Source: Rebecca billardiae RCC1528
Lineage: Eukaryota > Protista > Haptophyta
DNA length: 64,000 nt
Assembly: GCA_965240325.2 (NCBI GenBank)
Contig: OZ251243.1
Span: 372,001 to 436,000, forward strand
Reading direction: 5' to 3'
Made by a program: the position numbers and the translations under genes. This document shows, in pieces, positions 1 to 64,000 of the stretch. How positions within the stretch are numbered: the first letter of the stretch is position 1; each line of letters begins with the position of its first letter. The notes under the pieces are model-generated. The model had not been told where the DNA came from, did no database searches, and saw only the letters and a list, made by a program, of their open reading frames with translations.

Positions 1-1650
1 GACCGCGTTCCGCGGTCCTTTTCCGTAGAACGAACGTATAGTTCAGGGCCCGCGGTGGCGGTGCACCCTCCATCGCAGTCGTCTATTGACAGACCCGGAG
101 TTGCATGCCCGTACAACTAGACTCCAGCGGCGCGCCGCCGCCCGCCGCGCCCGCCGGGGCGCGGGCCCATCGGCGCACTTCGCAGCCGCCGGCGCGGCGC
201 CGATTGTGTACAGGCGGATGCGACGAGGCGTGATCGACGCATGAGCGCGACTCCACGTGCACGCCAGGCCACGCGAAGCTGACAGCCAGGGAGCACGGTG
301 CGGGGCCGCGGATTCGTTCGGGCCGCTGCTGCTGACTGACCGCTGTCCCGCCGCGGGTCACCGCGCACCGCGGCAGCGCCAGGATAGTTAGGTGATTTGC
401 ACTGGTCCGAGTAGGGTTCGACCAGCGCCTGCGCGACGGCCGACAGGCGGGCGCGAGGCGTGATCGACGCATGAGCGCAACTCGACGTGCACGCCAGGCC
501 ACGCGGAGCTGACAGCCCGAGGGAGCACGGTGCCGAGGTCGGAGGTGCGACTGGGCACCAGTCACGGATCGTTCGCGCACGCCGCGCGTGCACGGGCTGA
601 CACACCTCGATCAGGCTCGGCACGCGTTGCAGAGGCACAGCCAGCTCTGGGGACGTCACGCACCACCGTCGCCCGCGCAGCTCGTCCTCCTCGTAGAGTA
701 CCGTTCAGTTCCGAGGCGTAGCCCTCGCTCAGAGTCGACCGTCGACGATGGACTCGGATCGTCGGCGCTCCCCGGAAAGGCATGGCAAGGGCGGCGCGTG
801 GTGAAGTCGAAGACTCAGAGATCGATCAGTCCGGCATCAGGCGCCGCTGCCCCCGAGCTTGCGAGAGCCCGAATACAGGGCGGCTGCCGCGGCGCGGCCG
901 GGGCGCCTAGGCCGCCGACCGGCGCGCGGCCGCGCGCAGGCATCGACACGGGGCGGCGGGGGCGCGCGGAGTGAGCGGGGGCACGAACGCGATGTCGACG
1001 GCAGTCGGGACCCGCCGCAGCCGCGCGCTCCAGGCGCAACTCGCCGCGCGCACCTGCCCATCGCCGTCCTCACCCGTCGGTCGCTCGTCAGCTCGCCTCA
1101 TCCTCTCGCGGTCTCGCCGCAGCCGTGGCGTAGAAAACGCGGGCCCGCGCGTCCCGGCTCCCGCTCCGGTGTCAGATAGTATTGAGATTCGCCGAGGTTG
1201 GCCCATCGGCTACTGACCCTTGCCTCGTCGGCTCCTGATACAGACACGGCGCGATTGAATAGTTGATTCAACTGATTCAAGGGACGTACATGGTCACATC
1301 GGTTCGCGGCAATCTCTATCTAGATACGTCATCGCTCCTTGGACCTTGCTGCAATCTCATTGGCCGGAAAAATCGCTTGTAACGGTTCGTTACGTTAGGG
1401 ATCCTAAATTAAGGGCGTGAAGTTTTTTGGACGGGCGTCACTCCACGCTTTACTATGAACTTGCCGTGGGCGCGACCTTTTTCGGCCGTGATGCATGTTA
1501 GAGAGGGTCTCAAAATTCGAAACTCGGTCTCCTCCAGCCATGAAAATCGTCCCCCGTCCCTTTTTTCTTGATCAAAGATCTTTTTGAAACGTTGTTCGGG
1601 CCCGCTGGTGCGGGCTCCACGCTGCGCGCTCCGCCCTGCACCGCGGGCCA
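1..1650 (-). mobile_element. Non-autonomous Helitron2/Helentron-like element, copy 1 (3' end clipped by window edge)
   Basis: Colinear with 60480-62083. Terminal hairpin (G)GACCGCG-TTC-CGCGGTCC at 1-18. Asymmetric 11-bp inverted repeat GGCCCGCGGTG (47-57) / CACCGCGGGCC (1639-1649). Internal ~77-bp direct repeat at ~225-300 and ~455-532. No credible ORF. Confidence 0.7.
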
Positions 1651-1689
1651 TGAGTCCTTGTCAGGAGTGACCGTTCGACACGGCACACG

Positions 1690-2454
1690 ATGGCAGCCGA
1701 CGATCCGTCGAAGGCGGCGGCGCGCTCCATGTTGAGACCCCACGCGCTGCCGTCGCGCGTGCCCTTCTCCGAGCTGACGGAGCTCTCGCTCGCGACCGCA
1801 GTCTCGCACGACGTCGCCCGCCAGCGAGACAGCTGGCGCGCACAGTGCGACGCCGCCGAGCACGAGCTCGAGCTTCTCGAGGCGTCGACGGAGCGCACGG
1901 TGGCGCAGCTCGAGCAGCCGGTCGAGGCGGCGCTGCTGCTGCTCGGCCAGCTCACCGCGCTGCTCGCACGCGTGGAGGCGCAGGACGAGACCGCTCTCTC
2001 CACCGACGTGCGCGTGCTCGCCTCCGCGCTCGAGAGGGAGCGCGCGCGCGCCGCAACGCTCGCGCGCGAGCTAGAGGCTGAGCGCACGGCGCACGCAGAC
2101 ACGCGCGACCGGCTGGGGCGGTTCGAGGCCGCGGCGCTGCACGGCCAGCTCGGCGCCGTGGGCAGCGCAGGCGCACACGTGCGCACGTGGCGGCGGCCTC
2201 GGCTCGACCGCGCCGAGATGCACGCGCGCGCTGCGGCCGCATTCGCGCGCGCCGTCACGCGCCGCGCGCTACAGCACTGGTCCCGCGCGCACATGCGGCA
2301 GACTGTGATCCGACACTCGGCACTGGCGGGCGAGTACACGCAGCTGCGGCTGGCGATGCTCTCCTGGGCCTCGTACCTCAGCTGGAGGCGCGGCGAGGGC
2401 ACTGTCGTGCCGAGGCTGGTTGCCCGCACGGCCATCAGCGCCCGGCGCCGATGA
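1690..2454 (+). CDS. Hypothetical coiled-coil protein (254 aa)
   Basis: GC3-biased ORF with E/L/A/R heptad-like stretches (AEHELELLEASTERTVAQLEQ; ALERERARAATLARELEAER). No recognised domain. Confidence 0.55.
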   Translation: MAADDPSKAAARSMLRPHALPSRVPFSELTELSLATAVSHDVARQRDSWRAQCDAAEHELELLEASTERTVAQLEQPVEAALLLLGQLTALLARVEAQDETALSTDVRVLASALERERARAATLARELEAERTAHADTRDRLGRFEAAALHGQLGAVGSAGAHVRTWRRPRLDRAEMHARAAAAFARAVTRRALQHWSRAHMRQTVIRHSALAGEYTQLRLAMLSWASYLSWRRGEGTVVPRLVARTAISARRR

Positions 2455-2541
2455 GGGCCGGACATGCCTCTCAATTCACGCGAGTCACACGAGCTGATGA
2501 GGGCCGGACATGCCTCTCACCTCACGCGAGTCACACGAGCT
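2450..2541. repeat. 46-bp tandem duplication
   Basis: GATGAGGGCCGGACATGCCTCTCA(AT/CC)TCACGCGAGTCACACGAGCT x2, overlapping the stop codon of the upstream ORF. Confidence 0.9.
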
Positions 2542-3915
2542 CTCGTCTGTCTGAGACCGAGTCTCGACGTCGCCAGGCCCGCGCGCGGACGCAGCGCAGC
2601 GCGAGTCCTCGGCGGTCCCGCTTTACTGGCTGCGATGATCAAGACGCATGGCAGAGGCGCGCTCTAGCACGCCGCGGCGCGCCTGCCGATGACGCCGTTT
2701 TCGGTCGCATCCTCACCGCTCTGCTCGGAATGTTCCGATGTCGCCTGTCGTCGATGGCCGCCCGAGACGACGCGACGGTCGTGGCGCCGGGCCGCCGCTG
2801 CGGGCGTCGCGCGACGGCCGACCGGGCCGACGGTGGCACCGGCGCCGGTCGCCCGGCCGCCTTACACGCCCGGGGCTGGGGCCGGTGGCCGGTTTCCCAG
2901 AGGCTGCCCGGTGCTGGCCGCGCATCACCGTTGCTGATCGGTCACCGGGGCCCGGTCACCGCGGAGTCCGCGGCGGGCCGCACTGCCGCAGCCGCTGGGC
3001 CTGGCGGCCCGGCGCGGCCTGGGGCGCCGGGCGCGGGCGCGCGCCGCCGGGTGATCTCACAGTGTAGACGTAGTCGGACCGTGATGATGATGATTGATGA
3101 TGCTGATGTCATGATGTGACAGCGGCTCGTATAACATGTCAACGGCGCATCATCACCGCCGGAATATATTATATATAATCATCAATCATACACGACCGGC
3201 CCCGGTCCGGCCGTCCGGCCGGCGTCGCCGTCTGCCGCGGACCGCACTCCCGTGACTCCGCAGACGGCATCAGCAGCCCGCACTGATGTCTGATCAGGGG
3301 CATCAGGGCATCATAACTCACTCATAAGTGATCATAACCCTGGGCGTCGCGTATATATAGTGAATGATCCGGGTCTCGGTATTGTCAGCATATATATATA
3401 TATATATTATAATGTCGATATATCTCTAGCTATAGCAGTGTCGTTTGTGACTGTCGTCAATACTATCGTCGTCAGTCTTCCTAAGGCTGTCTGTGTGTCT
3501 TACCCCATGTCCGACTGTGTCTCCCCACTCGCCAGACTGCCACGCCCACGCCCACGGCCCGCCGGCCACGGCGGTCGCTGAGCCTCGGTCTCGCAGCTGT
3601 CAACCGGTGCTCGAGCGGGCTTGGCGGCCGCCATACCCGCCCGCCCATGTGCCCGTGATGAACGGACTGGGAGCAGGCGCACCACTGCAGCACCACCACC
3701 CCCACGCCTCGACGATCTGCCAGCCGGAGCTGACACGCAGCTGTCAGCTGCCCCCAAATCTGCGTGCGCGCGGCCGCAACCATTGCGTCAGGTGTAGCGT
3801 CCGCGAGCGCGCTGCTCGCGAGCGACGACCTGGACGCGTCGTGCGGCGCCATAGAACCCAGCCCTCCTCCAATCGGGCCACGCACGCCGAGCCCCCGCCC
3901 GCCGGTGCGCGCCGC

Positions 3916-4236
3916 CTAGCCTGTGCCATACGCTGAGCCCACATGCACCTGCGCAAAGTCTGCGCCGTTCGCCGTGCCGATGTCCACGACGGAGAAGCTG
4001 GCGCCGCCGATCTGCGCTGTGTTTATGATCGAGAAGTTGACTCCTTCGACTGCTCCGATATTTGCGAACGAGGCGTTGATGGCTGACGCGTTCCCTATGC
4101 CGATGCCGGAGACATTCGCTGCCTGTGCTGTGCCGACCGAGAATGCGTTCACGCTGAAGGCGGAGGCGGTGCCGATCTGCATGATGGCCGGGCCGTTCCA
4201 CCAGTACGCCTTCTTCATCTTCACCCATGGTGTCAT
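3916..4236 (-). CDS. Small 13-residue-repeat protein, predicted beta-solenoid (106 aa)
   Basis: CACCATG start at 4236. About 6.7 repeats: QIGTASAFSVNAF / SVGTAQAANVSGI / GIGNASAINASFA / NIGAVEGVNFSII / NTAQIGGASFSVV / DIGTANGADFAQV / HVGSAYGTG. Confidence 0.65.
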   Translation of the reverse strand: MTPWVKMKKAYWWNGPAIMQIGTASAFSVNAFSVGTAQAANVSGIGIGNASAINASFANIGAVEGVNFSIINTAQIGGASFSVVDIGTANGADFAQVHVGSAYGTG

Positions 4237-4634
4237 GGTGTCGCGCGCGTACGCCGAGCGGAGGGCGCCCGAGGGTCGCGGTGTCCAAAGCTGATCGGGG
4301 TCGACGGTGGTGCCGTCGACAAGGCAGTGAACTTTGAGAGACTGCTGGCCAATTACGGTACGAGTACAACTGGGTCCCTCCGCTGCTCGGTCGCTCGTCG
4401 TCGCAAGTCTCGCGACGATTCGCTCGTACAAAGATGAAAGATGCGCCACCGGAAAGGCTGCTGGAAACAGCTCGCGCGTGTTCCAGACGGCTGCTCATCT
4501 TCGAATCAGGTCCCGGTGTTTGAGTGATGCTCTTTCGGGTTGTCCGGACACATGGGGACGTTGGCTGTAAGAAACCGGACTTCAACGGCGATGGCGGCCG
4601 CGCAGGCGAGGCCAGCCTGAACGTCGTCTGCCCG

Positions 4635-5504
4635 ATGCTCGCGACGGCGCTCGTGACCGCGCTGTGCGCGAGCTCGAGCGTGCTCGCCCGGCGCCTGCTG
4701 CACAACCAGCTCCCGCCGTCCGCCGTCAACGCGCGCACTCTCGTGCACTCGCTGCCGATGGACGCCGACAGCGTGTCGCGCGCGCTGGTCGCGCTCGAGG
4801 GGCGAGCGCCCCTGCGCACCGAGCGCGCCGTGCTGAGCCCGGCGCAGTGCAAAGCGCTCATCCGGTGGGCGCGGCCTCGGATCGACGGGCGCACGCTCGA
4901 CAGCGTCGACGGCGAGCCCGAGTGCCAGGTCACCGTCGATGTGTGCGCCCTGCGCACGCTGCTCGGCAACGAGACCGTAGGCCGGCTGTGCGCGCTCGGC
5001 GTCTCCGACGACCGCAAGCCGCGGCCGTACTCGGCCTTCGTGCGCAAGTACTCGCCCACAACACGGCGCGTCCTCCTCCCGTTCCACGTCGACACCAACG
5101 CGTACACGCTCAACCTCGCGCTCACGGCCGACGCGGACGTGCGCGGAGGCCGGCTGCTCGCGCTGCACGAGGGCCGCGTGCGCGAGCTGCCGCGCGCCGC
5201 AGGCGACGCGGTGCTGCACGACCGGCACGTGTGCCACGCGGTGACGGCCGTGCGCGAGGGCACGCGCTTCTCGCTCGTCCTCTTCTTCTACGACGAGGTA
5301 CGCCGCAGCCGCGGCGCAGATGGCACCCAGCGCCGCTCGGCGCGCCCGGCCGCGACCGCGAGGCACCGCTTGCCAGCGCAGCCGCCTTCAAAGCGGCCAA
5401 AGCGCTTGCGTGCCGCCTCATCGCCGGTGGGCAAGGCTACGCGCCGGCGGGCAGGTGGCGCGCCCACAGCGGGCAACAGTGATGCCTCCCGCGGGCGGCG
5501 GTGA
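4635..5504 (+). CDS. 2-oxoglutarate/Fe(II)-dependent dioxygenase (prolyl-hydroxylase/PKHD-like); 3' end uncertain
   Basis: HxD (PFHVDTNAYTLNLAL), GGRL, distal His (VCHAVTAV) and RxS (GTRFSLVLFF). Hydrophobic N-terminus MLATALVTALCA. Confidence 0.8.
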   Translation: MLATALVTALCASSSVLARRLLHNQLPPSAVNARTLVHSLPMDADSVSRALVALEGRAPLRTERAVLSPAQCKALIRWARPRIDGRTLDSVDGEPECQVTVDVCALRTLLGNETVGRLCALGVSDDRKPRPYSAFVRKYSPTTRRVLLPFHVDTNAYTLNLALTADADVRGGRLLALHEGRVRELPRAAGDAVLHDRHVCHAVTAVREGTRFSLVLFFYDEVRRSRGADGTQRRSARPAATARHRLPAQPPSKRPKRLRAASSPVGKATRRRAGGAPTAGNSDASRGRR

Positions 5505-6763
5505 CTGGCGCGCCGACTGACGGGATCCACACGGCTCATCCGCCGATCCGGCGTGCGCATGACTGTGCCTCCACACGCCAAAGCCCGGACTCTACTGCTG
5601 CATATATTAATGATGTAATCCGTCCTCGTCAGGCTTCGTCTCATGTGTATTTATCAGCAGAGCCTAATAGCGGCGATCGATCATCGACGAGCCGCACTAG
5701 TTTCTGAGTGTCGTCACAGCGCGCCGGCCTTCGGCTTCGCCCCGGCTTCGCCTTTGGAGTTTGGGCCGGCTCCCGCGGCGATAGCGGCAGTAGCGCTGCT
5801 GCCGACTGACAGTGCGGAGCCTGAGTATAAAAGTCAGTCAGGCGGCCGCTACCGTGTGAACTCGTCCCGCGGGTGCGGCGAGTTGACGAGTCACACAGTC
5901 ACCTAGTCTCACTGTGACTGAGTCACTACGTCGTACGCGCCTGGCATAGTAAAGTCCTATCCGCCAGTATCCCGCCGTACATATGATCCGCCGTATCCGC
6001 GGTGCCGATCGGACGCGACGAAGTGACAGCTGAGACTCGTCCTGAGACTCCTGACTGAGTGGCTGATGAGTCTGATGAGACTGAGCATCAGCCCTCCTAG
6101 TCCTACTCCTAGATTCACGCATACGACTCTGCACTCACTCAACCGGGCTGCGTCGCGTGGCCGGCCGTGCCGCGTGCGTGCATGCCCCACCGCGCGGCGC
6201 CTGGGCCCCAGCTGTTTACGAGTGTGTGTCAGTCTGTAGCTACTAAAGACTCAGATCAGAGTGACGACGACATTGCCAATCTAGTGACGATATGATAGTG
6301 AGTCCGACGGCCATCACGTCACTCGATCACAACCACGAGTCCATCACTCGGACACTCAACGACCACGACCACGTCCATGACGTCCAACTCCACGCGACCG
6401 CCATACAATGACTCGATGATCGTCCGCCAGCAGCGCTGGCAGTGGCAGCGCTCGGGCCCGCGCTCGGCCCGCCGGGCCGCACCATTGGCAGCACGGTGCC
6501 ACGGTCCCACAACTCCCGGTCAGCCGGTCAGGGCCGGCCACCCCGGGCCCGCGGCGGCTCGGCCCGCGGGCGCGAGTCACCTCGCCCTCGGGCTCGGGCT
6601 CGGCCGGCTCGGGCACCGCCTCACTGAGACCGGTCACTAGTCTACTGTGACGACTGAGTCTGACGGTCGCTAGTCGCGCCGCCGCTGGCGGCGCGCCGCT
6701 GGCCCTGCAGGCCTGCAGGCCCTGGCGGGGTACTACCGTCTGAGTACCGACAGTGTATATATA

Positions 6764-7689
6764 TGTGGGGTTATTGGTGCAATAACTGATTGTCTAAGAG
6801 GACGACACGGACGCCAGGCGCCAGCGCCGCTCATCAGCTCCATCGCCCTCTACCGGACCATGGCCTCAACGAGCTGCTCCCGGACAAACAGTCCGTCCGG
6901 CATTTTCTGTTACCGGCCAAAGATCTCCGATCGCCATCATCGGCTTCTCGGGCTCTGCAGCCGTGGCGCGGGCATCCAGCCATGTCGCGTCCTGCGTCGC
7001 CGGCGGCTGCGGCTCGCACGCGGGTGGCGCGTCGCGTGCACCGACCAACATCTTTCGGCAGCGGCATGCCCACCGCATCTGCTGCCGCTCGCCTTTGCAT
7101 GAGGACACGTAAATCCCACTGAGTAGGAACACAGGCAGCCGCCTCGGCATCGACATGCCAGGCGGCGTGCCCACCTTCGGCCAGCAGTTGGCGTCGGCGT
7201 TCGCGAGGACGGCTAGACATATATATATATATATATGTGGGGTTATTGGTACAATAACTGATTGTCTAAGAGGACGACAAGAACGCCGGGCGCCAGCGCC
7301 GCTCATCAGCCACATCGCCCTCTACCAGACCATCGCCTCAAAGGGCGCTGCTCCCGGACAAACCGTCTGTCCGGGTTGTTCTGCCGCCCAGGAGATCGAT
7401 TTCCGGCGCCGGCCTCTGCCGCCTGCTTCGCCAGGCGCGGCGTGCGAGATGGCTCCAGCCAAGCTCGTCCTGCGTCGCCGGCGGCGGCGGCTCGCACGCG
7501 GGTGGCGCGTCGCGTGCACCGACCAACATCTTTCGGCACCCACCGCATCTGCTGCCGCTCGCCAAGGCATGAGGACACGTAAATCCCACTGAGTAGGAAC
7601 ACACGCAGCCGCCTCGGCATCGACATGCCAGGCGGCGTGCCCACCTTCGGCCAGCAGTTGGCGTCGGCGTTCACGAGGACGGCTAGACA
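6764..7689. mobile_element. Two head-to-tail ~455-bp TG..CA units (6764-7219, 7236-7689) embedded in (TA)n; solo-LTR-like or TA-targeting element
   Basis: Both units start TGTGGGGTTATTGGT and end GAGGACGGCTAGACA. (TA)n lies before, between and after them. Ends are near-identical; the centres have diverged. Confidence 0.6.
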
Positions 7690-8044
7690 TATATATATAC
7701 TTATAACTGTATCGTCATCTGTGACTGTAGCTAGCTGCTAGCGATGCGCAAAAGCCGCATCAAGGTACTCAGAGTAGGCCGGCGAGCCGCCGGCTCATCG
7801 TCGGAGTGTGCTGTGTGGCAGCAAGGCGGAGCCCTTGCGGCATTGTCGTGGCGGGCAGCATTCTTCATTGCGCGCCACCATCGCAGCATGATGGCGGTGG
7901 CAACGGCAGACCAAGCTGCGCCTGCTGCCAACCGCCCGGCCGCACGTCCCGAGACGATCCGAGGGCCGCCGAATCGAGCGCGTGAGACGTGCCCGCCCCC
8001 AGCCGGCCGGCGCCGCCGAGGCCGCCCAATCCGCTGTGTGCGCC

Positions 8045-9199
8045 TCACTTGGTGCCAGGCTTGGTCAGGTCATATGTGCCGAACACGGGGTTGAGCTGCA
8101 TCGTGACGCGCACGAACGAGGTGCGCCGCCCCATCTCCTTGAGCGTCGCCGCGCCCACGTACGTGCACGCCGAGCGCAGCCCGCCGAGCAGGTCGAGGAT
8201 CGTCGGCTCGACCGGCCCCTTGTACGGCACCTCAACCGTCTTGCCCTCGGACGAGCGGTACTCGGCGACGCCGCCGGCGTGCTTGCCCATCGCGGTGGAG
8301 GAGGACATGCCGTAGAAGAGCTTGTACGCCCGGCCGTCGCGCTCGACGAACTCGCCCGCCGCCTCGTCGTGCCCGGCGAACATGCCGCCGCACATGATGA
8401 AGTCCGCGCCCGCGCCGAACGCCTTTGCCGCGTCGCCCGGGCAGGTGATGCCGCCGTCGGCGATGATGTGCCCGCCCAACCCGTGCGCGGCGTCGGCGCA
8501 CTCGATGACGGCGGAGAGCTGCGGGTAGCCCACGCCGGTCTGCTTCCGCGTGGTGCACACCGAGCCCGGCCCGATCCCCACCTTCACCACGTCCGCGCCG
8601 TTCAGGATGAGCTCCTCCGTCATCTCGTTGGTCACGACGTTGCCCGCGATGATCGTGCGGTCGGGGTGCTTGCGGCGCACCTCCTTCACCACGGCGACGA
8701 AGCCCTCGGAGTAGCCGTTCGCCACGTCGAGGCAGATGGTCGTCACGGTCGGGCACTTTGCGATGATCTTGTCCACCTTCTCCAGGTCCGACTTGCTCGT
8801 GCCCGCGCTGACCGCGACGAAGGGGACCACGTCCGGCTGCTCCTCGCAGAAGCGCGCCCACTCGTCGAGCGAGTAGTGCTTGTGGATGGCGACCATGCAC
8901 TGGTGCTTGGCGAAGACCTTGGCCATGTCGAAGGTGCCCACCGTGTCCATGTTCGCCACGACGAGCGGCACGCCCGTCCATTCCCGGCCCGACCACTTGA
9001 AGCGGAACGTGCGAGCGAGCGTCACCTGCTTGCGCGACGTGAGCGTCGAGCGCTTCGGGCGGATGAGCACGTCCTTGAAGTCGAGCTTTATCTCCTCCTC
9101 GATTCGCACCGCGTGCGCAACGCCCGCGCCGCTCGCGAGCGCCGCCGCGCCCGCGGCGACGCGTGGGAGCAGCCGCCGAAGCAAATTTCCGGCGGCCAT
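8045..9199 (-). CDS. GMPR: GMP reductase (type 1) with ~30-aa N-terminal extension
   Basis: [53 protein letters not shown] (catalytic Cys), [23 protein letters not shown]. Intronless. Confidence 0.96.
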
Positions 9200-9424
9200 C
9201 CTCGTCGACGGCCTCGCGCTCGGGCAGCGCGTTGATTGCGCACGTGCTGTCTGCAGTTTACTGAGCTCGGCCCCTGACAGTTATGACGTACATAGTTACG
9301 AGCACAGTAACACAGTACTGTAAGTAAGTATCGTACAGTTTACTATGTTTTAACGTGCACACTTGGTTAAGGCGTGATTGACGCCATCCAACACTGCACA
9401 AAGACACCGCCACAAAACAGACCG

Positions 9425-9612
9425 GCGCAGGCAGGTGAGGGGCGCGTTGCCGCACCTCATCGAGGCGGCCATTGCAGCAAGCGGCCGCCCCGCGCTCGGA
9501 GGCACGCGCTCGGGAGCGCGCTCTGACACCACACGGGGAGGGTGCTGCACCTGGATGTTGTATCCCAGCCACCTCGAGAGTGCAGCCGCGCCAAACACCT
9601 GCCTGCGCTGTG
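9425..9612. mobile_element. MITE-like repeat, copy 1
   Basis: Inverted termini GCGCAGGCAGGTG-NNN-GGCGCG (from 9425) and CGCGCC-NNN-CACCTGCCTGCGC (to 9608). A second copy lies at 35449-35738. No TSD seen. Confidence 0.6.
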
Positions 9613-9682
9613 AGCGACGCCACGTCGACTGATCGAGCCCCAGCCGAAGGGAAGAAGTATCCGGTAACGGTGTACAATAAGG

Positions 9683-10201
9683 ATGGCTGGCCGCGAACGC
9701 GTGTGCGCGTGCCGTTGCTTGGGGTGCGCCGCGGCCGGCCGTCACCTGAACCACCGGAGAAACGCCACGTGCTGCTTCGTCCCCGGCGAGAGCGGCGAGC
9801 TCGGACTCCCACCGACCAGCTGCGACGCCGCGGCGGTCGTCGACTTGCACGTCGCAGAGCCGTGGGCCGGGCACATTGCGGCCGGGCGTAAGACTGTCGA
9901 GGGGCGGCTGCGGCGCGGGTTGTACGCAGGGCTCGCGCCCGGGGACACGATCCGCGTCAACGGCGACGCTCTTTGCACCGTCACGCGCGTCAGCCACTAC
10001 GCCACGCTCGAGGAGTACCTCGGCGCGGAGGGCCTGGCCGCCACGCTGCCGGGCGTGACCAGCATTGAGGACGGCGTGCGCGTGTACAGGCAGTTCTACG
10101 CGGAGGAGGACGAGCGCGCGCACGGCGTGCTGGCGATCGAGTTGGCCAGATCGGCGCATGATGGCTCGACCCAGCTCACCTCCACTCGCAGCGAGAGATG
10201 A
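9683..10201 (+). CDS. ASCH-domain (PUA-like) protein
   Basis: LHVAEPWAGHIAAGRKTVEGR (GxKxxExR motif), PGDTIRV, YATLEEYL, LPGVTSIEDGVRVYRQFY, GVLAIEL. Confidence 0.88.
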   Translation: MAGRERVCACRCLGCAAAGRHLNHRRNATCCFVPGESGELGLPPTSCDAAAVVDLHVAEPWAGHIAAGRKTVEGRLRRGLYAGLAPGDTIRVNGDALCTVTRVSHYATLEEYLGAEGLAATLPGVTSIEDGVRVYRQFYAEEDERAHGVLAIELARSAHDGSTQLTSTRSER

Positions 10202-11087
10202 CGACGACGATGATGTGATGATCCCTGCCCCCAAGGCGGCCGGCCGGCGTCGGGCCCCGCAGCGACCGTAGTAACACCGCGTGGATCGGGGGTCGCTCAT
10301 ATGGCGGCGGACGCTTCAGCGGCGGTCAGGCTCCTCTGACACAAGACGGGGCGCGGTGACGCGCGTGCGACGTTCCTTCTCGCGTCCGCCGGCGCTCGGC
10401 CACGGGTCCACGCTACTGCCGCGGCTTACGGAGACGGAGTGCGGTCATACTGCAATGTGCATCGGAGACATGATCGAGTACTGACCGCCGTGATCGGACC
10501 GTTATCCGTTTGAGGGCACTACTTTAATTGACGATACTCAGGCGCGGCGGTTCGTCATGGCCGTCCGACCGCCCCAGGGCCACTGAGGGCCCGCCGAGCC
10601 GGGACCCGAGGGCCGAGCGGGTCCACCGCCGCGGCCCCCCGGCCCCGGCCCGTGCCGAGAGTGACGGAGTGTACACTCAGTAGACAGTACAGCCGTGCAT
10701 GGCGCCGGGAGCCAAGCCGCCTGCTGCAAAGAGTACTACCGTTGAGTAGTAGCACGTCGGCGCCGCCACCCCGGGTTCGTGAGCCGTTGAGTGAGAGCTC
10801 CCGCCCGTCTGCTAGACTATCTGCTGAGACTCCCGGCCGCCCGGCCGGATCTCATCAGATATATACTCGTGGTAGCTACTATACTGACTACTGTTCAGCC
10901 GAGTCGCGTAGTATATATATATATAGTCATCATCTCGGAAGTTAGTAGCAGCCCGTGACTCGTGAGCCGATTACGATAACTCGTCCGCCGACGGCCGACG
11001 ACTCGGACGAGATCCTGGGAGTCCGAGCGAGACTGTGATGTAGTCACTTACAGTAGTCGCGGCGGCGCAGATTGAACTCATCAACGC

Positions 11088-11135
<48 letters not shown>

Positions 11136-11167
11136 TATATATATATACTATATACTATATATATATT
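11088..11167. repeat. (TA)n microsatellite
   Basis: About 80 bp of interrupted TA repeats. Confidence 0.95.
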
Positions 11168-11637
11168 AGTCCGGTGGCGCCAGGGACCGCGCCGCCACTC
11201 GGCACCGAGTCTCGCCCGTCGTAATAACCAAGCTGAAGCTGCTGCTTTGATTCATCACTCATCAAGATTCAAGGGCAGTAGCCGGCGCAGCCGCCCGAAC
11301 TGCGCTGCGAGAAAACAGCCGCCCAGGACTGTGACGGTGGGCAGCCCGAAGACTGGCAGCTGCAGGCCGTGCCACCTGCCCGCGTACGGCCCGCGTACCC
11401 CGGTGTACGCCTGGCGAGCGTGGAGCAGTCTGAGCGGAAGAGCCCGGCCTGACCCGTGCGTCCGCACGGCGCCGACCGAGGGCCCAGCCGGACGCGAGCC
11501 GCGCACGGGGCCGGAGGCCGCAGCGCCGCCACGCTGCTCGCGCACACGCACGTGCTCCGTCGACTGGACGCTCAGCACAGCTGTGCAGCACACGCACACG
11601 CGCAGCCCCCGCCCCACGCTCCGGCGGGAGCCTGGCG

Positions 11638-12654
11638 CTAGGGGGCGGGCCTGTACGCGACCGCAATGCCGCCCGTGCGCAGGTTCCGATGGTCGTCGAT
11701 GGAGGTGCGGTAGCCGTGCGCGTGCGCCTCCGCCTGCAGGCACTTGAGCACGTGCTTCTGCTTGACCTCGCACTGCACGAAGAGCGGGTGCGCCTGCGCG
11801 AGCACGCGCTGCGCGCCCTGCAGCGCGAGGCACTCCGCGCCCTCGATGTCCAGCTTCATCACGTCCACGCTGTGCACGCCCAGCCTGCGCAGCTCCGCGT
11901 CAACCGACACCACCCGCACCTCGTCACACAGGTACGCACTGCGGTTGAAGTGGTCGGGCGGCGCGCCGCCCGCCGCCGCGAGGCTCGCCTCGCGCGCGCG
12001 GATGTGCGCCGCGCACGTGAGCCCGGGCGCGCAGCGCATCTCGCCGTTGCCCCGGTTCGCGCCGCCCGCGAGCCCGCTCTGCGCGTTCGTCGACGACATG
12101 ACGACGCACGACTCGTTGGCCGCGGCGCCGCCGGCGCTCGGCCGTCCGGTCGCGGCGGGGATCAGGGTGACGCGCGAGCGCAGCTCGGGGTTCATGCACA
12201 GCCCCGCCTCGATCGCCCGCCTGTTCCCGCTGAGCGGCTCGAACGTGATCACGCGGTACCCAAACTTGGCGAACAGAAGCGAGTAATACCCGATGTTGCC
12301 GCCGATGTCGACAAAGACGGCGGGCGGCGGAGGCACGGCCGCGCGCACGCGCGCGTGCTTCGCCATGTCCTGCGGCGAGCGGATCTCGTAGAAGCCCTCG
12401 GTGCGCAGCGACTCGGTGACGAAATCGTGCACGCCGTGCCGCGGCTTGTGGCCCGCCATCGAGAACGTGACGCCGCCCTCGGCGCGCACCGTGACGGGCA
12501 TCAGCTCGTCGTGCGCGCCGATGCACTCGCGCGCGCGGCCGGCCACGACCGGCCCGAAGAGCGCGTCGGCCAATGCCAGCACGAGGAGGAGAGCACGCTG
12601 GCGCGCATCACGCCGGTCCCGCGCGTGCGGTTGCACGCCTGCCATCATCATCAC
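11638..12654 (-). CDS. FkbM-family (Methyltransf_21) SAM methyltransferase with N-terminal signal/anchor
   Basis: VFVDIGGNIGYYSL, VITFEP and VDVMKLDIEGAECLALQG motifs. Hydrophobic RALLLVLALADALFG. Confidence 0.88.
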   Translation of the reverse strand: MMMMAGVQPHARDRRDARQRALLLVLALADALFGPVVAGRARECIGAHDELMPVTVRAEGGVTFSMAGHKPRHGVHDFVTESLRTEGFYEIRSPQDMAKHARVRAAVPPPPAVFVDIGGNIGYYSLLFAKFGYRVITFEPLSGNRRAIEAGLCMNPELRSRVTLIPAATGRPSAGGAAANESCVVMSSTNAQSGLAGGANRGNGEMRCAPGLTCAAHIRAREASLAAAGGAPPDHFNRSAYLCDEVRVVSVDAELRRLGVHSVDVMKLDIEGAECLALQGAQRVLAQAHPLFVQCEVKQKHVLKCLQAEAHAHGYRTSIDDHRNLRTGGIAVAYRPAP

Positions 12655-13326
12655 GCTTCAAGGCAGGTGCGTGCGCGCTGGATTTGATGCCGATTGGGGT
12701 GGCGGAGTCGTCGGCCATCGACGTGTGCGATGCTCTCAGCATCCTCTATGGCGGGTATTCCAAACAATACGGTGTTTCCTTTAGATCGGAAGCTTCGGGA
12801 CGATTTTCAATTTGCCTCCAGCTGATGCATGATGGCGGCGGCCTCCAACACCCGCACGGAAACACGCACCCGCGCCCGCCCGCTGCGGGTGCGCGCGCGA
12901 CGTTTGACGTGCGAGTGGAATGCTGGCGGGAGCACGGCCGTACACGCTGCGATCACGGCGAATCCACGCAGGTGCCACCCTCGAGCGTCACATTCGCACT
13001 GGTCGACACGGCCGTCTGTCGACCGCCGCGGGCGAGGGCGGCCGAAGTGGTCCGCTGAGGCGCCGGCCGCGGCGCGCCTGAGGCGGTGATCGCGCTTGCG
13101 ACATCGCTGCGGCCCGATGACAGCCTATTCGCGCCGGTTCCGACGCGATGATCGATATTTAAAGACGTGCTGAGTAGTGTACAGTCGTAGTGTGGCATCG
13201 GGCAGCATGGCCGCGCTCTGCTAAGCCACTGGCTGCGCTGCCACAACTGTGGACCACCGGCCGGCCGAGGAGCTGCAAGCGGTCCGAGTCGCAGTCCCAT
13301 TATTTGGGCAGACGCGCCGTCGACGC

Positions 13327-14802
13327 TTACTGCTGCGACGCGGCAGACGAGGCTGGTGCTGCGCCGAGAGCCGTCGCGCCGCCCTGCGCGGCGAGCAGCT
13401 CCTGCAGCTCGTCGAAGCCGATCGTCTCGGCCTCGACCAGCTTCTCCGCGAGCTCGTCGAGCAGCGCGCGGTTGGTCGTGAGCGTCTCCTTCACCGTGTC
13501 GTACGCGCGCGAGACGATGGCGGCGACCTCGGCGTCGATGCGCTCCTGCGTCGCCTCGCTCGCCATCTTGGGCGTGTTGAAGCCCGTGCCCTGCGGCCCC
13601 TCCCACGCGGTCGGGCCGAGCGCCTCGGAGGCGAAGCCCCACTGCGTCACCATCCGCCTCGCCACGTCGGCCACGCGCTGCAGGTCGCTCGACGCGCCCG
13701 TCGTCACCTCCGCCGCGCCGTACGCGAGCTCCTCCGCCACGCGCCCGCCGAGCGCGACCGCCAGCTGCGCCTCCAGGTAGCGGCGCGAGTACAGCCCGGA
13801 CTCCTGCTGCTCCTCGGAGGGGACGAAGAGCGTGAAGCCGCCCGCGCCGTTGGTGCGCGGCACGATCGTCACCTTGCCCACCGCGTCGAAGCCCGGCGTG
13901 AGCGCGCCCATGATCGCGTGCCCCGCCTCGTGGTACGCCACCAGCTCCTTCCGCGCGCGCGAGCTCATCCCCGTCGACTTCTCCAGCCCGACCGTCAGCC
14001 GGTCGAGCGCGTACTCGATCTCGCTCATCGAGATCTCCTCCTTGTCGCGCCGCGCGGTCACGATCGCCGCCTCGTTGAGCAGGTTCGAGAGCGACGCGCC
14101 GGAGAAGCCGGTGGTGCGCGCGGCGACGGCGTCGAGCGAGACGTCGGGCGAGAGCGGCTTGTCGGCCGCGTGCACGCCCAGGATCGCCGCGCGCCCCGCG
14201 CGGTCGGGCAGGTCGACGGGCACGCGCCGGTCGAAGCGGCCGGGGCGGAGCAGCGCGGCGTCGAGCACGTCCGCGCGGTTCGTCGCGGCGATCACCACCA
14301 CGCCCGTGTCCTTCTCGAAGCCGTCCATCTCGGTGAGGATCTGGTTGAGCGTCTGCTCGCGCTCGTCGTTCCCGCCGCCGCCCGCCGCCGCGCCGCTCGC
14401 GCGCGCCTTGCCGATCGCGTCGATCTCGTCGATGAACACGATGCACGGGCCGTTCGCCTTGGCCTTGGCAAAGAGGTCGCGGATGCGCGACGCGCCGACG
14501 CCGACGAACATCTCGACGAACTCGGAGCCCGAGGCGGAGAGGAACGGCACGCCCGCCTCGCCCGCCACCGCGCGCGCGAGCAGCGTCTTGCCCGTGCCCG
14601 GCGGACCCTCCATGATCACGCCGCGCGGCGCGCGCGCGCCCACCTTTGCAAACTTGGCGGGCGTCGAGAGGAACTCCACCACCTCGCGCAGCTCGAGCTT
14701 CGCGCCGTCGCAGCCGGCGACGTCGGCGAAGGTGACGCCCGTGTTCGGCTCGAGCTGCAGCTCCGAGCGCGACTTGCCGATCTGGCTCAGCATGCCCAGC
14801 GG

Positions 14803-14833
<31 letters not shown>

Positions 14834-15393
14834 ATGCGCGGGCCGAGCAGGCTGGAGAGCAGCACGAGCGGGAACACGAGGTTCAAAGCGCCGCCGATCA
14901 GCTGGAGCGGGCCCGTGCCGCTCGGCTTGGGCGCGACGGTGAAGGGCACGTCCTTCGCGGCCAGCGCGTCCACGAGCGTGTTCTGCGCCGACGGGAAGAT
15001 CGTCGCGCGCTGCGTCTCGCCGTTGGCAGTGCGCACGTACACGGTGCGATCGTCTTCGCCAAACAGCGCGTCCGTCACGGCGCCGTCCTTGATCTCGCGC
15101 TGCAGGGCGGAGTACGGGATCGGCGTGGCCTGGGGCGCCTTGGGAGCGAGGGGGTTGCCGAAGAGCAGCGTGGCTGCGACGCCGAGCGTCGCCACAGGGG
15201 CGGCGGCGCGCACGACCTTGGCGAGGCCGTTGTCGTCCTTGTCGCCGCCCTCCTTCATGCGCGTCGAGGCGAGGCGGCTGGTCGAGGCGCGCGCGGCGGC
15301 GCGCGGCACGACTGGGCGAGCGGCGTGGTGGGTGTACCCGGCGCCGCCCGTCACGAGCGCGAGGAGCGTCGCGGTGGTGAGCATGAGGTTCAT
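13327..15393 (-). CDS. ftsH: Plastid-targeted FtsH ATP-dependent zinc metalloprotease (FtsH1/5, type-A-like)
   Basis: Walker A GPPGTGKT, Walker [54 protein letters not shown]. Signal plus transit peptide from [14 protein letters not shown] (15393); two TM helices. Confidence 0.95.
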
Positions 15394-16246
15394 CGTGCCG
15401 TAGTGCGCGGTGGACGTCGGTCTTGGGCCGGCAGGTCGGTGAAGCTTCGGGGCGTTTGCCTCTTGGCCGGTCGGGAGTTGCCGAATAATCGATGCTTCCG
15501 GAAACGCAAGTCGCCAAACGGTCGCTCGCCTCGGCGGCGGCACCCGTCCGGAACCCCCGGCTGTGCCTGGAAGTGACACGATGGCGGCCTCGCACTGCTG
15601 CGATCACCCTCGAGCCACATTCGCGCCGGTCGACTGCTTGATGCATCAAGCAGTGCCCGGTGCTTCGGACGGACTCCCGGGCCCCGGCGGCCGCGCCTGA
15701 TGATGTTGATCAGGTCCGAACGAGCCGGATGTGCACGTCTCGCCCGGGGCAGCGGAGACTGGCATGAGCACTCCACGGTGATCGGCCCTAACGATAGGCT
15801 TCCGGTGCCCGAGCCCGCCCGGAAGGGCCGGGCGGACGGCCCGCCCTTGGCTAGGTTAGTGACTCTGTGCAGTGTGCGGCCCGAGCCTTCGGTGGCCGCC
15901 CGCCGTGGCGGCGAGTTCACGGAGTTGGGCCGCGTTCCGCCGTTGTGCGTAACCGGTAGGGCGCAGGACTGAACTCGTGATAACGCGGGTAATAAGTGCG
16001 TCGATCCGCACTATGGGACAGTTGCTGCTGATGACAGTTTATAGTTTAAGCAGCAGACATCATATCGTCACGACCGGACGCAAACAACTGGGCCAGGTCG
16101 GGCACGGACGCGCGATCATCAGCATCGATATCAGCATCATCATGTAATGATGTATCGCGCCACTGCGTCTGCGGCGCCGGACCGCGCGGCCGCACAGGCC
16201 GTCGGCGTCATCGTCATGCTGATGTCATGGTCGACGCAGTTCACAT

Positions 16247-18231
16247 TCAGAGGCCAGCACGCCGCTGCCCTGGCAGGTTGCGCCCGCGCGGCGCCGACGC
16301 GCCGCCGCTCGCCGGCAGGTAGCTGTACGGCTGGCGCGGCGCCGTGTCAGCCCCGCCCTGCTTCCACGCGCTCGAGGCGGGCGTGGTCGCCGCCAGCGCT
16401 GGGTCGATCGCGGCGCGCGGGCGCGTGCCCGCGCGGCGCGCCGGCGCGCGGCCGGCGGCGCCGCCGGGCAGTGCGTCATGGCGGTGGGCCCACGTGCGCA
16501 GCGCCGGAGGCAGCTCGGCCGCGCCGCGGTGGTACGCGCCGCCTTCCGCCGCCTGCCAGTCAGGCAGCCTGTCGCCGCCGCCGCCGTGCGCGCCGCCGCC
16601 GCCGTGCGCGCCGCCGCCGCCGTGCGCGCCGCCGCCGCCGTGCGCGCCGCCGGCGCCGCCGCCGGCGCGCGGCCCCGGCCGCGCCGGCATGCGGCGCGGC
16701 AGCGCGGCGCGCGCATACGCGTCGTCGTCGTCCTCCGCTGCGCCCGGCGGCACGCTGAGCCTCGGCAGGACGAGGTCGTGGCGCTGTCCCCACGTCTGAA
16801 GCGCGGGCGGCACATCAACAAGGCACACGGAGCGCTGCGCGTCGCCCCCGTACTCCGCGCCGTACCCGCCGCCGCCGCGCGCGCCACCGCCCGGCGCGAG
16901 CCGCGCCGCAGCCTCGTGCGCGCGCGCCGCGGCGTGCACTGTGCTTGAGATCCGGCGCGCGGCAGACTCCGCGTCCCACGCGAGGCGCCAGCGCCGGCGC
17001 GCGATCGCGGCGAGGCTGAGCCGGCGGTGCTGCGGGATGGCCGCCGCCGCGCACGAGTGCAGACCCGCCAGCCAGCAGAGCGCCTCTTCGGAAGAGTCGC
17101 ACACACAGCGGATCCACGAGGGCGGCGGCGGCGGCTCGGAGCGGCCACCGCCGTAGTCAGCATGGCCGCCGCCGCGGGCAGCATGGCCGCCGCCGCGGGC
17201 AGCATGGCCGCCGCCGCTTGCGCTTCGCGGCGCCTGGAGGAAGAGCTCGAAGCAGCGGAGCGGCGAGTGCGGCAGCGTGCCGCCCGCCGACGGCCACCCG
17301 ACCGCGACCGCGCGCACCGCGCGCAGCGGCAGCGACACGCCGTCGAGCACGATGGCGTCTTCAGTCGAGCTCAGGAACGCCCATGCGCGCAGCGCGCGGC
17401 CAGAGCGAAGAGCGGGCGCGGCGCGCGCCGCGTGCAGCATCGCGCGCGGCGAGCTGGGCGAGAGCGCGGTGGGCGAGCGCGCGGTCTCGAAGGGCTCGAA
17501 GCGCGGCGCCGAGCCGCCCGGCGGGCTGCGCAGCTCCGCCGCCGCCGCCGCCGCGTCGTCGATGGCCGCGAGCGCGCGCCACACCGAGGCCGCCAGTGGC
17601 CCGCCGGCCGCGCCGCCGTCGAGCGCCGCCCCCGTGACGGTGAGCCATCCGCCGTGCTGCAGCGCGGCGCGCATGCGCGCGAGCGCGCTCGTGCGCGGCG
17701 AGGCGGGCGGCGGGCCGTCGCCCCCGCGGCCCGAGGGCACGAAGAGCCGGCGGTTCGCCTCCGCCTCCGCCTCGGCCTCGCGCGCGGGCGCGGGCGGTGT
17801 CGGGCGCGGCTGCGGCGGCGCCCGCGGGCGGCGCGGCGGCGGCGCCTCAGCCGGTGCTGGCTGCACTGTGATGGCTGGGATGGGCGCGGCGGGGGGCGGC
17901 GAGGGCGGCTCGCGGTGGCGCGGCCTGGGCGGCGGCGGCGAGCGCGGCGGCGGCGGCGGCGCCGCGCTCGGCCTCGGCTCCGTCGGCTTGGGCGGCGGCG
18001 AGGCCGCCGGCGGCGTCGGCTTGCGCGCCGCCGCCGCCGCCGCCGCCGCCGGCCGCGGCGGCGGCGGCGCGCTTGTCAGCCAAGCCAGGGCCATCGCCGC
18101 CGCCACCGACGCGGCCGAGCCTGCGCCCCACAGCGCGAACGCGAGGGCCTCGGCGGCGGCGCCGGGCGGCGCGCCGCCAGCCGCCGCGCCCGCGAGCAGC
18201 GAGCGCCGCGCCCCGCTCGGCGCGCCGCCGC

Positions 18232-18269
<38 letters not shown>

Positions 18270-19339
18270 GCGCGCGGCAGCAGCGGCGCCAAGCTAGGCG
18301 CGCCGCCGCCGAGCGCGCGCGCGCTGAGGAGGAGAGCGGGGCCGAGCGCGGCGAGGGCGAGGAGCGCGAGCACGCGCCAGTCGGCGCCCGGCGCGCGCGC
18401 GCGCCACGCGCCGCGCGCCACGCACGCGCACGCGCCGAGCGCGGCGGCGGTGCGCAGCGCGGCGCCGAGCACCGCCGCGGCTGTCCCCACGTCCGCGCCG
18501 CCGCCGCCCGAGCGGCCGAGCGCGGCGGCGCACGCGCCGTGCTCGCCGCACGCGGCCGTGCCGAAGCCGTCGGCGAGGGCGGCGAGCGCGAGCAGCGCGA
18601 GCGCCGGCGCCGCCACATCCAGCCGCCGCCGCCGCACCGCCTCGCCGAGGCCCGCGCCGCCGCCTCCGTCGCCGCCTCCGCCGCCGTCGGCGGCCGCGTC
18701 GGCGCCGCCGCCGTCCGCGCCGCCGTCCGCGTCGGCGCCGCCGCCCTTGCGCCCAAAGCGCGCAGCCAATTGACCCTTCGGCGTGGGGACGGGCGAGAAG
18801 GGCACGGCGACGCTCAGCGCGGCGGCGGCCGCCGAGCCCGGCGCCCCCGTGCCGCCCGGCCGCAGCAGCACGCCCGGGTACGCCGGCTCGTGCGTCCGAG
18901 ACCAGGCGATGCCGAGCGCGGCGGCGAGCGCGCACGCGCACGCGCACGCCGCCCAGTCCGCAGCGCCAAGCGCGCCGAGCGCCGCCGCGCCGCCTGAGCA
19001 CATGGCGGCGAGGCCGAGCGCGTGCGCGAGGCCGATGCCGAGCAGCGCGCACGCCGCCCACGCCGGCTCCGCGAGCGCGCCCGTCTCCGCCTCCGCCGCG
19101 CCGCGCCGCGCGCGCCGCGCCGCGCCGCGCCACGCCAGCACAGCCGCGCCGGCAGCGCACGCCGCGGCCGCGAGCGCGGCGCGCGCCGCCGCCTCGGCAA
19201 CAAGTGGCGCCGCGCGCGCGCGTGCGTGGTGCAGCGAGGCGGAGGCGACGTGCTCGAGCGCGCCGCGCGCGCCGCCGCCCGCGAGCTCGCCCGCCGCCGC
19301 CGCCGCCGCGGACAGCAGCACGTCGACCCCCAGCCCGAG

Positions 19340-19372
<33 letters not shown>

Positions 19373-22300
19373 CTCCGCGCCCGCCGCTGTGCTTGCCGCC
19401 TCGGCGGTGCAGCGCGCGAGTGCCGCGCGCGCGCCGCGCAGCTCGACGAGCGGGAGCGCGAGCACGGCGCCGGAGGCGGCGCGCCGCGCGCACGGCGGCG
19501 GGAGGGTCGCGGGCAGCTCCACCTCCCCCCGCCGATCCCAGCCTCCCTCCACGCCGCCACCGCCGCCCGCCGCCGCCGCGGCCGCGGCCTCAACCGCCGC
19601 CGCCACGTCAGCCGCGCGCGCGTGCGCGCCCGAGACTGCCGCGCCGCCGCCCGGCACGCGGGCCTCCCAGCTCGGGAGCAGCAGCGGCGGCGGGCGCGGC
19701 GGCGTGCACCCTTCGCCGTACAGCTCGAAGCCGCCGCCCCCGCCCTCGCCCAGCGACCACGACCAGCCTGCGCCACCGCCCGCCGCGCCCGCCATGGCCT
19801 CCGCGTCCGCGTCCGCGCCCGCGTCCGCGCCCGCGCCCGCGTCCGCGTCCGCGTCCGCGCCCGCGTCCGCGTCGTGCGCGTGCGCGGCGCGCGCCCACCA
19901 GCGGCGGAGCAGCGGCGGCGCCACACCACCACCACCCTCGCCGCCCACCGGACTCGCGTCCGGACCGGCCGCGCCGACGAGCCACGCGCCGGCCGCGCCA
20001 ATCAAGCCGCCGCCGCCGCCGCGCCGCGCGCCGCCCGCTGTATGCACCCAGGGCCCCGCGGCCGCGCCGGCGCGCGCGCGCCAGCCGCCCGCGGCGCCGA
20101 GCGCGCGCGCGCGCGCGCGCGCGTCGGCCGCGCAGGCTTGCTCATCCTCCCCCGCGCCGCCGCCGCCGGCCGCGGCGGCCGCATCGTCAGGCGCCGCGCG
20201 CACTGCGAGTGCCAGCCGCGCGGCCGGCGGCCCCGGCAGCCATCCCTGGGCGTCCGCGTCCGCGCGCGCGGCGGAGAGCGCCGCCTCCGCCGCCTCCGCC
20301 GCGGGCGCGGGGACGGCGAGCGGCGACGACGCGGCGGCGGACGCCGCCGCGCCCGTGCCGCCCGCGCCGCGCGCCGCCCACCCGTCGTCCGCCCCGGCGG
20401 CGGCGGCGCGCGCGCGCACGTGCACGCTCAGCGCGACGCGTGCCGACGCCGCCAGCGGCCACGGCAAGCTCGGCTCGGGCTCGGGCGGCGCGTCGCCCTG
20501 CGGCTCCGGCGCGCGGCCCGCCGCCTCGGCCGCGTCGGTGCCGTTCGCGCCGGCGCCGGCGCCGTCGGCGCTCAGCGCGAGCGCGCGGCCCGCGCCGCTT
20601 GCGCCGCTCGCACCGAGCGCTCCAAGCGCGCGGCCCGCGCCGCGCGCGCCGCTCGCGCCGAGGTCCGCGCGCAGCTCAAGTGCCGAGCCCGCGGGCGTGG
20701 GCGCGAGGTCGAGGCGCGTGCGCACCGCGATCCCGCGCGGCGCCACGGCGAGCGCGCACAGCGTGCCCACCGCCGCGCTCGCCGCGAGGCACGCGAGCAG
20801 CGCGCACGCGAGCGAGCGCGCCGACAGCGAGCGCGCGCGCACGGCCGACAGTGCGGGCGGCGGCGGCGGCGACGGCGGCGGCGCGGAGGCGGCGCGCGGC
20901 TTGGTAGGGTGGGCGTGCGCGCGCGCGGGCGGCGCGAGCACGAGCGTGTACACCGCGCCGCGCTTCACCGCGCCCGCCGTGCCCAGCGCCAAGCCCACCA
21001 CCGCATCCGTGACGGCCGCCGCCCGCGCGTCCGCGCCGCCGCCGCCATCCGCGCCGCGCGCGCCGCCGCCCGCGCCGCCGCCGGCGGCGCCGCCGGCCGC
21101 CGCCGCCGCGAGCGCGGCGCGCAGCGCGGCGGCGGGCTGAGTCTCGGGCGCGGCGCGCGCGGCGCGCACGGCGCGCGCGAGCGCCCACGCGCCGCGCGCC
21201 GCGCCGCCGCTCGCCTCCGCCACGTCCGCCCACACGCGCCACGCGCCGCGCGCGGCGGCGCGCGCGGCGCCGAGCGCGGCGCGCGCCGCGCGCGCGTGCG
21301 CGGCCGCGTCGGCGGCGAGCTGCGCCCAAGCCTGGGCGCAGAGCGCGAGGGCGAGCGCGCTGACGAGCAGCCCGCCGCCGCCGCCGTCGTACGCGCCGGG
21401 CCCCGCCTCCCCCGCGCCGAGCGCGAGCGCGCCGAGCGCGGCCGCGCAGCCGAAAGCCATTGTCAGCAGCAGCGCGCGCGCGCGCAGCGCCAGGCGGCCG
21501 CCAGCGGTGGAGTGCGCGGCAGCGCGCGCGGCCACGGCCACCTCGGCGGCGCAGGCGAGGGCGGCGAGCGCGGCGGCGAGGAGCGGCGCGAGGCGCAGGC
21601 CCGCGCGCGCGCCCTCCACGCTCACGCCCACCGCGACGCACACCACCGCACCGCGCGCGTGCGCCGCGGCGCGCGCGCGCACAGCGGGCGCGCCGTGCGC
21701 CGCCGCGCCCGCGTCTGGCAGGGCGCAATTGGCGCGCGCGAGCGCGGCGCGCGCGCGCGCGGCCGCGCCGTCGAGGTCGAAGTCGTCGTCGTCATCGGCG
21801 GCGGCGTCGTCGGCGGCGTCAGCGGCGTCGGTCGGCGCCGCGCGGCCGAGCGCGCGCCGCGTGCGCCGCACGCCGCCGTCCGACGCCGGCGCCTCGGGCG
21901 GCGCGCGCCACGCGCCGAGCGCGGCGCCGAGCGCGGCCGCGCGCGCCGCGGCGCGCGCGCGCCACGCCGCGCCCGCGCCCGGCGGCGGCGGCGGCGGCAG
22001 CGGCTCCCAGGCGAGCAGCGAGACGGTGCGCCACAGCAGCGCGAGCTCCGCCGCGGGCCAGAGCGCGCACGCGAGCGCGCCGACCACTATCATCGCCACG
22101 TGCGCACCACTCGGCCCCGCGCCGTCGCCGCCGTCGGCGTCGGCGTCGGCGTCCGCGTCTGCGCGATCGGCGGCGGCGGCGCCGCCGCCCGCGCCGCCAC
22201 ACGCGAGGGCGGCGCCTGCGGTGCGCATGGCAACAGCCGGGAGGCCGAGGGCGAGGGCGAGGAGGAGCAGGCGCAGCGTCACGTGCCCCACGCGCGTGTG

Positions 22301-23628
22301 CGCGCGCGGCGCCGCACCCGGCCCGCCGACCAGCGCGAAAACCGCCGCCGCCGCCACCGCGCCTGCGCCCAGCGCCGCGCCCGCCGCCCACGCCACCGCC
22401 GCCAGCGAGCGCGCGAGCGGCGCGGCGGCGCGCGCGCACGCGCCGCCGCCCGCGGCGGCGTCGTCGTCGGCGCGTTCGCGCAGCGCGCGCCGCGCGCCGC
22501 GCCCTGCCGCCGCCCCCGACGCCTCCCGCTCCCACGCGCGCTGCGCCGCCCACGCCTCCGCCGCCGCGGCCGCATCCGAGCCGGCGCCGCCGCCGTCCGC
22601 GCCGCCGCCGCCGCCACCGCCGCCCAGCACACTCCAGCGCACGGGCCATCCGAGCGCGCGCGCCGCGCCGTGCGTGTGCGTGGGCTCGCCGCCGAGCCGG
22701 CCTCCGAGCGCGGCGAGCTGCGCGGCGGAGAGCAGAACGCCCACGCCCACGCCCGGCTGCCCGGACGTAACCGACGACGTAACCGACGTGAGCAGGCTCA
22801 AGGCCCCACCAAGGGCGAGAGCCGCGCTTGTGACAACGCCGAGCGCGCGCGCCGCGCCACGGCCGAGCTCGGCGGCGGCGAGCGCGCGCGGCGCGATGCG
22901 CACGCGCGCGTGCAGCGTGGCGCGCGCGGTGGCGGGCGCGGCGTACAGGCCGCACATGCCGCCGTCACTCAGCGTGAGCTCGAGCGCGCCGAGCCCGCCC
23001 TCGCCGCCCGCCCTCGCCGCGCGCAGCAGCACCACTCCAAGGGCCGTCGCCACCGCGTCCGCTCGGCCGGCGAGACGCAGCGCTGCCGCGGGGCCAAGGG
23101 GGCGTCCGTCGTACCGGCCGCCGGGCGCGTCGAGCGGCACCCAGCCGTCGTCGGGCGCGGGGCGCGCGGGCGCGAGCAGCGTGCCGTTCGCGCCACCCGC
23201 GCCCTCGCCGCCGCCGCCCTCGCCGCCGCCGCCGCCCGCCGCCGCGGCCGCGCGCACGCTCGCGCGCAGCGCGCGCGCCGCGCGCCGCGGCAGCCGGAAT
23301 GCAAATTGCTCCGAGCTCAGCGTCACGACGAGCGGTTGGGCGTCGGGCGGCGCGGCGGCCCAGTCGCGGCCTGCGGCGAGGTGCGCGTGCGTGAGCGTCG
23401 GTCGCGGGTCTGACCCCTCCGCCGCCGCCTCCGCCGCCTCGCCGCGCGCGCCGCCCGCGTGCGCGCGCGCCCACTCTGCAAGGAGCGCGCCGCACGCGCG
23501 GCCGTGCGCGCCGCCGATAGTCAGAGGCGAAAGTCGAGTCCAGCTCGCGCCACCCACGACGTGCGCTGGCGACCAGCCGTCGTCGTCGGCATCGTCGGCG
23601 TCGTCGTCGGCTCCGCCGCCGTCGTCCG

Positions 23629-23659
<31 letters not shown>

Positions 23660-25666
23660 ACGCGCCGCCCCGGGGCGCTGCCAGCCCGGCGGCGCGCGAA
23701 TCGTCGGCGGCGCGTGCGCGGGCAGCAAGGGAAATAGGAGCGAGCTGGGCGTGGCGGCGGCGCGCTCTGTCCACGCCCACGGCCCGAGGGCGAGGGAGGC
23801 GACGGAGGAGGTGTCGTGCGCGTCGGCGGGCGCGTCGGCGGACCACATGCCCGCCGACCCCGCTGATGCGAGCACCGCCGCGCGGAAGATGAGCGAAGCG
23901 AAAGGCGCGTCCGCGTCCGCGGCGGCCGCCGCCTGCGCCGCATCTGCCGCCGCCCGCGCGGCCGCGCGGGCGCCGTCGCCGCCACCGCCGCCGTTGCCGC
24001 CGCCGTCGCCGCCGCCGTCGTCGTCGGCGGCGGCGCCGGCCGCCCCGAGAATGGCCGGCCGCCACACCACGCCGGGCCAGCCCTCGAGTGCGCGCGCCGC
24101 CCCGGCAACCGCCGCCTCGCCGCGCGCCGCGAGCGTGCGCGCACTTGAGCCGCGCGGCAGCGGCCGCGCGGCGGGCGGCGCGGCCTCCAGTGCTGAGCCC
24201 GCCGCCACCGGCGCGCCGAGTCCCGAGCAAGTGCCGCCGTCGGCGGGCGCGCCGTCGTCGGAGGCGGCGCCGCGGACGCGCGCGTGCACAGAGCCCTCCT
24301 GCGCGCGCGGCACCTGCTCGACGCGCACGCGCGCCGCCGGCGTTGCCGTGACGGCGTATCGGCGGCCGCCGCCGCCGCCCGCGGCCGCGTCCGCCGCGCC
24401 GCCCGCGTCGACGACGAGCTCAAGGGTCCAGACGGCGAGCTCGGCGGTGGGCGCGTCGTCGCCGTGCGGGCCCGGCGCGTGGTCGGTGATCACGAGCGAC
24501 CACACGCCCGAGAGCGGCCGCCCGCGCAGCCGCGCGCCGCCCTCGCCGCCCTCGCCGCCCGCGCCGTCCGCGGCGGCTGCGAACGTGCCGACGGGCGCGC
24601 AGCCGGCTGCGGCGCGCGGCGCGGCGCCGCACGCGCGCTGAGCCGGGCAGAGGGCGCAGAGCGCACGCTCGTCGAGCGGCGGGAGCGCGCCGCCCGCGCC
24701 CTCGCCCTCGCCCAGCACGAACTGCAGCACGAGCGCGTCCGCGCCGCGCGCGCCCTCCGCGCCCGCGCCCGCCGCATCCACGCCCGCCGCGGGCGCCGCG
24801 CCGTGAACGGCAGCCGCGCCCGCGGCGCCGGCCGCGAGCAGTGTGAAATTGGCGTCTGGCGCGCCGCGCGCGGCGTCGTTGAGCTCGCGCCAGCGCGCCC
24901 ACGCGTCGTCGCCCGCGCCCTCCGCCGGCGCGGGCGGCACGGGCTGGTGCCGCAGCGTGATGCGCAAGTCCCCCGCGCGCGCGTGCGTCAAGCCGTGAAG
25001 CCTCACAACGGCCGAGCGCACGGTCGCGGCCGCGGCCGCGGCCGCGGGGAGCCCCTCCGGGCGCGCGCGCACGGCGAGCGGCCAGAGGAGCGCGTGCGAG
25101 GCGCAGTGGAAGGCGTGCGGGATCGCGTCGGGCAGCAGCACGCGCGGCACCAGCCGCACCGCGCCCGAGCACTCGCCCAGCGCCGTCGGCGCGCCGAGCG
25201 CGAGCGCGCGCGGCGCGCCCGGCGCCAACTCGGCACATTCGTGCTTAGCGACAGTCGTGAGCGATCGGCCGCCGAGCAGCGCGGCGCTGTCGAGGAGCTG
25301 GTCGCCGCCGTCGCCGAGGAGGACGAGCATCGAGTGCGTGCCCGCGCGCGCGGGCAGCGAGCCCGAGAGCACCGGCGTCCAGCCGTTGTACTGCACGTCG
25401 TATTTCTGCAGCTGCCGGCCCTGGCTAGTGTCGGCTGCGACGGCGGCGGCGGCGCCGACGTCGGCCGCGGCGGCGGACGGCGCGGAGGCGGGCGCGTTGA
25501 GCGTGATGGCCGCGCGGTCGCAGCCGCCGTCGCAGCCGAACGACGCGGTGCTCAGCGCGCCGCCGCGCCGCGTGAACTTGACCGCCACGCCGTCGATGAA
25601 GACGCCGAGCGCGTCGCCCGCGCCGGCGGCGGCTGAGCCCGCGGCCGAGCCGCCGGCGCGCTGCGA

Positions 25667-25697
<31 letters not shown>

Positions 25698-26212
25698 AAT
25701 TCCTCGGAGGCGAGGACGAGCGAGAGCTCGACGATGGCGTCCTCGCGCAGGGTGAAGCCGAAGCGCAGCCACGCCACGTCGATCAGCGGCTCGGCGAACG
25801 CGCGCGCGGCGGCGGGCCAGCCCTCGTGCGCGGCGGCCGCCTTGACAGTCGCGTGCGCCGCGTCTGCGTCCCAGCAGATGGTGCCCGAGGCCTCGGGGTT
25901 GTCGTTCGGGCCGGCGGCGGCGGAGGCGAAGCCCGTCGAGAGGATCACGCCCGACTCCACGCCGACCGAGCCGCGCCCGTCCTCGAAGAAGGCGAGCTGC
26001 TGCGGCGCAAAGCCGCCCGCGCTCACCGGCACCTCCGAGTCAGGCGCCAGCTCGACGCCCGCGCCGACGAGCGCGCTCGCGAGGTCGCGCGCCGAGCCGA
26101 AAGGGCGGGTCCGGAGTGCTGCGGCGGGATGCGCGCACGCAGCCAGCGCGCACGCGAGCCAGCCGCCGCCGCCGAGGCGGCGGCGTCGCGGCGCGAGACA
26201 GCCGCTGCCCAT
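16247..26212 (-). CDS. Giant secretory multi-pass membrane protein (3321 aa): choice-of-anchor L + P-domain + TM blocks + PH-like domain
   Basis: Uninterrupted 9966-nt ORF with signal peptide WLACALAACAHPAAA. Choice-of-anchor L motifs GVILSTG..ASEEF..DALGVFIDG..VQYNGWTPVL..GDGGDQLLDSAALL. P-domain motifs LTHARAGDLRITL..GVWSLVITD..WTLEL. Many hydrophobic helices. PH-like CFELFL..CDSSEEALCWLAGL. Confidence 0.8.
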
Positions 26213-27204
26213 GCTGGGCAGGCTCGGCCGATGAACGGTGCAAGCAGAGCCGAAAGAAAGTGAGCAAGGGCCGCCGCGCTGCCGCTTTCAGCTTGCTAAT
26301 GTGATGCACGGTTTTGGCCCAAAGTGGACGAAAGTCGAGTATCTGCTCGTCCCAAAAGTTTACCCGCATAGATGCCGTAACGGCCGGCGGCATCTCGCGC
26401 GCACGATGGCGGACTTCAAGCCCGCCCGGGCTGGGCCCATCAAGACCGGAAGGAGCCAAGGCCAAGTGGCGCCGCGCGCTCGCGCGCTGGCTGCTTCGCC
26501 GTCAGCGGGGAGGTCGCAAGAGTACCTGGCTCACTCGCGGTCGCCCTGTTGCCGAGCCTGCGCGCGCTCGCAAGCCCTTGCAGGCGCGCTCCCAAGTACA
26601 AGCACCGGGCCGGCAGCTTATGACCGCGCAGGGCCCATCGCGCCTGCAAGGGCTTGCGCGTGCGTCCTGCGTCTCTCCCTCGCCGCAGAGACCATGCCCC
26701 GTCCGAAAGCCATTCCGCATGGCTTGCCGCCAGCCGGCGCGCGGCGGTGGCGCATGCAGCACAGGATGGCTGGCTGCCAAGTGCATGCGCCCTGCAAGGG
26801 CTGCTCCGCGGGCCGACTAACGGATCCACAACGCCAACGTGCGCGGCTGGACCCGGCCACGCGTCCTCCGTGCGCGCATAGGTGCGCGTCCTCGCGTGCC
26901 TCTGCAGTCTGGATGGGCGTCGTCATGCGCACGCCTCGTCGTGCCTGCACGCCGTCGATTCGCGTTACAATTTGATGAGCGATCATCGATGAATCGATGA
27001 CAGACAGGACTAGCGGCATGCAACAAAAGATTACGGAATGGCCCTTTTACCCCGCTTGAGCATACTTCACAGAATCAGCCTTCGTCGGTACAGTAATGTC
27101 GTACAATATTGTAAGGTACCCACCCGCCCGAGCGTCGCGGGACCCGCTCGGGCGATCCCGAGGGAGGCCGACCTGCCCGGTGCGGGGGCCACGGGCGTCG
27201 CCCC

Positions 27205-29608
27205 ATGCCGGCGGCGACGGCGACGCACGCGGCCACACCGGTGCCGTGGGGCCCGGTGGGCGTGGTGATCGCGTGCATCTTCGCCGACGCGCTCAAGATG
27301 ATGCTCGTCTTCCCCTTCCTCCCCTTCATGGTGCGCGACCTTCTCGGCACCGGGGCGGAGAGCGCGGTCGCGACGTACGCGGGCCTGCTCGCGGGCGCGT
27401 ACAAGATCGGGCAGTTCGTGCTCGCGCCGGCGTTCGGCTACTTCGCCGACGCGTTCGGCCGCCGGCCGCCCATGCTCATCGCGATGGCCATCGGCCCCGT
27501 CATGCTCGTCCTCTTTGCGACCGCGCCGACCTTCCGCCTCGCGTTTGTCTGGCGGCTGCTGCAGGGCGCGGTCTCGGGCAGCGTGACGGTGGGCAAGGTG
27601 TACCTCGCCGACGTGACGGACGCGTCGAACGAGGCGCGCGTCTTCTCGTACGTCGGCCTCGCCATGGGCCTCGGCGTCGTCGTCGGCCCGACGATCGGCG
27701 GCCTGCTCGCCCGGCCGTGCGTGCAGTACCCCGGCGTGGCGCTCTTCGACCCGGCGCGCACGCCGAGCGGCCGGCTGTTCTCGCGCTTCCCGTACCTGCT
27801 GCCGTGCCTCTGCTCGGTCGCGTGCTCGCTCACCAACCTCGTCAGCTCGTGGTTCCTCCTTAAGGAGAGCCACCCCGAGTTCAGGCGCGTGGGCGGCGGC
27901 TGGCGAGCGCAGCGGCGGCGCGCCGCTCCGAGGGGAGGGCGCGAGCTGAGGGCGGCGGCGGCGCTGGACGACTCGGACAGCGGGGGACGCGGCACGCTCG
28001 CGCGCGTGCAGGAGCCGCTGCTGCCGCAGAGCATGCGCGGCGGCGGCGCGCCCGCCGCCGCCGCACCCGTCGTCGCGGGGCTCGAGCGCGCAGACTCTGC
28101 GGCGTCGGAGCCGCTGCCGCCGCAGGCGCGCTGCGGCCCGCCGCCACCGCTCTCCGGCGGCGGCGGCAGCAGCGCCGAGCTGCTGGGCGGCGGTGCGGCG
28201 GTGCACCCGGCGCCGGGCGTGGCGTCGCTCCCGCCGCACCGCGCCTCGCTGCGCTCCGCCGCCCGCTCGCGCACCGTCGCCGCCGAGGGCCCCGGCTCCG
28301 CCGCGGCGCTCGCGCAGAGCGAGGCCATGCGCCTCGTGCGCCGCTCACTCTCACGCACGTCCACGCAGCCGGGGCTGCTGCTGCAGCGCGGCGAGTCGTC
28401 GCTGGACATCATCGACATCAACCCGGCGCAGGCGTCGGACTGGCTGCGGCAGGAGGGCGAGCGGCCGACCACGCTCCCGCTCGTCGCCGCACGACAGCTC
28501 GTGCGCGGAATCTCGAGGCTCACCATCGCCGCGCTCGCCGGCGGCGCCGAGCACGGCGGCGGCGCCGCCGCCGGCGCGCCAGCCTGTGCCTTGGCCGAGG
28601 ATGGCGCGGCGCCGGCCAAGGCGCACCAGGCGGGTGGCGTCGGCGCCGACGCGTCGGCGGCGGACGGCGTGCCGCCCGCGAGCGCCGAGCAGAACGGCGC
28701 CGCCGCCGGCGCGGCCGCCGCGCGGCAGCGGTGGCGGCTGTTCTGGACTCTGCAGACGATCCAAGTGCTCTTTACTCTATCGGGCAACGGGCTGGCGGAA
28801 GTCCTGCCGGTCCGGATGTCCGCGCCGCCCAAGCACGGCGGGTACGCGCTCTCGGCGCGCGAGATCGGCGCGACGCAGGCGGTGGGCGGGCTCGCGCTGC
28901 TCCTCGTCGTGCTCTGCGTCTTCTTCCGCTTCGTCAAAATGGTGGGCGCGGTGCGCGCGCTGCACACCGGACTTTTCGCAAACGCACTCGTCTTTGGGTT
29001 TCCTCTCGGGGTCGACGTGTTCGTGGCGGCGCACGGCGCGCCCGGCACGCCGGGCGGGCCCGGGCGCCGCGCGCTGGCGGTGGTGTTTGCGCTCACGTGG
29101 GCGGTGCGCGCCTTCTCGCTCAACACGGTGCGCGCGCGCGCGCGCGCCGCTCGGCTGCGTGCGTCCGCGCGCCGCCGGCGCCGCACTGCCCGCCCGCGCC
29201 CGAGTCGTCAGCCCTTCCGAAGAGGCACGCGGGCGCGCCGCCGCGCGTCGCGTTGGCCTCCGACGCCTCGTGCTCCCCGGCGCGCCTGCGCCCGCGCCGC
29301 GCGTCCCCGCCGCACAGTCCAACTCGTGCTCCGTGCTGCTCTCGAAGGGGTGCCTGCCGCGCTCGATGCTCGGCTTTGGGCTCGGCGTGAACCAAGCGGC
29401 CTCCTCTTTGGGCAACGCCCTGGGGCCGGTGCTGTCAGGATGGCTGTATACGGCCGCGCTCGACCTGGGCCCACGGCTGCCGCCCTGCCTGGCGCAGGGG
29501 CGGCTGTACTTTGTGCTGGGCGGAGGGATCGCGCTGCTGTCGAGCGCGTGCGCGTGCCTGCTCCCGCCGTGGCCGTGGGAGCGAGCCGCCGAGCCCGGCG
29601 CGTGTTAA
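27205..29608 (+). CDS. Major facilitator superfamily transporter (ZIFL/TetA-like); one intron 29128-29317
   Basis: Motif A GYFADAFGRRP, YLADVTD, GVVVGPTIGGLL, FSRFPYLLP. Removing the GT..AG intron restores C-terminal helices (GNALGPVLSGWLY). Confidence 0.9.
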
Positions 29609-30282
29609 AGCGTCAGGGCGCCCGCGGCCGGAGAGAGTAGAGGCGCGCGAGCGCACTGGCGCGTGTCCGCCGCGCCTGCGGACCTTGTAGTTCGGGAAGA
29701 ACGGCGGTGACCCGCTCAGCGTTGCTGCCATCGTTGCTGCTGCCACTGATGGCGCGCTCGCGGCACGAGTGGTCGTCGGCCCGGCGGAAGCCGACCGCCC
29801 TGCTGAGTGCTGTCGCTCGGACGATCTCCCGGGGACAGGACCGTCCGGCAGAGTGCCGAACAAATGGCGACGGACTGCCGACGAGTAATACCCTGACGAC
29901 GTCGACGACGACAACAACGCGACATCCACCATGGCGACCAACATCAACGTGCTCACACCACTGCCACTGCTGCAAGCTTCGACCAGTACCACTACAGACG
30001 AATCAGGAGAGCTGCGCCCTCGTGCCTGTGTCTTTTTAAAATCATAGATAGACGAATTAGTATGCGCGCGAGTTCCGCTGTGCGCGCCTGTGCCCCCTCG
30101 AGCCCGCGAGCCACCGGACTGGACGATCCGACGATGGATCCGACCAACCGTGGCCGAGCAACCGCGCGAGGAGGGTGCGGGCTCAGACCAACACGCACGC
30201 CGCGCAGCTGCGCCTCGCAACGCTCGGCGGCGCCCTCGCTGTAAGCAGCTGCTGCAGCGTCGACCCTCGTCACGCCGTGCCG

Positions 30283-32172
30283 ATGCCGTCCAGTGCCGCA
30301 TCGGCGCTGCTCGCCGAGGCAAAGGCGCGCGCAGTGAAGATGCGCGCCCCGCCAATATGCGCCAAGGTATTGAGCACACTGCTCGCAGCGCTGCGTGCCG
30401 AGCTTCTGGACAGGGAGGAGGTGATCACGGCGCTCGTCCCTTTCGCCGCTTATTCAGTGCTGTATTTCGGTGACCAGGAGATCATCGATTCGCAGGCTCT
30501 GCCGGGGCTGGTGCAGCTCGCGTCCAGCGGCACCGCCGAGGTGCAGGCGGCTGCGCTGCGCGCCATCTGCGTTTTGTCTAGCATGAGATCGGGTGATGAT
30601 GTGTGCGGGATACGCGCCGGGTTCGAGTCCCTTGGCCTCATCCCGCTGCTCGTGTCGCTGCTGCGGTCGCAGGACGAGGGCGTGCAGCACCCGGCTGCTG
30701 GCGCGCTGCGCATGCTTGCAGATGATCCGCACCATGCGATCATTGAGTCGGGCGCGATCCCGCCGCTCGTGTCGCTGCTCCGATCTCCAAACGAGGACGT
30801 GCAGGTTTCGGCGGCATCGGCCCTACACGAAGCGGTCGAAAGTCTACCACTCGAGGATGGCCTGGCGGAGATGTGTGAAGCACTCGTGGAAGCGGGCGCG
30901 ATCCAGCCGCTCGTGACACTGCTGGGGGATCCTCGCGTGTGCTTGCACAAGCTGGCAGCAGGCATTTTCAGCGAAACGGCCCATGAGGAGTTGGTGCGGG
31001 CGCAGCTCATCGAGGCGGGCGGCATACAGCCGCTCGTGGCGCTGCTCGGCTCTGCAGATGCTGGCGTGCAGCACGCTGCAGCAAATGCAGTCCGCATGTG
31101 CGCCAGTGACTCGGAAGCGACATGCCGCTCGATCGTGAGCCACGGGCTCTGTGAGCGCCTCGTGCCCCTGCTGCTGGGCGTGTGCGATGGCTCTGCGCAC
31201 GTGTGGACGTTTGCAGTGGAAGCGCTGGCGCACGTCATTGAGCAGCCCGGCGCGCACCGAGCAGACATTGCACGCGCGCCTGGGCTGGTCAGCGCGCTGC
31301 AGCACGCGCTGCACAGCTGTGACGTGCTCATCGCAGACAATGCCCCTGGTATTCATGCAAGGGCGGCAATTGCACGCGCGCAACAATTTGCTGCGCTGCG
31401 CGCTCTCAAGGGCCTGCTATGCTGCAATAACGACGATCTGCTGCACCGCGCGTGCGCCTCCGCAGGCAAGGCACACACACAGCTCGCCGACAGCGAGGCT
31501 GAGCTGCGCCGCTCGCACGCGCGGCTGTGCTCGCTGGGCGACACGGTGGGCGAGCCCACGCGGCAGCACGACGTGGTGCTGCGGTGCGCGGACGGCACCG
31601 AGCTGGGCGCGAGCCGGCTGCTGCTGGCGCAGCACTCGCAGTACTACGAGCGGCAGCTGGGCGGCGGACTGGCGGAGGGCAGCCAGCGCGAGCTGGCCGC
31701 TGACCCTGACTTCAGCTCGGCAGCGCACGAGGCGCTGCTGCGCCAGCTGCACTCGGCGGGCGTGGCGCCGCTGCCGGACGAGACGTCCGTGCTGCTCGAG
31801 CTGGCCCGGCTGGCGTGCAAGCTGCTGCCACCGCCACCACCCGAGGGCTCGGAGGCGCCCGCTGCCGATGCGGCCGGTGACGTGCTTGTGGACGTGGCGC
31901 TTCGCTGCGAGGACGCGCTGCTCGCCGGGCTGGACGTGGACAACTGCCTCGACCTGCTGCGGCACGCCAAGGCGATGGGCGGGTGTCCGCGGCTCACAGA
32001 GGCCGTGCGCGCGCTCGCCAGGGAGCAGGTCGAAACACTCACGAAGCAGGAACGCTGGGCTTCGTTCAAGCGAGAGGACCCCGCCGAGGCGCTCGAGCTG
32101 ATGGAGACGCTGGCGTTGGACATGGCCAACCCTGGCCGCATGCCGTCCAGCAAGCGCAAGCGGCGATCATGA
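30283..32172 (+). CDS. Armadillo-repeat + BTB/POZ protein, paralog 1 (ARIA-like CUL3 adaptor)
   Basis: ARM repeats (GAIPPLVSLLRS, GGIQPLVALLGS). BTB HDVVLRCADG..ASRLLLAQHSQYY. BACK-like LDVDNCLDLL. C-terminal NLS KRKRR. Confidence 0.85.
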   Translation: MPSSAASALLAEAKARAVKMRAPPICAKVLSTLLAALRAELLDREEVITALVPFAAYSVLYFGDQEIIDSQALPGLVQLASSGTAEVQAAALRAICVLSSMRSGDDVCGIRAGFESLGLIPLLVSLLRSQDEGVQHPAAGALRMLADDPHHAIIESGAIPPLVSLLRSPNEDVQVSAASALHEAVESLPLEDGLAEMCEALVEAGAIQPLVTLLGDPRVCLHKLAAGIFSETAHEELVRAQLIEAGGIQPLVALLGSADAGVQHAAANAVRMCASDSEATCRSIVSHGLCERLVPLLLGVCDGSAHVWTFAVEALAHVIEQPGAHRADIARAPGLVSALQHALHSCDVLIADNAPGIHARAAIARAQQFAALRALKGLLCCNNDDLLHRACASAGKAHTQLADSEAELRRSHARLCSLGDTVGEPTRQHDVVLRCADGTELGASRLLLAQHSQYYERQLGGGLAEGSQRELAADPDFSSAAHEALLRQLHSAGVAPLPDETSVLLELARLACKLLPPPPPEGSEAPAADAAGDVLVDVALRCEDALLAGLDVDNCLDLLRHAKAMGGCPRLTEAVRALAREQVETLTKQERWASFKREDPAEALELMETLALDMANPGRMPSSKRKRRS

Positions 32173-33499
32173 AGCGCAGCAGCCGCTGCTGCGGCCCGCT
32201 GTGCCGCTGTGGACGTGCGCGGCTGCGTGCGGTGTGGACGTGCGTGCGGTTTGGATTTGCTGCGTGTAACTGCCATTCGACGTCAACACTCTTCTCTGTC
32301 TCTTGGCAGGGATCTGGGATGCTGGTGAGGGGTGGGCATTGCCGGCGACCATTTGCCCATGTGCAACTGTGCGCTGGGCCAGCGGCTGACAACCGCCACC
32401 GCGCCAGGTAAGCAGGTTCGCCCATCCCCACTGCCCTGGGCGTCAGGCAGCAGTCGTCGTCTTTGCGTCGTCAGCATCGTCGTCGTCGTCGTCATTGATT
32501 TGCCGCTGGGCGCTGGCGACATGAAGCGTGCTGATGACTGATGCGCCCATTAAGGGTGTGGCCTGAGTCAGTAGCTCGACTGACAGTCTGCGGTTGCCCT
32601 TGTCGTCGGTTTCAGGTTCAGCGAGCAACGCCCGTGCCCGGCGTCCGTGGCGGTGAGCTACCGGACATTACAGGGGGGTCCAGATGGTGGGCCCCACTTT
32701 GGCGGTGGCTGGCCAGGTAGTGCGGCACGTCCGTGCCTCTGGACGGGCATTGAGCGGTGGCGAGGTCGCCAAATGGCGTGGCGTGGTCCCAGACAAGGTT
32801 GTTACTAGTCCTGATCAGCTTGCTAGCCATGCCGGTCGTTGATCACCCTGCCGTTGACAGGCGCGCACACGCCAAACGTATTCGCACGGCAGCCGTGTCG
32901 GACGGCGGTCGCACGACTACCGCGCAGCCAACCTTGCTCGTCAGATCCACGGCTTGTAGGGTCAGATGGACCATTGCCAGGCATGCACCGTCGCAATGCA
33001 TGCCCCAGAGGGCAGTATGACCGTCAGAACGGTGATCCTGGCCGCTACCTGCCCATCCTTCTCATGCGCAACCTCACCGGCGCGCCGGTCGTACGGGGTC
33101 GTGGACGTGGACGTGAGAGTGGTCGAAAAGTCGGAAGGGAAGCTGTCACTCACGCGCACGCGCTCGTACGGCGACGCCGACCTGCCTACGCCACGCCCCA
33201 GTGACCGGGCCGTGGCGCTGGGGCCTTAGATCGCGTTGGGACGGGCATTCACGCCCGCCATGGCTTCCCTTCCGAAGTGGGAAACTTCATCTGGCCCCCC
33301 CTGTAAGGTCCCGGACCACTCGGACCAGGCGTCGGAACCAAGGCCGCGCGACCCAGGTGGCCGGGCCTGACGACGCCCTCCACACGGACAGGGTGCGGGC
33401 TAGACCAACACGCACGCCGCGCAGCTGCGCCTCGCAACGCTCGGCGGCGCCCTCGCTGTAAGCAGCTGCTGCAGCGTCGACCCTCGTCGCGCCGTGCCG

Positions 33500-35389
33500 A
33501 TGCCTTCCAGTGCCGCATCGGCGCTGCTCGCCGAGGCAAAGGCGCGCGCAGTGAAGATACGCGCTGACGCCCCGCCAATATGCGCCAAGGCGGTGAGCAC
33601 ACTGCTCGCAGCGCTGCGTGCCGAGCTTCTGGACAGGGAGGAGGTGATCACGGCGCTCGTCCCTTTCGCCGCTGATTCAGTGCTGCATCTCGGTGACAAA
33701 CAGGAGATCATCGATTCGCAGGCTCTGCCGGGGCTGGTGCAGCTCGCGTCCAGCGGCACCGCCGAGGTGCAGGCGGCTGCGCTTCTCGCCATCCGGGCCC
33801 TTTCTATTTCGCGCCCGGAGGACCATGAGTACGCGATGCGCTTCGAGCTCCAGGACAATGGCGTCATCCCGCTGCTCGTGTCGCTGCTGCGGTCGCAGGA
33901 CGAGGGCGTGCAGCACCCGGCTGCTGGCGCGTTGTGCATTCTTGCAGATGATCCGCACCATGCGATCATTGAGTCGGGCGCGATCCCGCCGCTCGTGTCG
34001 CTGCTCCGATCTCCAAACGAGGACGTGCAGGTTTCGGCGGCATTGGCCCTACACGAAGCGGTCGACAGTCTACCACTCGAGGATGGCCCGGCGGAGATGT
34101 GTGAAGCGCTCGTGGAAGCGGGCGCGATCCCGGCGCTCGTGACACTGCTGGGGGATCCTCGCGTGTGCTTGCACAGGTTGGCAGCAGGCATTTTCAGCGA
34201 GACGGCCCATGAGGAGTTGGTGCGTGCGCAGCTCATCGAGGCGGGCGGCATCCAGCCGCTCGTGGCGCTACTCGGCTCTGCAGATGCTTACGTGCAGTAC
34301 GCTGCAGCAAGTGCAGTCCGCATGTGTGCCAGTGACTCTGAAGCGACATGCCGCTCGATCGTGAGCCACGGGCTCTGTGACCGCCTCGTGCCCCTGCTGC
34401 TGCGCGTGCGCGATGGCTCTGCGCACGTGTGGAAATTTGCTGTGCAAGCGCTGGCGCAAATCATTGAGCAGCCCGGCGCGCACCGAGCAGACATTGCACG
34501 TGCGCCTGGGCTGGTCAGCGCGCTGCAGCACGCGCTGCACAGCTGCGACGTGCTCATCGCAGACGATCCTCCTGGTGGAGGGGCGGCAATTTCACGCGCG
34601 CAACAATTTGCGCTGCGCGCTCTCAAGGGCCTGCTATGCTGCGACGACGACGATCTGCTGCACCTCGCGTGCGCCTCCGCAGGGAAGGCGCACACACAGC
34701 TCGCCGACAGCGAGGCTGAGCTGCGCCGCTCGCACGCGCGGCTGTGCTCGCTGGGCGACGCGGTGGGCGAGCCCTCGCGGCAGCACGACGTGGTGCTGCG
34801 GTGCGCGGACGGCACCGAGCTGGGCGCGAGCCGGCTGCTGCTGGCGCAGCACTCGCAGTACTACGAGCGGCAGCTGGGCGGCGGACTGGCGGAGGGCAGC
34901 CAGCGCGAGCTGGCCGCTGACCCTGACTTCAGCTCGGCAGCGCACGAGGCGCTGCTGCGCCAGCTGCACTCGGCGGGCGTGGCGCCGCTGCCGGACGAGA
35001 CGTCCGTGCTGCTCGAGCTGGCCCGGCTGGCGTGCAAGCTGCTGCCACCGCCACCACCCGAGGGCTCGGAGGCGCCCGCTGCCGATGCGGCCGGTGACGT
35101 GCTGGTGGACGTCGCACTTCGGTGCGAGGACGCGCTGCTTGCCGGCCTGGACGTGGACAACTGCCTCGACCTGCTGCGGCACGCCAAGGCGATGGGCGGG
35201 TGTCCGCGGCTCACAGAGGCCGTGCGCGCGCTCGCCAGGGAGCAGGTCGAAACACTCACGAAGCAGGAGAGGTGGGCTTCGTTCAAGCGAGAGGACCCCG
35301 CCGAGGCGCTCGAGCTGATGGAGACGCTGGCGTTGGACATGGCCAACCCTGGCCGCATGCCGTCCAGCAAGCGCAAGCGGCGATCATGA
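33500..35389 (+). CDS. Armadillo-repeat + BTB/POZ protein, paralog 2
   Basis: Tandem near-duplicate of 30283-32172. The duplicated unit starts at ~30172 / ~33391. Confidence 0.85.
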   Translation: MPSSAASALLAEAKARAVKIRADAPPICAKAVSTLLAALRAELLDREEVITALVPFAADSVLHLGDKQEIIDSQALPGLVQLASSGTAEVQAAALLAIRALSISRPEDHEYAMRFELQDNGVIPLLVSLLRSQDEGVQHPAAGALCILADDPHHAIIESGAIPPLVSLLRSPNEDVQVSAALALHEAVDSLPLEDGPAEMCEALVEAGAIPALVTLLGDPRVCLHRLAAGIFSETAHEELVRAQLIEAGGIQPLVALLGSADAYVQYAAASAVRMCASDSEATCRSIVSHGLCDRLVPLLLRVRDGSAHVWKFAVQALAQIIEQPGAHRADIARAPGLVSALQHALHSCDVLIADDPPGGGAAISRAQQFALRALKGLLCCDDDDLLHLACASAGKAHTQLADSEAELRRSHARLCSLGDAVGEPSRQHDVVLRCADGTELGASRLLLAQHSQYYERQLGGGLAEGSQRELAADPDFSSAAHEALLRQLHSAGVAPLPDETSVLLELARLACKLLPPPPPEGSEAPAADAAGDVLVDVALRCEDALLAGLDVDNCLDLLRHAKAMGGCPRLTEAVRALAREQVETLTKQERWASFKREDPAEALELMETLALDMANPGRMPSSKRKRRS

Positions 35390-35448
35390 GGCCCTTCCCC
35401 AGCCGAGGCCACATCATCGTCGATTCATTCCCCTCTTCTCGGGGAATC

Positions 35449-35738
35449 GGCAGGTGAGTGGCGCGTTGCCGCACCTCATCGAGGCGGCCATTGCAGCAAG
35501 AACGGCCGCCCCACGCTCGGACGCACGCGCTCGAGACTCGAGAGCGCGCTCTGACACCACCCGGGGAGGGTGCTTCGGTGCTGCACCTGGATTGTGTACA
35601 TCTTCACCTCGGCCCGCGCGCGCACGTCTTAGTGCCGCCGCCCGACTGGATCCTCATCATGTGACAAGCCATTCTCAGCCACCTCGAGAGTGCCGCACTG
35701 CACTACTGCAGCCGCGCCAAACACCTGCCTGCGCTGTG
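35449..35738. mobile_element. MITE-like repeat, copy 2 (left end truncated, internal insertions)
   Basis: Matches 9430-9612: GCAGGTGAG.GGCGCGTTGCCGCACCTCATCGAGG ... CCAAACACCTGCCTGCGCTGTG. Confidence 0.6.
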
Positions 35739-35860
35739 TTAATATTTGCCGAGGACGCGATGAATTTTTATTTTTTAAAAGCAGCAGTGCGGCTGAGCAA
35801 AGAAATAAATTTGGGCTGAGCAGCGGGAACTCGTGCAGCAAGCAAACTGCCGCCGCATCC

Positions 35861-37639
35861 ATGGCGTCCTCGGACGTCGGCGGGCGCCGCGGGCGAAAGT
35901 TGAGCGCCCGCGGCGCGCTGGCGTGCGCGCTGCTCGGCGGCGGCACCGCGCTCGCGGCGCTGCTCGTCGCCGGCGCGCGCGCGTGCTGCCCGGCCCTCTC
36001 CGCCCGCGTGCTCGGCGCGACGCTCGGCTTCGACCCGTGGGCGCAGCACCCGACGCCGGCGTGTGTGCGCGTCGTGATCCGGAACGAGCTGGGCGTGGAC
36101 GCGGTGCTGTGGCACCGCGCGCTCGAGGCGTCGTGGGACGGGGTGTACCTGGACGCGAGGCTGGCCAGGCCGCTCGTCGGCTCCGACCACGACTGCCGCC
36201 TGCACGCGCCGTACGGCCGGTGCGACCTCGGGCCCGCGGGCACGCTCGCGATGTTCTTTGAGCTGCCGCGCCGCCGGCCGAGCCTCACGCTGTACATGGG
36301 CGTGAGCTCGGCGTTCATGGCGGGCGGGACGGTGTGGCTGCAGCCCCGCCCGCGTGGCGAGCGCGTGCAGCCCACGGCGAGCGGGCCGCAGCTGCAGTCC
36401 GTCATCGCCTACAGCGCGTGCGTGCAGGTGCGCGCCAGCGTCGCGCCGCACGCGCGCGCGGGGTGCTTAGTGCGGCGCGGGCGGCGCTCAGGCCGCGCGC
36501 GCGCACGGCCCCGCCCGACCCCGCGCCGCATCCCTCGCGGCAGCCGGTGCCCGGCGCGTGCGCCGCCGGCATCGGCTTCGAGCTCGACCTGACGCGCGGC
36601 TTCTCGGCCGGCCTCGCCGCGCGCTTCGAGCCTGACGCGCGCGCGGCGGCGCGGCACGGCGGGCGGCCGAGCAGGGCGGCGGCGGCTGCCGGGTCGCAGG
36701 CCGAGCGCGCGGGCGCGGAGGCGCGGTGCACGCCCGCCCGCTTCGAGGGCGACGAGCTCCTGGTGCGTGTGCGCGGCGCGTTGCGCGGCGCGCGCGCTAC
36801 TCGGCCGCGCCGTGCGACGGTGCCGACACCGCCCGCGCCACCGCGCGCGCCCACGGCTCCGTGCGCGGCCGCCCGCCCGCGAGATTCAGATCTCGCGCAC
36901 GCCGTACGGCCATGCCGCCGTGCTCTCAGATGGCAGTACGCACCCCGTGGACGGGTGCGAGTGCCCCGCGCTTCGGCCGGACGCGCGGCGCCGGCCGTGG
37001 GAGGCGGCGCCGGCGTTCAACGCGTCGGACCCGCGCTGCGCGGCGGCGGCGTGCCTCGCCAGCTGCCCCGAGCCCATCGCGGCCAGCGCGTGCGGCCAGC
37101 ACGCGTGCCGCGGCTGGAACGCGGCGCACTCCTACACGGACCGGCGCGGGTATTGCGGCTGGCTGCAGCACGAGCGATGCGCGGGCAGGTGCTGGGCGCT
37201 GGACGACCTGCTCTGCGTGGACGGCGCGTGTGGCTGGGGCGCGAGGCGCGACGGCAGCCGACCGAGCTCGTGCGCCGACGCGGACGCGGCGGTGGCGCTC
37301 GCGCAGGACCGAGCTGAGGCGGCGCGTGCATACAGCTGCGGCACTTGGCACGCTCCGCACGGCTGGCCGGCGGCGCGCGCGGCGGGTGCGTCGGCGGGGA
37401 GCGGCGGCGCGGGCAGCGTTGGCCGGTGGTGGCCGACGCAGGCGAGCGCGGGGTGCGTGCCCAAGCCGGCGGCGTCGCCGAGCAGCGCGTGGCGCGCGCC
37501 GCTCGCGCCCGGCACGCTCACGCTCGAGTTCCGGCCGGTGCCGTGGCTGCCAGCGGTGGGGGAAGGCGGGAGCAGCAGTGCTGCACAGGCCGGGCGCATG
37601 CGGAGCGAGCGCCTTCGCGACAGGCCGGGGTGGCGCTGA
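35861..37639 (+). CDS. Cys-rich membrane-anchored protein, possibly a divergent thaumatin-like fold; introns 36428-36543 and 36763-~36889
   Basis: N-terminal TM anchor. Two GT..AG introns join three coding frames. VRVVIRNE, FELDLTRGFS, YCGWLQ..C..RCWALDD and LTLEF resemble thaumatin motifs. Confidence 0.6.
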
Positions 37640-38127
37640 GGCTCGTTTGGCGCTCGTTCCTTGGCGCCATGGGTGCTGCTCCGCGGGCTCCGGCCATCGT
37701 GCCAGTGCCTGCCTCCGCTCTCGTGACCAGGGGAGGCTGGGGAGGCGCCCGGGCTGGTTGCTCAGGAGGCCGGTCTTTGAATAAGCAAGGGAGGTCCGGG
37801 CCAATTCTATGATTTAAAGACACAGGCACGAGGGCGCAGCTCTCCTGATTCGTCTGTCGAAGTACTGAATGGAGTTAATGGAGGATGTCGGAGCGCGTTG
37901 GCCGCGGGTGAGGGAGTCGTCGTAACCGATGCTGATCACACGGTCACTGAGGTAGTAGGCGCCCGGGGATGCCGCTGTTTTGCAGTCGTCGTCGGCCTTG
38001 GTCATCATGTAGTTGCCCGTGTCGTCGTCGTCCGAGGCTGTTCAAGTTGATGCCGTAGTGCAGGTAGTGGATGTGGTCGCCCGGGCCGGTGTGCGCGGCC
38101 TAGTGGCCTTGCCGAGTTGAGGGAGTA

Positions 38128-38240
38128 GTCGCCCTTGCCGTTGAGGAAGTCGTCGTCCTTGCCGTTGAGGAAGTCGTCGCCCTGGCCGCAGAGGAAGTCG
38201 TCGCCCTTGCCGTTGAGGAAGTCGTCGTCCTGGCCGCTGA
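38128..38240. repeat. 21-bp minisatellite (~5 units) inside the TIR element
   Basis: Repeated GTCG(C/T)CCT(T/G)GCCG(TT/CA)GAGGAAGTC-type unit. Confidence 0.85.
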
Positions 38241-38295
38241 GGGTGCCTGCGCTGCCCAACCGGGCGCGTCTGGCGCGCCAGCGCCGCGCGCGGCT

Positions 38296-39399
38296 CTACG
38301 CCAGCGACTGCGGCGCGGCGGCAGCCAGGTCACGGGGGGGGTCGCCGAGGGACGCGGTGCGAGCCTGCTTGGCCGGCTTGGCGTCGCTCCCGCCAGCGGA
38401 GGAGGGCCCATCCTCCTCCGCCGGCGTGGACGGCTCGGTCGCCGCGCGCTTGCCGGCTGCCGCGGCGCCGGGGGGCAGGACCAGGCGGTAGTTGGACTCC
38501 CCGAGCGCCGGCCTGGCCTGTTGCACCTCGGGCCCGTCCGACGGCGCGGCCGCGGTTGGTGGCTGGGGTGGCGGGATGGCATCGTCCGAACCCTCCCCCT
38601 CGGGCTCCTCCGCCTCCGGGCCGGCGGGGTCCGCCGCCTGTTGGTCGGCCGGCTGAGGAGCAGGGCGGCGCGCAGCGGCGGGCGGCGCGGGCGGCACAGG
38701 CGGCGCGGGCGGCACGCCCCACAGGTTGTGTGGGACGCGGGCGGCGCCGGCGATGCGGCGGCTCGGCTTGAGCGGCGCGAAGAAGATGGGGTGCTCGGGG
38801 TCGATGGGCATGAAACGCAGGCGGAGGAAGATCAGGTTCACACCGCCGGAGTAGATGTTGGTCTCGACGTGCTCACCGTTGGTCACGTACTTGTTGATGT
38901 CGGGCACGATCTGCTCGTAGAGGGCCCTGTGAAACTGCACGAGCGTCATCGTGGGGCTAACCGGGAGCGTGAGGGACACGTCCTTCGCCTGGGTTGCGAG
39001 GTCGGCCGCCGACAGCGCGAGCATCTCCTGCGTGAGCTCCGTGGTGCACGCCGTGAGAATGTTCGGCATGCACAGGCTGGTGGCCAGGCGGCGGCAGATG
39101 GTCATGTTCTCGAGCACCGAGCCGGTGAAGGAGAAAACGTGCTTATTGCCTTTGGGGTCCTGGGTGAGTCCTGAGAGCAGTCGCCCGCCTTGCGAGTTGG
39201 GCGCCACGTCGCTCAGGCAGCGCGCGCTCAGCTTGATCATCGTCGTGCACATCTGCTGGCCCGCATCCCGCCTGGCGGTGGGGGTGCTCGGCCGTTCCAC
39301 CTGCAGCCCGCGCTCGAAGTTGTTGGAAGAGGGGAAGAAGCTCAAGGCGCTCCTGCTGTTGAGACGGTCGCGGAAAAAGCCGTGCTGGTAAGGGGGCAT
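38296..39399 (-). CDS. Orphan transposon-borne protein (367 aa): globular N-terminal ~210 aa, Pro/acidic disordered tail
   Basis: GCCACCATG start, GC3-biased, complex protein-like composition, entirely within the TIR element. No DDE or THAP motif recognised. Confidence 0.65.
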   Translation of the reverse strand: MPPYQHGFFRDRLNSRSALSFFPSSNNFERGLQVERPSTPTARRDAGQQMCTTMIKLSARCLSDVAPNSQGGRLLSGLTQDPKGNKHVFSFTGSVLENMTICRRLATSLCMPNILTACTTELTQEMLALSAADLATQAKDVSLTLPVSPTMTLVQFHRALYEQIVPDINKYVTNGEHVETNIYSGGVNLIFLRLRFMPIDPEHPIFFAPLKPSRRIAGAARVPHNLWGVPPAPPVPPAPPAAARRPAPQPADQQAADPAGPEAEEPEGEGSDDAIPPPQPPTAAAPSDGPEVQQARPALGESNYRLVLPPGAAAAGKRAATEPSTPAEEDGPSSAGGSDAKPAKQARTASLGDPPRDLAAAAPQSLA

Positions 39400-40020
39400 G
39401 GTGGCCGGTGTGGCGGGCGCGGGGCTGCGGAGGGCCGGGGGGCGGGTGCGGAAGCACTGCGGTGCGAGCGAGGTCGGTGCTGGTGCCAAAGGCATTTCGG
39501 CGCGCGGGGTTGAAATCAAATTTCAAAACCCAGGTCCGGAGTGGCCCCGCCGGTCCCCCGGACCACGGCGGCCCGTCGTGCGTTTCGGGGGGAGAGGGGT
39601 TTGTCGCGAAACGGGCAGGATGGGGAAAAGGGGGGGGGGGGGGGGGGGGGGGGCTCGCGGCCGCCGCGGGGAGGCCGGGACGGGCGCGGTCTCCACCTGA
39701 GGGCCGGGCGCTGCTCAGGAAGGAGGGCGGCCCACACTCCGCGTGTCGCTCCCCAGTGCCTCCGCACAGGCACACCGCAGGTGTTCGCCGTCGTGTCGGG
39801 ATGAGCATGCGCTTGGCGTCCGCACCCGGGGCCAGTCCTTTCATGGTCAGCAAGCAGGCGGGGGGGGGGCGTGCGTGTGCAAGCGCGGGTGGATATGTCG
39901 TGTCTGCGATATGCGGAGTGTTGGATGCGGGTTGCGCCGGTGCCCCAGGGCACCGGTGAGTGTGTAGCTGTTTCGGGCACGCCTCGCGAACGCGAGGCGC
40001 TGGAAGACATGGCCACTCGT

Positions 40021-41105
40021 CGGGCCGGGAGCTCCCAGCGAGCGGCCAGCGCGACATCACTCCGAACTTTTCCCTGAGCGCCGGGCGGCGGCGGCGAGGG
40101 CGAGTGCTCCCCTGGCGGGGCGCGCACGGGGCACGGCGCAGCGGGCGCGGATGTGCCCGCAGAGCCGGCGCGTGCGGACGGGCTGTTGCGGGAGAGCATC
40201 TGGCGACCTCCTGCGCCGCGCGTCTTGCGCCACGCCTCTTTCGCCTCGGCTCGGGGCAGCGCGCACGTGCGCGCCGCCTCAAGGCCAGCCTTGCCGCGCC
40301 GCAGCCGGCCGCACGCGCGCCGTGCGCGGCGCGGTCGGGAAGGAACGGGCGCTGCTGCCGGGCGAGATGGCGACACCATACGCGCACGCCATGCCGCCCC
40401 GCCACGCCTTGACGACCGTGTCGTCGGTCCGTTTGCATGCCTCTTTGACTTGTCACAAATGGCGTGCACGGCCTCGCGGTCGTGACCCTTGTCGGGACGA
40501 TCATTGAGACGCAGAACAGTGCCAGACGGGCGCGCGGGCTACTCCAGTGCGTGGATGTTCATCACTGCGTGGTCATGTAGAAGTGCGGAATGCGACGCTT
40601 TCCTCGCGCTGGTGCTCTTTCATCATCTTCTTCGAGCTCAGGTCTGGCTTGGCACTGATTCAAGCGATCAGCACTCGTCAACAGCTGTGCAGATCTATTG
40701 CCGTGCCCTGTCGCGGCATCGCGGGGCGGCATGGCGTGCGCGTATGGTGTCGCCATCTCGCCCGGCAGCAGCGCCCGTTCCTTCCCGACCGCGCCGCGCA
40801 CGGCGCGCGTGCGGCCGGCTGCGGCGCGGCAAGGCTGGCCTTGAGGCGGCGCGCACGTGCGCGCTGCCCCGAGCCGAGGCGAAAGAGGCGTGGCGCAAGA
40901 CGCGCGGCGCAGGAGGTCGCCAGATGCTCTCCCGCAACAGCCCGTCCGCACGCGCCGGCTCTGCGGGCACATCCGCGCCCGCTGCGCCGTGCCCCGTGCG
41001 CGCCCCGCCAGCGGAGCACTCGCCCTCGCCGCCGCCGCCGCCCGGCGCTCAGGGAAAACTTCGGAGTGATGTCGCGCTGGCCGCTCGCTGGGAGCTCCCG
41101 GCCCG
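40021..41105. repeat. Long inverted repeat (arms 40021-40402 and 40721-41105, 318-bp loop)
   Basis: Arms are reverse complements with only a few differences. The right arm overlaps the inner end of the right TIR. Confidence 0.95.
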
Positions 41106-41809
41106 GACCTCCCTTGGAATAAGCGACCTTTGTTGATCCTTGGTTGACCGCATGAAAGCGGCGGTATCTTGGACGGCCTCTTAGTCGGCAGTGCCGTCGG
41201 CACCACTCGCAAGAGTTCTCCCTGGCGCCCGGCACACACGGGGGGACTCGTAATCCGAATTATTGAATAAGCGGCACCACAAGGATGGGGGTACCATATT
41301 ACGCTTTGAACGGTTCCCCTCCCCGAAGCAGCACGTCAATAACCGCGTTTCGTTGCTCCAGTCAAGGGGGTTCAATCTCCAGTGCAGAACGCGCATCTCC
41401 TGCCCAGGACCGGGAGGTTGCGAAACAGGTGGCACGAATCAGCAAGAGAATCTTTCCGGCTAGGGTGGGCGACAGATATGAGGAATCTTTCCCCCCTTCG
41501 CAACCTTCGCTGCGGGGACGTTCCCGCCGAGTTGGCCTCCCAATTCTCATGTTAGAGTTTCTGCAACTGAATGCTCGAGGTCATAATTCAAGTGTTGTGG
41601 ATGCACCCAGGGGAATTCGTCACACCGCGCATAAACGGGCGCGGAGGGGCGGGGCCTCCACCAATCACGGCGCGGCAGAGGAATCAACTCGCGCACCCCA
41701 ACGAGCAGATGCGACAGCCGTCGTCGGGGACTCAGCCGCGCGGCCGCACCTTCGCCAGCACAGCGGCACCTCAGGCCGCGCACCTGACTTGCGTCGTGCG
41801 CGAGTTCAC

Positions 41810-44065
41810 ATGAGCCGCGGCAGCGTCTGCGGCATGCAGCGCGCGGCGAGCCTCGGGTCTGAGCACCCGGAGGAGTGGACACCGCCGCTCTCCGCGCACT
41901 TCGAGACGCCGAGCGCCGCCGGGGCCGCCTTCTCGCCGCGGCTGCGCGTGTCCAAATGCGCGCCGCTCGCCTCAGCCTCCAACGCGTCGTCGGGCGCCGC
42001 GTCGCGCACGGGCTCGCTGCCAGCGATGATGAACGTGGCGTTCCCGATCGACATCTCGGCCGCGCCCAGCGCGGCGCGACGCGTCTTCGCGCTCGAGCGC
42101 CGCTCCACCTCGCCGTGCGCCTCGCCGATGGCGCCGAGCTCCGAGTCGGCGCTCGCGCAGCCCGTCATCGCGCGCTCGCGATCGCCGACCGCGCCCGACA
42201 GGGCGGCCCGGCCGCCGCCCGCGGCGCCGGCGGCGGGCTCGCCGGCGCTGCGTAAGCGCAGCGTCTCGGCCTCGGCCACCACCTCGCTCTCGCCCCCGCG
42301 GCCCCAGCTGAGGCACCCCGGCGTCGGGCCGTGCCCCGCCGGCCAGCTGCCGCGGCCGCTCGCGCCCTCGCGCGACGCGCGCGCGGTGGCGGTGACGATC
42401 CAGTGGAGGGGCGGTGGCAGCAGCGTCTCGGTCCTGGGCGACTTTACGGAGTGGTCCACCCGCCTCCCGCTCTCGCCCGAGACGCCGCCGCTCGCGCTCA
42501 GCCGCAGCAGCAGCTCCTCCAGCCACGGCGGCGCGACCCCGAGCGGCGCGGCCACGCCCGGCGGCGCCGCGCCGGCCACGTCCTTTTTCGCGACTGTGCA
42601 CCTGCGGAAGGGGACGCACCACTTCCTCTTCGAGGTGGACGGGACGCTGTGCGTGGACGACTCGATGACCATCGTCCAGCTCGACGCGGACACCGCCGCG
42701 CCCACGCGCACCGTCAACGCCCTCGAGGTCGACGACGGCTTGGACTACGAGTCGGGCGCAGTGGCTGATCAGGCGGCGCGCGCGCGCGCGGCCGCGGGCG
42801 ACCGCGCGGCGGCGCCGATGTGCTGGGCGGCGCTTGCGCGCGGCGAGGGCGCCAACTCGTGGACGCCCGAGCCGCAGTTCAGCTCGGACCTCGACGAGGC
42901 CGCGCACGCCGTCTCCCTCTGGCAGGCGCCGCCCGCTCTGCCGCCGCACCTCGACGCCCCGCACGGTGTCGTGCGGCCCAAAAAAGGGTCGCTGCCGCCG
43001 GTGCCGCCGCGCGCCGGGGGGCCGGCGCAGACGCACGCCGAGCTGGGGCACGTGAGCTTCGGCCGGCCCGCCCTGCCCGCGCCGACTCTGCCGGCGCCGG
43101 CGCTCGCGCCCGCGGCGGAGGACGCGCCCACGCCTGAAACGGCCGCCCCTCCCGCGCCGGCCGCGCCGGCCGCGCCGGCCGCGCCGGCCGCGCCGGCCGC
43201 GCCGGCCGCGCCGGCCGCGCCGGCCGCGCCGGCCGCGCCGCCTCTGATGCAGCTGACTCTTGAGAGCCGATGGCGGGGGAAGCGGATCACGGCGGTGCTG
43301 TACAAGCCGACGGCGGCCGCGCCGCCGCCGCCGCCGCGCTCGGCCGTGCCCTCACGCCGCACGCTCACGCCCGCGGGCATCCGCGCCGCGGCGCAGCTCA
43401 GCGCATCGCGCGCCTCCTCGCGCGCAACGTCGGCGGCTAACACTCCTGGTTCCTCGCCGGGTGGCAGGGCGCACCGCGCGCCGCCGCCGCCCTCGCCCGC
43501 ACTCGCGTGCATCATGGACTCGCCCGTGCTGAGCCCGGTGGCGGGCGCGTCGGAGGCGGCGAGGGCTCTCGGCGCGGACGCGCCGCTGCAGCTCGCCTCG
43601 CCGATGAGGCTGCGCCCGCCCGGCAGCGGCTTCAAAGCCGGCGCCGCCGCCAAAGCCACCGCCGACCGTCCTGTGCGCCGCGCGACGACCACGGCCGCGG
43701 AGAGCGGCAAGACGGCCGCCGATGCCGTCGCGTCCGTGGGCGGCGGCTTCAGCATCTTCGGCGGCAGCCTCGGCCTGGGCGGCAGCAGCGCACTCGGCGG
43801 CGGCGGCGGCGCAAAGGACGACCTCCTGTTCGGCGGGCTGATGGGAGCAGACATGCCGATGCTCTGGATCGAGCCGCCAGTGCCGCCCGCGACCGCGCCG
43901 GCGCCCCGCCGCGCGCTCGACGAGGACGAGCTGCCGCCGCAGCCGACGCCAAAGGCGCAGTCGCGGCTGTGCGTGCGGCCGCGCGCGCGGGCGGGCGCTG
44001 ACGGGCAAATGACGACTGTCAAGTCCCCGCCACGGTCGCTCGGCGCGCGCAAGCCGAGCCTCTGA
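41810..44065 (+). CDS. AMPK/SNF1-related kinase beta subunit (CBM48 + ASC domain) with long extensions
   Basis: CBM48: VTIQWRGGGSSVSVLGDFTEW..LRKGTHHFLFEVDG..VNALEV. ASC: PPALPPHL..HAELGHV..SRWRGKRITAVLYKP. Confidence 0.85.
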   Translation: MSRGSVCGMQRAASLGSEHPEEWTPPLSAHFETPSAAGAAFSPRLRVSKCAPLASASNASSGAASRTGSLPAMMNVAFPIDISAAPSAARRVFALERRSTSPCASPMAPSSESALAQPVIARSRSPTAPDRAARPPPAAPAAGSPALRKRSVSASATTSLSPPRPQLRHPGVGPCPAGQLPRPLAPSRDARAVAVTIQWRGGGSSVSVLGDFTEWSTRLPLSPETPPLALSRSSSSSSHGGATPSGAATPGGAAPATSFFATVHLRKGTHHFLFEVDGTLCVDDSMTIVQLDADTAAPTRTVNALEVDDGLDYESGAVADQAARARAAAGDRAAAPMCWAALARGEGANSWTPEPQFSSDLDEAAHAVSLWQAPPALPPHLDAPHGVVRPKKGSLPPVPPRAGGPAQTHAELGHVSFGRPALPAPTLPAPALAPAAEDAPTPETAAPPAPAAPAAPAAPAAPAAPAAPAAPAAPAAPPLMQLTLESRWRGKRITAVLYKPTAAAPPPPPRSAVPSRRTLTPAGIRAAAQLSASRASSRATSAANTPGSSPGGRAHRAPPPPSPALACIMDSPVLSPVAGASEAARALGADAPLQLASPMRLRPPGSGFKAGAAAKATADRPVRRATTTAAESGKTAADAVASVGGGFSIFGGSLGLGGSSALGGGGGAKDDLLFGGLMGADMPMLWIEPPVPPATAPAPRRALDEDELPPQPTPKAQSRLCVRPRARAGADGQMTTVKSPPRSLGARKPSL

Positions 44066-44397
44066 GCCGACAGGCTGGGCGCAGCACGGGCACTCGGCGC
44101 GCGCCAACGGGCCGTGCTCCTTCAGAGGACGATACGACGTGATGATGATTCGCGGGATCGAGTTACGTGGGATGGACGTCGGTGTGGAGCCGTCGTCATC
44201 GCCGCGCTATACATGATGATGCGCTGATGAATATATAGCAGGAGCGCGGGCTCTGCCTATTCTAATTGACTGACTGTCATTAGCGGGCACCGTGAGATAC
44301 TTATTCATACTATTAGTATTACTAGTACCGTATCGACGGTTACCGGGCCAGGCGGCACCGAGACACACTCACAGCAGCCAGCGCGGTGCTTATAGAG

Positions 44398-44834
44398 TAG
44401 AGGGGTCAGAGCCCCACTGGGGGGTGCGTGGCCCAAAATCCAACTACTTCCTGTCGTCTTGCAAGATGAGGCTCTCAAACTTCGGGATGTCAATATTCGC
44501 CTGAAATGAGCTGGGGTCACGCTGACAAGTTTTGCGAAAAAATATCACGTACATACTGGAGATATACGACCTCAATCTCGACGCGATCTCGGTAACATTA
44601 GTAGGGGAGATACACGATCTCCAAGGTGATCTCGCTATTTGCACCAGAATCGCACCGTCTAGATCACATTTTGGCAGTCTGAAATTGGCACAGGCGGATT
44701 CTACACCCTGGAATTAAGCCTTAACGCCTGCTAACTAGTTCGTCCAAGTAAATACCCGTGTGATAGTTCATGCTAAGAGATTTCGGGAGATTGTGGCACC
44801 CGAGAGTGTAACGGTCGGAGCTCTGACCCCACTA
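44398..44834. mobile_element. MITE (437 bp) with 9-bp TSD, Mutator/Merlin-like
   Basis: TIR TAG(A/T)GGGGTCAGAGC(C/T)CC. TSD CTTATAGAG at 44389-44397 and 44835-44843. Interior is more AT-rich than flanks. Confidence 0.85.
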
Positions 44835-45800
44835 CTTATAGAGAATAATTGAAGAGAATAGAGTAGTCTAGAGCGTCAGCGCGTAACTTATAGCAGAGTG
44901 TGCCGAGCACAGGCGACACCGTGACTCCTACTCGACTGCTAGACCGAGCCAGTCCGGCTACGGGCTAGTCGCCACTGTGTGCGGTGCCAGCGTGGAGTTG
45001 GCGGCGTTCGACTGACTATCTGCTCTCTCTCTCTCTCTCTAGTTAGCGCTCTCACTCTCTCTTGCTGTAACTCTCTCTCTCTCTCCCTATTATATTGCCA
45101 ACTACTGCTGTCTGTCTGTCTACGACTACTAATATTGGGCCTCGTCGGTGATATGGCCTGACGGGCGCCACACGTCTAACACGAGTCGGGCGGTTGACAT
45201 CGGCTGATCGGCGGCTGGGCGCCGGCCCGGCGGCCCGCGACTGAGACACCGTCGGCTCGCCGGGCGGATGACTCAGTGCCCGATGACTCGGCCCGCGCCC
45301 GATTAGCGGATCGGCTCGCGGTCCTGCGGCGCCGTGACCCGTCTGTGGCGTGTGAGCCGAGCCCGAGCCCGTGTCGCCTGAGCACTTATTAATATATATG
45401 GGTAGTAGGCGCCAGGTCGCCAAGTGACTGACGACCGCCTGATGACTCACTCCGCGCCCGCCGCCTGATGATGATATATTATCGTAGTCGATATATCGGA
45501 CTACGCTGAGTACTGCACGACGAAGCTGGAAGCAGCAGGCCTCGTCAGCGGAGGGCACTGTCCGCGGTCGTCGTCAGCCGAGATATGATCGTGATGATTC
45601 CGCCGCGTCTCGTCACTGCCAAGCTCGGCGCCAAGCTCGCGACCAGGGACACGCGCTAGTGACGCTGGCCATCGCCGCCGAGCCCGAGTAGAACTAGACA
45701 GGTAGTCGGATGAGCTGCACACAGCCGCCCGCGAGGCGCGGCCGCAGGCCCGCCGGGGCACGCACGCGCTCACGGCTGCGCGCAGTGAGTCGTGCTCCCG

Positions 45801-46513
45801 CTAGGGCGCCCCTGGCATCTGCGGGTAGCTCCCCCGCTCGCTCGCGGCGCGCCCCTCCGCCGAGAAGGGCGCCACGTCCGCCAGGCAGCGCTCGAAGCAC
45901 GCGTCCAGCGCGGCGCGGCAGTTGGCCTCGCGGTCGGCACCGGAGGGCGCGGCCGCGCGGCCGCACTCTGAGCCTGGGTTCGACATGAGCGACTGCAGCG
46001 CCGAGCCGTACACCAGCGCGCGCTTGTCCACCCACGACGGCGCGTCTGCGAACGTGGCCATTGAGTACGCGCGCACCTGGAAAGCAAACGGTAATAACAA
46101 AGCCCCCCACCCATACGCGCGGCGCGCGCGCGTGCGCGGCGCGGCGGTGTGAGCGCTGTGCCAAGGCGGGTGCGCGCGCGCGTGTCGCGCGCGCACCTCG
46201 GTGCACGCCTCGTTCGGGCAGTCGAGCGCCCACGGGATCTGCGTGCGCACGCCCGGGATCCGCATCCCCTTGCGGCAGTGGTCGTACGCGTGCACCAGCT
46301 CGTGGCCCAGTGCGGACTCCAGCTCCGCCTGGGACTGCAGCCGGTCTGCGCACAGGAGCACGCGCGAGGTCTGCCGGGTGAGGGGTTAGGGTGAGGGGTG
46401 GGTGAGGGGTGAGGGTTAGGGTGAGGGGTTAGGGTGAGGGGTTAGGGTGAGGGTGAGGGTGAGGGTGAGGGGTGAGGGTGAGGGTGAGGGTTAGGGTGAG
46501 GGTGAGGGTTAGG

Positions 46514-46545
<32 letters not shown>

Positions 46546-47359
46546 TAGGGTGAGGGGTGGGTTAGGGTGAGGGTTAGGGTGAGGGTTAGGGTGAGGGTGA
46601 GGGTGAGGGTGAGGGGTGAGGGTGAGGGGTGAGGGTGAGGGTGAGCTCGGCCTGAGACTGCAGCGGGTCCGCGCACAGTGGCACGCGCGAGGTCTGTGGC
46701 GCGCGCGCGCGCGCGGGCGGGCGGGCGGGCGTGCGCGTGGGACGCGCCGCGCGCGCCTGTGCCCTGTAGTAGGCGCTGACGCCGTCGACGCGCGGTCCTT
46801 TAGGGCCACACATCACGCACTTGATGCCGCCGCTGAGCGCGTTGCACCCGCCGGCGCGGATGGCGCGGACGAGGAGCGACGGGCCGCTCTTCTCGAGCGC
46901 CGACTTGAGCCACGCCTCGCTGCGCGCCACCAGCGTCTTCTCATCCATTCCGCCCAGACCGCCGATGGGCGCTCCCAGCCCGCCGCCGCCGCCGCCGCCA
47001 AACGCGAGCGCGCCCGAGGCCGGCGGCGGCGGCGCACGCCAGCGGCTGTCGTCCTCGACGAGGAGCTCGCGCTCGTCCATCACGCTGTCGCCGAGCCCGC
47101 CGCCGACCGGCGTGAATGTGTCGCCGCCAAAGTCTGCGGCGTTGCCGTCGGCGCGTGCGCTCCCTCCCGCCTCGCTCGCGCCCGGCCACGCCGCGGCCGG
47201 CTCGCCTGTGGCGGCTTCGGCGGACCAGCCGAAGGGCGCGCTCTCGTCGCTCGCGCGGGGCGGGGGCAGGTGGAACTCGGGCTTCGCCGGCGTGCCGCCA
47301 AACGTGGCGAGGATACTTTCGCTGGGCGGACGTGAGGCGGACGACGTGTGTGTCGGCAT
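45801..47359 (-). CDS. ATP23: Mitochondrial inner-membrane protease ATP23 (peptidase M76); introns 46371-46756 (GC-AG) and 46077-46196
   Basis: VLLCADRL..ALGHELVHAYDHCR (HExxH), DC...ACTEVRA, CRAALDACFERCLADVAPF. The start codon is less certain. Confidence 0.85.
46376..46645. repeat. Interstitial telomere-like tract (TTAGGG/TGAGGG)n in ATP23 intron 1
   Basis: About 270 bp of mixed GGGTTA / GGGTGA / GGGGTGA units. Confidence 0.9.
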
Positions 47360-47512
47360 GGATCTCGGAGCCCGTCGAGACGTCCGCCGCTGCGCCACCG
47401 GACGCGGCGGCTGCCCAGCCAGGAGCAACCCGCGTGACTGAGGCTGGCCGCCATCGTGCACGTGCTCTCGGCCGGCCGGCCCGCTGCTTCGCGGCAGACC
47501 TCGGGGGTGACG

Positions 47513-47662
47513 ATGTCGCCGCGCCGCCGGCTGTGCTGCGCGTGCATCGCGAGCGCGCTTGCGCTGCACTCGGCGCCGGCGCGCGCGTTTGGGCTGGCGG
47601 GGGCGCGCCTGCGCCCACTCGCACTCGCCGCGCGCGGCGGCACGCGCGCCCTCCGCGCCGCG

Positions 47663-47699
<37 letters not shown>

Positions 47700-49352
47700 A
47701 CGAGCCCGCGGACACGAGCGCGGCGCACGCGCGCGAGGTGGTCTCACTCCACCGCCAGATCGCAGACTCCACGGCCCCGTCCGCGCCGGGCTCGAGCGCC
47801 GCGCGCGACGGCTCGGCGGCCGCGCACATCGCGCGCCAGGCGGCCGTTTTCGACGAAGCCTCCGCCTTCTTCGCCTCCGACGCGGCGTGCCCGGAGGACG
47901 TGAAGCCGCGGCTCGCGCGCATCGCGCGGCTGAGCGGGCTGCAGCCGGGCGACTCCGCCGTCGACGTGGGCTGCGGCACGGGCGCGCTCGTCCCCTTCCT
48001 CGCGCGCGAGTGCGGCGTCTCGCTTGCCGACCTTGTAGGCGTGGACGTTTCTGCGAAAATGCTTGCCGTGTGTGCGGAGCGGCACGCGCCGATGCGCACG
48101 GCGTGCGCGGACGTGGTGGCGTGGGCGGAGGCGGAGGCGCGGGCGGGGCGCGCGGGCGCGCACCGCGCCGTCTTCTTCAACGCGTGCTTCGGCAACATGC
48201 ACGACCAGCGCGCCGCGCTGCGCGCCGCCTCCATCGCGGCAGCGCCGGACGGGGCGCGCGTGCTAGTAACGCATCCGCTGGGTCGGGCTTTTGTTGAGCG
48301 GCTGCGCGCGGAGGACCCGAGCGTGGTGCCGCACGGCGTGCCGGGCAGCGCGGAGGAGGCGCGCGCGCTCGCAGAGGGGCTGCCGCTGCGCCTCCTCGAG
48401 CTGCACGACGAGCCCGACGCCCCGGAGCCGCCGCGCGGCGGCGGCGGCGAAGGCGGCGGCGGCGCGCCCGCCGCGGGGTTCTATGCCTGTGTCTTTGAGC
48501 AGTGGCGGCCTCGCGCGCTGCCGCGCGTGCGGCTGCTGCGCGGGGCGGTGGCGGAGGGGTACGGCCGCGGCTCGCGCAAGCTGGGCATCCCGACGGCGAA
48601 CCTCAAGGAGTCCGCCTTCGCCGGCGCGCTCCGGCCCGTGCCCACGGGCGTGTACTTTGGGTGCGGCGCGCGCGCGCGGCGCCGCGCGCGGCCTCGCGCC
48701 GCCGCGCGCTTACTACACTCCGCGCGCGCGCGCGCGCGCGCGCGTGTCCGTCCGCGCCGCAGCTGGGCGGTGGTGGAGGGCGCGGAGGGCGCGGCGGGCG
48801 GCGCGGTGCACCGCGCCGTGGTCAACGTGGGCTACTCGCCCACCTTCGCCGGCGCGGAGAACGCCGAGAAGATCGTCGAGGCGCACCTGGTCCCACCGGA
48901 CTCTGGGCGCGCGTTCGGCCCGGACTTTTACGGCCGACCGATGCGGCTGCTGCTGTGCGGCCAGGTGCGGCCGGAGAAGAAGTTCGACGGCTTCGCGACG
49001 CTGCTCGCGAACATACAGCAGGCGCGCGCAGCCCCCCGCACGCACGCCCTCGCGCGCCGCCCGCCCGCAACGCGCGCCCCCCCCCAAAAACCCGCCCGCC
49101 TGCCGCGGCCGCGGCCGCGCGCCTGGGCCGCCGCGCGCCCCGTGTGCGCATGCGCAGGATGTGAGGGACTCTGTGGCTGCGCTCGGCGAGGAGCCGTTCG
49201 CCGCGTTCGCGCGAGACCCGTTCCTGGTGGCGGGGCTGCCGAGCGACGGCGCGGCCGGGCTGGCCCCGGGCGACGAGGTGCCCGCCATCTTCGAGGAGGT
49301 CGACTTTGCTCTGGCGCTCTCGGCGGCGCGCGCGCAGCGGCAGCAGCCGTGA
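47513..49352 (+). CDS. Class I SAM-methyltransferase - riboflavin kinase fusion, probably plastid-targeted; introns 48661-48762 and 49022-49157 (GC-AG)
   Basis: MTase: AVDVGCGTG, VGVDVSAKML. RFK: GYGRGSRKLGIPTANL, GVYFGWA, VNVGYSPTF, EAHL, DFYG, RPEKKF. Both domains begin in the same exon. Signal peptide followed by ARA-F. Confidence 0.85.
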
Positions 49353-50031
49353 CCCGTCACGCGCGTGTGAGCGAGCGCCGCGGCCGCGGGGCCGCCCCCC
49401 CGAGGACTCCGCGCCCCGCGTGGCCCCGACGCTGCGCCCGCGGGCGTGCGTGCCGGGAGGGCGGAGCATACTCTGCACCGGGACGAGCGTGCCGCAAGTT
49501 GGCCGATCCGCCTTGCGCCCAGCGGACCAGCGGGGCCCCAGGGCTCGGTGGGCGCCAGCGGCATCCAGATACCGCGCCTGACAGTGACAACTAGTAACTA
49601 CGCGACTACGTCTACTGCTGCGCTGTCATCAATCACGCGCGTCGCCGCGTCGCGCCGCAGTGCGTCGACAGACTCTTTTACGACTGCTGCGGCGCGCTGA
49701 TCGCGAGTCTACGGTAGGCGTAGTATGATGTGACGATGACGGAGTCATCAGTGACGATGATCGATGCACGCAGCATATACACGCTGCCATATCTGGCAGC
49801 CTGCCAAGCGGCGCGCAGCACAGGATCCCGCCGCACCGTGACCGGTCGCCCGTGCCCCGTCCGCGCCGTCGCAGCGCCCCGCGCCCCGCTGCCTGATGGC
49901 GACGCGCCCGGCACGCCGGAGCCGAGTCCGCCCGAGTCAGCGCGGGGCTCCCCTCGCAGTAGTCGTACTCGTCGTAAGTCACTCGTCAGTCAGTGGATGA
50001 TACGGTGCGCGGGGCGGTCGGCGCGCGCCCC

Positions 50032-53209
<3,178 letters not shown>

Positions 53210-53347
53210 TCACTGATGACTTCAGACTGTTTGGTGATGCCTGATCAAGAGACCGGTCACTGGCCATCGGGCCAGTCCACGGGTGGCGGCTTGGCGAGCG
53301 GGGACGAGCAGGAACGACGAGCCGACCTGGATTGAAAAGCCCAAACG

Positions 53348-56267
53348 ATGGATGCACGCGGCGCGGCACGCGGGCACCCCGGTCGGGCCCCGCGCGGCGG
53401 CGGGCGCTGGGGCGGCGGCGGCGGCCGCGGCTGGCGCGGCGGCGGCGCCCACGGCGGCGCACCCGCCCGCGGGCGCGGCCGCGGCGGCTCGTACCACCCG
53501 CCCGCGCACCAACACCACAAGCGCCCGCTGCCCGCGCCCGCGGCAGGCTCGTCGCATCGGCAGTGGAAGCGCGTGCGAACGGAGGAGACGGTCGCGCTGC
53601 CCGTCGCCGAGCACCGCGGCGCGATCGTCGAGGCGGTGCGCACCTCGCGCGTCGTCGTCATCTCCGGCGACACGGGCTGCGGCAAGTCCACGCAGGTGCC
53701 GCAGTATCTGCTGGATGCGGAGCCGGCCGCTTTGATCGCGTGCACGCAGCCGCGGCGCATCGCGGCGAAGACGCTCGCGCAGCGCGTGGCGCGCGAGCGG
53801 TGCACGCCGGTGGGGCACGAGATCGGCTACGCCATCTCGCGCGAGCACGCCGCCAAGCGCGGCACCACGCGCTGCACCTTCCTCACCGTCGGCCTACTGC
53901 TGCAGATGCTGATCTTTGACCGCAAGCGCCGGAGCGCGCCGCCGCAGCCGCCGCCGCCGCAGCAGCCGGCAGCGGCGGGCGCGGAGGAGGCGGCCGGCCC
54001 GAGCGGCGCGTGCGCCGAGGAGGACGCCGAGCTGCGCGGCGGGCTGCCGTACACGCACATCGTCGTGGACGAGGCGCACGAGCGGGACATCGACATCGAC
54101 CTCTTGCTGCTGTTGCTGCGCAGGCTCGTGCATCGCGCGGCCGCGGCCAGCGGGGAGGCGGAGGAGGGGGACGAGGAGGAGGGGGTCGAGGCCGACGGCG
54201 CCGAAGCCGAGCGCGCCGACGCGCCGATGCCGGACGCCGACGGCGCCGCGGCCGGCGCGCCCGCGGCCGGCGCGCCCGCGGCCGGCGCGCCCGCGGCCGC
54301 GCGCCCGCGGCGGCGCGGCTTGACAGTCGTGATCATGTCGGCGACGATCAACGTGCAGAAGCTGGTCGAGTACTTCTCCACGCCGCCGCCGCAGAGCGGT
54401 GCGCGCGAGGGGGGCCGTCGGCTCGTCTCCTCCACGCCGCTGCCGCGCCGCGCGCGCGCGCGCGCCGCGAGCTGACGGCCCGTGTCGCGCGCCGCCCCCG
54501 CCGCGCGCGCCGCCCGCCCGCACGCCCCGCCGAGCAGCGATCGACGCCGTGACGGGCGAGACGGTCCCGCTGCAGCTCAGCCCGCTCCCCGTGCCGCAGC
54601 TCGCCGTGGGCGCGCGGCTGCACCCCGTGACGGGTGCGCGCCACGACGAGGCTCCGCGCCCGCGGCGGTGGGGCGGGTGTGCCCGTTTCGCGCCCTTTTT
54701 TTCTTCTCCTTTTTCAATTCTCGCCCCGGTGTTGTGCTGGTGCGGCGAGGTTCCGCGCCCGCGGCGGTGGGGGGGGGGGGCGCCGTTTCGCGCCCTTTTT
54801 TTTCTCCTTTTTCAATTCTCGCCCCCCGGTGTTGTGCTGGTGCGGCGAGGCTCCGCGCCCGCGGCGGTGTGGCCGGCCGCGGCGCCGAGTGCGCGACGCG
54901 CCTCACCGCACAGCCGCGGCGGCGCCCCTCCCCCGGCCGCACCCGCAACACATCCCCGCGTGGCGGGCGCGCAACAGTCACCTACTTAGACGAGCTTGCC
55001 GCCGCGCTGCCGCCCGAGCAGCGCGAGATTGCATCTCGCGAGTGCAAGGCCGCCACAGCACCGCTCGCCGCCGCGCTCGCCGCGTCGTCCGCGGGCGGCG
55101 GCGCGGGCTCGGGCGGCGGCGGCGGCGGCGGCGCGCCGAGCGCGCGCGGCGTGCGGCTGAGCCCGCAGCTCATTGCGCTCGCCGCGCACGTGGTCGGCCG
55201 CCTGCCTCAGATCGTGGCACAACTGCACGGTGGCGGCGCAGCGGGCGAGGGCGGCGGCGGCGACGGCGCGGCGGGCGAGGGCGGCGGCGGCGGCGGCGCG
55301 GAGGGCGAGGGCGGCGGCGGCGGCGCGGCGTCCTCCGCCCGCGGCGCGGCGCTGCCGCCGGCCGGCGCGGCCGCTCTTGTCTTCATGCCCGGTGTGGCCG
55401 AGATCGCCGAGCTCACCAAAGCCCTCGCGGCGCTGCCGGCGGAGGCGGGCGCGGCTCTGCGCGTGCTACCGTTACATTCATTGCTGGACTCAGCGGAGCA
55501 GGCGCGCGCGCGCGCCCGCCCGCGCGCGCGAGGTGGTCTGCGCCGCACACCGCGCGCGCGCGCGCGACCACGCTTCGCACCTCGGGCGCGCACACACGCG
55601 CGCATCGCCCCGCCGCTCTGCAGCCCGCCGCCCCGCCGCCACACACACGGGAGCGAGCACGCGGCACGCGCGCGCACGCCACAGCACCCCAGCACTGACA
55701 CCGGCCCCCAAGCGCACCCGCCGCGCGCGCGCGCCGCCTGTCCGATGGCGCGTGTGCCTGCGCCTGCCCCGCTCTCGGCCCCGCGCCCCAGGAGCGCGTG
55801 TTCGAGACCGTGCCGCCCGGCGTGCGCAAGGTTGTGCTCACGACCAACATCGGCGAGTCTTCCATCACCATTCCCGACGTCGGTTACGTGGTCGACCTCG
55901 GGCTCGAGAAACTGCCGCATTTCAACGCGGGATCCAACATGGAAGCCATGCTGCTCTCGAGGTCGAGCAAGGCGAGCGCACGGCAGGTGCGCGCGGCGGA
56001 GGGCGAGGGGGCCCCGGCGCGCGGGCAGCGCGCGCTGGCGCGGCGGGCGCGGGCGCGGCACTCAGCCGAGAGCGCGCGCGCGCGCGCGCTCGCTCGCACC
56101 GCGCGCGCGCGCAGCGCGCGGGCCGCTGCGGCCGCGTGGGGCCGGGGGTGGCCATGCGGCTGTACCCGCGCGCGCTCGTCGAGGGCATGCCCGGCGCGGG
56201 CGGCGGCGCGGACGCGGGCGGCGGCCGCGCCGGCGGCGGCGCCGCCGAGTACGGCGCAGCGGCGGCA

Positions 56268-56311
<44 letters not shown>

Positions 56312-58150
56312 GCATCAGGCTGGGCTCACGGCCGCTGGCCTGCTGCGTGACTTCACGCTGCCCGAGATGCAGCGCACCTCGCTGCTCAACCTCGTCCTCA
56401 AGGTGCGGCGCACGCGCACGCACACGCGCACGCATGCACGCACACGCACATGCGCGCACACGCACACGCACATGCGCGCACACACACACGCACGCGCACA
56501 CACGCACGCACACGCACACACGCACATACACACGCACACACACGCAGGCGACCGGCCGACCGCCCCACCGGGCGGCCCGGCGGCCGCGCGGCCGGCCGGC
56601 TGGCGCCCCCACGGCGCGACGGCCCTTTGGCACCTGCCATGCCCCGCCCGCCCCTCCGCCCAAAGCGAATCCTTCAACACACTCATCAAGCAATAATGCC
56701 GCCCGCGCCGCGCCGCGCCGCGCCGCGCGCGCCGCGCCGCGCCGCGCGCGCCGCCTGGCTGGCAGGTCAAGCTGATGCAACCCGGCGCGGCCGCGGGCTC
56801 GGTGCTGCGCGAGGCGCTGGAGCCGCCCGACGTCTCCGCCGTCACCGCCGCCACCGCCGAGCTCGTCAGCATCGGCGCGCTCACGGCGGGCGGGCGGCAC
56901 GCGACGCGGTGCGCGCCGCGAGCGCGCGCGCGCGCCGCGGCCGCGCGCGCGCCGCGGCCGCGCGCGCGCTGAGCAGCCGCGCGCCACACGCCCGCGCGGC
57001 CGGCGCGCGCGCGCGGCGCGCAGGCTGGGCGCGCTGGTGGCGCCGCTGCCCTGCTCCGCGCCCGTGGGCCGGCTGTGCGTGCTCGGCGAGGCGCTCGGCG
57101 TGGGCAAGGCCGCCGCTGTGCTCTGCGCCGCGCTCTCTCTCCCCGACGTTTTCGTGCAGCCGTTCCTCGCGCCGCCGCCGCCAGGCCAGCACCACGCGGA
57201 CGGCGCGGGCGCCGCCGCGGCCGCTGAGTATCGCTTCGCGTGTGACGACGTGCTCGCGTTCAAGAAGCGGCTCGAGCTGTTCCACGCCACAGGTGCGCGC
57301 GCTGGTGTGTGTGTGCGTGCGTGCGTGCGTGTGTGTGCGGCGAGCGAGCGACGGGGTCGCGCCCCGACGCCCCTCAGGCGGCTGCTGCCCCCTCCCCGAC
57401 CGCCGCCGCCTCTCACGCGCCGCGCGGTCCGCTCCGCGCGCGCGCGCTCGCTTCTCTATTTTTCCTCATTTTTCATCTCCTCATTCCGATGGACGCGCCG
57501 CCCAGGCTCCTCCGACCCGCTCTGCACGCTGGCTGTCCACCGTGAGTGGCAGCGGCAGCTGCAGGGCTCGGGCCCGGCGGGGGCGGCGCGGTACGCGCGG
57601 CTGATGCACTGCTCGTACAAGCGGCTGGTCGAGGTGCGGCGCACAGCCACAACCACAACCCGAACCCGAACCTAGGCGGTCGGTCAGGGGGTGGGGAGGA
57701 GGCAGGGCGAGCTGCGCGGCGCACGCTCCCGCGCAGCTCGCCCGCGCGGCGCCGCGGAGGCGCGGGTGCTGCGTGCGCACGCGCGCTCGCGCGCGCGCAG
57801 CCCGCGGCGCCGCTCACACCGCGCGCCCGCACGCCCCGTGCACGCGCGCGCTGCCCCCACGCCAATGCGCCGCTGCACGCGCCGCCGCCCGCGCCGCAGC
57901 TCGACTGTCTCGCGCGCGAGCTCGGGCAGCGGCTTGGCGCGCAGCGCCGCGCGCTGTCACTGCCCGCGCCGCCCGGCGCGGCCGGCGGCGCCGACAGCGA
58001 CCCTCTGGTGATGGTTGCTCTGTTGTGCGCAGCCTTCAGCCCGTCGTTTGCGCAGGCGGAGGCGTGGGATGGGGGCGCGGCGGACGGCGGCGCGGCCGCC
58101 GAGGCGGCGCGCGCCGCCGCGTGCACCGTGCGCTTCAGCGCCGTGAGCAC

Positions 58151-58208
<58 letters not shown>

Positions 58209-60195
58209 AGTGGCACGCCGAGCGCCGCCGCGGCCGCCGCCGCAGCTGCCGCCGCCGCCGCCGCCGCCGAGGGTGGCCTGGCTGCCGCCGCCGCCGCCGC
58301 CGGTGCCGGCGGTGCCGGCGGTCTCTCAGAGGTTGTGACGGAGGCCGTGGTGCGCCGCGCGCTCGAGCCGTGTGGACCCATCGCCGAGGTCGGGCTCGGC
58401 GGCGCCGACGCGGCCGCGCCGCCGCCCAACCAGCCCGGCGGCGCGGCGGACGGCGGCGCGGCCGCGGGCTCGGCGGACGGCGGCGGCGGCGGCGGTCTGC
58501 GCGTGCGCGTGCGCTTTGCCCTGCCGCTCGGCGCGCAGCTCGCGCTGCGGATGCTCGGGCTGAAGGGCCAGCTGCCACTGCTCGCGCTCCCGCCGAGCGC
58601 GCCGGGCTCGGCCGCCGCGCTCGGCCGCGCGGCCGCGCAGCCACAGGCGGAGGCCGAGCGCGCGCGCGCGCCCGCGCCGGCCGGCGGCGGCGCGGCCGGC
58701 GGCGGCGGCGGGCGCGGCGGCGGCGGCGAGCGCGCCGCCTCCGCCGGCACCGCGGTCGGCGCGCCGCCCGCGCTGCTTCTCGAGCCGTGGCACGCGCCGC
58801 TCCTCCGATTCCAGCGCGCAGCCGTCGCCGCGTCCAACCCCGCGCACGTGGTCGAACCTTACTGGCAGTCAGGCGCGTGCAACTTGGCGGATCAGCTCCG
58901 GCCGGCCGGCGCGGCGGCCAAGGCGGCGGCCGCGGCCGCAGCCACGGCGGGTGCGGTGCCAGAGCACGCGGCGGGGAGCGGCGGCTCGGCCGAGCCGCCC
59001 GCGCGCGGCGGGCGGCACCGGTACCTGCTCGCGGCCGCGTTCTCCCACGCGGGCCTCTCCCGGCACAAGCACCTCGCGCAGGCGCCGACGCTTCTGCCCG
59101 CCGCGCCGCCGATGGCGGCCGAGCTACTCATGTGCGGAGCTCGGCGCGCGCGCGCGCGCGGACGCGCGCGGCGGGTCTCGCGTGCACGCGCGCGCGCGGA
59201 CGCGCGCGCGCGCGGAGGGCGCGGCGCGCGCGCCCCGCGCGAGCTCGGCGCGCGCGTGCGCCGCCGCCCGCCGGCGCGCGCCACGCTGAGCGCAAGGCGC
59301 GCCACTGCCGCCCGCCTCGCCCTCCGCGCCGCCCCCCGCCCCCGCCCCGCGCGCAGGCTGACGTTCTCACGAAGGGTCCTCCTGGTCCCGAACCGCGCGC
59401 GCACTCGCGTCGTGTGCGCGTGGCTCGGCAGCGGCGACGACGGGCAGGGAGTGCCGCTGTGGCGCGAGGTGTGCGCCGCCGCGCGAGCTCGCGGCCGCGC
59501 GGCGCGGCGCGGCGGCCCTTGCGCGCCGACCGGCCGCGCGACCAAGCCCCCGCTCCGTCCGCTCTCACATCGCTCGCCGCGCCGCGCAACAACGCCCTGG
59601 CCCCGCGCGCCACGCGCGCACGCGCGCATACACACCCGTGCGCGCTGCCCGCACGCACGCCCGCACACACGCGCGCCTGCGCGCTGCCCGTCGGCTGGGC
59701 GCTGCGCTTATATCTCTTTACAATGTGTATCTCTTTGTTTTGGTGCAGCTGAGCGCCGCGGACGTTGAGGAGCTCAACTCGCTGCGCGCGGCCATCAGCG
59801 CGGCGGTGGGCAGTGGGCCGGTGCAGCCGGCGGCGGCCGAGGCGGCGGGCACACCAGCCGCCGCAGCCGCCGCCGCAGCCGCAGCCGCGCCCGCCGCCGC
59901 GACCACGGCCGCCGCCGCGCCGCCGTCGGCGGTGCTGCCGCCGGCGAGCGTGCAGCGCCGGCTGCTGCAGCTGCTCGGCAAGCGGCGCGCGCCCGCGCCC
60001 GCCGCCGACCTCGAGCAGGCGGCCGAGGCGGTGGCGAAGGCGCTCGAGGCGGTGAAGGCGGGCGGCGACGGCGCGCGCGCGCTCGACGCCGAGCGCGCCG
60101 ACGCGCTGCTGCGCGGCGCCGACGGCGTGCTGCTGCCGCCCGTGCCCTCGCCGCTGTACGACTACTCGCCCGAGGAGATGGACGGCTTCCGCTGA
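53348..60195 (+). CDS. DEAH-box RNA helicase, TDRD9/Spindle-E-like; 11 exons (introns 54399-54537, 54634-54977, 55502-55791, 55987-56114, 56403-56765, 56909-57023, 57293-57505, 57634-57899, 59132-59356, 59469-59748)
   Basis: [59 protein letters not shown] and HA2 region. All ten inferred splices keep the frame. Confidence 0.9.
54648..54872. repeat. ~100-bp tandem repeat (about 2.2 units) in helicase intron 2
   Basis: GAGG(C/T)TCCGCGCCCGCGGCGGTG...TTTTCAATTCTCGCCCC.GGTGTTGTGCTGGTGCGGC; units start near 54648, 54747 and 54847. Confidence 0.85.
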
Positions 60196-60479
60196 GCGTG
60201 GGCTGCCGATAGGCATAGCGCGCTTGATTCGCTCGTGACGACTGGGCTGACGCACTGACGTGTCGCGGGCCTCGGCATCACGCTGCATGCACGGCGGGCC
60301 GCCCGCACTCTAATCTCTATCTCTTCCGCGAGACGGTCAGACGACAGTAGACTGACCCGGCTCGCCGCCCGGTCCGCTCCCCGGCACCGGCGCAAGTCAC
60401 AATATATATATATATATGACTCTGACGCCTGCCCGTTCAGCATACCACGTCGTTAATATATATATATCAGATATATATA

Positions 60480-62083
60480 GGACCGCGTTCCGCGGTCCTT
60501 TTCCGTAGAACGAACGTAGTTCAGGGCCCGCGGTGGCGGTGCACCCTCCGTCGCAGTCGTCTATTGACAGACCAGTTGCATATGCCCGTACAACTAGACT
60601 CCAGCGGCGCGCCGCCGCCCGCCGCGCCGGGCGGGCCCATTGCAGCCGCCGGCGCGGCGCCGATTGTGTACAGGCGGATGCGACGAGGCGTGATCGACGC
60701 ATGAGCGCGACTCCACGTGCACACCAGGCCACGCGGAGCTGACAGCCAGGGAGCACGGTGCGGGGCCGCGGATTCGTTCGGGCCGCTGCTGCTGACCGCT
60801 GTCCCCGGGGTCACCCCCCGCGCCGGCAGCGCCCGGGATGATGCACTGGTCCGAGTAGGGTTCGACCAGCGCCTGCGCGACGGCCGACAGGCGGGCGCGA
60901 GGCGTGATCGACGCATGAGCGCAACTCTACGTGCACGCCAGGCCACGCGGAGCTGACAGCCCGAGGGAGCACGGTGCCGAGGTGCGAGGGCACCGGTGAT
61001 CCGGTTCGCGCACTCGCCGCGCGTGCACGGGCAGCTGACACACCTCGATCAGGCTCGGCACGCGTTGCAGAGGCACGGCCAGCTCTGGGGACGTCACGCA
61101 CCACCGTCGCCCGCGCAGCTCGTCCTCCTCGTAGAGTACCGTTCAGTTCCGAGGCGTAGCCCTCGCTCAGAGTCGACCGACGATGGACTTGGATCGTCGG
61201 CGCGCCTGCTCTCTCTCAATCAAGAAGACTGAAGAGTTCTGGGAGACCCCGGAAAGGCATGGCAAGGGCGGCGCGTGGTGAAGTCGAAGGCTCAGAGATC
61301 GATCAGTCCGGCATCAGGCGCCGCTGCCCCCGAGCTTGCGAGAGCCCGAACACAGGGCGGCGGCTGCGGCGCCGGCTCGCGGACGCGCCGGGGCCGCGCA
61401 AGGCCGCGCCGAGGCATCGACAGGGCGGCAGGGGCGGCGGGGGCGCGCGGAGTGAGCGGGGGCACGACGAACGCGATGTCGACGGCAGTCGGGACCCGCC
61501 GCAGCCGCGCGCTCCAGGCGCCATTCGCCGCGCGCACCTGCCCATCGCCGTCCTCACCCGTCGGTCGCTCGTGAGCCTCGTGCCCGTGGCTCGCCTCCAA
61601 ACGCGGGCCGCCTCTGGTGGGCCGCCGCCCGGGGCCGCGCGCGCGCCCAACCAAGTCCGTTCGCGTCAGATAGTATTGAGATATACGCCGAGCTTGGGCC
61701 CTCTGCTACTGACCCTTGCCTTGTCGGCTCCTGATACAGATAGGGCGCGATTGAATAGTTGATCAACTGATTCAAGGGACGTATGCATTGTCACATCGGT
61801 TCGCGGCAATCTCACTATCAAACTAAATCGCTCGTAACGAACCGTTACGTTAAAGTCACGGCCGCTCACGTCCCGTCCATCGATTGAATAGGGGAATGTC
61901 GTGGACGCGGTTATTTCTCCGTAATGCATGTGTAGAGAGGGTCTCAAAAATCGAAACTCGGTCACCGCCAGCCCTAAAAATCGCCCCCCGTCCCTTTTTT
62001 CTTGATCAAAGATCTTTTTGAAACGTGGTTAGGGCCCACGGAGCGGGCTCCACGCTGCGCGTTCCGCCCTGCACCGCGGGCCA
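60480..62083 (-). mobile_element. Non-autonomous Helitron2/Helentron-like element, copy 2
   Basis: Hairpin GGACCGCG-TTC-CGCGGTCC at 60480-60498 abutting (TA)n. Asymmetric IR at 60525-60535 and 62072-62082. Colinear with 1-1650. Confidence 0.7.
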
Positions 62084-63503
62084 TTATTTTTAGATTCCTG
62101 TCTGACTCTGAGTGGCATCACTCTCTCAGTCCCGGATTCCGGCGGCGTCGACCGGTCACCGGACCGAGCCGCGATCATCCGCGCCCGTCATCGGCCCCGC
62201 GGCCCGTCTGACTGACTGCCATTCACTGCTGATCATTCTGAACTCTCCGGGGCGTGCCTCCGGCCGGAGTGCCGTTCGGCGGCCACTCAACGGGAGAGGC
62301 TAAATAACTATACTCATTAGTAGTATTACTTAACAGCGGCCGGCCTACTGAGTCATCGTCACTTGTCGGTACTATTGACAGTGAAATATTGAGCAGTAGT
62401 ATTATCGTCATCAATAAGCTATAATAATGAGTGACGACGCTGCTGACAGATGATTACTATTAAACGGCCTTTAATTTAGTTCATTAGATGATATATTAAT
62501 TATGACGACTCGTGATAGTAAATACTGATAATGCTGCCAGCGCACCGCGCAGCCGAGTACTCTCTTCCGGCTCACCGGGCCGCCTGTGGCTGCATACTAG
62601 TCACCGCGGCGCCCTACTGTGAACTCGTACTGACAGCGAGCTCACTGCCGTGTAACTGCGCCGCGTCCGACGAGCCCGCCGGCCAGTGCCACTCGCGCGC
62701 CGCGGTCCGTCTAACTGACGTACCGGGTGCCCGGATTAGTCCGGCTGGCGTCTGCTGATTGAGCTGCTCGTCCGGTATCATCCGGTCCGCCTTGCTCTCA
62801 TGATCGGACTTCCTGATGGTCATACACAGGGCAGCAGACGCCCGACCGGGAGGCAGGCACGAAACTAGTGTCAGTGCCGTCGGCAGCCACACCGTCAGTC
62901 TGTGAGTCAGGGCGGCGCCATCCTGATCCTGTTCGGAGACCGGAGAGTCCGGCACCAAGTCCAATGGCGTGTGGCACAACCACTTCACAGAGCGTATGTA
63001 TACCGTATTTAGAATGGGTGCGCGACGACTCGATGGAGGAGGCGAGTATGTTGTTGCGGACGACCGCGGAGGCGTCGCGTGGGCGAGGCAGCCACGCGCA
63101 CTGCTTGGCCCACCGGCTGTTCGGCCTTGTGGCGCTGCTCACGAGTTTCGTTCTTGTCGGTTGGGTACCTCGTTGGGGGGCAAGCAATTCCATCAAAAGC
63201 GTTCAGGGCTGCCCATTGGTGTGCTGCGCTAATCAGAACGACTATCGAACCTCTTTTTCATCAACAAATAGTCAGTATGAACGGCACGCGACGTGCATGC
63301 CCAACCCAAGGTACGGCACGATTCTACATTCTCATACCTGTAATCTGTGCATTCGTCAATAAGGACTCGGCGCATGAAATTACGCACGGTGGCAGTGGCG
63401 GCAGCCGCTCGTCAAGTCGAAAGCGCCGGCACACACACGTCGGCCGCAGGTCGCCCCCCACGCAGGCGCGCGCGGAGCACGCGCCACCACCGCCAAGCCG
63501 CGC

Positions 63504-64000
63504 ATGCCGGCGCCCGTCCGCTCCACCGCGCACTCGGCGCTCGAAGGCTCCGTCTTCGACGCCGTCGCCGAGACCGTGCGCACCAACCTCGACCCGGAGG
63601 TGCACCCCGAGCTGCACGCGCGCGTCGAGGCGAGCCGGCGCTCCTCGCCCGACGCGCGGCGCGCGGACGTGCAGGAGGCGCTGGAGGCGCTCGAGGCGGA
63701 CACGTCGGGCGGCGTGGTGGGTCTGCACCTCGTCCTGCTGCTCCTCGAGCCGGCCGGGCCGGGCGGACCCGGCGTCAGCCTCAGCTCCGCGCAGGCGACC
63801 ACGTTTGCGCGCGCCATCGTCCGACGCCTCCAGTCCGTCGAGGAGCGGTGCAAGGGCGAGGAGCTCACGGCGCACCGGCTGCCGCTGCTCAGCTACCTGG
63901 TCGAGCTGTACCGCCCGGACCACGACGTCCGCGCCGCGCGCGAGGCCCTCATCGCCGACGCCAACTTCCTCGAGCTCGCGGCGAAGGCGATCGGCGCGGC
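63504..64000 (+). CDS. Hypothetical helical protein, 5' part (runs off window)
   Basis: Open frame MPAPVRSTAHSALEGSVFDAVAETVRTNLDPEVHPEL... with strong GC3 bias and no stop before 64000. Confidence 0.65.
   Translation, partial: MPAPVRSTAHSALEGSVFDAVAETVRTNLDPEVHPELHARVEASRRSSPDARRADVQEALEALEADTSGGVVGLHLVLLLLEPAGPGGPGVSLSSAQATTFARAIVRRLQSVEERCKGEELTAHRLPLLSYLVELYRPDHDVRAAREALIADANFLELAAKAIGA

Follow-up and report, generated by a model that had tools for sequence, protein, structure and literature searches.

A 10-kb single-exon gene of Rebecca billardiae joining a choice-of-anchor L domain to hydrophobic blocks and a conserved C-terminal domain

Coding continuity of the 10-kb open reading frame

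The window, which is the whole 64,000-nucleotide stretch analysed here, carries on its minus strand one real, continuous and intron-free 10-kb gene at 16247-26212. The features of the gene are listed below from the N-terminus to the C-terminus, together with the region upstream of it.

26213..27204, no strand, lower-GC intergenic region common to the open reading frame (ORF) and a divergent MFS transporter gene
16247..26212, (-), whole single-exon ORF with ATG start, 3,321 codons plus stop, 29% Ala and 16% Gly
26114..26212, (-), signal-peptide-like leader, aa 1-33, with an Arg run, a short hydrophobic core and Ala-x-Ala, read from the translation
25253..26101, (-), choice-of-anchor L domain (NF038133), aa 38-320, containing two Ala-rich inserts
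24413..25039, (-), P-domain-like stretch, aa 392-600, interrupted by a long Ala/Gly insert, PF01483 sub-threshold
22883..24412, (-), low-complexity, predicted extracellular stalk, aa 601-1110, without hydrophobic segment
20738..22846, (-), hydrophobic block 1, aa 1123-1825, with 8 candidate membrane helices
19193..20737, (-), large hydrophilic loop, aa 1826-2340, between the two hydrophobic blocks
18068..19192, (-), hydrophobic block 2, aa 2341-2715, with 6 strong candidate helices and 1 weaker
17633..18067, (-), Pro-rich linker, aa 2716-2860, after the last hydrophobic segment, matching the paralogue in position
16958..17440, (-), conserved C-terminal domain, aa 2925-3085, possibly PH-like, common to the paralogue
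17123..17233, (-), Gly/His repeat insert in the C-terminal domain, aa 2994-3030, missing from the paralogue
16250..16957, (-), low-complexity C-terminal tail, aa 3086-3321, including an in-frame repeat

The original prediction of a single intronless 10-kb gene was borne out by stop counts, codon periodicity and a codon model. The ORF frame contained no internal stop, compared with 8-33 in the other five frames, and about 18.5 stops were expected from the ORF's own position-specific base composition (P ~1e-8). The middle of the ORF taken alone (2,230 codons) also had 0 stops, compared with 2-16 in the other frames. The codon positions followed GC3 > GC1 > GC2 over the entire length of the ORF. 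Trained on a further two genes of the 64-kb window that have Pfam support, the codon model chose the ORF frame among the six in 42 of 43 windows of 450 nt, the sole exception being the Pro-rich linker. No intron-type low-GC or phase-shifted stretch was observed in the ORF when it was scanned in 300-nt windows. A sharp drop in GC was seen flanking the ORF at both ends, and the period was a multiple of three in 10 of the 11 in-ORF tandem repeats with at least 90% matches. The open frame has no start codon before M1, which lies only 25 codons after the upstream stop, and the divergent MFS transporter gene starts at 27205 (+).

The N-terminal head and the P-domain-like stretch

The N-terminus was identified as a signal-peptide-like leader by reading of the sequence alone, in agreement with the signal peptide proposed earlier. 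Judged by profile and motifs, the domain that follows is a genuine, divergent member of choice-of-anchor L, as had also been predicted: NF038133 (NCBIfam) scored 53.8-54.1 bits for the N-terminal piece and 44.8 bits for the whole protein against a curated cut-off of 27 bits, and the named motifs are present. The NF038133 match falls in two stretches, and phmmer matches cover query residues 2-139 and 220-330. The giant protein has the conserved residue in 33 of the 51 columns in which at least 80% of the 40 relatives agree, and the four invariant choice-of-anchor L columns were all kept (G88, G94, D304 and D308). Several mid-domain Asn/Asp columns of bacterial choice-of-anchor L are replaced in the giant protein, so the binding properties of the head may be altered or lost. 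AF2 with an MSA predicted a beta-sandwich for the domain (pLDDT 75.8, pTM 0.77).

The HMMER search among 1.84 billion representatives yielded 40 relatives of the head, with NF038133 in 40/40. The three that carried a source name were all bacterial, and sorting signals among the 40 included PEP-CTERM in 8 and T9SS in 4, besides similar signals. The closest relative matched the head with only E 8e-10 and ~30% identity. A quick tree built from the head placed both algal copies together with weak support (SH-aLRT 72), their branches being very long, and allowed no donor clade to be named. The head was probably acquired from bacteria by gene transfer, with a later duplication in the algal lineage; the horizontal acquisition proposed earlier is plausible as such, but the distance of the best relative and the long algal branches point to no donor.

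The giant protein resembles the bacterial NF038133 proteins in that the head is N-terminal after a signal peptide, scores twice the HMM cut-off and keeps the motifs and invariant columns. The host of the giant protein is a eukaryote, however, and whereas the bacterial proteins end in PEP-CTERM, T9SS or other sorting signals, the giant protein has ~15 hydrophobic helices and a putative cytosolic tail in that place. No bacterial sorting-signal HMM (PEP-CTERM, T9SS, LPXTG and the like) matched the giant protein. The C-terminal sorting signal is a trait of the bacterial proteins and not of the choice-of-anchor L domain itself. The giant protein is also 4-13 times longer than the NF038133 relatives found (250-890 aa), with identity of ~25-32%.

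The proprotein-convertase P-domain that had been predicted downstream of the head was not upheld. PF01483 gave 13-15 bits (E 0.027-0.11), below its cut-off of 21 bits, with a match at aa 562-597 only that spans just profile positions 55-85 of 86. Comparison of the P-like piece with PDB sequences returned nothing credible, and the HMMER search gave no homologues of the stretch from which to build an alignment. Single-sequence AF2 of aa 1-620 (pLDDT 35) gave no more than a hairpin of two strands, at aa 570-598. The PF01483 scan of the own genome found only an unrelated locus, and a relation of the P-like stretch to the genome's one true P-domain was tested and none was found.

Hydrophobic blocks, C-terminal domain and a short paralogue

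The hydrophobic segments of the giant protein cluster beyond chance. Strongly hydrophobic 19-mers (KD19 >= 1.7) numbered 14, compared with 3.3 ± 1.6 in whole-protein shuffles, with 8 located in aa 1110-1830 and 6 in aa 2335-2725; the ectodomain of 1,077 aa, the loop of 506 aa and the tail of 597 aa were free of them. The hydropathy analysis recovered the predicted arrangement of two transmembrane bundles and a loop as two clusters, with the number and topology of helices uncertain because the calls come from hydropathy only in a protein of 29% Ala. The TRP_C/FLC-like start that had been assigned to block 1 was not recovered, as Pfam PF06011 (fungal TRP/FLC) gave no match at E <= 10 with the whole protein or with pieces from aa 1105-1400 onward.

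Block 1 matched no Pfam or NCBIfam family and yielded nothing in ESM Atlas (score 0.79, recognition 1473), and the own-genome search with a shorter piece from aa 1100-1650 returned only a 24.6-bit low-complexity match on C29. Block 2 found only itself in the own genome. No homologues of the middle of the giant protein were obtained in the Pfam, NCBIfam, protein, ESM Atlas and own-genome searches. An internal duplication of the two membrane-plus-loop halves was considered, and none was detected by BLASTP. Two alike short Leu-Ser-Ala-rich motifs lie at ~aa 1158 and ~aa 2298.

The Pro-rich linker was present as predicted, at aa 2716-2860. The PLC-type PH-like C-terminus of the original prediction fell below every threshold, and the PH likeness of the C-terminal domain is a lead only. 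No PH-family HMM of Pfam matched the giant protein or the paralogue at E <= 10, and no PH chain was found in PDB by phmmer and profile search with the C-terminal domain. In the PDB searches with the P-like and PH-like pieces, a rhodanese match (20.8 bits, E 0.002) was regarded as chance. The lead comes from ESM Atlas, where the ten best family-bearing matches of the domain all belong to the PH clan (score <=0.86). The hhalign comparison of the tail pair (giant protein plus paralogue) with 14 same-genome PH domains gave P 0.007 and a probability of 5.5% for an alignment of 21 columns only (last strand and Trp helix, in register), with a control P of 0.97. The Gly/His insert of the domain overlaps a 21-bp in-frame minisatellite, and the in-frame repeat of the C-terminal tail is 18-bp x 4.8 at 16573-16658.

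Own-genome searches in both directions returned the giant gene and one paralogue as the only members. In the paralogue, a protein of 768 aa encoded on another contig (G000:C37:828759-831065 (+); L005:4760-7063), a signal peptide precedes a degenerate choice-of-anchor L domain, after which come a single membrane helix, a Pro-rich linker and the C-terminal domain. BLASTP against the giant protein gave collinear matches (N-terminal E 3e-6, C-terminal E 3e-9), and the paralogue head scored just 11 bits on the choice-of-anchor L HMM. Both proteins run from the signal peptide through the choice-of-anchor L-type head, the membrane helix or helices and the Pro-rich linker to the C-terminal domain, indicating that head and tail belong together and that the proteins form a two-member family. 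They are unlike in that the paralogue has one helix, not ~15, and a degenerate head, and lacks the P-like stretch, the long stalk, the loop and the Gly/His insert of the tail domain, all of which are found in the giant protein. The paralogue tail can be placed in the cytosol because an Arg/Lys cluster comes after the single membrane helix.

No relatives of the whole architecture were found in word-based protein searches or by HMMER among the 1.84 billion representatives. The word-based searches were blank for the whole protein with region 1-620, for aa 1-620 and for the paralogue with region 555-700; for the giant protein this is not evidence of absence, since Ala/Gly words probably swamped the searches. 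The exact-sequence look-up of the giant protein gave no record, and no relative was found among viral contigs or among metagenome contigs searched with the tail-domain pair. In the searches made, no orthologue or relative of the full protein was thus found beyond the own genome, and the literature search found no paper that mentions choice-of-anchor L, in keeping with the earlier view that no described protein is known to have this architecture.

A putative surface receptor and its alternatives

The explanation we consider best, and hold to be somewhat probable, is that the gene encodes a lineage-specific giant surface membrane protein serving as an adhesion or sensing receptor on a bacterial-type domain. 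The combination of a choice-of-anchor L ectodomain, membrane segments and a separate C-terminal domain supports a chimera. Of the chimeric receptor or channel proposed originally, the chimera and its choice-of-anchor L head are therefore retained and the channel, for which no TRP/FLC support was found, is not.

In such a receptor, the signal peptide would direct the N-terminus outside the cell, where the choice-of-anchor L beta-sandwich, followed by a possible P-domain-like sandwich, would be carried on the long Ala/Gly-rich stalk. The ~15 hydrophobic helices called from hydropathy would lie in the membrane in two clusters with the ~500-aa loop between them, and the Pro-rich linker would lead inside to the conserved C-terminal domain, which may be PH-like. 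The head would bind something outside the cell, a glycan or the surface of another cell being most likely, as suggested by its bacterial relatives being surface proteins and by the lectin/CBM-like fold. The tail might couple this binding to cytosolic partners or the membrane, and the giant protein would then be an adhesion or sensing receptor, neither an enzyme nor a channel. Animal adhesion-type receptors also have a large ectodomain, membrane helices and a cytosolic tail. The likeness is in overall logic only, with a stalked binding head outside, several helices in the membrane and a tail in the cytosol; neither a relation by sequence or HMM nor a GAIN/GPS or 7TM match was found, and the giant protein, unlike these receptors, has two helix blocks.

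A less probable explanation is a passive surface-coat or matrix anchor, in which the head and stalk would be structural or adhesive only, the blocks would serve only to keep the protein in the membrane and the tail would have no signalling role. The bacterial relatives are anchored at the surface and have no assigned function, and most of the giant protein is of low complexity, both consistent with an anchor. The C-terminal domain and Pro-rich linker are kept in both paralogues, however, which argues for a cytosolic function beyond anchoring, and one helix is enough in the paralogue, which would leave the ~15 helices of the giant protein unexplained.

We regard it as improbable that the ORF is over-extended, with in-frame introns removed or a middle produced by GC-driven expansion under little or no selection, and a product like the 768-aa paralogue. 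The stop-free 2,230-codon middle, the single frame kept throughout by codon periodicity and the codon model, the absence of intron-type low-GC or phase-shifted stretches in 300-nt windows and the two clusters of hydrophobic segments, which are not scattered, argue against it. They have to be set against a GC content of 80-87%, which favours long open frames (antisense frames run open for as many as 1,471 codons), numerous in-frame micro- and minisatellites, a middle with no homologue in the searches made and a family that, judging by the paralogue, works with a single helix.

A TRP/FLC-type ion channel or transporter gated by the ectodomain, which the two multi-helix blocks with large loops and a motif resemblance noted in the original prediction might suggest, is very unlikely given that no Pfam/NCBIfam channel or transporter matched the whole protein or its pieces at E <= 10, that ESM Atlas was blank for block 1, that BLASTP detected no internal duplication and that the paralogue has just one helix.

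Extracellular proteins of eukaryotes have been described before with bacterial 'choice-of-anchor' surface domains and serve as precedents. Horizontal transfer has been proposed for the diatom Trailins (choice-of-anchor A) and metazoan MSP130 (choice-of-anchor I) (bioRxiv 10.1101/2023.03.06.531300; PMC11878542), and the Acanthamoeba Jonah lectins represent a choice-of-anchor A domain in a eukaryote (PMC6541295). These domains belong to classes A and I, which are unrelated to L, and unlike the giant protein, their carriers lack both multiple membrane passes and a cytosolic domain, being secreted or held by a GPI anchor.

On a bolder reading, which we offer as speculation with little confidence, a haptophyte lineage captured a bacterial surface domain and connected it, by way of helices and a Pro-rich linker, with a PH-like module in the cytosol, giving a new two-member, eukaryote-specific receptor family in which the multi-pass core of the giant protein could conduct or transport on ligand binding. 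The wider reach of the findings is limited for now, as the protein is mostly of low complexity, no relatives were found beyond the own genome and the roles are putative. If the receptor explanation that we favour holds, it would give, as far as we could find, the first description of a choice-of-anchor L domain in a eukaryote, and it would place a bacterial-type surface domain in a transmembrane protein with a cytosolic tail, unlike the secreted Trailins or MSP130. The minimal and giant paralogues would then represent a natural experiment, from a single-pass receptor to a multi-pass giant under extreme GC pressure, in which the short paralogue lends itself to localisation and binding work.

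Coding status of the 10-kb open frame

The window derives from contig C26 of a 72-Mb assembly of 41 contigs, and nothing in it resembles human, viral or toxin sequence. GC content was 60-70% in the background and up to 79-87% in the stretch with the giant gene, where antisense frames run without a stop over as many as 1,471 codons, indicating that long open frames arise easily at such GC. The features considered are as follows.

Features of the window
16247-26212, minus strand: giant gene
16573-16658: in-frame minisatellite, 18 bp x 4.8 copies, 98% matches
17143-17217: in-frame minisatellite, 21 bp x 3.6 copies, 92% matches, an insert within the conserved C-terminal (tail) domain
27205-29640, plus strand: MFS transporter gene, divergent from the giant gene; 811-codon ORF with MFS_1 match
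30175-32169, plus strand: four Armadillo repeats (113.6 bits), then a BTB/POZ domain (24.7 bits)

On the minus strand, the frame running from position 26212 to 16247 starts with ATG and is open for 3,321 codons. No internal stop was present, versus 8-33 in each of the other five frames and ~18.5 predicted from the frame's own position-specific base composition (P ~1e-8 for 0). The low-complexity middle alone (aa 621-2850) showed 0 stops versus 2-16 in other frames. GC3 > GC1 > GC2 was kept in register across the full ORF, and a codon-usage model, for which two other genes of the window with Pfam support served as training set and which compared six frames in 450-nt windows, preferred this frame in 42 of 43 windows, the lone exception being the Pro-rich linker. 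GC falls sharply immediately 5' of the ATG and immediately 3' of the stop, and 10 of the 11 tandem repeats in the ORF (at least 90% matches) have a period that is a multiple of three. We conclude that the giant ORF is one continuous coding exon, as the original prediction of a single intronless gene had it; the exon is predicted and could in principle contain short in-frame introns.

Plus-strand ORFs over the giant gene, up to 1,463 aa long (e.g. 19022-23413), look like by-products of GC3-rich minus-strand coding, because the minus-strand frame is the one that the codon model prefers, and over the full 10 kb the other frames are interrupted by 8-33 stops. The lower-GC spacer of ~1 kb upstream of the giant gene is common to the divergent MFS transporter gene. 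In the latter, the MFS_1 match is limited to aa 23-169, so the remainder of the 811-codon ORF probably represents intron sequence or read-on driven by GC.

The choice-of-anchor L head and the tail shared with a paralogue

A signal-peptide-like leader was read by eye at the N-terminus of the giant protein, and aa 38-320 matched NCBIfam NF038133 (choice-of-anchor L) in two stretches with 54 bits (cut-off, 27 bits). With aa 36-620 as query, a full HMMER search across 1.84 billion representatives yielded just 40 matches (best E 8.4e-10), all 250-890 aa long, with similarity confined to the choice-of-anchor L part and NF038133 present in 40 of 40. Sorting domains were found in some (PEP-CTERM in 8, T9SS in 4), and PKD, SprB or Calx-beta repeats in others. 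The three source-named relatives were all bacterial, from Cyanobacteriota (one protein, two entries) and Chitinophagales (one); the remainder are metagenome proteins. At least 80% of the relatives agree at 51 alignment columns, and the giant protein was identical at 33 of these, including all four invariant ones. The motifs from which choice-of-anchor L had been called by eye fall among the columns kept, and the call was borne out. Several mid-domain Asn/Asp columns differ from the relatives, and the domain carries two Ala-rich inserts. The AF2 model of the head, built with the relatives' alignment, was a beta-sandwich (pLDDT 75.8, pTM 0.77).

An own-genome search with the PH-like piece of the giant protein led to a second locus on contig C37.

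C37:828759-831065, plus strand: paralogue (4760-7066 of locus extract L005), with a 768-codon ORF at L005:4760-7063

From N- to C-terminus, this paralogue consists of a signal peptide, choice-of-anchor L, a Gly-rich spacer, a membrane helix, a Pro-rich linker and the C-terminal domain common to both proteins. Its head is degenerate (NF038133, 11 bits, profile positions 2-112). BLASTP between the two proteins gave two collinear matches, one between the heads (E 3e-6, giant aa 43-112 vs paralogue aa 37-104) and one between the tails (E 3e-9, giant aa 2947-3080 vs paralogue aa 585-685). Own-genome searches with the giant tail, the paralogue tail and a two-tail profile detected only these two loci. 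As judged from sequence, head and tail are a conserved pair, which argues separately for the giant ORF being one gene. Only one segment of the paralogue is clearly a membrane helix, and an Arg/Lys cluster comes directly after it; since the positive charges lie on the C-terminal side of this single helix, the head is predicted to be outside and the tail inside.

Both minisatellites encode Gly/His-rich repeats. That at 17143-17217 coincides with a Gly/His repeat insert at aa 2994-3030, and its position inside the conserved tail domain suggests a recent expansion.

The original prediction described the C-terminus as PH-like. The tail of neither protein had a sequence match in Pfam or the PDB. The best named ESM Atlas matches belonged to PH-clan families only (ELMO-type PH_12, PH_14, PH, ISP), with a PH-clan score of 0.86, below the level that counts. 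When a profile of the two tails was compared with one built from 14 genuine PH domains of this genome, the alignment was confined to the final strand plus the C-terminal helix that carries the Trp, in register (P 0.007, probability 5.5%; control P 0.97). We give a PH-like fold of the tail roughly an even chance.

Membrane blocks and the P-domain-like stretch

The giant protein contains 14 windows of 19 residues above Kyte-Doolittle 1.7, versus 3.3 +/- 1.6 in whole-protein shuffles. All are located in two clusters, at aa 1110-1830 (8) and aa 2335-2725 (6), the second also having a weaker hydrophobic segment at aa 2689-2715; the ectodomain (1,077 aa), the loop (506 aa) and the tail (597 aa) contain none. 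Hydropathy thus agrees with the multi-TM blocks proposed earlier. The TRP_C/FLC-like motif proposed for the start of the first block is unsupported, because no channel, transporter or receptor family matched the giant protein in Pfam or NCBIfam, or the first block in the ESM Atlas. Duplication between the two halves was not detected by BLASTP. A weak own-genome match to aa 1317-1374 (C29:478338-478514, plus strand, extract L032; 24.6 bits, 50% identity over 58 aa), located within a 1,048-codon open frame, is probably low-complexity similarity.

A P-domain had also been proposed and is possible. PF01483 matched only aa 562-597 (profile positions 55-85/86) with 13-15 bits, below the cut-off of 21 bits and with short profile coverage; a strand-like motif upstream (~aa 395-415) fits by eye. 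A PDB sequence search, the structure model and an own-genome PF01483 scan gave no further support. Just one Pfam P_proprotein match in the genome exceeds the threshold (C37:709316-709624, minus strand; L009:1501-1809; 28.9 bits); it lies close to the N-terminal end of an open frame of 1,608 codons, behind a signal-like leader. No peptidase was seen in the portion of this frame read, and BLASTP showed no relation to the P-like stretch of the giant protein.

Origin and proposed function

The head relatives found all have the bacterial-type domain. Each algal head has the other as its closest relative (32% identity), and the two join weakly on long branches in the head-domain tree, from which no donor could be named. 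This pattern fits one acquisition from bacteria, then duplication and fast divergence, so that the horizontal acquisition predicted earlier is plausible. No relatives were found in viral contigs, nor tail relatives in metagenome contigs.

The giant protein is proposed, with modest confidence, to be a surface adhesion or sensing receptor. The head would bind a ligand outside the cell, the likeliest being a glycan or the surface of another cell, and the Pro-rich linker and tail would interact with partners in the cytosol or with the membrane's inner leaflet. Rival readings are a passive coat or anchor, whose tail would have no signalling role, and an over-extended ORF whose working product is like the short paralogue, for which the ease of long frames at high GC speaks and against which the stop counts and the codon model speak. 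A third rival is a channel, for which the two membrane blocks speak and against which the lack of a family match speaks.

Other choice-of-anchor classes have been documented in eukaryotes. Choice-of-anchor A is found in the Jonah lectins of Acanthamoeba (PMC6541295) and in the Trailins of diatoms, for which bacterial transfer was proposed (bioRxiv 10.1101/2023.03.06.531300); choice-of-anchor I is found in metazoan MSP130 (PMC11878542). The giant protein and its paralogue are of class L, of which no mention was found in the literature searched. The novelty lies in the class and the host, and in the head being joined to membrane helices and to a conserved, predicted cytosolic domain; the paralogue is a compact, tractable member of this family.

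What the first reader, a model, noticed from the sequence alone, without database searches (positions are those of the whole stretch)
53348..60195. Tudor-less TDRD9/Spindle-E-like helicase in an alga: candidate component of an ancient small-RNA transposon-silencing pathway
Seen: the spliced protein has a full DEAH core. Beyond the core it matches, in the same order, segments I recall as specific to animal TDRD9/Spn-E rather than DHX36/DHX57. These are [16 protein letters not shown]; [24 protein letters not shown]; an RRM-like insert ([35 protein letters not shown]); and a C-terminal block [44 protein letters not shown]. Only low-complexity Ala/Gly sequence occupies the position of the Tudor domain. 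Known: TDRD9/Spn-E acts in piRNA transposon silencing, and ciliates use a related helicase (Ema1). Inference: this lineage keeps an ortholog that works without Tudor/methyl-arginine docking. Its N-terminus is RGG-like.
Basis: partly seen in the sequence, partly recalled or inferred. Interest (0 to 1): 0.78.

Follow-up and report, generated by a model that had tools for sequence, protein, structure and literature searches.

The report
Tudor-less Spindle-E-like helicase in a haptophyte
This alga carries an intact gene for an RNA helicase whose closest relatives are the animal transposon-silencing helicase TDRD9/Spindle-E but which lacks the Tudor domain, so that helicase's scaffold appears to be older than animals.

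Summary
Window 53348-60195 (+) carries an intact 11-exon gene (4,485 coding nt, 1,494 codons; GC3 0.86-1.0; nine GT donors of the GTGCG/GTGTG type and one GC donor). It encodes a DExH-box helicase with the core motifs, an RGG-rich N-terminus and long Ala/Gly inserts. A Pavlovales protein (56% identical) is colinear with exons 1-7.

- **Tree.** In a 47-row ML tree of core+HA2, the gene's clade (haptophytes, Aureococcus, Picozoa, Thecamonas) joins Tudor-bearing TDRD9/Spindle-E at 100/100. An AU test rejects union with the DHX57/29/36/9/YTHDC2-type group (p 3e-5).
- **Profile.** The post-ratchet module matches TDRD9's post-Tudor block (Prob 93%, E 2e-7) but none of five control families (Prob 10% or less).
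- **Structure.** A model of a relative's module has Bombyx Spindle-E (9NHS) as the best of 48,161 chains (Z 9.7).

The insert folds as an RRM (Z 9.4, 1.7 A). There is no Tudor domain; a 59-residue Ala/Gly linker sits at that position. Two of the four cited motifs are generic DEAH features.

A small-RNA role is inference only, and no RNA run was listed. One paper calls Tdrd9 a metazoan innovation, so a pre-animal Tudor-less clade is a modest novelty. The exons were never joined.

The parts
53348..60195 (+). Whole coding region of the helicase gene: 11 exons, 1,494 codons plus stop
   Evidence: The frame closes at 4,485 nt and GC3 is 0.86-1.0 in all exons.
53348..54398 (+). Exon 1: RGG N-terminus and RecA1 (motifs I, Ia, II, III), with an acidic/Ala-rich insert between II and III
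   Evidence: It is 56% identical to Pavlovales P0001 over residues 22-348.
53372..53488 (+). RGG/RG-rich low-complexity N-terminal tail
   Evidence: RG- or KG-rich tails also occur in P0001, P0161 and P0159.
53666..53692 (+). Motif I (Walker A), GDTGCGKST
54068..54079 (+). Motif II, DEAH
54538..54633 (+). Exon 2: strand leading to the ...RLHPV motif
   Evidence: Colinear with P0001.
54978..55501 (+). Exon 3: start of RecA2 with a Gly-rich insert; motif IV LVFMPG. It is followed by a GC-AG intron.
55792..55986 (+). Exon 4: RecA2, motif [10 protein letters not shown]
   Evidence: Pfam Helicase_C; PDB hits
56115..56402 (+). Exon 5: motif VI RAGRCGR, a Gly-rich insert, and the start of the winged helix ([14 protein letters not shown])
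56766..56908 (+). Exon 6: winged-helix part of HA2
   Evidence: P0001 colinear
57024..57292 (+). Exon 7: ratchet-like HA2_C
   Evidence: Pfam HA2_C E 0.0036. The best PDB hit is Spindle-E, but only at E 0.02.
57506..57633 (+). Exon 8: end of the ratchet (SSDPL...YKRLVE)
57900..59131 (+). Exon 9: connector helix (LLCAAFSPS), RRM-fold domain, Ala/Gly linker, and the first part of the TDRD9-type C-terminal block
58122..58589 (+). RRM-fold domain with two long Gly/Ala loops
   Evidence: Model of exon 9: all 50 best chains are RRMs. The best is TbRGG2 RRM, Z 9.4, rmsd 1.7 A over 71 residues. The relative P0159 gives the same result. The protein-language-model lead also pointed to RRM. No Pfam RRM hit.
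58596..58772 (+). 59-residue Ala/Gly/Arg low-complexity linker at the place where TDRD9/Spindle-E carries its Tudor domain
   Evidence: No Tudor by Pfam.
58773..59131 (+). C-terminal block, part 1 ([35 protein letters not shown]...AAELL). It is homologous to the post-Tudor block of TDRD9.
   Evidence: hhalign Prob 93-94%, E 2e-7; hmmsearch specificity
59357..59468 (+). Exon 10: C-terminal block, part 2 ([12 protein letters not shown]...VPLWRE)
59749..60195 (+). Exon 11: end of the C-terminal block ([17 protein letters not shown], matching the ..DDI..IN.LR motif of TDRD9), an Ala/Pro-rich tail, and the stop codon

Best explanation
**Shown.** An intact 11-exon nuclear gene of a Pavlovales-like haptophyte encodes a DExH-box (DEAH/RHA-type) RNA helicase of about 1,494 residues. 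It belongs to a eukaryote-wide clade whose only studied members are animal TDRD9/Spindle-E.

All ATPase/helicase motifs are intact. The domain order is:
1. RGG tail.
2. RecA1 and RecA2.
3. Winged helix and ratchet.
4. Connector helix (AAFSPS).
5. RRM-fold domain.
6. Short Ala/Gly linker.
7. A beta-rich C-terminal block with helices, of the kind found after the Tudor domain of TDRD9.

Animals carry an extended Tudor domain where this protein has only the linker.

**Inferred.**
- Like other DExH helicases, it most likely loads on single-stranded RNA and translocates 3'->5' with ATP, so as to strip or remodel RNA-protein complexes.
- Since it lacks a Tudor reader of methyl-arginine, it must find its substrates through its own RGG tail and RRM-fold domain.
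- By homology with Spindle-E, which sits on a PIWI-piRNA-target complex in 9NHS, the most specific guess is that it remodels Argonaute/PIWI-bound target RNAs in a small-RNA pathway.

I put clade membership at about 0.85 and the small-RNA role at about 0.35.
For: **Gene model**
- Junctions, frame and GC3.
- Orthologue colinearity.

**Motifs**
-.

**Phylogeny**
- Quick trees on two alignments and a careful tree all give the joint clade with TDRD9 at 100 support.
- The AU test rejects the alternative.
- Composition cannot explain the grouping: the family is GC/Ala-rich while the TDRD9 rows are mostly insect proteins.

**C-terminal module**
- hhalign against TDRD9: Prob 93.8%, E 1.7e-7 and Prob 92.7%, E 4.4e-7.
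- Against DHX57, plant DHX29-like, DHX36-like, R3H/YTHDC2-like and DHX34-like: Prob 10% or less.
- An HMM of the family's module hits only TDRD9/Spindle-E among 426 fetched helicases, and the reverse search is equally specific.
- The AGLYPN-type connector lies about 165 residues from the C-terminus in the controls, but 350-420 in this family and about 700 in TDRD9.

**Structure**
- Spindle-E 9nhs_G is the top hit: Z 9.7, 261 residues, chain 735-1374.
- The insert has an RRM fold.

**PDB sequence search**
- For the relative P0159, the best solved chain is Spindle-E, by a narrow margin.

**Pathway context**
- E. huxleyi is reported to have AGO/PIWI-domain proteins, RDR, HEN1, Armitage-like and Tudor-SN genes (PMC4839659).
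Against: - **Thin representation of the window.** In the tree the window itself is only exon 1 (29% of columns) plus its Pavlovales orthologue, because the exons were not joined.
- **Sampling.** TDRD9 is represented mostly by insects and unnamed metagenomic proteins. No named DHX30, vertebrate TDRD9 or Ema1 was in the set.
- **Branch lengths.** Both groups have long branches.
- **Non-discriminating sequence scores.** Plain scores do not separate families: P0159 scores 223.8 bits against Spindle-E and 219.8 against DHX29. A word-index search with P0001 put DHX57/DHX29 names first and no TDRD9 in the top 120.
- **RRM segment.** Taken alone, it shows no significant profile match to the equivalent TDRD9 segment (E 0.15).
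- **Model quality.** The models are of modest confidence: mean pLDDT 60 and 45, from 8-10 aligned sequences.
- **Structural match.** The Spindle-E hit has rmsd 10 A.
- **Function.** There is no expression data and no functional data for any Tudor-less member. Earlier notes on this genome record no Argonaute/Piwi, which means only that none has been noted.
Confidence: 0.78

Rival explanations
1. Same protein and same clade, but with a housekeeping role. It would be a general RNP-remodelling helicase (mRNA, rRNA or stress-granule metabolism) with no tie to small RNAs. On this view, the link of TDRD9 to PIWI arose only when animals inserted the Tudor domain.
For: - The Tudor domain, which couples TDRD9 to methylated PIWI proteins, is absent.
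- RGG tails and RRM folds are typical of general RNA-binding proteins.
- The family occurs in very different protists.
- The gene lies head to head with the housekeeping gene CDC48.
- One paper treats Tdrd9 as a metazoan innovation (PMC5381599).
Against: - The only members of the joint clade with known function act in PIWI pathways.
- In the 9NHS complex Spindle-E sits on SIWI-piRNA-target RNA together with GTSF1 and Maelstrom, as described in the legend quoted. Which Spindle-E domain makes the contact was not examined here.
- Haptophytes are reported to have Argonaute/PIWI-domain genes.
Confidence: 0.45
2. It is an ordinary DHX57/DHX29/DHX36-type (RHA-like) helicase that has diverged fast in a GC-rich genome. 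On this view, its grouping with TDRD9 is long-branch attraction and the C-terminal match is a chance or generic OB-fold similarity.
For: - DHX57/DHX29 names lead the word-index search.
- PDB scores for Spindle-E, DHX29 and DHX9 are within 5 bits of each other.
- Both clades have long branches, and several rows fail the composition test.
- The models are of low confidence.
Against: - Support is 100/100 in the careful tree under a site-heterogeneous model, and the AU test gives p 3.3e-5.
- The C-terminal block matches TDRD9 only, not five control families.
- No OB_NTP_bind, UBA, RWD, dsRBD or R3H domain is found in any family member.
- The connector motif lies far from the C-terminus, as in TDRD9.
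- Spindle-E ranks first of 48,161 chains.
- The composition of the two groups is opposite, so it cannot pull them together.
Confidence: 0.08
3. The long Ala/Gly tracts are unrecognised in-frame introns or assembly artefacts. The real protein would then be much shorter, and the 'linker at the Tudor position' would not be part of it.
For: - No RNA reads were available.
- The tracts are simple triplet repeats at DNA level.
- Relatives are 1,136-1,229 residues long against 1,494 here.
Against: - GC3 stays at 0.87-0.95 across the exons that hold the tracts.
- The tracts lack the GTGCG donor / CAG acceptor signature of the ten real introns.
- Relatives have shorter low-complexity inserts at the same positions.
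- Removing the tracts would change neither the domain order nor the absence of a Tudor domain.
Confidence: 0.1

Closest known systems
TDRD9 / Spindle-E (animal piRNA-pathway DExH helicase; solved in PDB 9NHS with SIWI, piRNA, target RNA, GTSF1 and Maelstrom)
   Same: - DExH core with all motifs, and an HA2 ratchet.
- Joint clade at 100/100.
- Connector helix far from the C-terminus.
- A domain after the connector at the same position, with an RRM fold in the models of this family.
- A homologous C-terminal block.
- Best structural match.
- No Pfam OB_NTP_bind hit in either group.
   Different: - There is no Tudor domain; a 59-residue Ala/Gly linker stands in its place.
- The N-terminus is an RGG tail.
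- Long low-complexity inserts sit in RecA1, RecA2 and the RRM loops.
- No C-terminal Cys/His pair like the one nearly invariant in the TDRD9 alignment was seen by eye in the window's translated C-terminus. This was not tested further.
- The family is a sister clade, not nested among the animal sequences.
- Its function is untested.
DHX57 / DHX29 / plant DExH1-DExH7 and DHX36-type RHA-like helicases
   Same: DExH core, HA2, an AGLYPN-type connector, and similar raw sequence scores.
   Different: - These have a compact OB_NTP_bind domain about 165 residues from the C-terminus, and UBA/RWD or dsRBD modules.
- The window's family has none of these.
- The AU test rejects union of the two groups.
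- Profile match of the C-terminal module is Prob 10% or less.
YTHDC2 (the name given to the Chrysochromulina tobinii family member)
   Same: Both are DExH helicases of the RHA-like group.
   Different: - No family member has R3H, ankyrin or YTH domains.
- R3H-bearing helicases fall in the other half of the tree.
- The public name is not supported.
Ema1p (Tetrahymena DExD/H helicase acting with the PIWI protein Twi1p)
   Same: It is a protist helicase that promotes pairing between PIWI-bound small RNAs and nascent transcripts (PMC5200911). This is the kind of role proposed here.
   Different: The papers read place it only in the DExD/H family.

Membership tests
TDRD9/Spindle-E | DExH-box helicase core with intact motifs I-VI | tested here: met
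   [36 protein letters not shown] and QRAGRCGR are all present. PDB hits to DEAH helicases reach E 1e-24 for exon 1.
TDRD9/Spindle-E | HA2 winged-helix and ratchet after RecA2 | tested here: met
   Pfam HA2_C in exon 7 is weak (E 0.0036). It is clearer in the relatives P0161, P0151 and P0006.
TDRD9/Spindle-E | Groups with TDRD9 rather than other DExH subfamilies in a tree of the core | tested here: met
   Joint clade 100/100, and the same clade in two quick trees. AU test p 3.3e-5 against the DHX57/29/36/9/R3H group. The window is represented by exon 1 and its Pavlovales orthologue only.
TDRD9/Spindle-E | TDRD9-type C-terminal block after the ratchet | tested here: met
   hhalign Prob 93-94%, E 2e-7 to 4e-7, with controls at 10% or less. 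Reciprocal hmmsearch is specific. Spindle-E is the top structural hit, Z 9.7.
TDRD9/Spindle-E | Extended Tudor domain between the post-connector domain and the C-terminal block | tested here: not met
   No Tudor hit in any exon or any family member, while TDRD9 rows give Tudor at E 1e-12 to 1e-18. The interval is a 59-residue Ala/Gly linker (58596-58772).
TDRD9/Spindle-E | Acts with PIWI proteins in piRNA biogenesis or transposon silencing | not testable with these tools
   No RNA run was listed, and the earlier notes on this genome mention no Argonaute/Piwi.
DHX57/DHX29/DHX36 (RHA-like with OB_NTP_bind) | Compact OB_NTP_bind domain close to the C-terminus, plus UBA/RWD or dsRBD modules | tested here: not met
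   No such Pfam hits. The connector lies 350-420 residues from the end, against about 165 in these families. hhalign Prob 10% or less.
YTHDC2 | R3H, ankyrin insert and YTH domain | tested here: not met
   None is found in the window's exons or in family members.
RRM (RNA recognition motif) fold | beta-alpha-beta-beta-alpha-beta fold | tested here: met
   Window exon 9 model: E76-82, H148-154, E161-167, E200-206, H209-222, E225-229. The 50 best chains are all RRMs, Z 9.4-7.1. The relative's model gives the same result. Confidence in this domain of the window's model is modest (10-residue block means of pLDDT 39-74).
RRM (RNA recognition motif) fold | Canonical RNP1/RNP2 aromatic motifs and a Pfam RRM_1 match | tested here: inconclusive
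   No Pfam RRM hit. By eye, the strands CTVRFSAV and LRVRVRF have one Phe each and no classical RNP1 octamer. RNA binding was not tested.

The most novel reading that the evidence does not exclude
The TDRD9/Spindle-E helicase scaffold (DExH core, RRM-fold domain, special C-terminal block) would date back to early eukaryotes and would already have served Argonaute/PIWI-guided silencing. In haptophytes the methyl-arginine link would run the other way round: the helicase carries the RG/RGG tail and is read in trans by a Tudor protein such as Tudor-SN. Animals would later have built the Tudor reader into the helicase itself. This would make a protist PIWI/Argonaute-helicase module directly testable, and would overturn the view of Tdrd9 as an animal invention.
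Probability: 0.15. Interest if true: 0.8.

Novelty: new variant of a known kind. Interest (0 to 1): 0.58.

Why it matters
TDRD9/Spindle-E is a core factor of animal germline transposon defence. A comparative study lists Tdrd9 among metazoan innovations (PMC5381599).

The results here suggest that only the Tudor insertion is new in animals. The helicase, with its unusual post-ratchet module, has Tudor-less relatives in haptophytes, a pelagophyte, Picozoa and an apusomonad. An Entamoeba helicase also falls in the joint clade by its core, though the C-module HMMs did not hit it.

This has three consequences:
- It gives a dated order of events for how a piRNA factor was assembled.
- It corrects several public names ('ythdc2-like', 'hrpA').
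- It offers a concrete candidate for small-RNA or RNP-remodelling studies in ecologically important algae, where the silencing machinery is barely known.

If the protein proves to be a general RNA helicase, it still shows what TDRD9 was recruited from.

Tried and rejected
- **Pfam exon by exon.** Only weak Helicase_C and HA2_C hits, of no use for subfamily assignment.
- **PDB sequence searches of single exons.** Exons 1 and 4 hit all DEAH helicases alike. Exons 5, 9 and 11 hit only Gly/Ala linkers of engineered proteins. These were rejected as evidence either way.
- **RNA evidence.** No run was listed.
- **Word-index search with the C-module of P0159.** It found only five family members and no TDRD9. 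This reflects a limit of sensitivity, not absence of kinship.
- **First tree attempt.** It timed out in MAFFT. I then cut the proteins to the core around motif I.
- **hhalign of the RRM segment alone.** Not significant (E 0.15), so homology of that domain with TDRD9's rests on position and on the structural alignment only.
- **Foldseek on the whole C-module and the ESM-Atlas shape search.** Both gave only weak RRM rows. Spindle-E appeared only with the exhaustive aligner.
- **P0160, an MMETSP transcript.** It shares 97 N-terminal residues with P0001 and then turns into a different helicase. I treated it as a chimera and left it out.
- **Literature.** I found no statement on the subfamily of Ema1p and no report of a TDRD9-like gene in haptophytes.
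- **Pseudogene reading.** Considered and rejected: the frame is intact, GC3 is high and the splice sites are regular.
- **Antisense ORFs.** The long ORFs on the opposite strand (for example 59128-60288, minus strand) are by-products of about 80% GC.

Full report
**What is there.** The region is about 75-84% G+C. Three-frame translation and inspection of every boundary on the DNA give an 11-exon gene on the + strand:

| Exon | Coordinates |
|---|---|
| 1 | 53348-54398 |
| 2 | 54538-54633 |
| 3 | 54978-55501 |
| 4 | 55792-55986 |
| 5 | 56115-56402 |
| 6 | 56766-56908 |
| 7 | 57024-57292 |
| 8 | 57506-57633 |
| 9 | 57900-59131 |
| 10 | 59357-59468 |
| 11 | 59749-60195 |

The exons sum to 4,485 nt, which is 1,494 codons plus stop. 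In every exon GC3 is 0.86-1.00 and GC2 only 0.43-0.71. Nine introns start with GTGCG or GTGTG, one starts with GC (55502), and all end in AG. No RNA run was listed for the stretch, so the model rests on sequence and on relatives.

**Relatives and the organism.** An exhaustive HMMER search with exon 1 gave one outstanding hit, P0001. This is KAJ1625897.1 of Pavlovales sp. CCMP2436, a partial protein of 826 residues and 56% identical. It runs colinearly through exons 1-7 and across all their junctions. The window therefore comes from a Pavlovales-like haptophyte, in line with earlier scan notes that call this genome haptophyte-like.

Further searches brought full-length family members:
- P0159 (1,201 residues, marine metagenomes)
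- P0279 (Chrysochromulina tobinii, named 'ythdc2-like')
- P0277, P0278 and P0280
- P0161 (its cluster includes Aureococcus anophagefferens 'helicase' and 'hrpA')
- P0151/P0006 (Picozoa)

They align with exons 7-11 across the remaining junctions. None has a Tudor, OB_NTP_bind, UBA, RWD, dsRBD, R3H or YTH hit in Pfam.

**Which DExH subfamily.** Raw scores do not decide this. Exons 1 and 4 hit all DEAH helicases in the PDB about equally. Exon 7 has Spindle-E as its best hit, but only at E 0.02. Full-length P0159 scores 223.8 bits against Spindle-E (9nhs_G), 219.8 against DHX29 and 219.5 against DHX9. A word-index search with P0001 lists DHX57/DHX29-type names first.

I therefore built trees of the core plus HA2, cut around motif I. 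The window was represented by exon 1 and by its Pavlovales orthologue, because the operators' rule forbids joining exons. Reference families were identified by Pfam architecture and source names. A quick tree of 71 rows, a quick tree of 47 rows on an L-INS-i alignment and the careful tree (LG+C20+F+G4 PMSF, 642 columns) agree:
- The family plus Thecamonas trahens AMSG_02901 forms a clade (99/96).
- Its sister is a clade of Tudor-bearing TDRD9/Spindle-E plus two Tudor-less proteins, one from Entamoeba marina (97/93).
- The joint clade has 100/100 support.
- It is separate from DHX57, DHX29, plant DExH, DHX36-like, dsRBD-bearing DHX9-like, R3H/YTHDC2-like, DHX34-like, Prp-type and HrpA helicases.

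An AU test rejects holding the family with the 16 DHX57/29/36/9/R3H-type rows (delta lnL 59.7, p 3.3e-5). Compositional attraction is unlikely, because the family is Ala/Gly/Arg-rich and the TDRD9 rows are mostly insect proteins. Long-branch attraction cannot be fully excluded from the tree alone.

**The post-ratchet module.** This evidence is independent of the tree.

*Position of the connector.* In DHX57, DHX29-like, DHX36-like and R3H helicases the AGLYPN-type connector lies about 165 residues from the C-terminus. It lies about 700 residues away in TDRD9 and 350-420 in the family.

*Shared order of elements.* Alignments of the family (A1) and of TDRD9 (A2, A4) show the same sequence of elements:
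1. Connector.
2. A domain starting with a short strand (CTVRF / NTVYL) and a helix ending in a conserved Cys.
3. In TDRD9 only, the Tudor domain.
4. A block with ..E.NW.S / ..E.NSVNS, then RYLLA / ERLLVAA, then TLLP / TLMP, and finally ..EIN.LR / ..IN.LR.

*Profile comparison.* Profile-profile comparison gives Prob 93.8%, E 1.7e-7 for the block. An independent local rebuild gives 92.7%, E 4.4e-7. The same family profile scores Prob 10% or less against five control families, and there it matches only the connector motif. The first half gives Prob 96%, E 3e-9, but that alignment includes the generic ratchet end.

The reverse HMM hits only TDRD9-clade proteins and then family members. The RRM segment taken alone is not significant (E 0.15).

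**Structure.** AlphaFold2 on the module of P0159 with 8 aligned sequences gave mean pLDDT 60, but 75-89 in two folded parts.
- Foldseek found only weak RRM matches.
- The exhaustive aligner put Spindle-E 9nhs_G first of 48,161 chains (Z 9.7, 261 residues aligned, model 38-421 on chain 735-1374, rmsd 10 A). That range spans both sides of the Tudor domain.
- RRM domains followed, matched to model residues about 78-183 (TbRGG2 RRM, Z 8.6, 1.8 A over 71 residues).
- The window's own exon 9 gave a poor model overall (mean pLDDT 44.6) because of its Gly/Ala loops. It still showed the beta-alpha-beta-beta-alpha-beta elements, in 10-residue blocks with mean pLDDT between 39 and 74. Its 50 best chains are all RRMs (Z 9.4-7.1; TbRGG2 RRM 1.7 A over 71 residues).
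- A protein-language-model lead and the Atlas shape search also point to RRM.

Canonical RNP motifs and a Pfam RRM match are lacking.

**The Tudor position.** In the window, the interval between the end of the RRM fold (58589) and the first conserved motif of the block (58773) is a 59-residue Ala/Gly/Arg linker (58596-58772). In P0159 the corresponding gap is about 60 residues. In TDRD9 it is about 250 residues and holds the Tudor domain (Pfam 892-1009 in P0096). No Tudor is detectable in any exon or any family member. By the defining feature in its name, the protein is therefore not a TDRD9. It belongs to the helicase clade from which TDRD9 comes.

**How it most likely works.**
- *Shown:* an intact DExH ATPase/helicase core, a ratchet, an RRM-fold domain, a TDRD9-type C-terminal block and an RGG tail.
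- *Inferred from the DEAH/RHA family in general:* ATP-driven 3'->5' translocation on single-stranded RNA that remodels RNPs.
- *Inferred from the nearest studied relatives:* action on Argonaute/PIWI-bound target RNA. Spindle-E is seen on a SIWI-piRNA-target-GTSF1-Maelstrom complex in 9NHS (legend quoted). E. huxleyi is reported to encode AGO/PIWI-domain, RDR, HEN1, Armitage-like and Tudor-SN proteins, but no Spindle-E/TDRD9 homologue is mentioned (PMC4839659).

Without a Tudor domain, recruitment would have to go through the RGG tail and the RRM fold. I rate clade membership at about 0.85, a small-RNA role at about 0.35, and a general RNP role at about 0.45.

**Novelty.** A comparative study lists Tdrd9 among metazoan innovations (PMC5381599). 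I found no paper describing Tudor-less relatives in protists. The claim that ciliate Ema1 is related could not be tested, because no sequence was at hand and the papers read place it only in the DExD/H family. I file the finding as a new variant of a known kind.

**Limits.**
- The exons were never joined, so no search, fold or tree used the whole protein.
- TDRD9 sampling is insect-heavy, and no named DHX30 or vertebrate TDRD9 was included.
- The structural models are shallow.
- There is no expression or functional evidence.

Noticed in passing
window 51290-53191 (- strand): A CDC48/p97-type AAA ATPase gene lies head to head with the helicase gene. Its long ORF reads through GC-rich introns. 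Depending on which Met is the true CDC48 start, the two start codons are only about 150-380 bp apart, which suggests a shared bidirectional promoter.
   Followed up: no
window 54647-54873 (intron 2): A 100-bp unit is repeated 2.3 times in tandem (90% matches), with a T-rich core in an otherwise GC-rich intron.
   Followed up: no
window 56404-56546 (intron 5): A (CACGCA)n / 22-bp microsatellite starts right at the donor site. In frame it reads as a His/Thr/Arg-rich extension, which could mislead ORF-based gene callers.
   Followed up: no
window 55502-55791 (intron 3): This is the only one of the ten introns with a GC donor (GCGCGC...CAG). The others start GTGCG or GTGTG.
   Followed up: partly
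P0160 (MMETSP transcript; not in the window): Its first 97 residues are identical to the Pavlovales orthologue P0001. It then continues as a different, unrelated DExH helicase of 1,327 residues, so it is probably a chimeric transcript assembly.
   Followed up: partly
P0279, P0401, P0205 (public records): Several source names look wrong. The Chrysochromulina family member is called 'ythdc2-like' and an Aureococcus fragment 'hrpA'. An Oryza DHX29/57-like protein is called 'spindle-E', although it falls far from TDRD9 in the tree.
   Followed up: partly
P0151 (Picozoa homologue), N-terminus: Instead of an RGG tail, the Picozoa protein has a Cys-x-Cys-x-Cys-x-His stretch that looks like a CCCH zinc finger before the helicase core. 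The N-terminal RNA-binding module therefore seems interchangeable within the family.
   Followed up: no
window 59128-60288 (- strand) and many others in 53000-60500: ORFs of 200-650 codons occur on the opposite strand and in off frames. They are by-products of about 80% G+C and should not be taken for genes.
   Followed up: no
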